40,788 bases of DNA from Actinoallomurus sp. (GTDB lineage Bacteria; Actinomycetota; Actinomycetes; Streptosporangiales; Streptosporangiaceae). This document shows, piece by piece, positions 1-40,788 of this stretch. Location: contig DASQPY010000105.1 in NCBI GenBank assembly GCA_035643735.1, forward strand, positions 1 to 40,788, written 5' to 3'. Position 1 is the first letter of the stretch; every line of letters begins with the position of its first letter. The translations under genes were made by a program, and so were the position numbers. A model generated the notes under the pieces. It did no database searches and was not told where the DNA came from. It saw only the letters and a list, made by a program, of their open reading frames with translations.

Positions 1-186
1 GGGGTCGGCGACTCCGGTTTCGGGCGCATTCACGGCGCCGACGGCCTACGGGAGTTCGCCCGCGCGAAGTCCATCACGCGCCAGCGGTTCTCGTCGGTGA
101 ACCTCACGTCCTTCAGACGGACGGACAAGGACATGGCGAAGGCCCTGCAGCTCGTCAACCTTCTGCACTCCAAGCGCCACAAGTGA
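1..186 (+). CDS. Aldehyde dehydrogenase, C-terminal end (5' partial)
   Basis: Frame 1 reads GVGDSGFGRIHGADGLREFARAKSI...HK*, matching the ALDH C-terminal (FG)GxxxSGxGRxxGxxGLxEF motif; TGA at 184-186. Confidence 0.85.
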   Translation, partial: GVGDSGFGRIHGADGLREFARAKSITRQRFSSVNLTSFRRTDKDMAKALQLVNLLHSKRHK

Positions 187-191
187 GAGTT

Positions 192-223
192 CGGGCCGCC
201 GGGCCCCTACGCCCGGCGGCCCG
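192..223. terminator. GC-rich hairpin between convergent genes
   Basis: 13-bp perfect inverted repeat CGGGCCGCCGGGC / GCCCGGCGGCCCG with a 6-nt loop. Confidence 0.7.
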
Positions 224-228
224 TCTCA

Positions 229-813
229 TCAACCGCTCGCGCGCCGGGCCGCATCGCCGTCCCGGTGCGACCGGCGTTCGCCGATCGCGGTCTCCAGCCG
301 CTCCAGCCGCCGCAGCGACCGCGGCGGGGCGATGCGCGTGTAGGCGATGGCGGCGGCGAAGAAGACGAAGCCGGGAAGCCCGGTCCCGACACGGTCGCTG
401 GTAACACTGGTCAGGTCGGCGACGCCGAGCAGGGCGATCGTCCATGGGCCGTATCTCGCCTGCCACCGCAGGAGACGGCGCTTCCGGGCGGTCATCGCGA
501 GGACGGCCCGGTCCAGTACGGGGTCGGCCGGGGCCTCGCCGGAACGGTAGGCCCGCGCCATGGCGATCCGCTCGGTCCTGGTCCACATACGGCGGAATCG
601 CCGGTCCGCGAGGCCCGCGGCCGTCAGGACGGCCGCGAACGCCCCGGCCGCGAGCCCGCCGGACAGGTCCACGGCCGTACTCGCCTCGGGCGCGGCCAGC
701 CTCAGGAACGCGCCGAACCCGGCCGTCGTGACGACGAGACAGCACAGCGCGGCGGCCCACAGCGGCATGATGGCGGGCCTTCTCACCGGCATGGACTCCG
801 CATCTCCCGACAT
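229..813 (-). CDS. Hypothetical membrane protein (about 4 TM segments)
   Basis: 194-aa ORF with four hydrophobic stretches separated by Arg-rich loops; start uncertain (813 or 792). Confidence 0.65.
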   Translation of the reverse strand: MSGDAESMPVRRPAIMPLWAAALCCLVVTTAGFGAFLRLAAPEASTAVDLSGGLAAGAFAAVLTAAGLADRRFRRMWTRTERIAMARAYRSGEAPADPVLDRAVLAMTARKRRLLRWQARYGPWTIALLGVADLTSVTSDRVGTGLPGFVFFAAAIAYTRIAPPRSLRRLERLETAIGERRSHRDGDAARRASG

Positions 814-839
814 AGCGGAGCAACGGTACTAGAGCGCCC

Positions 840-929
840 TCAGGACGTGCGTACCGATTCCCCGAGGGGGTAGGTGACGCCGGTCAGCCGTTCGGACTCC
901 TGCCACAGACGGCGTTGCGCCGCGGTGTC
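840..929 (-). pseudogene. C-terminal remnant of an SDR-family oxidoreductase
   Basis: Reads [21 protein letters not shown]...*, the typical tail of WWOX/retinol-dehydrogenase-like SDRs; no Rossmann N-terminus upstream. Confidence 0.6.
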
Positions 930-1010
930 GGTCGAAGTCGATGGTGCCGCGCCGGTTGCCCGGATCCTGCTCGACCGCCGTTGCGGCGTCGTGGGCCTCG
1001 GCGAGAGCGT

Positions 1011-1568
1011 CCGCCTGCACAGGTCGACGACGCCACCGACACGTACGCGTGCCTGCTCGGCCAGGGGATCGACGCACGTCACATCGCGGTCGCCGGGGAC
1101 TCCTCCGGTGGCGGGCTGGCCATCACCACTATGCTGCGCGCGCGGCAGCGTGGGCTGCCGCCGCCGGCCGCGTCCATGCCGCTCTCCCCCTGGGTGGACA
1201 TGGAGGTCCTCGGCGGATCGTACGAGTCGAACCGGGACAAGGACGCCTTCTTCTACCGCGAGGTCGTACGGGGACTGGCGGACCTGTTCCTCGGGACGGG
1301 CGGCGATCCGCGTGATCCCCTGGCCAACCCGCTTTACGCCGACCTCACCGGTCTGCCGCCGATCTACATCCAGGCGGGCGGCGACGAGACACTGGTGGAT
1401 GACGCGCACCTGCTCGACGAACACACGCGCAAGGCGGGCGTGGAGGTGCGGCTCGACGTCTTCCCCGGCCAGCAGCACACCTTCCAGATGGCCGCGGGGC
1501 GCGCGCCCGAGGCGGACGAGGCGATCAGAGCGCTGGCCGGGTGGGTACGCCCGAGGCTCGGCCTCTGA
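1011..1568 (+). pseudogene. HSL-family alpha/beta hydrolase (esterase), 5'-truncated
   Basis: PAQVDDA, nucleophile GDSSGG, SPWVD, E-x-L-x-DD and HTF motifs present; the HGGG oxyanion and YRLAPE region is missing. Confidence 0.75.
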
Positions 1569-1593
1569 CCGGCCCGCTTCCGACGCGAGAGGG

Positions 1594-2592
1594 ATGATGA
1601 TGCCGAGCACGGGGACCGAGCGGGAGAGCGCGGAGTTCGGCCGGCTCACCGAGCCGTTCCGGCGCGAACTGCCGGCGCACTGCTATCGCATGCTCGGCTC
1701 ACTGGACGAGGCCGAGGACCTCGTCCAGGAGACCTACCTGCGGGCGTGGCGTTCGTACGGCGGGTTCGAGGGACGGTCGTCGCTGCGGGTCTGGCTCTAC
1801 CGGATCGCCACCAACGTCTGCCTGACGGCGATGGAGCACCGTGGCCGGCGGCCGCTGCCGTCCGGGCTCGGCGGCCCCGGCGAGGACCCCGACGGAGCTC
1901 CCGTCATGGCGGGCCCCGAGATCGGCTGGCTCCAGCCGATCCCGGACGCACGGGTGACGCCGGAGGCTGCGGACCCGGCGGCCATCGTCGCCCTGCGGGA
2001 AAGTCTCCGGCTCGCCCTCGTCGCCAGCCTGCAGTACCTGCCCGCGCGGCAGCGGGCCGTGCTCATCCTGCGGGAGGTGCTGGCCTTCCGTGCCGCCGAG
2101 GTCGCCGTGATGCTGGACACGACGACGGCGGCGGTCAAGAGCACACTGCAGCGGGCACGCGCCCGGCTCGACGAGGTGGGCGTGGCCACGGAACAGGTCG
2201 GCGAACCCGACGATCCGCGGTCCCGTGCCCTCCTCGAGGCCTACATCGCCGCCTTCGAGAACGCCGACGCGGCGGCCCTCGAACGGGTGCTGCGCGAGGA
2301 CGCGACCCTGGAGGCGGTGCCGTCCCGTACGTGGTTCGCCGGCCGCCGCACCTGCATGCGCCACATCGCGCGGTTCCTTGGCGCTCCCGGGGACTGGCGG
2401 ATGGTCCCCGTCGCCGCCAACGGCCAGCCCGCGGCCGCGGCCTACCTCCGTGGCGACGACGGTGTGCACCGGGCGTTCGGGGTCGCCGTACTCACCACGA
2501 CGCCCACCGGGATCGCCCGCGTCGTGGTGTTCGGCGACCCCGGGCTGACGGCCGGATTCGACCCTCCTCCAAGGCCGTCTAAGGCCCCCTGA
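1594..2592 (+). CDS. ECF sigma factor, SigG-like, with C-terminal SnoaL-like domain
   Basis: [25 protein letters not shown], [11 protein letters not shown], region 4 [15 protein letters not shown]...VKSTLQRAR and C-terminal ANGQPA. Start at one of three tandem ATGs (1594/1597/1600) after GAGAGG. Confidence 0.9.
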
Positions 2593-2640
2593 GGCGGTCT
2601 AAGGCGCCCTCAGGAGGCCTGAGGCGGTATCCGCCTGAGA
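2569..2640. repeat. 10-bp-phased array of CTNAGG motifs
   Basis: CCAAGG 2569, CTAAGG 2579, CTGAGG 2589, CTAAGG 2599, CTCAGG 2609, CTGAGG 2619, plus an out-of-phase CTGAGA at 2635. Confidence 0.75.
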
Positions 2641-2735
2641 GATAGTGCATCGTCCCAATGTGGGGGCACCGGGCTTAGCGCGAATCTTGGTACTGCGAGG
2701 CCGGATCGACCGGTTCGCAGCAGGAGGAGCCGGAA

Positions 2736-2837
2736 ATGCATCCCGACATCATCAGGGCACTCATCAACGAGCACGTCCGTGACCTCGGCGCCGACGCCCA
2801 GATCGGCCGCCGGGCGCGGAAGAGCCGCGCGCGGTGA
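2736..2837 (+). CDS. 33-aa small protein MHPDIIRALINEHVRDLGADAQIGRRARKSRAR (not in ORF track)
   Basis: Strong RBS AGGAGGAG upstream of the ATG, mostly G/C third codon positions, and a terminator hairpin just downstream. Confidence 0.7.
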   Translation: MHPDIIRALINEHVRDLGADAQIGRRARKSRAR

Positions 2838-2859
2838 ACCCGCGTCGGCCCGCTCAGCC

Positions 2860-2900
2860 GAATCCCGCCCACGCCGGAACCTCCCGGCCGGGCGGGATTC
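2860..2900. terminator. Intrinsic terminator after the small ORF
   Basis: 11-bp inverted repeat GAATCCCGCCC / GGGCGGGATTC followed by TTC. Confidence 0.65.
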
Positions 2901-2961
2901 TTCGTCTGCGCCCGGCGTTGAGCACGGGATGAGGTCGACCGGGCGTCCGTTTCTTCTCCGG

Positions 2962-3366
2962 CTACTCGTTCCCACCGAGCCGGAGGGAATCCTTGATCTG
3001 GCCGAGCTTCGCGGCCGTCTCCGGGGTCCACTCCTTCTGCTGTCCACTCCGGCGGAGGGCATCCTCGACCTCGCTGAGCCTCGCGGAGGACAGGACGCCG
3101 GCCCGCTCGATCAGATCGTCCCGGGACACGGTGGTCAGCCAGGTGCACGGGGTGAAGCCCGGACGCGGGAAGGCGAACCGCAGCACGCCGTCGAAGGGCA
3201 GTCCGTCGAGGGCGCCGACGGCCACTTCGACACCCAGACCGCCGATGTCGACGCCCGCCGGAGCGACGACCTGCATCACCCGGAACCCGCACGCCTCTTC
3301 ACCCGAAAGCAGTACGACCGGCCGTCGCTCGTCGAAGTCCACCCACCAGACCTCGCCACGCCGCAT
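2962..3366 (-). CDS. PemK/MazF-like protein (divergent, no adjacent antitoxin)
   Basis: N-terminal MRRGEVWWVDF..RRPVVLLS and later L.ER.GVLSSARLSEVEDALR; RBS GGGGAGGA. Confidence 0.75.
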   Translation of the reverse strand: MRRGEVWWVDFDERRPVVLLSGEEACGFRVMQVVAPAGVDIGGLGVEVAVGALDGLPFDGVLRFAFPRPGFTPCTWLTTVSRDDLIERAGVLSSARLSEVEDALRRSGQQKEWTPETAAKLGQIKDSLRLGGNE

Positions 3367-3389
3367 ATGTCCTCCCCGGACAGGGGTCG

Positions 3390-3416
3390 TAGGGCGTGTC
3401 TGTCAGACACGCCTAG
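3390..3416. mobile_element. Collapsed inverted-repeat element / IS footprint flanked by TAG
   Basis: TAG-GGCGTGTCTG-T-CAGACACGCC-TAG: 10-bp IR with TAG on both sides, overlapping the GMC gene stop codon. Confidence 0.5.
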
Positions 3417-5032
3417 GCCTGGTCGGCGGCCGGCAGCAGGCGGTCGGCGGTGGCCAGGTCCGCGGCCGGCAGCAGCGGGGTGCCCGCGATCAGATCGGCG
3501 GCGCGCTCGGCGATCGCGATGGTCGGAGCGTTGGTGTTGCCGCGCGGCACGGCCGGCATGACCGAGGCGTCAACGACCCGCAGTCCGTCCACGCCGCGTA
3601 CGCGCAGCTCCGGGTCGCACACCGACGCGTCGGTGCCGCCCATCGCGCACGTGCTCGTCGGGTGGTACAGCGTCACGACCTCGTGGCGGATCCAGTCGGT
3701 CACGTCGATGCCCTCGCCGGGAGCCGCCTCGCCGCCACTGATCCGCGCGAACGGGCGGTTCGCCGCGATCTCCCTGGCCTGGCCGACACCCGCGAGGAGT
3801 ACCTCCAGGTCGGCGGGGTCGCTCAGGTACGCCGGGTCGATCAGCGGCTTCCAGCGCGGGTCGGCCGACCGCAGGGTGATGCTGCCGCGGCTGGCCACCG
3901 AGACCACCGTGGCGAAGACGGAGATCATCCGCTCGGCGACGTCGACCAGGCCCTGACCGACGTACGGAGTGCCGAGCACGTGGTACTGCAGGTCGGGTGC
4001 CGGCAGGCCCGGTGTGGTCCGGACGAACCCGCCGGCCTCGGCCACGTTGGAGGCGTACGGGCCGCGGCCCAGCGTCTGCCAGAGCATGAGGTTGCGCAGG
4101 TTGGCGACCTCCCACACCGACTTGGTCCCGGGCGTGTGCCACCGCACCGGCACGATGGGGTGGTCCTGCAGCCCGGTGCCGACCGAGGGCAGGTCCGCGA
4201 CGACGTCGATGCCGAGCGAGCGCAGGTGGTCCGCGGGGCCGAGCCCGGACAGCATGAGCAGCTGGGGTGAGTTGACCGCCCCGCCGCACAAGATGACCTC
4301 ACGCTGGGCGATCGCCTCCTCCTCGCGGCCGCCGGTCACGTAGCGGACGCCGGTCGCGCGGCCGTTCTCCACCAGGACCTTCGTCGTGAGCGCGTCGGTC
4401 TGGACGGTGAGGTTGGGGCGGTCGAGGGCCGGCCGGAGGTAGGCGTCGGCCGTCGAGCAGCGCCGTCCGCGCCGCTGGGTGACCTGGTAGTAGCCGACAC
4501 CCTCCTGCTCGGCGCCGTTGAAGTCGTTGTTGGCCGGCAGGCCGAAGGCCTTCGCCGACTCGACCCACGACCGGGTCAGCGGGTGCTTGTAGCGTAGGTC
4601 CTCCACCCGCAGCGGTCCGCCGACGCCGTGAAACTCCGACTCGCCCCGCTGCTGGTCCTCGGCACGGCGGAAGTAAGGCAACAGGTTGGCATAGCCCCAG
4701 CCCTTGCAGCCGTAATCGTCCCGCCAGGTGTCATAGTCGTGCCGATGACCACGGATGTAGATCATCGCGTTGGTGGACGAGCTCCCACCCAGCGTGCGCC
4801 CGCGCGGCCAGTAGACGCCGCGTCCCTGCGCATGCTCCTGGGGCGTCGTCGTGTAGTTCCAGTCGTAGGGGCCCTTGAAGAGCGCCTGCAGGCCGGCCGG
4901 GATCTGGATCTCGGGCCCGTCGTCAGGCGGGCCGGCCTCCAACAGGAGCACGCGGGCACTGGAGTCGGCGCTGAGCCGGGCGGCGAGTACACAGCCCGCG
5001 CTACCGGCACCCACGATGACGTAGTCGTACAC
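3413..5032 (-). CDS. GMC-family FAD oxidoreductase (choline/alcohol dehydrogenase-like)
   Basis: YDYVIVGAGSAGC, GRTLGGSSSTNAMIY, GAVNSPQLLMLSG, YHPTSTCAMG and GNTNAP motifs; GTG start at 5032 after GGAGG. Confidence 0.93.
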   Translation of the reverse strand: MYDYVIVGAGSAGCVLAARLSADSSARVLLLEAGPPDDGPEIQIPAGLQALFKGPYDWNYTTTPQEHAQGRGVYWPRGRTLGGSSSTNAMIYIRGHRHDYDTWRDDYGCKGWGYANLLPYFRRAEDQQRGESEFHGVGGPLRVEDLRYKHPLTRSWVESAKAFGLPANNDFNGAEQEGVGYYQVTQRRGRRCSTADAYLRPALDRPNLTVQTDALTTKVLVENGRATGVRYVTGGREEEAIAQREVILCGGAVNSPQLLMLSGLGPADHLRSLGIDVVADLPSVGTGLQDHPIVPVRWHTPGTKSVWEVANLRNLMLWQTLGRGPYASNVAEAGGFVRTTPGLPAPDLQYHVLGTPYVGQGLVDVAERMISVFATVVSVASRGSITLRSADPRWKPLIDPAYLSDPADLEVLLAGVGQAREIAANRPFARISGGEAAPGEGIDVTDWIRHEVVTLYHPTSTCAMGGTDASVCDPELRVRGVDGLRVVDASVMPAVPRGNTNAPTIAIAERAADLIAGTPLLPAADLATADRLLPAADQA

Positions 5033-5227
5033 GGCGGCCTCCGGGGCTTGGGGGAACCTCGGCAAACCATATCGATATCGGCATGTTCAGGGGCAGTCCA
5101 CCGAACGCGGTTCTAGAGAAACAGAGTTCCATCTCCACAACTAGTAGATCTCGACGGCCGACAGGGGGATGACTCGAATGTCAACCTGATGTGCATTACC
5201 TCAGCTTTACCTTTAGAAGGGGCGCTC

Positions 5228-6727
5228 GTGCGCAGAATCGCCATCGGTACCCTCGTCGGCCTCGCCGCCGCGTCGATCATGACAGCGGCCCCCGTGGACG
5301 CGGCCGGACATCCTCACCTGGACAAGCTGGTCAAACTCCAGGACATCCGCAGACACCAGCACGACCTCCAGACGATCGCCACGTACAACGGCGGCACCCG
5401 CGCCGCCGGAGAGCCCGGCTTCGAGGTCTCGACCCAGTACATCGTCAAGCAGCTCAAGAAGGCCGGCTACCAGCCGACGGTGCAGGACTTCCCGTTCGCC
5501 TACTACAAGGAGCGGACGCCGGCGGTCTTCGAGCAGCCCGGCGGGCCGTCCTACACCTACGGCACCGACTACGACACCCTCGACTACTCCGGCTCGGGTG
5601 ACGTCACCGCGGTTGCCCGCGGCATCGACCCGGATGGCGCCGGGGTGGGCAGCGGTTGTGAGCCCGCCGACTTCACCGGACTCGGCAAGGGTGAGATCGC
5701 GCTGGTCAAGCGGGGCGGTTGCACCTTCTCCGACAAGACGAGCAACGCGCAGACCGCCGGTGCCGCCGCCATCGCGATCTACAACGACGGCACCGCGCCG
5801 GACCGTACCGGACCGGTGTCCGGCACGGCGGGCCAGGCCTGGCAGATACCGGTCATCGGCCCGAGCTTCCGACTCGGCACCGACCTGGTGAAGGCCGCCG
5901 CCTCGGGCACGCTGAAGCTGCACGTCAAGACCAGCACGATCAGCGAGCAGCGCACCGCGCACAACGTGATCGCCGACACCGAGCGCGGGCGCGCCGACAA
6001 CGTAGTCGTCATGGGCGCCCACCTCGACAGCGTCACCAAGGGCCCCGGCATCAACGACAACGGCAGTGGCACCGCCACGGTCCTCACCGTCGCCGAGCAG
6101 ATCGCCCGGCTCGGCGACCAGGTCAAGAACAAGGTGCGGTTCGCCTTCTGGGGCGCCGAGGAGGAGGGCCTGCTCGGCTCGACCTACTACGTCACGCACC
6201 TGACCGCCGCGCAGCGGGCCACGATCGCGCTCAACCTCAACTTCGACATGCTCGGCTCGCCCAACGGCCGCCGCGGAGTCTACGACGGCGACGACTCCGA
6301 AGGTACCGGCACCAACCCGCCCGCCGGATCGGGAGCGATCGAGAAGGTCTTCGCCGACTACTACGGCGCGCGCAAGCTGCAGACCACACCGAGCACGTTC
6401 GACGGGCGCTCCGACTACGGGCCGTTCATCAGCAACGGCATCCCGGCCGGCGGTCTGGACTCCGGCGCCGAGAAGCTGAAGACGGCCGAGGAGGCGAAGA
6501 TCTACGGCGGCGAGGCCGGGAAGCCGTACGACGGCTGCTACCACCAGGCCTGCGACACCTACGCCAACAACAACGACACGATCCTCGACCAGCTCTCCGA
6601 CGGCGCGGCGCACGCCGTCGAGGTGTTCGCCAAGAGCACGCTGCCGGTCAACGGCGACCGCTTCGCGGCCCGCACGGCGCTGCTGCCCCAGACGAAGCGG
6701 GCCCCCGCGAACCTGGTCACCAGCTGA
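5228..6727 (+). CDS. Secreted M28 aminopeptidase with PA domain
   Basis: Signal peptide, PA domain (IALVKRGGCTFSDK), zinc motifs GAHLDSV, NDNGSG, AEEEGL, NFDM and YHQACD. Confidence 0.92.
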   Translation: MRRIAIGTLVGLAAASIMTAAPVDAAGHPHLDKLVKLQDIRRHQHDLQTIATYNGGTRAAGEPGFEVSTQYIVKQLKKAGYQPTVQDFPFAYYKERTPAVFEQPGGPSYTYGTDYDTLDYSGSGDVTAVARGIDPDGAGVGSGCEPADFTGLGKGEIALVKRGGCTFSDKTSNAQTAGAAAIAIYNDGTAPDRTGPVSGTAGQAWQIPVIGPSFRLGTDLVKAAASGTLKLHVKTSTISEQRTAHNVIADTERGRADNVVVMGAHLDSVTKGPGINDNGSGTATVLTVAEQIARLGDQVKNKVRFAFWGAEEEGLLGSTYYVTHLTAAQRATIALNLNFDMLGSPNGRRGVYDGDDSEGTGTNPPAGSGAIEKVFADYYGARKLQTTPSTFDGRSDYGPFISNGIPAGGLDSGAEKLKTAEEAKIYGGEAGKPYDGCYHQACDTYANNNDTILDQLSDGAAHAVEVFAKSTLPVNGDRFAARTALLPQTKRAPANLVTS

Positions 6728-6733
6728 GGAGGG

Positions 6734-6773
6734 GCGTACCCCGGCCGCTCCGCGCGGTGCGGCCGGGGTACGC
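6734..6773 (+). terminator. Terminator hairpin after the aminopeptidase
   Basis: 15-bp inverted repeat GCGTACCCCGGCCGC / GCGGCCGGGGTACGC; a second 12-bp IR follows at 6780-6818. Confidence 0.7.
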
Positions 6774-6961
6774 GATATCGTGGCGCCCGGCACGCCCCTG
6801 AGGTCCGCCGGGCGCCACTTGTCAGGCCGGCCCGCGCGAAGACGGTACGGCTGTCACCTGGGAAGACGCCATTGACGGTGCCCGGCGTTGCCTGCGCCGG
6901 CGAAATTCACGCCGGCGGGTGCCCGAGCCGTCTGGTCACGGTCCTCGTTAGGGTTGGGGCC

Positions 6962-7555
6962 ATGGCCAAGGACCGCGACGACCAGCCGGTCGTGCTCTCG
7001 AAGATCTACACCCGTACCGGTGACGACGGCACGACCAACCTCGGCGACATGAGCCGTACCTCCAAGAACGACCCGAGGCTCGTGGCGTACGCGGACGTCG
7101 ACGAGGCCAACAGCGCGATCGGCGTGGCGATCACGCTGGGCGGGCTGCCGGAGGAGATCGCCACGCTGCTCCAGCGCGTGCAGAACGAGCTGTTCGACGT
7201 GGGCGCGGACCTGTGCACGCCCGTCGTGGAGGCCCCGGAGTTTCCTCCGCTGCGGGTCACCGCGGAATACGTCGACCGGCTGGAGGCGGCCTGCGACACG
7301 CACAACGAAGAGCTGCCGACGCTGCGCAGCTTCATCCTTCCCGGCGGCACCGCCGGCGCGGCGCTGCTGCACGTGGCCCGTACGACCGTACGCCGGGCCG
7401 AGCGGACGACCTGGGCGGCCCTCGACACCTACGACGACATGAACCCACTCACCGCGCGCTATCTCAACCGCCTGTCCGACCTGCTGTTCATCCTCGGCCG
7501 GGTGGCCAACGCCGACCATGGCGACGTGCTGTGGAAGCCGGGCGGCGAGCGCTGA
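6962..7555 (+). CDS. PduO-type ATP:cob(I)alamin adenosyltransferase
   Basis: KIYTRTGDDGTT, DEANS, RTTVRRAER and YLNRLSDLLF motifs; TAGGGT 7 nt before the ATG suggests a leaderless transcript. Confidence 0.93.
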   Translation: MAKDRDDQPVVLSKIYTRTGDDGTTNLGDMSRTSKNDPRLVAYADVDEANSAIGVAITLGGLPEEIATLLQRVQNELFDVGADLCTPVVEAPEFPPLRVTAEYVDRLEAACDTHNEELPTLRSFILPGGTAGAALLHVARTTVRRAERTTWAALDTYDDMNPLTARYLNRLSDLLFILGRVANADHGDVLWKPGGER

Positions 7556-7577
7556 GGCTCAGAGCCGGCGCGGGGTC

Positions 7578-8015
7578 TTAGTTGAGCGAGGACCCGGGCG
7601 GGGAGGACTCCAGCCAGGCGAGAAACCCCGTCAGCGCCGCACCGCTCATCGCCAGCTCGACGGTGTGCCCGTCGTCTTGGACCTCGACGATGCCGGTGTC
7701 GGGGTGCAGCGCCGCCTCCTCGGCGGCCTCCGGCTGGCGGCGGCCCGCAACGACAAGGCCCCGGCGATGGACGACCCGCCGGGGCCTGAAGCGAAAACCG
7801 AAAATCGCGAACCAGAGCAGCTCGTCACCGTTGTAACGGCCGATGCCGAGCCGCCATACGCCACGGCCGTCCGGCTCACGCAGGCTGCACTCCACCGTGC
7901 CGCCACGGCGTTCGAGCAGCCAGCGCCGGAGCGAGAGCATGGCGAACACGGCGACGACCGCCAGCAGGACAGCGGCAAGGATCCCGCCTACGTTCAGTGC
8001 CAGGTACCCGCCCAC
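7578..8015 (-). CDS. DUF2550-family membrane-anchored protein
   Basis: N-terminal TM, RR..L.R.GG..ECSLR, W.LG.GRY and ALTGFLAWLESSPPG; usual position right after atpC in actinobacteria. Confidence 0.85.
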   Translation of the reverse strand: MGGYLALNVGGILAAVLLAVVAVFAMLSLRRWLLERRGGTVECSLREPDGRGVWRLGIGRYNGDELLWFAIFGFRFRPRRVVHRRGLVVAGRRQPEAAEEAALHPDTGIVEVQDDGHTVELAMSGAALTGFLAWLESSPPGSSLN

Positions 8016-8048
8016 TCCCCCCTGCTCCCCCCGGAGATCGGTAGAAGA

Positions 8049-8438
8049 TCAGACTTCTTCGCCGGCGGCTCTCAGTCGTGCCCGCGCGCGGCGCTGAACC
8101 GCGGCGGCCTCGTCGCCCTCTTGCGCCGAGACGCGTTCGTACTCCTCGCGGGCGGCGCGAACATCGATCTCGCCACCCAGCTCGGCGTACTCGGCGAGCA
8201 CGGACACCTCGTTGGAGGCGACCGAGAAGAACCCACCGGAGACCATGGCCGCGACGACGTCGCCGCCGTCGGCCGGCTTGATGCGCACGACACTACCGTC
8301 CACCATCACGCCGAGGACCGGCGCATGGCCGGGCAGGATGCCCAACTCACCGTCAATGGTCTTGGCGACGACCATATCGGCTTCGCCGGCCCAGATCTCA
8401 CGCTCGGGTGAGACCAGCTCGACGTGCAGCTTCGCCAC
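8049..8438 (-). CDS. atpC: ATP synthase F1 epsilon
   Basis: LHVELVSPEREIW, GELGILPGHAP, VSGGF; operon position. Confidence 0.96.
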   Translation of the reverse strand: MAKLHVELVSPEREIWAGEADMVVAKTIDGELGILPGHAPVLGVMVDGSVVRIKPADGGDVVAAMVSGGFFSVASNEVSVLAEYAELGGEIDVRAAREEYERVSAQEGDEAAAVQRRARARLRAAGEEV

Positions 8439-8466
8439 TTGGCTCTCCTCTTAGTTTCCGGCCGGG

Positions 8467-10829
<2,363 letters not shown>

Positions 10830-10832
10830 CCG

Positions 10833-12470
<1,638 letters not shown>

Positions 12471-12508
12471 GTCTTCTTCGTCTCTCTCCGTGAGTCCAAT
12501 GCGTGGGT

Positions 12509-13323
12509 TCAGCTCGCCCGCTCGATCCGCCGGCGGATGTCTGCCAGGCGGCGAACGATGGTGCCGTCGATTTCCTCATCCCCCACTCGGATGGACATTC
12601 CACCCAATACGGAGGGATCGACCTCGATGTTCAGGTGAACGTCGTGGCCGTACTGTGCCGAGAGAACGGCGGCGAGTCGCGTCTTCTGCTGCTCGCTCAG
12701 CTCCACGGCGGTGCGGACCACCGCGACGAGGCGGTCGCGGCGCTCGGCGGCGATGCGGCCGAACTCGGCCAGCACACGCTCCAGACTACGTCCTCGCGGA
12801 TGCGTCACCGCCTCGATGATCAGCCGCAGCGCCGATGGCGTCGTCTTGCCGTCGAGCAGGTCGGTCAGCAGCTCGGCCTTGCGTTCGGCCGACACGCGCC
12901 GGTCGGCCAGCACTCCGCGCAGCTCCGGCTGCCCCTCGACGATGCGGCCGAAGCGGAACAGCTCGTCCTCAAGATCGTCAAGGTCGCTCACGGCCTCGGC
13001 GCTCGCCACCGTGGCGATCACGGCGAGCCGTTCGAGAGCGTCGGTGAGGTCAATCGACCGCGTCCACCGCGGCCGTACGATGTCCGCGACGAACTCCGCG
13101 GTGACCGAGTCGACCTTGCCCTCCAGAACGGCCGCGGCGAACTGCCCCCGCTGCTCCGGAGGCCGCGACGGGTCGGACAGCGCCCGCCGCAGCACGTGCT
13201 CGCGGTCGAGCAGCCGCAGCACCGCGAACAGCTCGTCGCCGAGCGTCGCGGCGTCGCCCGCGGACAGCGCGGACTCGAGCCGCTCCTCCGCCTCGGCGAG
13301 TGATGCCCTGCTAGCGCCCCTCA

Positions 13324-13324
<1 letters not shown>
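12509..13324 (-). CDS. atpH: ATP synthase delta (long actinobacterial type)
   Basis: [10 protein letters not shown] and VDPSVLGG...VGDEEIDGT; lies between atpF and atpA. Confidence 0.94.
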
Positions 13325-13902
<578 letters not shown>

Positions 13903-13916
13903 TCAGAGGACCTGGG

Positions 13917-14201
<285 letters not shown>

Positions 14202-14229
14202 TCAGGTGATGACGATCTGCGGTCGGGTC

Positions 14230-15018
14230 TCAGTGGTCGGAGTAGAGGCCGGCGCTTATGTAGAAGGCGGCCAGCAGCGTGAAGACGTAGGCCTGCACCG
14301 CCTGGATGAACAGCTCGAAGGCGGTCATGACGATGGTCAGTACCACGCCGAGGACGCCCACGCCGAAGCCGAGCGGGGTGACCTTCTCCCAGAGGAAGTG
14401 AAAGGCGACGGTCGCGAACAGTGCGATCAGGATATGACCGGCGAACATGTTCGCGAAGAGCCGTACGGCGTGCGTGAACGGCCGGATGAAGAAGGTCGAG
14501 ACGAACTCGATCGGGATGACGATGATGTAGAGCGCCCAGGGCAGGTCGGGCGGCATCGTCGCGTTCTTCAGCAGGCCGAAGAGACCCTGGCTCTTGACCC
14601 CCACGACCCAGAAGGTCAGGTAGATCAGGACGGCCAGCACGAGCGGGAACGCGATCCGGGAGTTCACCGGGAACTGGGCGACCGGCACGACCGACATGAG
14701 GTTGCCGATCCACACGAAGAAGAAGACCGGTATCAGCAGGCGCATCCAGGACTCGGCGTCCTTGCCCAGGAACGGCCGGCCGATCTCGTCGCGCACGAAC
14801 ATGTAGGCGACCTCGCCGACGTTCTGCCAGCCTCGCGGCACCAGCTGCGGCTTGGAGAACGCGGCCCAGAAGAAGCCGATGACGATGATCATGACCAGCA
14901 GGACCAGGACGATCGGCTTGGCGACCGCGAAGGGACCTATATGGAAGAGGGGCTTCCACTCGAACAGGCCGAGTCCCGGGGCTTCGAAATCTTTGGCGAG
15001 GATGTGCGGGGCACTCAC
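14230..15018 (-). CDS. atpB: ATP synthase Fo subunit a
   Basis: RPFTHAVRLFANMFAGH and QAYVFTLL; GTG start after AAAGGA. Confidence 0.95.
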   Translation of the reverse strand: MSAPHILAKDFEAPGLGLFEWKPLFHIGPFAVAKPIVLVLLVMIIVIGFFWAAFSKPQLVPRGWQNVGEVAYMFVRDEIGRPFLGKDAESWMRLLIPVFFFVWIGNLMSVVPVAQFPVNSRIAFPLVLAVLIYLTFWVVGVKSQGLFGLLKNATMPPDLPWALYIIVIPIEFVSTFFIRPFTHAVRLFANMFAGHILIALFATVAFHFLWEKVTPLGFGVGVLGVVLTIVMTAFELFIQAVQAYVFTLLAAFYISAGLYSDH

Positions 15019-15100
15019 CCGGTGTTCCTTTCGCTGTCGTAGCTCATCAAGGCGGCAACCTTGCTGTCGTCTCGGTGGGCCACGGCCCCGCTCGGCGCGC

Positions 15101-15319
15101 TCAGCGGCCGTAGCGGACGTAGACCAGGTATCCAGCGAAGACCAGGCCCAGCACCAGGAAGATGGGTAGCAGCGCCTGGATGTCCAGCCATCGAGCGAGG
15201 AGCCAGCCCACACCGCCGAAGACCAGCATCCCAGCCAGAATGGTGGCGGGGGCGGCCGACACGGCGTTCGCGAACTCGCGGTCTTCCGACTCGGTGGGCA
15301 GACGCCCATTTCCAGTCAT
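15101..15319 (-). CDS. AtpZ/AtpI-family small membrane protein
   Basis: 72 aa, two TMs with G..GW.L.RWL pattern, immediately upstream of atpB. Confidence 0.75.
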   Translation of the reverse strand: MTGNGRLPTESEDREFANAVSAAPATILAGMLVFGGVGWLLARWLDIQALLPIFLVLGLVFAGYLVYVRYGR

Positions 15320-15379
15320 CGCGCTCCGGACGATAGCAGGCCACCTGCCGCATAGTCATATTGGAGTAGTCCAATGTCA

Positions 15380-15808
15380 TCATGTGCCGGGTTTGCCAAG
15401 ATCACGCGACCCGTGGCCGGAGTCGACGTAGGGGGCCTTGGCGTTGATCGTGGCATTCACCTCGGCGGCGAGCCAGACGATGGTAAGGGCGAGCACGGTC
15501 CAGCCGAACGCGTGGGCGTTCCAGGCGGTCACGTGGTTGAGCGCCGCGATCAGCGCGAACACCGCCACCAGCTTGACGAGATAGCCGAACAGACCCGCCA
15601 CCATCACGAGCTGTTGCGACAGTCTCGAGACATAGCTGACGACGAGCATCCCGAGGGTGAAGAATACGAGCACGAGAACAGCCCCGATGGCCGAGCCGAG
15701 CGCGCCCTTGCCTCCTGCGAGCAGGAGACCGGCGATGACGGCGCCCAGGCCTGCCAGACTTGTGGGGATCGCGGCGCCGCGGAGGATCCGGGCGTCGGTG
15801 GAGTGCAT
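15380..15808 (-). CDS. atpI: ATP synthase protein I-like membrane protein
   Basis: 142 aa, four TMs, Y.VK motif; first gene of the atp operon. Confidence 0.75.
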   Translation of the reverse strand: MHSTDARILRGAAIPTSLAGLGAVIAGLLLAGGKGALGSAIGAVLVLVFFTLGMLVVSYVSRLSQQLVMVAGLFGYLVKLVAVFALIAALNHVTAWNAHAFGWTVLALTIVWLAAEVNATINAKAPYVDSGHGSRDLGKPGT

Positions 15809-15847
15809 GTGTGCTCCGGGGTGTCACAGTGGGTGGTTGCTGCCCGC

Positions 15848-15865
15848 TCGTGAAAGATATCACAA
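15848..15865. promoter_or_regulatory. Rex operator-like palindrome upstream of the atp operon
   Basis: Minus strand TTGTGATATCTTTCACGA versus Rex consensus TTGTGAA-N4-TTCACAA; it also fits a CRP box. Confidence 0.65.
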
Positions 15866-15914
15866 GCTTCTCAGACTCCAGGATTACCCGTCAAGTAATG
15901 GCAAAGTGCGCAGT

Positions 15915-17060
15915 TCAGGCGGGCTGCCGAGGTCGCTCGTCGGCTGATCGTTCCGCGGTACGGTGCCGTCGCCCGTGCGGCCGCAGTTGCGGGAAGGCCA
16001 TGACGACGAGTGCCGCGATCGCGACCAGGCTCGCGACCGACAGCACCACGAGCGGCGACTTGACCGCCGACAGCGCGACCACGCCGAACGAGAACAGCCC
16101 CGTCCACAGGTACATCACCAGGGCGGCGCCCCGGTGGGAGTGGCCGAGGTCGAGCAGCCGGTGGTGCAGGTGCTTTTTGTCCGGCGCGAACGGCGACCGG
16201 CCGTCGTAGGAGCGGCGGATCACCGCCATCAGCATGTCGGCGTACGGGACGACCAGGATCGCGAGCGGGATCAGCGGCAGGATCGTCGGGAACCGGTTGA
16301 TCGAGCCGCGCAGCGCGACCGGGTCGAACCCCGACACCGTGATCATGGACGTGGCCAGGAGCAGCCCGATCAGCATCGACCCGGTGTCACCCATGAAGAT
16401 CCGCGCCGGGCTGAAGTTGTGCGGCAGGAACCCCACGCACATGCCGGCGAGGACCGCCGCGATGAGCGCGGGCGCCGACTGGTGGTCCAGATGGACGACG
16501 ACCGTGACCAGGAAGGCGTAGAGGAAGAAGGCGAGCGCCGATACGCCGACGATGCCGGCGGCCAGGCCGTCGAGGCCGTCGATGAAGTTGACCGCGTTGA
16601 TCGTGGCGACCACGAGGACGATCGTCAGCGGCACGCCGTACGACGGGGGCAGCACGAGGGTCGCGCCCGGCAGCGGGATCCACAGGAGCTGCACGCCGTT
16701 CATGATGAGCAGGCCGGCCGCCGCGACCTGACCGGCCATCTTGGTCAGCGCGTCGATCTCCCACCGGTCGTCGGCGATGCCGACCACGACGAGCAGGCCA
16801 CCGGCCGACAGGAGCCCGATCCAGGTGGGGCTTTCGGTGAAGACCTTGTGCAGGTGAGGCAGGCGTGAGGCCATCAGCAGCGCCGCCAGCATCCCGAGGA
16901 ACATCGCCAGGCCGCCCAGACGCGGCGTCGGGATCGCATGGACGTCGCGGTCGCGTACCGGGGTCATCGCCTTGAACCAGATGGCGAACTTCAGCACCAG
17001 CGGAACGAGGAGGTATGTGACGATCGCGCCCGTCAGGAACGTGAGGATGTACTCCCTCAC
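15915..17060 (-). CDS. rfe: WecA/Rfe/TagO-type polyprenyl-phosphate GlcNAc-1-phosphate transferase (MraY family)
   Basis: [35 protein letters not shown] and DKKHLHHRL. Confidence 0.9.
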
Positions 17061-17238
17061 CGCTCCACCTCCCTTGACCGGGCGCCGGCGCCCGTTACGA
17101 ACCAGGCACCAACTCTATTGCTCCTGGCCGACCGGGACGCCCGTCGCAGGTACTCACGTCCCGGGATCGGCGCATCACATTTCAGTCACCCTGCGTGAGC
17201 CTCCACAGTTCAGTGGCGGTGCTCGCTAGGGTGCGCCC

Positions 17239-17700
17239 GTGAAGGTCACCCAGATCTGCGCACTCGTTCTCGCGCTCGGCTCCGGCTGCGCACGCGGCAC
17301 GACGCTGCCCGAGGCGGCCGGCCGGCTCGAGTCCGACTCTCGCGATGTCCTGGCCGAGGGCGCGCGAAAGCTCGGCACACCCGGCGCGCGTCCCCGGATC
17401 GTCTTCGACGCCCGTCATCCGTGCGGGGACGGCAGGTCCCGACAGCTCCTGCGCGGCACCGTCCCGTTGCGTCAGGGACCCGATCCACGCGTCGATCTGG
17501 ACAATGCGACCGATGTCTCGATCGGACTGGCGCGGGCGCGGGGTTATCGGCTCGAACACCCGCCGGCAATCACGCGCCAATTCCGTACTTTCACGATGAT
17601 GCGCGAAGGCTCCATCGTGCGAATGGTCGTCCAACTCCACGGCGGACATCACTCCTCCATGCGCATCGACGCCTCCACTCTCTGCCTTCCGGGCGCCTGA
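17239..17700 (+). CDS. Putative lipoprotein, unknown function
   Basis: Signal with lipobox-like LGSGC, two further Cys in the mature region; TAGGGT 6 nt before the GTG (leaderless). Confidence 0.65.
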   Translation: MKVTQICALVLALGSGCARGTTLPEAAGRLESDSRDVLAEGARKLGTPGARPRIVFDARHPCGDGRSRQLLRGTVPLRQGPDPRVDLDNATDVSIGLARARGYRLEHPPAITRQFRTFTMMREGSIVRMVVQLHGGHHSSMRIDASTLCLPGA

Positions 17701-17987
17701 CGAGCGCGCGTACAGCCGAGAGTGAACGAGGGCGGCGTCGGTGACGCTGCGTTCTCCCAGGTCCCGGGGGGTCGCCGCGTGGCGGCGAGCTCTCGGAGCG
17801 CGCGGGTACGTGCCGACCTGATCCGTTAGACACCTGAATGAGGGCATTGGTTTGGCCACTCCGGTCACGAATACATCACGTACGCGATACTCCCCCTCTG
17901 CGCATCTCTTTTTCCGGGCAAGGACCGAAGTGCTCGGGCTGCTACCATCGCCGTTTCGTTCCGGCGAGGCGATCATCAGGGGGATCA

Positions 17988-18392
17988 ATGCGGGGAGTCG
18001 CGATGGTGACTCTGGCGGCCGGTGTCATCATCACCGCGCTCTCGCTGACCGCGATCCCGGCGGACGCCGAGGCCGGCTTCTGGCGGTCGGCGGGACTGTC
18101 CGGGGTGGACGCCTTCGGCGTCTACCGCACGCACGCGGCCAAGGTGAAGCTCTCCTTCTTCCTCAAGGACCTCAAGAAGGACGGGGCAAGCCCCTCCGTC
18201 CGGTTCACCTTCACCGAGCGGCACCACCAGAACTTCGTACGCGTCGCGGCGCTCCGTCCCGGGGTGCACCGCGCGTGGCAGACCGTGAGCTCGGCGAACA
18301 CCGCCCACCTGTACGTCCAGGAGTGCGTCGGGACGTGGCACCGAAAGGCGTTCCGGACCAAGAAGTGCGCAGGCTGGCGCCGGCGCTACTGA
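17988..18392 (+). CDS. Secreted basic hypothetical protein
   Basis: Sec signal ending ADA/AEA, G/C-rich third codon positions, C-terminal Cys pair; AGGGGGA before the ATG. Confidence 0.7.
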   Translation: MRGVAMVTLAAGVIITALSLTAIPADAEAGFWRSAGLSGVDAFGVYRTHAAKVKLSFFLKDLKKDGASPSVRFTFTERHHQNFVRVAALRPGVHRAWQTVSSANTAHLYVQECVGTWHRKAFRTKKCAGWRRRY

Positions 18393-19261
18393 CGGTGCTG
18401 TTCTTCGGCGGGGGTGGCGGGCGCGTCCGCGCCGTCCGGCGTCCCTGCCGCCGTCTCAGCGGGCTCCGCGGGCTTTGCCGCCTCCGCGGACGCCTCGGAC
18501 TCGGCCGCCTCCGCGGAATCCGCGGGCTTGGCCGCCTCCACGGGCTTGGCGGGCTCTTCGGACGTGGCGGGCTCTTCGGGCTCCTCAGCCTGTTCGGCGG
18601 GCTCGTCGTCGTCGCTGAGCAGCACCCCGCACACCTCGCGGATGCGTTCTTCGGAGATGGCTCCCGCGCGCAGGAGACGCGGGACGGCGCCGGTCAGGTC
18701 CACGATCGAGGAGGGATCCGCCTCGCCACTCGCGCCGTCGTCGAGGTAGACCTCGACGGAGTCGCCGAGCTGTGCCTCGGCGTCCTCGGCGGTGCGGGCC
18801 GGCGCGGCGCCTGAGCGGTTGGCGCTGCTCACCGCGAGCGGCCCCGTCTCCTTGAGCAGCTCCAGCGTCAGCTGGTGCAGCGGCATGCGGACCGCGACGG
18901 TGCCCTTGCTGTCGCCGAGATCCCAGGCGAGAGTGCTGTTGGCCCGGCACACCAGCGTGAGCGCCCCCGGCCAGAACTCATCGACGAGGTCCTGCCCGTA
19001 CGTGCCGAAGTCCTCGACCAGCGCCTGGGCGGCACGGACCGAGCCGACCAGCACCGGAGCGGGCATGTCGCGGCCACGGCCCTTGGCCTCCAGCAGTGCG
19101 GTCACCGCGGCGGGGGTGAAGGCATCGGCACCGATGCCGTACACCGTGTCGGTCGGCAGCACCACCAGCTCGCCGCGGCGTACGGCCGAAACCGCCTCCG
19201 CGATCCCGCGCGTGCGCTCCATCGGGTCTGAGCAGTCATAGCGTCGGCTCACGGCCGCCAT
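18386..19261 (-). CDS. tsaC: L-threonylcarbamoyladenylate synthase (Sua5/YrdC) with acidic low-complexity tail
   Basis: PTDTVYG, KGR, FWPGALTLV, AVRMP and SSANRSG; start at 19261 (ATG) or 19252 (GTG). Confidence 0.92.
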   Translation of the reverse strand: MAAVSRRYDCSDPMERTRGIAEAVSAVRRGELVVLPTDTVYGIGADAFTPAAVTALLEAKGRGRDMPAPVLVGSVRAAQALVEDFGTYGQDLVDEFWPGALTLVCRANSTLAWDLGDSKGTVAVRMPLHQLTLELLKETGPLAVSSANRSGAAPARTAEDAEAQLGDSVEVYLDDGASGEADPSSIVDLTGAVPRLLRAGAISEERIREVCGVLLSDDDEPAEQAEEPEEPATSEEPAKPVEAAKPADSAEAAESEASAEAAKPAEPAETAAGTPDGADAPATPAEEQHRQ

Positions 19262-19308
19262 TCTTCCACCGCCCGGCAGTCCTTCACGCACGAGCCTCAC
19301 GCACGGGC

Positions 19309-20172
19309 TCAGTCGGTGCCCAGACGTGCGGTGACGAAGCGGTCGCGGCCGGTCAGGTCCTTGTGGTTGCGCATGTCGCGCCACCCGTGTTCTTCGGCGA
19401 AGATCCAGTAGACCGGGTTGCCCTGCAGGTCGCTGTGCTCGACGGCCGCCCAGCCGCCGGGGCGCAGCAGCCGCCGCGCCGCGCGCTCGACCACGCGGAC
19501 CGCGTCCAGGCCGTCGTCGCCGCCACCCCACAGGGCCGGCGGCGGGTCGAAGTCGCGCACGTCACCCGGGACGTACTCCCATTCGGACATGGGGATGTAC
19601 GGCGGGTTGCTGACGACCAGGTCGACGGTGCCGTCGAGATCGCGCAGAGCGTCGGCGAAGTCGCCGAGGTGCAGCCGGACCCGGCCGCGTTCGTCCAGGT
19701 CCTCGACGTTGCGGGTGGCGTGGACGTAGGCCTTGGGGTCTTTTTCCACCGCGTGCACCCGCGCGCGGGGAACCTCCTGGGCGATGGACAGCGCGATGGC
19801 GCCGGAGCCGGTGCCGAGGTCGACGACGAGCGGGTCGCCGACATCCATGGTGCGAAGCGTGTCGATCGCCCAGCCCGCGACCACCTCGGTCTCCGGACGC
19901 GGCACGAACACGCCCGGCCCCACCCGCAACTCCAGATAGCGGAAGAACGCCCGCCCCGTAATGTGCTGCAGGGGCTCGCCCGCCTCACGGCGTGCGATGC
20001 CCTCCCAGAACCGCGCGTCGAACGAGGCGTCCGGCACACCATGCAGCTCGGCGCGCCTGACGCCGTGCACGAACGCCGCGAGCTCCTCGGCGTCGGCCCG
20101 GGGCGACGGAATCCCCGCGGCGGCCAGCCGTGCCGTCGCGCGGGCGATCTCGTCGGAGAGCAGATGGTTCAT
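19309..20172 (-). CDS. prmC: Release factor glutamine methyltransferase
   Basis: EPLQHI, VFVPRPETE, VDLGTGSG and SNPPY. Confidence 0.95.
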   Translation of the reverse strand: MNHLLSDEIARATARLAAAGIPSPRADAEELAAFVHGVRRAELHGVPDASFDARFWEGIARREAGEPLQHITGRAFFRYLELRVGPGVFVPRPETEVVAGWAIDTLRTMDVGDPLVVDLGTGSGAIALSIAQEVPRARVHAVEKDPKAYVHATRNVEDLDERGRVRLHLGDFADALRDLDGTVDLVVSNPPYIPMSEWEYVPGDVRDFDPPPALWGGGDDGLDAVRVVERAARRLLRPGGWAAVEHSDLQGNPVYWIFAEEHGWRDMRNHKDLTGRDRFVTARLGTD

Positions 20173-20187
20173 TGGTTATGTCACTGG

Positions 20188-21243
20188 TCAGGTTGCTTCT
20201 GCGAGCTTGTGCTCCATGTCGGCGTCGACGAGCGCCTGGATGACGTTGTCCAGGTCACCGTCGAGCACCTGGTCGAGGTTGTAGGCCTTGTAGCCCACGC
20301 GGTGGTCGGAGATGCGGTTCTCCGGATAGTTGTAGGTGCGGACCCGCTCGGAACGGTCGACCGTGCGCACCTGGCTCTTGCGCTCGGCCGCCGCGGCGGC
20401 GTCGGCCTGCTCCTGCGCGGCGGCCAGCAGCCGGGCCCGCAGGATGCGCATGGCCTGCTCCTTGTTCTGGAGCTGACTCTTCTCGTTCTGGCAGGAGACG
20501 ACGATGCCGGTGGGCAGGTGCGTGATCCGGACCGCGGAGTCGGTGGTGTTGACGCTCTGGCCGCCGGGGCCGCTGGAGCGGAACACATCGATGCGCAGAT
20601 CGTTCGGGTCGATCTGGACCTCGACGTCCTCGGCCTCGGGCACGACGAACACGCCCGCCGCACTGGTGTGGATACGGCCCTGGGACTCGGTCGCGGGGAC
20701 CCGCTGGACGCGGTGCACACCGCCTTCATACTTCAGACGCGCCCACACACCCTCGGCGGATGCGCGTGACTTCACCGCGACGGTGACGTCTTTGTAACCA
20801 CCGAGGTCGGAGTGCTGGGCGTCGATGACCTCGGTCTTCCAGCCGGCACGCTCGGCGTAGCGGAGGTACATCCGCAGCAGGTCGCCCGCGAACAGCGCCG
20901 ACTCCTCACCGCCCTCGCCCGCCTTGACCTCGAGAATGACGTCCTTGCCGTCGCTCGGATCGCGCGGCACGAGCAGCCGTCGCAGCGTCTCCTCGAGCTC
21001 TCCGATGCGCTTTTCCAGCTCGGCCGCCTCTTCGGCGAACGCCGGGTCCTCGGCCGCCAGCTCGCGGGCGGCGGCGGCGTCGTCGTGAGCCGCGCGGTAC
21101 TCGCGCGCGACCTCGACGATCGGCCGGAGCTCGGCGTAGCGCTTGCCGAGACGACGCGCCTCGGCCTGGTCGGCGTGTACCGCCGGGTCGGCGAGCCGCT
21201 TTTCGATGTCGGCGTATTCGCTGGTCAGATCGTCGAGATTCAC
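20188..21243 (-). CDS. prfA: Peptide chain release factor 1
   Basis: GGEES, RVPATE (PxT), GPGGQSVN and RTYN; GTG start at 21243. Confidence 0.96.
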
Positions 21244-21323
21244 GTCAGGTCCTGGGTTGGCACTGGGCAGGCAGGCCGGCGCCGACCGAAGATCGCCTCT
21301 TCGGCCGGCGAAACACGCAATGG

Positions 21324-21566
21324 TTACTTCTCGTCGCCCGTGGCCTTCTTGCCGCCCGTGGCCTTCTTGCCGAAGCGCCGTTCGAACCGGGCCACACGGC
21401 CACCGGTGTCGAGGATCTTCTGCTTGCCCGTGTAGAACGGGTGGCAGTTCGAGCACACGTCGGCGTGAATGGCGCCATTCTGAGCGGTGCTGCGGGTCTC
21501 GAAGGTGTTCCCGCAGGTACACGTCACAGTGGTGACGTCATAGTCCGGGTGGATTTCAGGCTTCAC
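21324..21566 (-). CDS. rpmE: 50S ribosomal protein L31 (zinc-binding form)
   Basis: [12 protein letters not shown]...CSNC and HPFYTG; C-terminal KKATG duplicated. Confidence 0.96.
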
Positions 21567-21584
21567 TACTTCTCCTCGCTTCAG

Positions 21585-21633
21585 GCGGTCGCCGGGTCAT
21601 CTCCGGGGATCCGGGGATGTGAACCGGTACCGC
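21585..21633 (-). ncRNA. Putative L31 (rpmE) leader RNA structure
   Basis: GCGGTACCGGTTCAC...GACCCGGCGACCGC folds into an interrupted stem just upstream of the RBS. Confidence 0.5.
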
Positions 21634-21659
21634 AGCGCGTACCAGTGTGCCAGATTGCA

Positions 21660-21687
21660 CAACATGCCGAGGCCACCGCGCATTCCC
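21660..21687 (-). promoter_or_regulatory. SigR/SigH-type promoter for rpmE
   Basis: GGGAAT-N18-GTTG, an exact match to the sigma-R consensus. Confidence 0.7.
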
Positions 21688-21726
21688 CGGCCCGTACGGG
21701 GCCCGTGGGCCCGCGTACGGGGCCGG
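21687..21726. terminator. Hairpin after mmpL
   Basis: Imperfect inverted repeat CCGGCCCGTACGGGGCCC / GGGCCCGCGTACGGGGCCGG. Confidence 0.55.
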
Positions 21727-23928
21727 CTAACGCGGGACCGGGGCCGGGTGTTCCGCGGGGCTCGCAGGGACCTCCTCCTCGCCGTGGGAGACCTTCGGCA
21801 GCCATCCGAGCCGGCGGGGCAGGTACCAGTTGGCCTCGCCGAGCAGGGCCATCACCGACGGCAGCAGCACTGCGCGTACGACCGTCGCGTCGAGTAGCAC
21901 GGCCACCGCGAGCCCCACTCCCATCTGCTTCATGTCCTGCATCGACAGCGTCCCGAACACCGCGAAGATGGCGACCATGATCACGGCGGCGCTGGTGACG
22001 ACGCCGGCGCTGGACCGGACCCCGTGCGCCACGGCGTCGCGGGTGCGCAGGCCGCGGTCGCGGGCCTCGCGAATCCGGGACACGACGAACACGTGGTAGT
22101 CCATCGACAGCCCGAACAGCACCACGAAGACGAACAGCGGCATCCAGGACTCGATCGCGCCGGCCGGCTCGGCACCGAACAGGCCCGCGCCCCAGCCGTG
22201 CTGGAAGACCGCGACCATGACGCCGTACGCCGCCGCCACCGACAGCAGGTTGAGCACGATCGCGGTCACCGCGATGGCCACGGACCGGAACGAGACCAGC
22301 ATCAGCAGGAACGTCACGACCATCACGAAGGCGAACACCGGCACGATGTCCGCGCGCAACTGCGCGGTGAAGTCGAGCGACCCGGCGAGCTCGCCGGTGA
22401 CGTACGCCGTCGCGACGCCGCCGACCGTCGCGGGCACGAGCCGGTCCCGCAGGGTCGTGAGGGCGTGCCGGGACGTCGCGTCGTCGCCGTCGCCGGCGAG
22501 CGGCACGTCGATCTGGGCGATGTTGCGGTCGGCGTGCATGGTCACGGTGACCGGACCGCTGAACTCCCCGTTCCGGCCGGCCTGGTCCTTCAGGTCCGCG
22601 ATGGCCTGCCGTACCCGTGGCGCGCCGATGTCGGTGGCCTTGACGACGACCTGCGCGGGCGCCGGGCCGCCGGGGAACGCCGCGGTGATGCGCTGGTAGG
22701 CGTCCACCATCGGGGTGCCCTTCGCCATCTGCTGGTCGATGCGGAGCGACGCGGTGCGCATGCCCACGGCGGGCGCGGCCAGGACGAGCAGGATGCCCGC
22801 AGCGAACACCGCGAAGATCGCCGGGCGGGCGAGCACGGGGCGCAGCAGCGCGGACGACACCCGTCCGCCGGTGCTCCGGCGGCCACGGCGGCGGTTCAGG
22901 AACGGGATGCGGCCGAACTCCACCTTGTCGCCGGCCAGGGACAGCAATGCCGGCAGCACGGTCACCGAGCCGAGCATCGCGATCAGCACGACCAGCATGG
23001 TGGCGAGCGCGAAGCCCTTGAACAGCAGCAGCCCGGAAAGGAACATGCCCGCCATGGCGAGCATGACCGTGAACCCCGAGACCAGGACCGAGCGTCCCGA
23101 TGTCGCGGCCGCGATCCGCAGCGCGGTCGCCTTGTCATGGCCCGCCGCGCGCTCGTCGCGTTCGCGGCGGATGTAGAACAGGCAGTAGTCGACGCCGACC
23201 GCCAGGCCCAGAAGCAGCATCACCGAGCTGGTCGTGTCGAAGACGTGCAGCTCGTGGCTTGCCACGGCGAGCAGCCCGTTGGCCGCGACGAACGCCGTGA
23301 GCGCGAGCCCGACCGGCAGCAGGGCGGCCAGCAGTGCCCCGAACGCCACCAGCAGGATGCCGAGGGCGAGCGGCACGGCGGTCCACTCCGCCCGGGCGAA
23401 GTCATTGCCCAGGATGTCGTTCAGCCACTTGCCCGAGCTGGCGTCGCCGAACTGGCCGATCGTCACCTCCGGACGGGCGGCCTTGACCCGGTCGACGGCG
23501 TCGAGCACGGGCTGGACCCGGTCCGGCGCGGTGTCGGGGTCACCGGTCAGGTCGAACCTCACCAGCCCGTCGCGGCGGTCCTTGGAGGCCAGGACGGGCT
23601 GAAGGTCATCGACGCGCCCTGTCGCCCGCACCCCGGCGGCGACGGCCTTGGCCGCGTCGCGCCAGCCGTCCGGGGCCTGGCTGTGCACGATCACCATCTC
23701 ACCGGCCGGGTGCTGGATCCCGGCGTCGGCGAGGATCTTCTCGGCGCGTGCGGAGTCTCCGGCGCCGTTCTCGTACGGCTTCATCGTGGCCTGGCCGGCC
23801 ATCCCGCCGATCACGCTGGCGGCGATCACGAACAGCAGCCAGCCGATGATCGCCGTCTTACGGTGGCGCACACTCCAGCCGCCCAGGCGGGCGGCGATCG
23901 AGGAGGGGGCGCCGGGGTGGTCTCTCAT
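21727..23928 (-). CDS. MMPL/RND-family membrane transporter
   Basis: GLAVGVDYCLF..RRER, GLSMDYHVFVVSRIRE and LLDATVVRAVLLPS; two TM repeats. Confidence 0.93.
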   Translation of the reverse strand: MRDHPGAPSSIAARLGGWSVRHRKTAIIGWLLFVIAASVIGGMAGQATMKPYENGAGDSARAEKILADAGIQHPAGEMVIVHSQAPDGWRDAAKAVAAGVRATGRVDDLQPVLASKDRRDGLVRFDLTGDPDTAPDRVQPVLDAVDRVKAARPEVTIGQFGDASSGKWLNDILGNDFARAEWTAVPLALGILLVAFGALLAALLPVGLALTAFVAANGLLAVASHELHVFDTTSSVMLLLGLAVGVDYCLFYIRRERDERAAGHDKATALRIAAATSGRSVLVSGFTVMLAMAGMFLSGLLLFKGFALATMLVVLIAMLGSVTVLPALLSLAGDKVEFGRIPFLNRRRGRRSTGGRVSSALLRPVLARPAIFAVFAAGILLVLAAPAVGMRTASLRIDQQMAKGTPMVDAYQRITAAFPGGPAPAQVVVKATDIGAPRVRQAIADLKDQAGRNGEFSGPVTVTMHADRNIAQIDVPLAGDGDDATSRHALTTLRDRLVPATVGGVATAYVTGELAGSLDFTAQLRADIVPVFAFVMVVTFLLMLVSFRSVAIAVTAIVLNLLSVAAAYGVMVAVFQHGWGAGLFGAEPAGAIESWMPLFVFVVLFGLSMDYHVFVVSRIREARDRGLRTRDAVAHGVRSSAGVVTSAAVIMVAIFAVFGTLSMQDMKQMGVGLAVAVLLDATVVRAVLLPSVMALLGEANWYLPRRLGWLPKVSHGEEEVPASPAEHPAPVPR

Positions 23929-24137
23929 GAGCGTCTCCCGAGGTCGTGGGTCTGCCAGAGACGCTAGGAACTCGCGGGGGCCCTCCCCAGCCGGTCAGCA
24001 CCCCGTCGGCAGGGACGCGGCACCCCTGGCAGGGGTGGTGCCAACGACACCATCGACCGGTCGCTGGACCCAGTGACCGGCGCCGGTCCGGTCACGACAC
24101 TCGAGAGTGCAAGATAAGACCGGGCTCGGGAGGAACG

Positions 24138-25415
24138 ATGAACATTCGCGCCACAGCACTGGCGGCCGTACGCGGGCTGGTGCTGGCCTTGTTGTCGATG
24201 GTCGCGTCGCTGACGTTGTTCATCTTCACGGTCGTGACGATCTCCCTGTCGTCGGTGCTCGTCGGGGTGTTCCTGCTTCCCCCGCTCATGGCCGGCGTCC
24301 GCTCCTACATCAACCTGCGCCGGCGCCTGGCACACCAGTGGTTCGGCGTGCGGGTCAGGGAGCCGTACCGGCCGGCGCCGGAGTTCCAGGGCGGCGTGAT
24401 CGGCATGCTCGAGCGCTACCGGTGGATCATGACCGACCGGGCGACCTGGCGTGACCTGCTGTGGCTGATCTGCGACGCGACGGCCGGGTTCACCTTGGGG
24501 ATCTTCGCCTTCGCGCTCCCTCTCTACGGTCCGTACGGCTGGGTCCTCGCCCTCGGCGTGTGGCGTCCGATCGTGCACTCGGGTGGGAGTGACTGGTACA
24601 CCTTCGTCCCGATCAGAGGCCAGGGCACCGCGACGCTCGCGGGTCTGCTCGGCTTCGTGTACGCGGGGCTGGGCCTCTGGCTCACGCGGAAGGTCATGGC
24701 CGCGCACACCCGGATGACGGGCGCCCAGCTGCGACCCACGAACGAGCGGGAGCGGGAGCTGGAGATGCGGGTGGCCCGGCTGACCGAGACGCGCTCGGAC
24801 GCGCTGGACTCCCAGGCCGCCGAGCTGCGCCGGATCGAGCGGGACCTGCACGACGGCGCGCAGGCCCGGCTGGTGGCCATGGGCATGAGCCTCGGCGCCA
24901 TCGAGCACCTGCTCGAACGCGACCCGCAGAAGGCGAAGATCCTGCTGTCCGAGGCGCGTGAGTCCTCCTCCAAGGCCCTCACCGAGCTGCGCGACCTGGT
25001 CCGCGGCATCCATCCGCCGGTTCTGGCCGAGCGCGGGCTGGGCGACGCCGTACGGGCCCTCGCGATGGCGAGCCCGCTGAAGACCGAGGTGTCGGCCGAG
25101 ATTCCCGGCCGCATCGAGGCACCGGTCGAGTCGGCCGCTTACTTCGCGGTCTCGGAGATCCTCACGAACGCGGCCAAGCACTCCGGCGCCCAGCGCGTCT
25201 GGGTGGATCTGCGGCACGAGGAGGGCATGCTCCGCATCGTGATCACCGACGACGGACGCGGCGGCGCCGACGCGTCCGACGGGACGGGAATCAGCGGAAT
25301 CGAGCGGCGAATCGGTACATTCGACGGAGTCCTCGCCCTGAGCAGTCCGGTCGGGGGTCCGACAATGGTGACCATGGAGCTGCCGTGCGAGCTGTCCTCG
25401 CCGCAGCCCAAGTGA
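24138..25415 (+). CDS. Membrane sensor histidine kinase (HisKA_3 type)
   Basis: ERDLHDGAQ H-box, EILTNAAKH N-box and DDGRGG; hydrophobic N-terminal sensor region. Confidence 0.92.
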   Translation: MNIRATALAAVRGLVLALLSMVASLTLFIFTVVTISLSSVLVGVFLLPPLMAGVRSYINLRRRLAHQWFGVRVREPYRPAPEFQGGVIGMLERYRWIMTDRATWRDLLWLICDATAGFTLGIFAFALPLYGPYGWVLALGVWRPIVHSGGSDWYTFVPIRGQGTATLAGLLGFVYAGLGLWLTRKVMAAHTRMTGAQLRPTNERERELEMRVARLTETRSDALDSQAAELRRIERDLHDGAQARLVAMGMSLGAIEHLLERDPQKAKILLSEARESSSKALTELRDLVRGIHPPVLAERGLGDAVRALAMASPLKTEVSAEIPGRIEAPVESAAYFAVSEILTNAAKHSGAQRVWVDLRHEEGMLRIVITDDGRGGADASDGTGISGIERRIGTFDGVLALSSPVGGPTMVTMELPCELSSPQPK

Positions 25416-25428
25416 CTCAGGAGCCGTG

Positions 25429-26076
25429 ATGCGCGTCGTCCTCGCCGAGGATCTGTTCCTGCTGAGAGACGGCCTCATCCGGCTTCTGGAGGCGTACGAC
25501 TTCGAGATCGCGGCCGCGGTCGACAACGGGCCGGAGCTGACCAGGGCGCTGGTCACGATCAAGCCGGACGTGGCCGTGGTCGACGTACGTCTGCCGCCGA
25601 CCTTCACCGACGAGGGACTACAGGCGGCCCTGCACGCCCGTCGTGAGGTGCCGGGGCTGCCGGTGCTGGTGCTGTCCCAGCACGTCGAGCAGTTGTACGC
25701 CCGCGAGTTGCTCGCCGACGGCAGCGGCGGGGTCGGTTACCTGCTGAAGGACCGGGTGTTCGACGCCGACCAGTTCATCGACGCCGTACGCCGGGTTGCC
25801 GCGGGCGGCACGGCGATGGATCCGCAGGTGATCTCCCAGCTACTGGCCCGCAAGTCGCGGGACGAGCCGCTCGGCGACCTGACGCCGCGCGAGCGTGAGG
25901 TCCTCGGACTGATGGCCGAGGGGCGCTCCAACGTCGCGATCGCGCAGCGCCTCGTCGTCACCGAGCGTGCCATCGCCAAGCACACGTCGAACATCTTTCT
26001 CAAGCTGGATCTGCCGCCGTCGGACGACGACAACCGCAGGGTTCTCGCCGTGCTCGCCTACCTCAACGCCGCCTAG
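25429..26076 (+). CDS. NarL/LuxR-family response regulator
   Basis: RVVLAED, VDVRLPP, GYLLKD and LTPREREVLGLMAEGRSN. Confidence 0.94.
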   Translation: MRVVLAEDLFLLRDGLIRLLEAYDFEIAAAVDNGPELTRALVTIKPDVAVVDVRLPPTFTDEGLQAALHARREVPGLPVLVLSQHVEQLYARELLADGSGGVGYLLKDRVFDADQFIDAVRRVAAGGTAMDPQVISQLLARKSRDEPLGDLTPREREVLGLMAEGRSNVAIAQRLVVTERAIAKHTSNIFLKLDLPPSDDDNRRVLAVLAYLNAA

Positions 26077-26893
26077 GCCCTGCCCAACGTTCGCGCCGCG
26101 CCAGGGGTTGTTCTGGTAGCTGTAGGGCCGGTCCAGGGCGGTGGCCTCGGTGCTGCCGGGCAGGTCGAGCAGGACGGCGAGCGGCTCGATCTCCTCGGCG
26201 TGGGTGAAGCGGAGCACCGCCCCAGGGCCACCGGACCTGGCTGCGGTCTCGGCCTTGGCGAAAAGGTCGTCGAGCAGCACGCGGGCCATGTCGTAGGTGA
26301 TCGTGCGGGCCTTGAAGGCCGGGCCCTTCTGGTAGAACTCCTCGGCGTCGTCGAGGTAGGCGAACCAGCGGGCGTCCTCGGCGGGCAGGAAGGGGTCGAG
26401 GTCGACGTTCGGGGCCTCGGCCTTCAGGTCGGATCTTCGCGACGATGGTGTCGAAGAGCGCGGGCATGCGGCGCTCCATGCGCAGTGCGATGTCCCGCTG
26501 CTCCTGCTTGCCCCGGCCGGCGAGGTTGCCGTAGCCGATCGAGGCGCCGCCGGCGAGCAGTGCTCCCACCTGCGGTGCGAGGCGCGTGCCGAGACTGGTC
26601 AGCGCGTGCCGCGTCTGCGCGTTCCGCAGCACCGCGAGTACCGCGTCGCCGTCGTCGCTGTCGGTCATGGCGCGTGAGCCGTGCCGGACGACGTTCTCGG
26701 CGAAGACGGGGACGAAGCCCTCGGGCGGGTCCTGGTAGTCACTCAGACGCTCTTGCGGCGTGTAGGGGGTCTTGGTCGTGAAGAAGTGCGGGCCGGTCCG
26801 GGCCGGCCGTGCCGAGGCGGAACTTCCCGGGAGGACGGCGGCGGCCACCAGAGTCGCTGCGAGTGCGGCGCCGGAGGCGGCGATGCGTTTCAT
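26077..26893 (-). pseudogene. Secreted histidine acid phosphatase/phytase-like pseudogene
   Basis: Signal peptide, TKTPY and RHGSR in one frame; after about 26432 another frame continues FYQKGP...FTHAEEI...NNPWRG. The middle and C-terminus are missing. Confidence 0.8.
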
Positions 26894-27032
26894 GACGAAT
26901 CCTTCGGGAGCGAGGCCCATCCGCTGTTGACCGGCCGGGATGACCCCTCGCACGCTCCGCAACCCCGGTGGAACCGCCGGCGAGGCGTATTTGTCGCCCG
27001 GATGAGGCGGAGGTGAACTCGGGCAGAGTCAG

Positions 27033-27105
27033 GGGCCTGTCTCGAAGTCCTCGTCCGCAGCAAGCGCCGCGCAGTGGGACAGCGGGACTTCGAGACAGGC
27101 CCTAG
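27033..27105. mobile_element. MITE/REP-like element with 18-bp terminal inverted repeats
   Basis: GGGCCTGTCTCGAAGTCC (27033-27050) / GGACTTCGAGACAGGCCC (27085-27102) followed by TAG, overlapping the response regulator stop. Confidence 0.65.
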
Positions 27106-27749
27106 CTCTGGCCGAGGTAGGCGAGGACCGCCATGACGCGGCGGTGCGTGCTGTTCGTGTGCTGAAGGCCGAGTTTGAGGAAGATGTTGGAGATGTGTTT
27201 TTCCACCGCGCCGTCCGTGACGACGAGCTTGCGGGCCACCGCCGCGTTGGACATGCCCTCGGCCATAAGGCCGAGGACCTCGCGTTCGCGGGGGGTCAGG
27301 GCCTCCAGCCGGTCTCCCCTGCGCCGTCGGCCGAGGAGCTGGGCGATCACTTCTGGGTCGATCACCGTGCCGCCCTCGGCCACTCTGCGGACCGCGCCGA
27401 GGAACTCCGCCACGTCCGCGACGCGCTCCTTGAGCAGATAGCCGACCCCGTCGGCGCCGCCGCCGATCAGGTCGGTGGCGTAGCGCTCCTCGACGTACTG
27501 GGAGAAGACGAGGATCGGGGTGCCCGGCACCCGCTGTCGCGCCTCCAGCGCGGCACGCAGCCCCTCATCGGTGAAGGACGGGGGCATGCGTACGTCCACG
27601 ATGGCGAGGTCCGGACGGTGTTCTTCGACGTTCGCGACCAGGCCGGCACCGTCGCCGGACGTGGCCACCGTTTCGATGCCTTCGTCGGCGAGAAGCCGGA
27701 TCAGACCTTCGCGCAACATCACTGCGTCTTCCGCGATCACGACCCGCAC
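27102..27749 (-). CDS. NarL/LuxR-family response regulator
   Basis: RVVIAED, VDVRMPP, GYLLKE and LTPREREVLGLMAEG; GTG start 7 nt after TAGGCT. Confidence 0.93.
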   Translation of the reverse strand: MRVVIAEDAVMLREGLIRLLADEGIETVATSGDGAGLVANVEEHRPDLAIVDVRMPPSFTDEGLRAALEARQRVPGTPILVFSQYVEERYATDLIGGGADGVGYLLKERVADVAEFLGAVRRVAEGGTVIDPEVIAQLLGRRRRGDRLEALTPREREVLGLMAEGMSNAAVARKLVVTDGAVEKHISNIFLKLGLQHTNSTHRRVMAVLAYLGQS

Positions 27750-27801
27750 GGCCCACAGCCTAGAGGAATGCGCCGGAAGGCGGATACGTCCTGCCATCCA
27801 T

Positions 27802-27834
27802 GAGAAAAGCCCGGCGGTCCGCCGGGCCTCTCTC
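27802..27834 (-). terminator. Terminator between kinase and response regulator
   Basis: Minus strand GCCCGGCGG-A-CCGCCGGGC followed by TTTTCTC. Confidence 0.65.
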
Positions 27835-27859
27835 CTGGGTGGCCTCTCTTCGCGGTTCC

Positions 27860-29161
27860 TCACCAGACGGAGGGAAGATCCGCTCTGATCACGGTGGGCC
27901 CGCCGAGCGGGCTGTTGACGGTGAGGATCCCGTCGATCCCGGCCGCGCGGTCGGCCAGGCCGGCCAGACCGCCGCCCGGAGCGGCGCTCGCGCCCCCGAC
28001 GCCGTTGTCGGAGACCTCCACCACGATCCAGTTCTGGTCATGGGTGATGCGGACGGAGGCGTGTGTGGCGCGCGCGTACTTGTTGATGTTGGTGAGGGCC
28101 TCGGAGACGATGAAGTACGCGATGCTCTCCACCGCCGCGGGCGGCCGGGTGGGCAGGTCGACGTCGACGGCGACCGGCACCTCGCCGCGCGCGGCGACCG
28201 CGGAGATCGCCGCGTCCAGGCCCCGGTCGGTGAGGATCGCGGGGTAGATGCCGCGCGCGAGGTTGCGCAGCTCCACGATGGCCTCCTTGGCGCCGGCGTG
28301 GGCCTGCTGGATCAGCTCCTGGGCGGACACGGGGTCGGTCTCCAGCTTGGCCCGCGCCCGGCCGAGGTCCATCGCCACCGCGAGCAGTTGCTGCTGGGCG
28401 CCGTCGTGCAGGTCACGCTCGATGCGCCGGCGCTCGGCCTCGGCGGCGTCGACCCCACGTGCCCGGCTGGCCTGAAGCTGGGCCGTACGGACGCGCAGTC
28501 GCTGGGTCTCGTTCGGGCCGAGGAGATAGCGGGCGAGCGCGCCGTGGGCGTAGCCGACACCGCGGACGACGTACAGGGTCGCTCCGGCGAGCGCTATCCC
28601 GAGCGGGATCGCGGGCAGGGTCGCGATCGAGTTGTCGAACCAGATCTGGTGGTCGCCGACCGTGAGGTACATGAAGCCCGCGTTCTGCCAGTTGATCGTC
28701 AACGGCATCGCGATGAGCGCCGCGGAGGCGGACCAGAGCCCGACCGACATGACGAACTCGGCCGTACCCAGCGGGAAGACCAGGAACAGGTAGACCAGGT
28801 CCTTCCAGGTGGCCGGGTCGGCGGCCATCGCCCTCAGCTTCTTGAAGACGTTCGCGCCCTCGGGCATGGCGCGGTAGGGCCTGGGGATCTCGACGCCGAA
28901 GGCCGCCTTCACGAGCCCGCGTTCGAGGATCGCCGCGGCGCGCCAGAGGACCATGGCCAGGGCGAAGCCGAGCACTCCGACCCAGATGACCAGCGTGCCC
29001 GCGGAGACCGACAGGAGCACGACCAGGCCGATGAAGTAGGCCAGTCCCAGGGGAAAGTGCAACAGCAGGTAAGCCGCCGACCGCCAGGTCAGCGGATCCC
29101 GCGCCAACCGCAGCGGCCCGAACCTCCGCTGGGAGGGTGTCATCTCAAGCGTGCTGTTCAC
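27860..29161 (-). CDS. Membrane sensor histidine kinase (HisKA_3 type)
   Basis: ERDLHDGAQ, EALTNINKY, DNGVGG and GGGLAGL. Confidence 0.92.
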   Translation of the reverse strand: MNSTLEMTPSQRRFGPLRLARDPLTWRSAAYLLLHFPLGLAYFIGLVVLLSVSAGTLVIWVGVLGFALAMVLWRAAAILERGLVKAAFGVEIPRPYRAMPEGANVFKKLRAMAADPATWKDLVYLFLVFPLGTAEFVMSVGLWSASAALIAMPLTINWQNAGFMYLTVGDHQIWFDNSIATLPAIPLGIALAGATLYVVRGVGYAHGALARYLLGPNETQRLRVRTAQLQASRARGVDAAEAERRRIERDLHDGAQQQLLAVAMDLGRARAKLETDPVSAQELIQQAHAGAKEAIVELRNLARGIYPAILTDRGLDAAISAVAARGEVPVAVDVDLPTRPPAAVESIAYFIVSEALTNINKYARATHASVRITHDQNWIVVEVSDNGVGGASAAPGGGLAGLADRAAGIDGILTVNSPLGGPTVIRADLPSVW

Positions 29162-29293
29162 CGCTGTCCCTTTCGCGCCGCCATCAACCGTACGGCTACA
29201 GCCTCGCGAACGGCAGCCCTCGGCACCATGGAGCGTCCCAGCGTCGTCGAGGTAGGGCTAGCCCCCGTACAGGTCCACGGCGCCCGGAAAGCG

Positions 29294-29327
29294 AGGACGC
29301 CCCGAGGCGATTGCCTCGGGGCGTCCT
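29294..29327. terminator. Hairpin terminator after rho
   Basis: 15-bp inverted repeat AGGACGCCCCGAGGC / GCCTCGGGGCGTCCT. Confidence 0.75.
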
Positions 29328-29340
29328 TTCACGTGTCGCG

Positions 29341-31344
29341 TCAGTCGTTGTTCAACGTCGTCTTCTGCACCTGGAGCAGGAACTCGGCGTTGGACTTGGT
29401 CTCCTTCATCTTCTCGATGAGGAGCTCCAAGGCCTGCTGGGTGTCGAGCGCGTGCAGCACCCGGCGCAGCTGCCAGACGACCCGCAGCTCCTCCGGAGCC
29501 ATCAGGATCTCTTCCTTACGGGTGCTGGAGGCATCGACGTCGATGGCCGGGAACACGCGCTTGTCGGCGAGCTCGCGGCGCAGCCGCAGCTCCATGTTTC
29601 CGGTGCCCTTGAACTCCTCGAAGATGACCTCGTCCATCCGGGAGCCGGTCTCGATCAGCGCGGTGGCCAGGATCGTCAGCGAGCCGCCGTTCTCGATGTT
29701 GCGGGCGGCGCCGAAGAAGCGCTTCGGCGGGTACAGCGCCGTGGAGTCCACACCACCGGACAGGATCCGGCCGCTGGCCGGGGCCGCAAGGTTGTACGCA
29801 CGGCCGAGACGGGTGATCGAGTCGAGCAGCACGACGACGTCGTGACCGAGCTCGACGAGCCGCTTGGCCCGCTCGATGGCCAGCTCGGCGACCATGGTGT
29901 GGTCGTCGGCCGGGCGGTCGAAGGTCGAGTGGATGACCTCGCCCTTCACCGTCCGCTGCATGTCGGTGACCTCTTCAGGACGCTCGTCGACCAGAACGAC
30001 CATCAGGTGGCACTCGGGGTTGTTCTTGGTGATCGCGTTGGCGATCGCCTGCAGCACCATCGTCTTGCCGGCCTTGGGCGGCGAGACGATCAAACCACGC
30101 TGGCCCTTGCCGATCGGGGCGACGAAGTCGATGATCCGCGTGGTGAGCTGCGTCGGGTCCTGTTCGAGGCGCAGCCGCTCCTGCGGGTACAGCGGGGTCA
30201 GCTTGGAGAAGTCGACGCGGCCCTTGGCCTGCTCCGGCTCCATGCCGTTGACCGTGTCGAGGCGGACGAGCGCGTTGAACTTCTCGCGCCGTTCACCCTC
30301 GCGCGGCTGGCGCACGGCGCCGGTGATGACGTCGCCCTTGCGCAGGCCGTACTTGCGGACCTGGGCCAGCGAGACGTAGACGTCCTGCGGGCCCGGCAGG
30401 TAGCCGGTGGTACGGACGAACGCGTAGTTGTCGCGAATGTCGAGGATGCCGGAGACCGGGATCAGGACGTCGTCCTCGTTGATCACGGGCTCGGCCTCGC
30501 CGTAGCGCTCCCGGCCGCTTCCGCGACCGCGGTTGCGCTCGCGGAACCGTCCGCGCCTGCGCCCGCGACCGCCGCCGTCGTCGTCGTCATCGTTCTGACG
30601 GTCGTTCTGGCGCTGACCCTGGCCGCCGCGCTGACCCTGGCCGCCGCCGCGGTTGTCGTCGCGCTGGCCACGGCTGTCGTCACGCGGTCCGCGATTGTCA
30701 TCGCGCTGCCCGCGGTTGTCATCGCGCTGCCCGCGATTGTCGTCACGCTGACCGCGATTGTCATCGCGCTGGCCGCGATTGTCATCGCGCTGGCCACGGC
30801 TGTCGTCACGCTGACCGTCACGGTTACGCTGACGCTGACGCTGACGCTGCTGGCCCCCGCCGTCACGACCACCGGCCTCACGGCCGTTCTCGCGGCCGCC
30901 GCCGTCGCGGGTGCCGCTCTCGCGCGCACCGGCCTCGGAATCGGCCGCGTCGGTCTTGACGTCCTGCTGGCCCTGCTGGGCGGCGTCGTCGCGCTTGGGC
31001 GCGCGCTCGCGCCGTGGCTGCTGGGACTCGCCGCGCTCCGTCTCGGCGGCGACCGGCGCCGTCGTGGTCTCACCCTCGCTCTTGGGCGACGATGTCGCCT
31101 GGTCACCGCCGCCGGCGTTCTGCGCCTGCTTCTCCTGGATGGCAGCGATGAGCTGGCTCTTGCGCATGCCGCCCGTGCCGCTGATGCCGAGGCTGGTAGC
31201 AAGGGCCTTCAGCTCGGGCAGCACCATCGCCGACAGACCCGTACCCGTGCGGCGACGCCGCGGAGCAGGAGCCGATTCTTCGGCAGGAGTGGCGTCAGGC
31301 GCCGTTGTAGCTGCGTCCGTGAGGAGTTCGGTGGATTCGCTCAC
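29341..31344 (-). CDS. rho: Transcription termination factor Rho with long N-terminal insertion
   Basis: DVYVS, PIGKGQR, PPKAGKT, DERPEEVTD and FKGTGNME. Confidence 0.98.
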   Translation of the reverse strand: MSESTELLTDAATTAPDATPAEESAPAPRRRRTGTGLSAMVLPELKALATSLGISGTGGMRKSQLIAAIQEKQAQNAGGGDQATSSPKSEGETTTAPVAAETERGESQQPRRERAPKRDDAAQQGQQDVKTDAADSEAGARESGTRDGGGRENGREAGGRDGGGQQRQRQRQRNRDGQRDDSRGQRDDNRGQRDDNRGQRDDNRGQRDDNRGQRDDNRGPRDDSRGQRDDNRGGGQGQRGGQGQRQNDRQNDDDDDGGGRGRRRGRFRERNRGRGSGRERYGEAEPVINEDDVLIPVSGILDIRDNYAFVRTTGYLPGPQDVYVSLAQVRKYGLRKGDVITGAVRQPREGERREKFNALVRLDTVNGMEPEQAKGRVDFSKLTPLYPQERLRLEQDPTQLTTRIIDFVAPIGKGQRGLIVSPPKAGKTMVLQAIANAITKNNPECHLMVVLVDERPEEVTDMQRTVKGEVIHSTFDRPADDHTMVAELAIERAKRLVELGHDVVVLLDSITRLGRAYNLAAPASGRILSGGVDSTALYPPKRFFGAARNIENGGSLTILATALIETGSRMDEVIFEEFKGTGNMELRLRRELADKRVFPAIDVDASSTRKEEILMAPEELRVVWQLRRVLHALDTQQALELLIEKMKETKSNAEFLLQVQKTTLNND
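30649..30816 (-). repeat. 8 x 21-bp tandem repeat in rho encoding G(Q/P)RDD(N/S)R
   Basis: Eight heptapeptide units visible in both DNA and translation. Confidence 0.9.
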
Positions 31345-31655
31345 TAAGGGTCCTTCCCAGGGAGCGGGTGTGGCCGCCGTCGGCCAGGCAACCCGGTAGT
31401 GCGAGCCGGCGGGGGCGCCGGATCAGTCGAGCTCTGCTGATCTCCGGTTGATCGGCGAAGAGTTCTGGCAACAGCCAGATGGTGGAGGCAGGTCGCCGGA
31501 TCTGATCCCCGATCCCGTTACGCCCGAAGCTTTGCCTGAACAATGAACGACGAGCGGTTTCGGTGCCGGGGAACCACATCCGCATCACGCGGCCGGCATA
31601 AGCCGGAGTGGCCGACGAGCCCACGCCCCCGAGCGGGGCATCTGGTGCGGCACTT

Positions 31656-31688
31656 AGCCTAACATCACCTGGGCACACTGCTATTCCC
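31656..31688 (-). promoter_or_regulatory. rho promoter: extended -10 overlapped by a SigR-like motif
   Basis: TGT-TAGGCT extended -10 and GGGAAT-N19-GTT, about 310 nt upstream of the rho start. Confidence 0.5.
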
Positions 31689-31707
31689 CAGAGGTCGATG
31701 TCGCGTG

Positions 31708-32607
31708 TCACTGATCAATTGGCTGAACGCATGCGCCATGGGGGGCAACATCCAGCGGGTGTATGTGCCACGAAGTACCCACTTCCGCGCCAATTGAATC
31801 AACTTCGTCATCGCGGACCGTGAGTGCGAGAACCGTCGGACCGGCACCGGAGACCACTGCGGCGACTCCCTTTCCTCGCAGCCGCTCGACCAGCTCCAGC
31901 GACTCGGGCATCGCGGGGGCGCGGTAGGCCTGGTGCAGTCTGTCCTCGGTGGCGTCGAGGAGGAGTTCGGGAGCCACGGTGAGCGCCGCGATGAGCAGTG
32001 TCGCACGTCCGGAGTTCGCGGCGGCGTCGGCGTGGGGCACCATCTCCGGCAGCAGCCCGCGGGCGCGCTCGGTGGAAAGGCGGGCGTCCGGCACGAGCGC
32101 CACCGGACGTACGCGCGGGGAAACGTCGAGCCTGGTCAGACGGGGCCCCTCCGAGGTCTGCCAGGCGATCGTGAGGCCGCCGGCGAGGCACGGCGCGACG
32201 TTGTCGGGATGCCCCTCGACCCGCGTGGCCAGCGCCAGGACGTCCTCGTCGGTGAGCTCCGCGCCATCGGGGTGCAGGGCACGCGCGGCCAGGATGCCGG
32301 CGATCGTGGCCGCCGAGGAGGATCCGAGCCCCCGCGCGTGCGGGATGCGGTTGACGCAGCGGATCCGCAGGCCCTCCGCGACGCCGCCGATGCTCCCGTA
32401 CGCCGCACAGAACGTCTGCGCGACCAGGTGCTTGTCACCGCGGCCCGCCGTCTCCTCACCCTCCCCGCTGACCTCGATCGACAGGCCGGAACCGGCCATC
32501 TCGATGTCGACGTCGTCGTACAGGCCCAGGGCCAGGCCGAGCGCGTCGAACCCGGGTCCGAGGTTGGCGCTGGTAGCAGGGACGCGGACGCGGACGGCTC
32601 GGGTCAA
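31708..32607 (-). CDS. thrB: Homoserine kinase
   Basis: [28 protein letters not shown] and SGAGPT. Confidence 0.96.
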
Positions 32608-33644
32608 GTGAGCTCCAGCGCCGAGGCCGCCGCGTGGGCGTCCACCGGCACCGTCAGCGGCGCGGGCGCGCCGGAGATCGCCCAGTCGGGGTCCTTGAGG
32701 CCATGTCCGGTCACGGTGCAGACGATGCGCTCCCCTGGCCGTACGAGATCCTCGTCGCGGGCCTGGAGCAGGCCGGCGACGCTCGCCGCCGACGCGGGCT
32801 CGACGAAGACGCCCTCCTCACGGGCCAGGAGGCGGTAGGCGGCGAGGATCTGCCGGTCGGTGACGGCCTCGATCGCGCCGCCGGACTCATCGCGCGCACG
32901 GATCGCGAGGTCCCAGGAGGCCGGGTACCCGATGCGGATCGCGGTGGCGATGGTCTGCGGCGCGAGGACCGGCTCACCACGGACGATCGGCGCGGCGCCG
33001 GCGGCCTGGAAGCCGAGCATGCGCGGGCGCGTGTCGTACTCCTGGTAGCCCATCCAGTACGCGGAGATGTTGCCGGCGTTGCCGACGGGCAGGCAGTGGG
33101 CGTCCGGTGCGGCGCCGAACGTGTCGACGATCTCGAACGCCGCGGTCTTCTGCCCCTCGAGCCGGTAGCGGTTCACCGAGTTGACCAGGGCGACCGGGTA
33201 GTCGGCGGAAAGCTTGCGAGCGAGCTCGAGGCAGTCGTCGAAGTTGCCGTCGACCTGCAGGAGCCGGGCGCCGTGCACGAGTGCCTGCGCCAGCTTGCCC
33301 ATCGCGATCTTGCCCTGGGGCACGAGCACGGCGCAGACCATGCCGGCGCGCACGGCGTAGGCGGCGGCCGCAGCGGCGGTGTTGCCGGTCGAGGCGCAGA
33401 TGACCGCCTTGGCGCCCTCTTCGGCGGCCCGGCTGATCGCGACCGTCATGCCGCGGTCCTTGAACGAACCGGTCGGATTGGCGCCCTCGACCTTGAGATG
33501 GACGTCGCAGCCCGTGAGCTGGGAGAGCCGCGGAGCCGGGAGCAGCGGTGTGCCGCCCTCGAGCAGGGTGATGACCGGCGTGTCGGCCGTGACCGGGAGC
33601 CGATCACGGTATTCCTCGATGACCCCCCGCCATGCCTTGGTCAC
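32604..33644 (-). CDS. thrC: Threonine synthase
   Basis: [23 protein letters not shown] and TGHGLKDP. Confidence 0.96.
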
Positions 33645-33677
33645 GTGCTCCTCCTGACCTGCGATGATCGTGGGCCG

Positions 33678-33726
33678 AGTCTACGGGCCATGGCGCTCGC
33701 GTCTCACGTCGTTCCACATGCTGGAC
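33678..33726 (-). promoter_or_regulatory. thrC promoter (-10 TAGACT) with an NdgR/LtbR-like palindrome
   Basis: Minus strand GTCCAGCATGTGGAA (33712-33726) and TAGACT (33678-33683). Confidence 0.45.
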
Positions 33727-33789
33727 GCGCCGGGGCCGGCCGGTCCGTGTCCGCCCATGTCGGCCGGGGGGACCCTCCTATCATTGTGC

Positions 33790-34459
33790 CTCGTACGCCC
33801 CCGAGCACGTGTCGCCGCCTCCGCCACACTGGCCGTCCTCGTCGGTGTGGGCGCCCTCTGGCCGTCCGGTGGTCTGCGCGCCGCCGACACCTCACGGTCC
33901 GTGCGGCCCGGCCGGGAGGTCGACCAGCACCTGTCCGCACCCGGCTCGTCGGGGCGCACGTCGCCGTCATCAAGAGGACGAAGTTCACCCCCGAGCGCCG
34001 GCTGTTAGTGATCAACGCCTGGGTGACGAACCCGACCCCGAGACCCTCGGCACGAGCGGGGCCGACAACGACCACTCGGTGTTCTCCCACGGCATGTTCC
34101 TGCACTGGAGCGCGCGGAACGGCCCGCGCCCGAACCTCGTCAACGCCCAGGCCATCGCCGGGGACACTCTTTTGGTCACTCCAGCCCCAACTGGCGACTA
34201 CCACCCGACCGACAAGCTCGGCGGCGGCATCCTGTCGGCGCCCGCCGTCACGCCACTGAGCTACGTGCGGTTCCAGCCCGGCATGCCGCGGCGGGGCGCG
34301 TACCTGTTCGACGTACCGGTGCGGGCACTGGCGGGCGCGCACCTCTATCTCTCCGACCGTGACGTCGAGGCAGATCCGCTGGACGGCGTTCATGCCGTCG
34401 CCGGCGTCGGCGAGCCGCTGGGCATCGGCCGCAGCACCTCGCGCAGGTCATCGGTGTAG
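33790..34459 (+). pseudogene. Multiply frameshifted exported/membrane-anchored protein gene
   Basis: TM segment then GREVDQHL in one frame, RTRLVGAHVAV...VINAWVTNPT in a second, ETLGTS...FQPGMPRRGAYLFDVP in a third. Confidence 0.55.
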
Positions 34460-34593
34460 AGGTTCCAGCCGAGATAGACCAGGACGAAGCGGACGACCCG
34501 GTCTGCGGCGCGCTGGGCGCGTTGTCGGCCAGCGCCCGGATGCTAGTGCGATGACCCCATGTTCACCGGGGATTCCGTGGGCCTCCGCATCGG

Positions 34594-35901
34594 CTACTCG
34601 TCGCCCTCGACGCGCATCACGCTGGCGACCTCGCGGACGATCTCCAGGTCGTGCAGGCCCTCGATGGTGGCCGACAGCGCGCCGTCGGGGGCCCGGTGGG
34701 TGACGATGACCAGCTGCGCCTCCCTGCCCTGGCCCTCCTGGCGTACGGCCTGGATCGACACGTCGTTCTCGGCGAACGCGTCGGCGACCCTGGCGAGCAC
34801 GCCGGGGCGGTCGGCCACGTCGAGCGCCACGTGGTAGCGCGTGACCGTGTCGGCCATCGGCAGCACGGGCAGGTCAGCGTAGGTCGACTCGGCCGGCCCG
34901 CGCGTGCCGTTCACGCGGTTGCGGGCCACCGCGACGATGTCGCCGAGCACCGCACTCGCGGTCGGCGCCCCGCCGGCGCCCGCGCCGTAGAACATCAGCG
35001 ATCCCGCCGACTCGGCCTCCACGAACACGGCGTTGTACGCCTCGCGGACGCTCGCGAGAGGGTGCGAGCGCGGAATCATCACCGGGTGGACGCGGACCGA
35101 GACGCCGCGGCCCGCGCGGTGCTCGTCCGACGGCACCCGCTCACAGATCGCCAGGAGCTTCACCACACAGCCCATGTCCTTGGCGCTGGCGATGTCGGCC
35201 GAGGTCACGTCCGCGATCCCCTCGCGGTGCACCCCGGCGGCGGTGACCCGCGTGTGGAACGCGAGCTGGGCCAGGATCGCCGCCTTGGCCGCCGCGTCGA
35301 AACCCTCGACGTCGGCGGTCGGATCCGCCTCGGCGTACCCCAGGGCCTGCGCCTCGCCAAGGGCCTCGGCGAAGCCGGCGCCGGAGGAGTCCATCTGGTC
35401 GAGGATGTAGTTGGTCGTGCCGTTGACGATGCCCATGACCCGCTGGACGTGGTCGCCGACCAGCGACTCCCGCAGCGGGCGCAGCAGCGGGATGGCGCCC
35501 GCGACGGACGCCTCGTAGTAGATGTCGGCGCCGTACTCCCTGGCCGCGCCGAACAGCGTCACGCCGTCCTCGGCCAGCAGCGCCTTGTTGGCCGTGACGA
35601 CCGACTTGCCGGACTTCATCGCGGCGAGCAGCAGGGCGCGCGCGGGTTCGAGGCCGCCGATGACCTCCACCACGATGTCCACGTCGTCGCCGGTCACCAG
35701 GCCCATGGCGTCCGTCGTGAGCAGCTCGGGCGGAACGCCCTCACGCCGCTTGTCCAGCCGGCGCACGGCGATGCCGGCGAGCTCGAGCGGGACACCCACG
35801 CGCGCGGCGAGATCGTCGGCCTGCTCGCGCAGGAGGCGTACGACCTCGGTGCCGACGACGCCGCAGCCGAGCAGCGCGATCCTCAGCGCCGGCCGGGTCA
35901 T
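34594..35901 (-). CDS. hom: Homoserine dehydrogenase with ACT domain
   Basis: [35 protein letters not shown] and DRPGVLA. Confidence 0.96.
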
Positions 35902-37277
35902 GGCGACACCTCCAGGCGCAGCAGGTCGTCCTCCGTCTCCCTGCGGAGGATCAGGCGGGAGCGTCCGCCGCGTACCGCCACGACCGCCGGCTTGGGCACG
36001 TGGTTGTAGTTGTTGGCGAGCGAGCGGCAGTACGCGCCGGTGGCCGCCACCGCGACGAGGTCACCGGGCGCGAGGTCCTCGGGCAGCCACAGGTCGCGTA
36101 CGACCATGTCGCCGCTCTCGCAGTGCTTGCCGACGAGCCGGCTGAGCATCGGCGCGGCCTCCGAACGCCGCGAGGCGAGCACGCTGGTGTACTCCGCGCC
36201 GTACAGCGCGGTCCGGATGTTGTCGCTCATGCCGCCGTCTACCGAGACATAGGTACGGAGGCCGTCGAGGGGCTTGACCGTGCCGACCTCGTACACCGTG
36301 ATCCCGCCGGGCCCGGCGATGGTGCGGCCGGGCTCCACGGTCAGCCGCGGCACCGTGAGGTTCCGCGTCCGGCAGGCACGGGTGATGATGCCGCTCAGGT
36401 TGTCGGCGATGTGCTTGGGGTCGAGGGGGTCGTCGCCGTCGAGGTAGGCGATGCCGTAGCCGCCACCGAGGTCGAGCTCGGGCAGCTCGACGCCGTGTTC
36501 GTCGCGGATGGCCACCAGAAGGTCCACGACCCGGCGGGCGGCCAGCTCGAAGCCGTCGGTGTCGAAGATCTGCGAGCCGATGTGGGAGTGCAGGCCGGCG
36601 AGCTCCAGCTCGTCGAGCGCGAGGACACGCCGGGCGGCCTCCAGCGCCGTCTCACGGGCGAACCCGAACTTCTGGTCGTCGTGCGCGGTGGCGATGAACT
36701 CGTGCGTGTGCGCCTCGACGCCGGTGGTGACGCGGATCATCACCTTGGGGCGTACGTGCTTCTCCTTGGCGAGGTAGCCGAGCCGGGCGACCTCCTCGAA
36801 GGAGTCGAGCACGATGTGCCCGACCCCGGCGTCGAGAGCGCGGGTCAGCTCGCCGACCGACTTGTTGTTGCCGTGGAAGGTGATCCGGTCGGCCGGGAAG
36901 CCGGCGTGCAGCGCCACGGCGAGCTCGCCACCGCTGCAGACGTCCAGGCCCAGGCCCTCCTCGGCCACCCACCGGGCGATCTCGGTGCACAGGAACGCCT
37001 TGCCAGCGTAGTAGACGTCGCCGTCGGAGAAGGCGGTCTTGAAGTCGCGGCAGCGGGACCGGAAGTCGTCCTCGTCGTAGACGTAGAGCGGCGTGCCGTA
37101 CTCCCCCGCGAGATCGCGCACGTCCACACCGCCGATCGTCAGGGCACCGTCGTCCCGGCGGGCGCTGCGCGGCCAGACATCGGCCGCGAGCACGTTGAGG
37201 TCGTTCGCCGGCGGCAGCGGGTGATCCTCCGGCAGCACGTCGGCGTGCCGTGGCCCGGCCGGGTGAACTCGGCTCAT
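35898..37277 (-). CDS. lysA: Diaminopimelate decarboxylase
   Basis: [32 protein letters not shown] and GAY; ATG at 37277 after GGAGAG. Confidence 0.96.
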
Positions 37278-37311
37278 GCTCTCTCCATTGCGGGTCGTGC
37301 GATCACTGCGC

Positions 37312-38064
37312 TCACAGGCGGTCGTCCGGCATCTCGCCGAGCATCCGCAGGCCGTTACCCAAGACGATACGGACGGCCCTGGCCAGGCCGAGCCGGGCCG
37401 TGTGGAGCTCGCCGGCGCGCTCGTCGCCCTTGGGCAGCGCCGGGCACTGCTCGTGGACGTCGTGGTACGCGTCGGCGATCTGCTCGAGGTGCCGGATGAA
37501 GGGACGGAGGGTCTGCTGCCGCACCGCCTGCTCCGCCCGGCCGGGGAAGTCCGCGAGGAGCCGCAGGAGCACGCGCTCGCGGGGATCCTCCAGCGGTCCG
37601 ACCCTGTTGTCGGTGGTCTCGTGGACACCGAGGTCGACGGCGTGCCGCCGTACGCCACTGGCCCGCGCGTACGCGAACCGTACGCGGAAGCCGGGGTTGT
37701 CGAAGGTCAGGGGACGCGTGGGCCAGGTCGTCGCACCGTCGTAGGGGATGGCCGTCAGGCCGTACGTCTCGTCGATCCGGGCGATGAGCGGCGCGTCCGT
37801 CGTGATGGTCAGGAACCCCGGCCCGGTCACCCGAGCGGTGCGGACGCCGGGCCGTTTCGCCACCCGCCTGGCAAGGGTGGCCGCCACATCGGGCGCGGGC
37901 CGCCCCGCGAGATTGGCCAGGCGCAACGGAAGCGGCGTGGCGTAGTCACCGGCCGCCGTGGCCTCGATCGGCACCCGGTCGGGTACGGGAACGGCGAACT
38001 CGCCATCGGCCACCGCATCACGCACGGCGGCGATGACGGCACTGCTCAGCTCGCCCGGGGTCAC
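37312..38064 (-). CDS. ArgS-related protein with N-terminal and DALR anticodon-binding domains but no catalytic domain (NrtL-like)
   Basis: GDYAT..LRLA...GPGFL (ArgRS N-domain) joined by a short linker to DNP.F.VRFAYAR...[20 protein letters not shown] (DALR); no HIGH region; 250 aa. Confidence 0.85.
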
Positions 38065-38119
38065 GTGCGCGAGGCTACCCGGGGTCACGGGTACGAGACC
38101 AACCGACCAGCATGTGAGA

Positions 38120-38548
38120 TCACGCGCTGTCGTCGGGGTTGTCCCTGTCGTCTGTGGGATCTTCCCCGGGAACGGCGGCCGCGCCGGCCAGCTCGCGGAC
38201 CGTACGAATCAGCTCCGAGGGGTCGAACGGCTTGGTCACGTAGGCGTCCACACCGATCTCGTGCCCTCGCCTGATGTCGTGCTCCTGCGCCCGCGCTGTG
38301 ATCATCACGACCCGGATGCCCTGGGTCTCGGGATCCTCACGCAGCTTCACCGCCGTGACCCAGCCGTCGAGCCTGGGCATCATGATGTCGAGCGTGATCA
38401 CATCCGGATCGACCTCGCGCACCTTCTCCAGACAGTCCTGCCCGTCGACAGCCGTCGCCACCTCGAACCCCTCCAGTTGGAGGTTCACGGCGATGAGCTG
38501 GCGGATCACCTCGTCGTCATCGACGACCAGCACGCGTCCAAGGGTCAC
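38120..38548 (-). CDS. Single-domain (CheY-like) response regulator
   Basis: VLVVDDD, LDIMMP, ITA and TKPF; no output domain; GTG start 7 nt after TAGCTT. Confidence 0.88.
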   Translation of the reverse strand: MTLGRVLVVDDDEVIRQLIAVNLQLEGFEVATAVDGQDCLEKVREVDPDVITLDIMMPRLDGWVTAVKLREDPETQGIRVVMITARAQEHDIRRGHEIGVDAYVTKPFDPSELIRTVRELAGAAAVPGEDPTDDRDNPDDSA

Positions 38549-38733
38549 GGCCGCCAAGCTAGCGGGTCGACCGGTGTGAACACGCGGATAACCGCAACGT
38601 GCGGCATCATCGTTACCGGGCAGACGACCGACCGAAACCAGCATGTAGCCGTGGGACACCGGCGCCCAGCCCCACTCGCACGCCGCCCGGGCGCAGCCGG
38701 TAGCTTGATGCTGGTAATCTCTACCCGTCCCGA

Positions 38734-38805
38734 GCCCCCTTAGCTCAGGGGATAGAGCACCGGCCTCCGGAGCCGGGTGCGCTGGTTCGAATCCAGCAGG
38801 GGGCG
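38734..38805 (+). tRNA. tRNA-Arg(CCG)
   Basis: Acceptor stem GCCCCCT/AGGGGGC, D arm, anticodon arm CCGGC-CT-CCG-GA-GCCGG and GGTTCGAATCC T loop; CCA not encoded. Confidence 0.97.
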
Positions 38806-39303
38806 CCTCACAGCAGCCAGCATGATCTGGCGACCTGCATTAGACACATAGAGAACGGCTCGAACTCTGGTCTCACTGATTCCGGCCCGTTCTTGCTGTC
38901 CAGCACCGTTCACGAGAGGCCTACGCGAGAGTTTCTCGTCGGTTCAAGCGGGCTGAGGGATAACTCGCGCTAAGCAAATGTCTCCTCGCTGCGATGACCC
39001 GAGCGAGGGAGTTCGGGCTCGCGAACCCGGCTGTGTGCCGTCGAGACCTGGATCCGGACGGCTGGAGTCATCAGTGCCGGGGAGACGCCTTCCTCAGATG
39101 GCCGCGCATCACGCCGGCCAGACCGTGGCGATCATCGAGGCCCGGCGACCGCTCCGCGCCGTAGCGCCCGCCTGATCCGGCGCACCACCGCCGGACCGCC
39201 CCCGCGGCGACCGCGCGACCTCTGCGCCGCACCGCTGCCGGAGGCCCACCGGCACCTACTCGACGTCCGCGGGCGAAGCCCCAGGTCAAGCGCCTTTCGG
39301 TTC

Positions 39304-39328
39304 GTTAGGCCACGGTCGTATCGGGTAG
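39304..39328 (+). promoter_or_regulatory. SigB/SigF-type stress promoter
   Basis: GTTA-N15-GGGTAG upstream of the 39365 gene. Confidence 0.45.
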
Positions 39329-39364
39329 CTCTGCCAAGAGAGCTTCGAGGTGGGAGGAGGAGAG

Positions 39365-39733
39365 ATGTCCGAGCAGAGCCACCCGGTGCAAGGTGAGCAC
39401 AAGTATCAGCAGGAGGTCACCTCGCCCGAGGAGCACGAAGAGCACGCCGGACGCAGTCTGGTGACGACGGACCATGACGTGATCCGCCAGTGGGCCGAAG
39501 CCCGGAACGCGAAACCCGCGACGGTTCCAGGCAGTGACTACGGAGGACGTCCGGGCCGCCTGCTGTTCGACTTTCCTGGATACGGCGGCCAGGACCTGCA
39601 GGAGATCTCCTGGGAGGACTGATTCAGCACGTTCGACGAGCGCGAGCTCAATTTCCTTTACCAGGAGCACAAGAAAGACGGCTCACCGAGCAACTTCTTC
39701 CGACTGGAGAACCCGCAGGACACCGATCGCTGA
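39365..39733 (+). pseudogene. Hypothetical protein interrupted by one in-frame TGA
   Basis: Strong RBS; TTDHDVIRQWAE...ISWED*FSTFDERELNFLYQE...SNFFRL continues in frame past TGA 39620-39622. Confidence 0.75.
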
Positions 39734-39892
39734 CCCCCTGACTTCATCAATGGGGCACGTAGGGTTCCAGAAGTTCCCCGTGCACAGATAGCCGTGCACA
39801 GATAGACGACCCAATTCGCCCAAGCCGCATCCGGACGGCGCCATCGTGTGTCTGGCGGCGGCGCGGTGCCACACTGGCCCGGCGCGATCAGC

Positions 39893-40054
39893 TTACGACT
39901 TGGTGTCCGGCTCGTGCCGACGGGTTTCGAAGCCGGTGTGGCCGTTCGGGCAGCGTGGGATCTTCTCCCCCTGTTTCACATGGACCTTCTCGTCGCACTG
40001 GGCACAGCAGAAGTCACCGATCTTCTGTGCCTTCTCTCCGGCATGGGCTGTCAA
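39893..40054 (-). CDS. Small zinc-ribbon protein (53 aa)
   Basis: GEKA..GDF.CAQC...IPRCPNGH (CxxC...CxxxH); TTG start after GAGGAGGT. Confidence 0.6.
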   Translation of the reverse strand: MTAHAGEKAQKIGDFCCAQCDEKVHVKQGEKIPRCPNGHTGFETRRHEPDTKS

Positions 40055-40265
40055 CGCCTCCACCTCCTCGCTCGACACGCGAGCCGATGTCGCGGGTGGG
40101 ACCGACGGCCGCCGGCGATGTCCCCAAGGTGGAGCACGGCCATCCGGTCGGAGTCGGTCTCGGACAGCTGCAGTCGACGTTCGTCGCCTTGACTGCCTTG
40201 ACGACGTCGTCGCTGGTGAACACCTTGATTCTATCGCCGACGATGGTGGCTGAGGTGCGACGTCT

Positions 40266-40368
40266 CTACCGTGGTTCGACCGTACGAAGCAGGTCCTCGT
40301 CGACCACGGTGTCCTCCATCAGTTCCTTGTAGCCGACGTGGTCGAAGACGACGGTAAGCCGGCCTTCG
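40266..40368 (-). pseudogene. C-terminal fragment resembling the tail of actinobacterial RecQ-like helicases
   Basis: EGRLTVVFDHVGYKEL....V..DLL*; nothing recognisable upstream. Confidence 0.4.
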
Positions 40369-40459
40369 CTCGATCGAGCGGTGGCGTTCGGCGCCTCGAT
40401 CGCCGTCGGAAGGCCGCTGGTGAAGAACCGTTGAAGGGGGCCACCCACCGCCTCTCACC

Positions 40460-40665
40460 GTTACCAGCAGGACGCGGCGGTTGGTGTCGTCGGCCCGCGG
40501 CGGTCGCCGGAGTCGAGCAGGTCCGCGGCGTAGCCGTGCTGGACGTACTGGCTGAGCGCGACGACGGCCAGGGTGGGCGCGGCGTAGTTCCACAGCCGCA
40601 CGCAGCCCCTCGTCGGCGTAGCCAGGAGGCATTCTGATGTCGGTGATCAGCAGGTCGGGGTGTGC
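40460..40665 (-). pseudogene. Collapsed NarL/LuxR response regulator remnant
   Basis: HPDLLITDIRMPPGYADEGLRAAVELR, frameshifted VVALSQYV..GYAADLL, then directly the terminal DDTNRRVL. Confidence 0.7.
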
Positions 40666-40788
40666 TCGGCCACGGCGCTGAATCCTCTCTGCGGCGAGCG
40701 CAACAATCCGCCCTCGCCATCGGGACCTCCGATACGACCGGAAGGCAGCGGGTAGGGCTGTCAGTGATGGTGCCGACACAGCGCGCCG

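Follow-up and report, generated by a model that had tools for sequence, protein, structure and literature searches.

Why should an actinomycete keep, just ahead of lysA, a gene specifying the two outer domains of arginyl-tRNA synthetase (ArgRS) and nothing of its catalytic core? The question is raised by a contig of Actinoallomurus sp., of which we analyzed 40,788 nucleotides (hereafter the window). A sequence-only reading of this DNA had proposed a tRNA clamp that does not aminoacylate and had likened it to NrtL, a Streptomyces protein.

The remnant and its locus

On the minus strand a response regulator is followed by the ArgRS remnant and, after 34 nt, by lysA, hom, thrC, thrB and rho; a tRNA-Arg(CCG) gene is divergent (Table 1; the last four minus-strand genes were named from their translations). 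The sequence-only reading set the remnant beside this tRNA gene: the tRNA is indeed near, but the response regulator intervenes. Nor does a special tie between the two hold up: a tRNA-Arg(CCG) gene adjoins 49 of 74 intact argS loci, an ancestral arrangement, and is missing from the available DNA at all 30 loci of one remnant group.

Table 1. Features of the remnant locus (window positions, or residues of the remnant where so stated).
Feature	Position	Strand	Remarks
hom (homoserine dehydrogenase)	34594..35901	-	named from sequence and synteny; dN/dS control
lysA (diaminopimelate decarboxylase)	35898..37277	-	start 34 nt past the remnant stop
NrtL-like ArgRS remnant, 250 aa	37312..38064	-	Pfam, AF2 model
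Remnant Add1/N domain	residues 1-c.97		
Remnant linker	motif at residues 114-126		new motif W-x-P-x-T-F-x-N-P-G-F
Remnant DALR/Add2 bundle	residues c.123-250		
TAGCCT, -10-like hexamer of predicted leaderless promoter	38077-38072	-	7 nt ahead of the remnant GTG
Single-domain CheY-like response regulator	38120..38548	-	syntenic with S. coelicolor SCO5351
tRNA-Arg(CCG)	38734..38807	+	ancestral neighbor of argS

Read from its second GTG (38064) the remnant has 250 aa (258 aa from the GTG at 38088) and ends GEMPDDRL. Pfam places Arg_tRNA_synt_N at residues 10-88 (36.7 bits) and DALR_1 at residues 130-243 (56 bits), with no match to the catalytic domain tRNA-synt_1d (PF00750); inspection of the sequence for motifs of the HIGH or KMSK type found neither. 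Some 20-30 residues (c. 97-120) stand where ArgRS has ~320, in keeping with the linker of roughly 30 aa described before. The picture of a 250-aa in-frame ORF with both tRNA-recognition modules, expected to match the two outer profiles and not the core, and coding for a non-catalytic protein, is thus borne out. Without PF00750 and the HIGH/KMSKS-type motifs the remnant does not belong with ArgRS by its core; against the arginine-tRNA ligase profile TIGR00456 it scores 54 bits, under the cut-off of 261.65. Genes of this kind are often mis-annotated as arginine-tRNA ligase.

The claim that the gene has its own promoter stands in modified form. A scan of the remnant locus for sigma-70 promoters and terminators returned none. 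The GTG is nevertheless preceded, at 7 nt, by TAGCCT. Of 74 intact argS loci, 73 have TANNNT 5-9 nt ahead of the start codon, compared with one at a control offset. Remnant loci of the close groups (7/7 and 11/11), of g52 (7/8; a genus labelled 'Streptomyces' from the NrtL scores of its proteins, which exceed the cut-off) and of g65 (2/2) show the same pattern, which is found at only 14/30 and 1/22 loci of two remnant groups with poorly callable starts. Because it matches that of intact argS loci, this arrangement supports the prediction that the remnant took over the leaderless promoter of argS, with transcription predicted to begin at 38064, and it also favors the 250-aa start. A GTGACCCC start is repeated within 38065-38110, and the upstream hexamer reads TGGTCT here and TAGTCT in some congeners. 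The hexamer before the GTG at 38088 is likely the older promoter; there has been an apparent turnover, in which a new TAGCCT arose before the second GTG and the leaderless start shifted by 24 nt, the gene being leaderless throughout.

Several features of the surroundings deserve record. The response regulator is 95% identical to its Actinoallomurus orthologs and has TAGCTT 7 nt ahead of its GTG, a leaderless-type start as in SCO5351, which is also leaderless; the available part of PMC9739842 reports SCO5351 as a positive regulator of antibiotics and sporulation. Beyond the tRNA, a small ORF (39365-39733, plus strand), the first part of which has no Pfam match, is interrupted by one in-frame TGA (39620-39622), and more gene fragments lie in the region from 38810 to 40788, which may be a tRNA insertion site whose DNA has decayed. 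The rho gene (29341-31344, minus strand) has a long N-terminal insertion with tandem RGQRDDN repeats, of a sort usual in actinobacteria. Elsewhere in the genome are two tRNA arrays, one of 11 genes (contig C581, 20251-21297) and one of six (C630, 9-528). Among their genes are another tRNA-Arg(CCG) and a tRNA-Arg(GCG), the latter unusual; the arrays likely derive from a phage or integrative element.

Descent of the remnant and selection on it

The genome (65% complete) encodes, on contig C42, a full ArgRS of 578 aa that belongs to another lineage and is the only full ArgRS found in it; the separate argS expected by the sequence-only reading therefore exists. To see how general this situation is, lysA and PF00750 were located in 151 genomes of the class and the DNA ahead of lysA was taken from 100 (four unpublished genomes are counted in this survey and in the congener tally; no other claim depends on them). 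The 100 loci comprised 73 with an intact enzyme of ~550 aa, 18 with remnants and nine unclassified at that step, among which G013 and G128 later gave remnants and G145 a single DALR match. A second ArgRS is present in 18/18 remnant genomes versus 5/73 genomes with an intact slot gene, 68 of the 73 having no second, high-scoring ArgRS; since these counts span non-independent kin they describe a pattern and carry no p-value. One genome, G001, retains both an intact slot gene and an ArgRS of the second type. In the sample of the order, PF00750 was matched in 120 of 121 genomes.

In trees built from the N and from the C domains the remnants fall on the side of the slot-type enzymes, and the hypothesis that the remnant duplicates the genome's own working argS was rejected (AU p=3e-7). 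Remnants of g52 and of Streptosporangiales form one clade (97/92), a grouping that long branches could also cause; grouping of remnants with the slot gene that G001 retains intact was not rejected (AU p=0.073). Those of g65 nest among intact enzymes (100/94), suggesting that truncation there had a separate origin, and a single origin for all remnants is not the best tree, although it is not rejected (AU p=0.076). The G128 remnant has no firm grouping. By these phylogenies the remnant is a descendant of the ancestral gene of the argS-lysA slot and not of the working argS. We infer that replacement came first and decay second, and the patchy spread of the second-type ArgRS makes its acquisition by transfer likely.

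Other replacements and copies were seen in passing. The sole catalytic ArgRS found in G173 (L070) is of a third type, with a 573-aa frame and a HTSINPNASPHVG motif; it is unlike that of the congener G150, which suggests separate replacements within genus g65. Two g52 genomes (L223 in G331, L224 in G314) carry, besides NrtL, an extra intact ArgS of actinobacterial type (558 and 553 aa) away from lysA, and a congener (L270, G371) has a second actinobacterial-type argS fragment, broken and likewise away from lysA.

A full-length, stop-free match to the remnant (242-252 aa) is present in 20/20 congeners, none of which has a full-length argS here, so a recent local deletion or an assembly artefact was rejected; the nearest named relatives, Actinoallomurus species, are 67-78% identical. 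Across the 21 congeners 84 of 250 positions are invariant, and omega is 0.11 (LRT 1422 against omega=1). The suggested dN/dS check thus gives values of ~0.09-0.11, far under 1, and with the frame intact in 20/20 congeners pseudogene status was rejected. In seven named or close loci omega is 0.089 for the remnant, compared with 0.040 for lysA, 0.031 for the regulator and 0.034 for hom (NG86: remnant 0.16-0.32, lysA 0.09-0.22). Unsaturated M0 fits elsewhere give remnants 0.12-0.23, compared with 0.03-0.05 in lysA and 0.05-0.06 in the domains of intact ArgS; fits with a tree length above 15 were regarded as saturated and dropped, namely both 'Streptosporangiaceae' domains, the 'Nocardiopsis-like' N domain and the intact f33 and f10+f15 N domains ('Nocardiopsis-like' and 'Streptosporangiaceae-like' being simply our labels for remnant groups). 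NG86 medians in g52 are 0.52 (N), 0.77 (middle) and 0.50 (C), partly through GC3 saturation, and NG86 also shows weaker selection on the remnant in the g3 group. Overall, selection on the remnant is relaxed 2-5-fold relative to lysA and intact ArgS domains: as estimated from these alignments, purifying selection is real but relaxed.

NrtL is kept in 98 of 101 genomes of g52. The middles of remnants range from ~340 low-complexity residues to under 20, and both ends are retained through in-frame losses from the middle (c.550 down to ~205 aa); in g52, 9 of 20 hand-picked low-scoring loci have separately been shortened to 249-293 aa, their two ends remaining in the same frame. Remnants drift towards a G/A/R/P-rich composition with low-complexity insertions. 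Some are frameshift-split or truncated (L115, L167, L273), L164 has a degenerate N part, other remnants with degenerate N domains occur besides the long-linker group, and no remnant was found in G003, G005 or G145. A frameshift is also seen in one intact enzyme (L094), and assembly errors may therefore account for some of the breaks.

By position the remnant heads the lysA transcript, often abutting lysA: the gap is -4 to ~35 nt at many loci, and over all loci the two genes may overlap or lie more than 1 kb apart. In several genera the two are parted by another gene or by more than 1.5 kb. At eight loci (L174, L175, L075, L178, L183, L184, L255, L276) a membrane-anchored protein of ~270 aa is inserted between them, the HEYAH motif of which we take to be zinc-peptidase-like. 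In a single genome, G128, there is no lysA near the intact remnant of 294 aa, which faces a convergent gene for a subtilase.

tRNA-contact residues and expression

The AF2 model of the remnant (63 sequences) has a pLDDT of 93.4 and a pTM of 0.87. Its best structural matches are all ArgRS, and superposition of residues 1-250 on 1iq0 aligns 230 residues over both domains (Z 19.2, rmsd 3.6). Add1 and DALR are predicted to pack as in ArgRS; the model agrees with the earlier claim that the two modules are kept in an ArgRS-like arrangement.

Bacterial arginine identity is given as A20, C35 and U/G36 in the available part of PMC9976931, and that of PMC3956977 locates a Tyr/Phe-Asn/Gln pocket for A20 in Add1. 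This pocket would correspond to the motif GFxN. The sequence GPGFLN of 74/74 intact enzymes has become GPGFLT in the remnant, so that the Phe of the pocket is kept and its Asn lost. That Asn is present in all 74 intact enzymes, in 28/29 replacement enzymes and in 7/8 g52 members; in the 72 close homologs it is Thr in 66 and Ser in five (replaced in at least 71), and the D-loop Phe, F84, is kept in all 72. In the DALR domain YVQYAHAR has changed to RVRFAYAR and FYD to VHE, the close homologs showing QY to RF and FY to VH; from the 1f7u alignment we take the replaced positions to be yeast Y488, Y491 and Y565, anticodon readers. The specificity for tRNA-Arg that had been supposed is not supported by these replacements.

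Two arginines, R134 (72/72 close homologs) and R140 (70/72), match yeast R495 and R501 in the same alignment and are presumably backbone contacts; yeast M607 was also among the residues that we took as tRNA contacts for mapping. The long-linker group lacks R134, with His in 15 of 16 aligned members, and the conserved arginines may be structural. The Gln of the YVQYAHAR helix, present in 74/74 intact enzymes, is Arg in 72/72 close homologs, and the same change is found in other remnant groups (11/11, 23/30 and 7/8, plus G173 and G128); the underlying change from CAG to CGG is favored by GC-biased mutation. The sequence-only reading had pointed to the terminal DDRL in place of ERM. A terminal Leu also ends 10/29 full-length, working ArgRS of the replacement type, and the change from Met to Leu was therefore rejected as a sign of lost function. 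The register of the C terminus is kept: Gly stands at position -8 in 72/80 remnants from six groups. A motif W..P.T[FW].N.GF, absent from the 74 intact enzymes, occurs in 19/20, 11/11 and 26/30 members of three remnant groups.

For expression we turned to S. coelicolor SCO5352, taken as NrtL by synteny and size. In the available part of PMC4895711 this gene (347 codons, annotated 'arginyl tRNA synthetase', between SCO5351 and lysA) has about as much mRNA per kb as lysA and does not track a 20-fold rise of SCO5351; that part lists no TSS for SCO5352 or lysA, and hom has its own. SCO5352 has 3-10 normalised ribosome footprints in these data (TE 0.009-0.016), and its footprints per kb, small counts, are 9-25-fold under those of argS (SCO3304). 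The protein would accordingly be scarce, which argues against titration of tRNA-Arg and so against the bulk sequestration once proposed. A link to lysA-hom expression, also proposed, sits poorly with the TSS of hom and with the persistence of the remnant away from lysA. Among the actinorhodin-affecting insertion mutants of two PMC6585502 supplements SCO5352 does not appear. Of four soil and rhizosphere RNA runs with small word shares, X1 and X3 gave short contigs, ~95-97% alike, that match parts of the ORF; they show neither strand nor level and may be DNA, and are no proof of expression.

Possible roles and known relatives

We place about equal weight for and against the leading reading, that the remnant of the ancestral argS works like a free-standing tRNA-binding module of an aminoacyl-tRNA synthetase (aaRS), scarce and of loosened specificity. 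A second ArgRS of another lineage likely took over charging and the slot argS then lost its catalytic domain; both leftover domains are maintained by selection and likely make up a scarce, non-charging binder of tRNA shape with relaxed isoacceptor specificity. F84 of the Add1 hairpin would stack on the D-loop/elbow, and R134 and R140, with the newly fixed R129, would grip the backbone of the anticodon arm, the CCA end being left free. Given the replaced base-reading residues and the low rate of synthesis, such a protein would work on a small subset of RNAs, helping tRNA to fold, shielding it or passing it to another enzyme, rather than titrating tRNA-Arg. A bolder version, which we regard as rather doubtful, is that repeated swaps of ArgRS (two to four) carved the old enzyme into an elbow-plus-anticodon-arm clamp with a convergent Gln-to-Arg change, and that nearly every Streptomyces and Streptosporangiales genome harbors a hidden general tRNA chaperone or carrier that leaves the CCA end free for other enzymes.

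Against the tRNA-binder reading we count the relaxed selection, the G/A/R/P drift, the loss of R134, the broken or absent copies and the very low translation. Its main rival, in our view somewhat unlikely, is a slowly decaying relic held in cis. As the cistron that opens the lysA transcript, itself leaderless, it would need an open frame and a harmlessly folding product, though the protein has no job. Retention of the leaderless-type argS-lysA promoter, a stop that overlaps or lies near the lysA start at many loci, mRNA per kb matching lysA with no separate lysA TSS listed and very low translation (S. coelicolor, from the available data), and an indel-rich, GC-drifted sequence that is lost or broken in some genomes all agree with it. 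Yet a jobless protein would hardly show an omega of ~0.1 with a third of its congener positions unchanged, an exact C-terminal register even where lysA is far away or a new motif fixed in three groups; both domains have outlasted repeated deletions though a short leader peptide would suffice, and intact remnants occur without a downstream lysA, in G128 and others.

The sequence-only reading itself, in which a clamp or sensor specific for tRNA-Arg either competes with ArgRS or tunes lysA by binding an mRNA element that resembles tRNA, we consider improbable. It draws on the ArgRS-like geometry of both modules in the model, on the Asn of GFxN in the g52 (NrtL) members and on the conserved position ahead of lysA; the altered A20 pocket and anticodon positions of the close homologs, the low footprint counts in the available S. 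coelicolor data and the tRNA adjacency, ancestral and lacking in one remnant group, speak against it, and a leaderless start leaves no 5' UTR, while the distance to lysA varies. That the retained surface serves a protein partner (an old ArgS contact, the replacement ArgRS, LysA or the remnant itself), RNA binding having gone, seems quite improbable. The fixed alternatives at base-reading positions and the new W/P motif at the former junction with the catalytic domain would suit such a role, but the polar residues that are best conserved are arginines, placed by the 1f7u alignment on the tRNA-facing helix of ArgRS; the net charge, formerly about -7, is now about -1 to +2 (partly GC drift), and the 20 longer matches, all plain ArgRS, include no fusion partner, a weak argument.

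If the tRNA-binder reading is true, a non-charging role of ArgRS would come to light; if there is no such role, the locus would illustrate cleanly how operon structure can hold on to what is left of an essential gene once that gene has been displaced. Genes of this type persist in two large groups of actinomycetes that produce antibiotics; the 250-aa form offers a compact reagent with a confident model, and SCO5352 permits direct genetics in S. coelicolor.

A literature search (subscription papers and bioRxiv supplements lying outside its coverage) found no functional paper on NrtL, SCO5352 or an ArgRS paralog of this kind. NrtL is NCBIfam NF045898, 'ArgS-related anticodon-binding protein NrtL', a 327-position equivalog that 5/5 tested g52 proteins pass (439-482 bits); the remnant scores 184.3 bits, and its close orthologs 185-187, against a cut-off of 340. 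The suggested relatedness to NrtL is nonetheless upheld by architecture, and the two group together in trees (97/92, on long branches): both have N and DALR domains without a working core or HIGH/KMSK motifs, the Gln-to-Arg change, and the same slot (tRNA-Arg, response regulator, gene, lysA). The remnant differs in its linker (~20-30 aa versus ~100), its loss of the A20-pocket Asn and its new WPxRPxTFDNPGF motif. It is a minimal variant of the NrtL kind, neither a formal member of NF045898 nor an ArgRS. With the lysA-slot ArgRS (~550 aa, TIGR00456) it shares position, promoter pattern, N and C domains and C-terminal register, but that enzyme is ~320 aa longer and has a catalytic domain with PTGPxHxG and xSKRAG motifs.

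Free-standing tRNA-binding aaRS modules have been shown biochemically in Trbp111 and the Arc1p/YtpR-type proteins, which have an OB fold. By analogy with these, non-catalytic tRNA binding is proposed for the remnant, which has another fold and two ArgRS modules in one chain. Glu-Q-RS/YadB, HisZ and MshC are aaRS paralogs that keep the catalytic domain (PMC9437257, the available part of which does not mention ArgRS paralogs). Like the remnant they arose by duplication or displacement of an aaRS with loss of domains. Among the aaRS paralogs studied, most retain the catalytic core, and these three have lost tRNA binding; the remnant, which has lost the core and keeps only the tRNA-recognition halves, is their mirror image.
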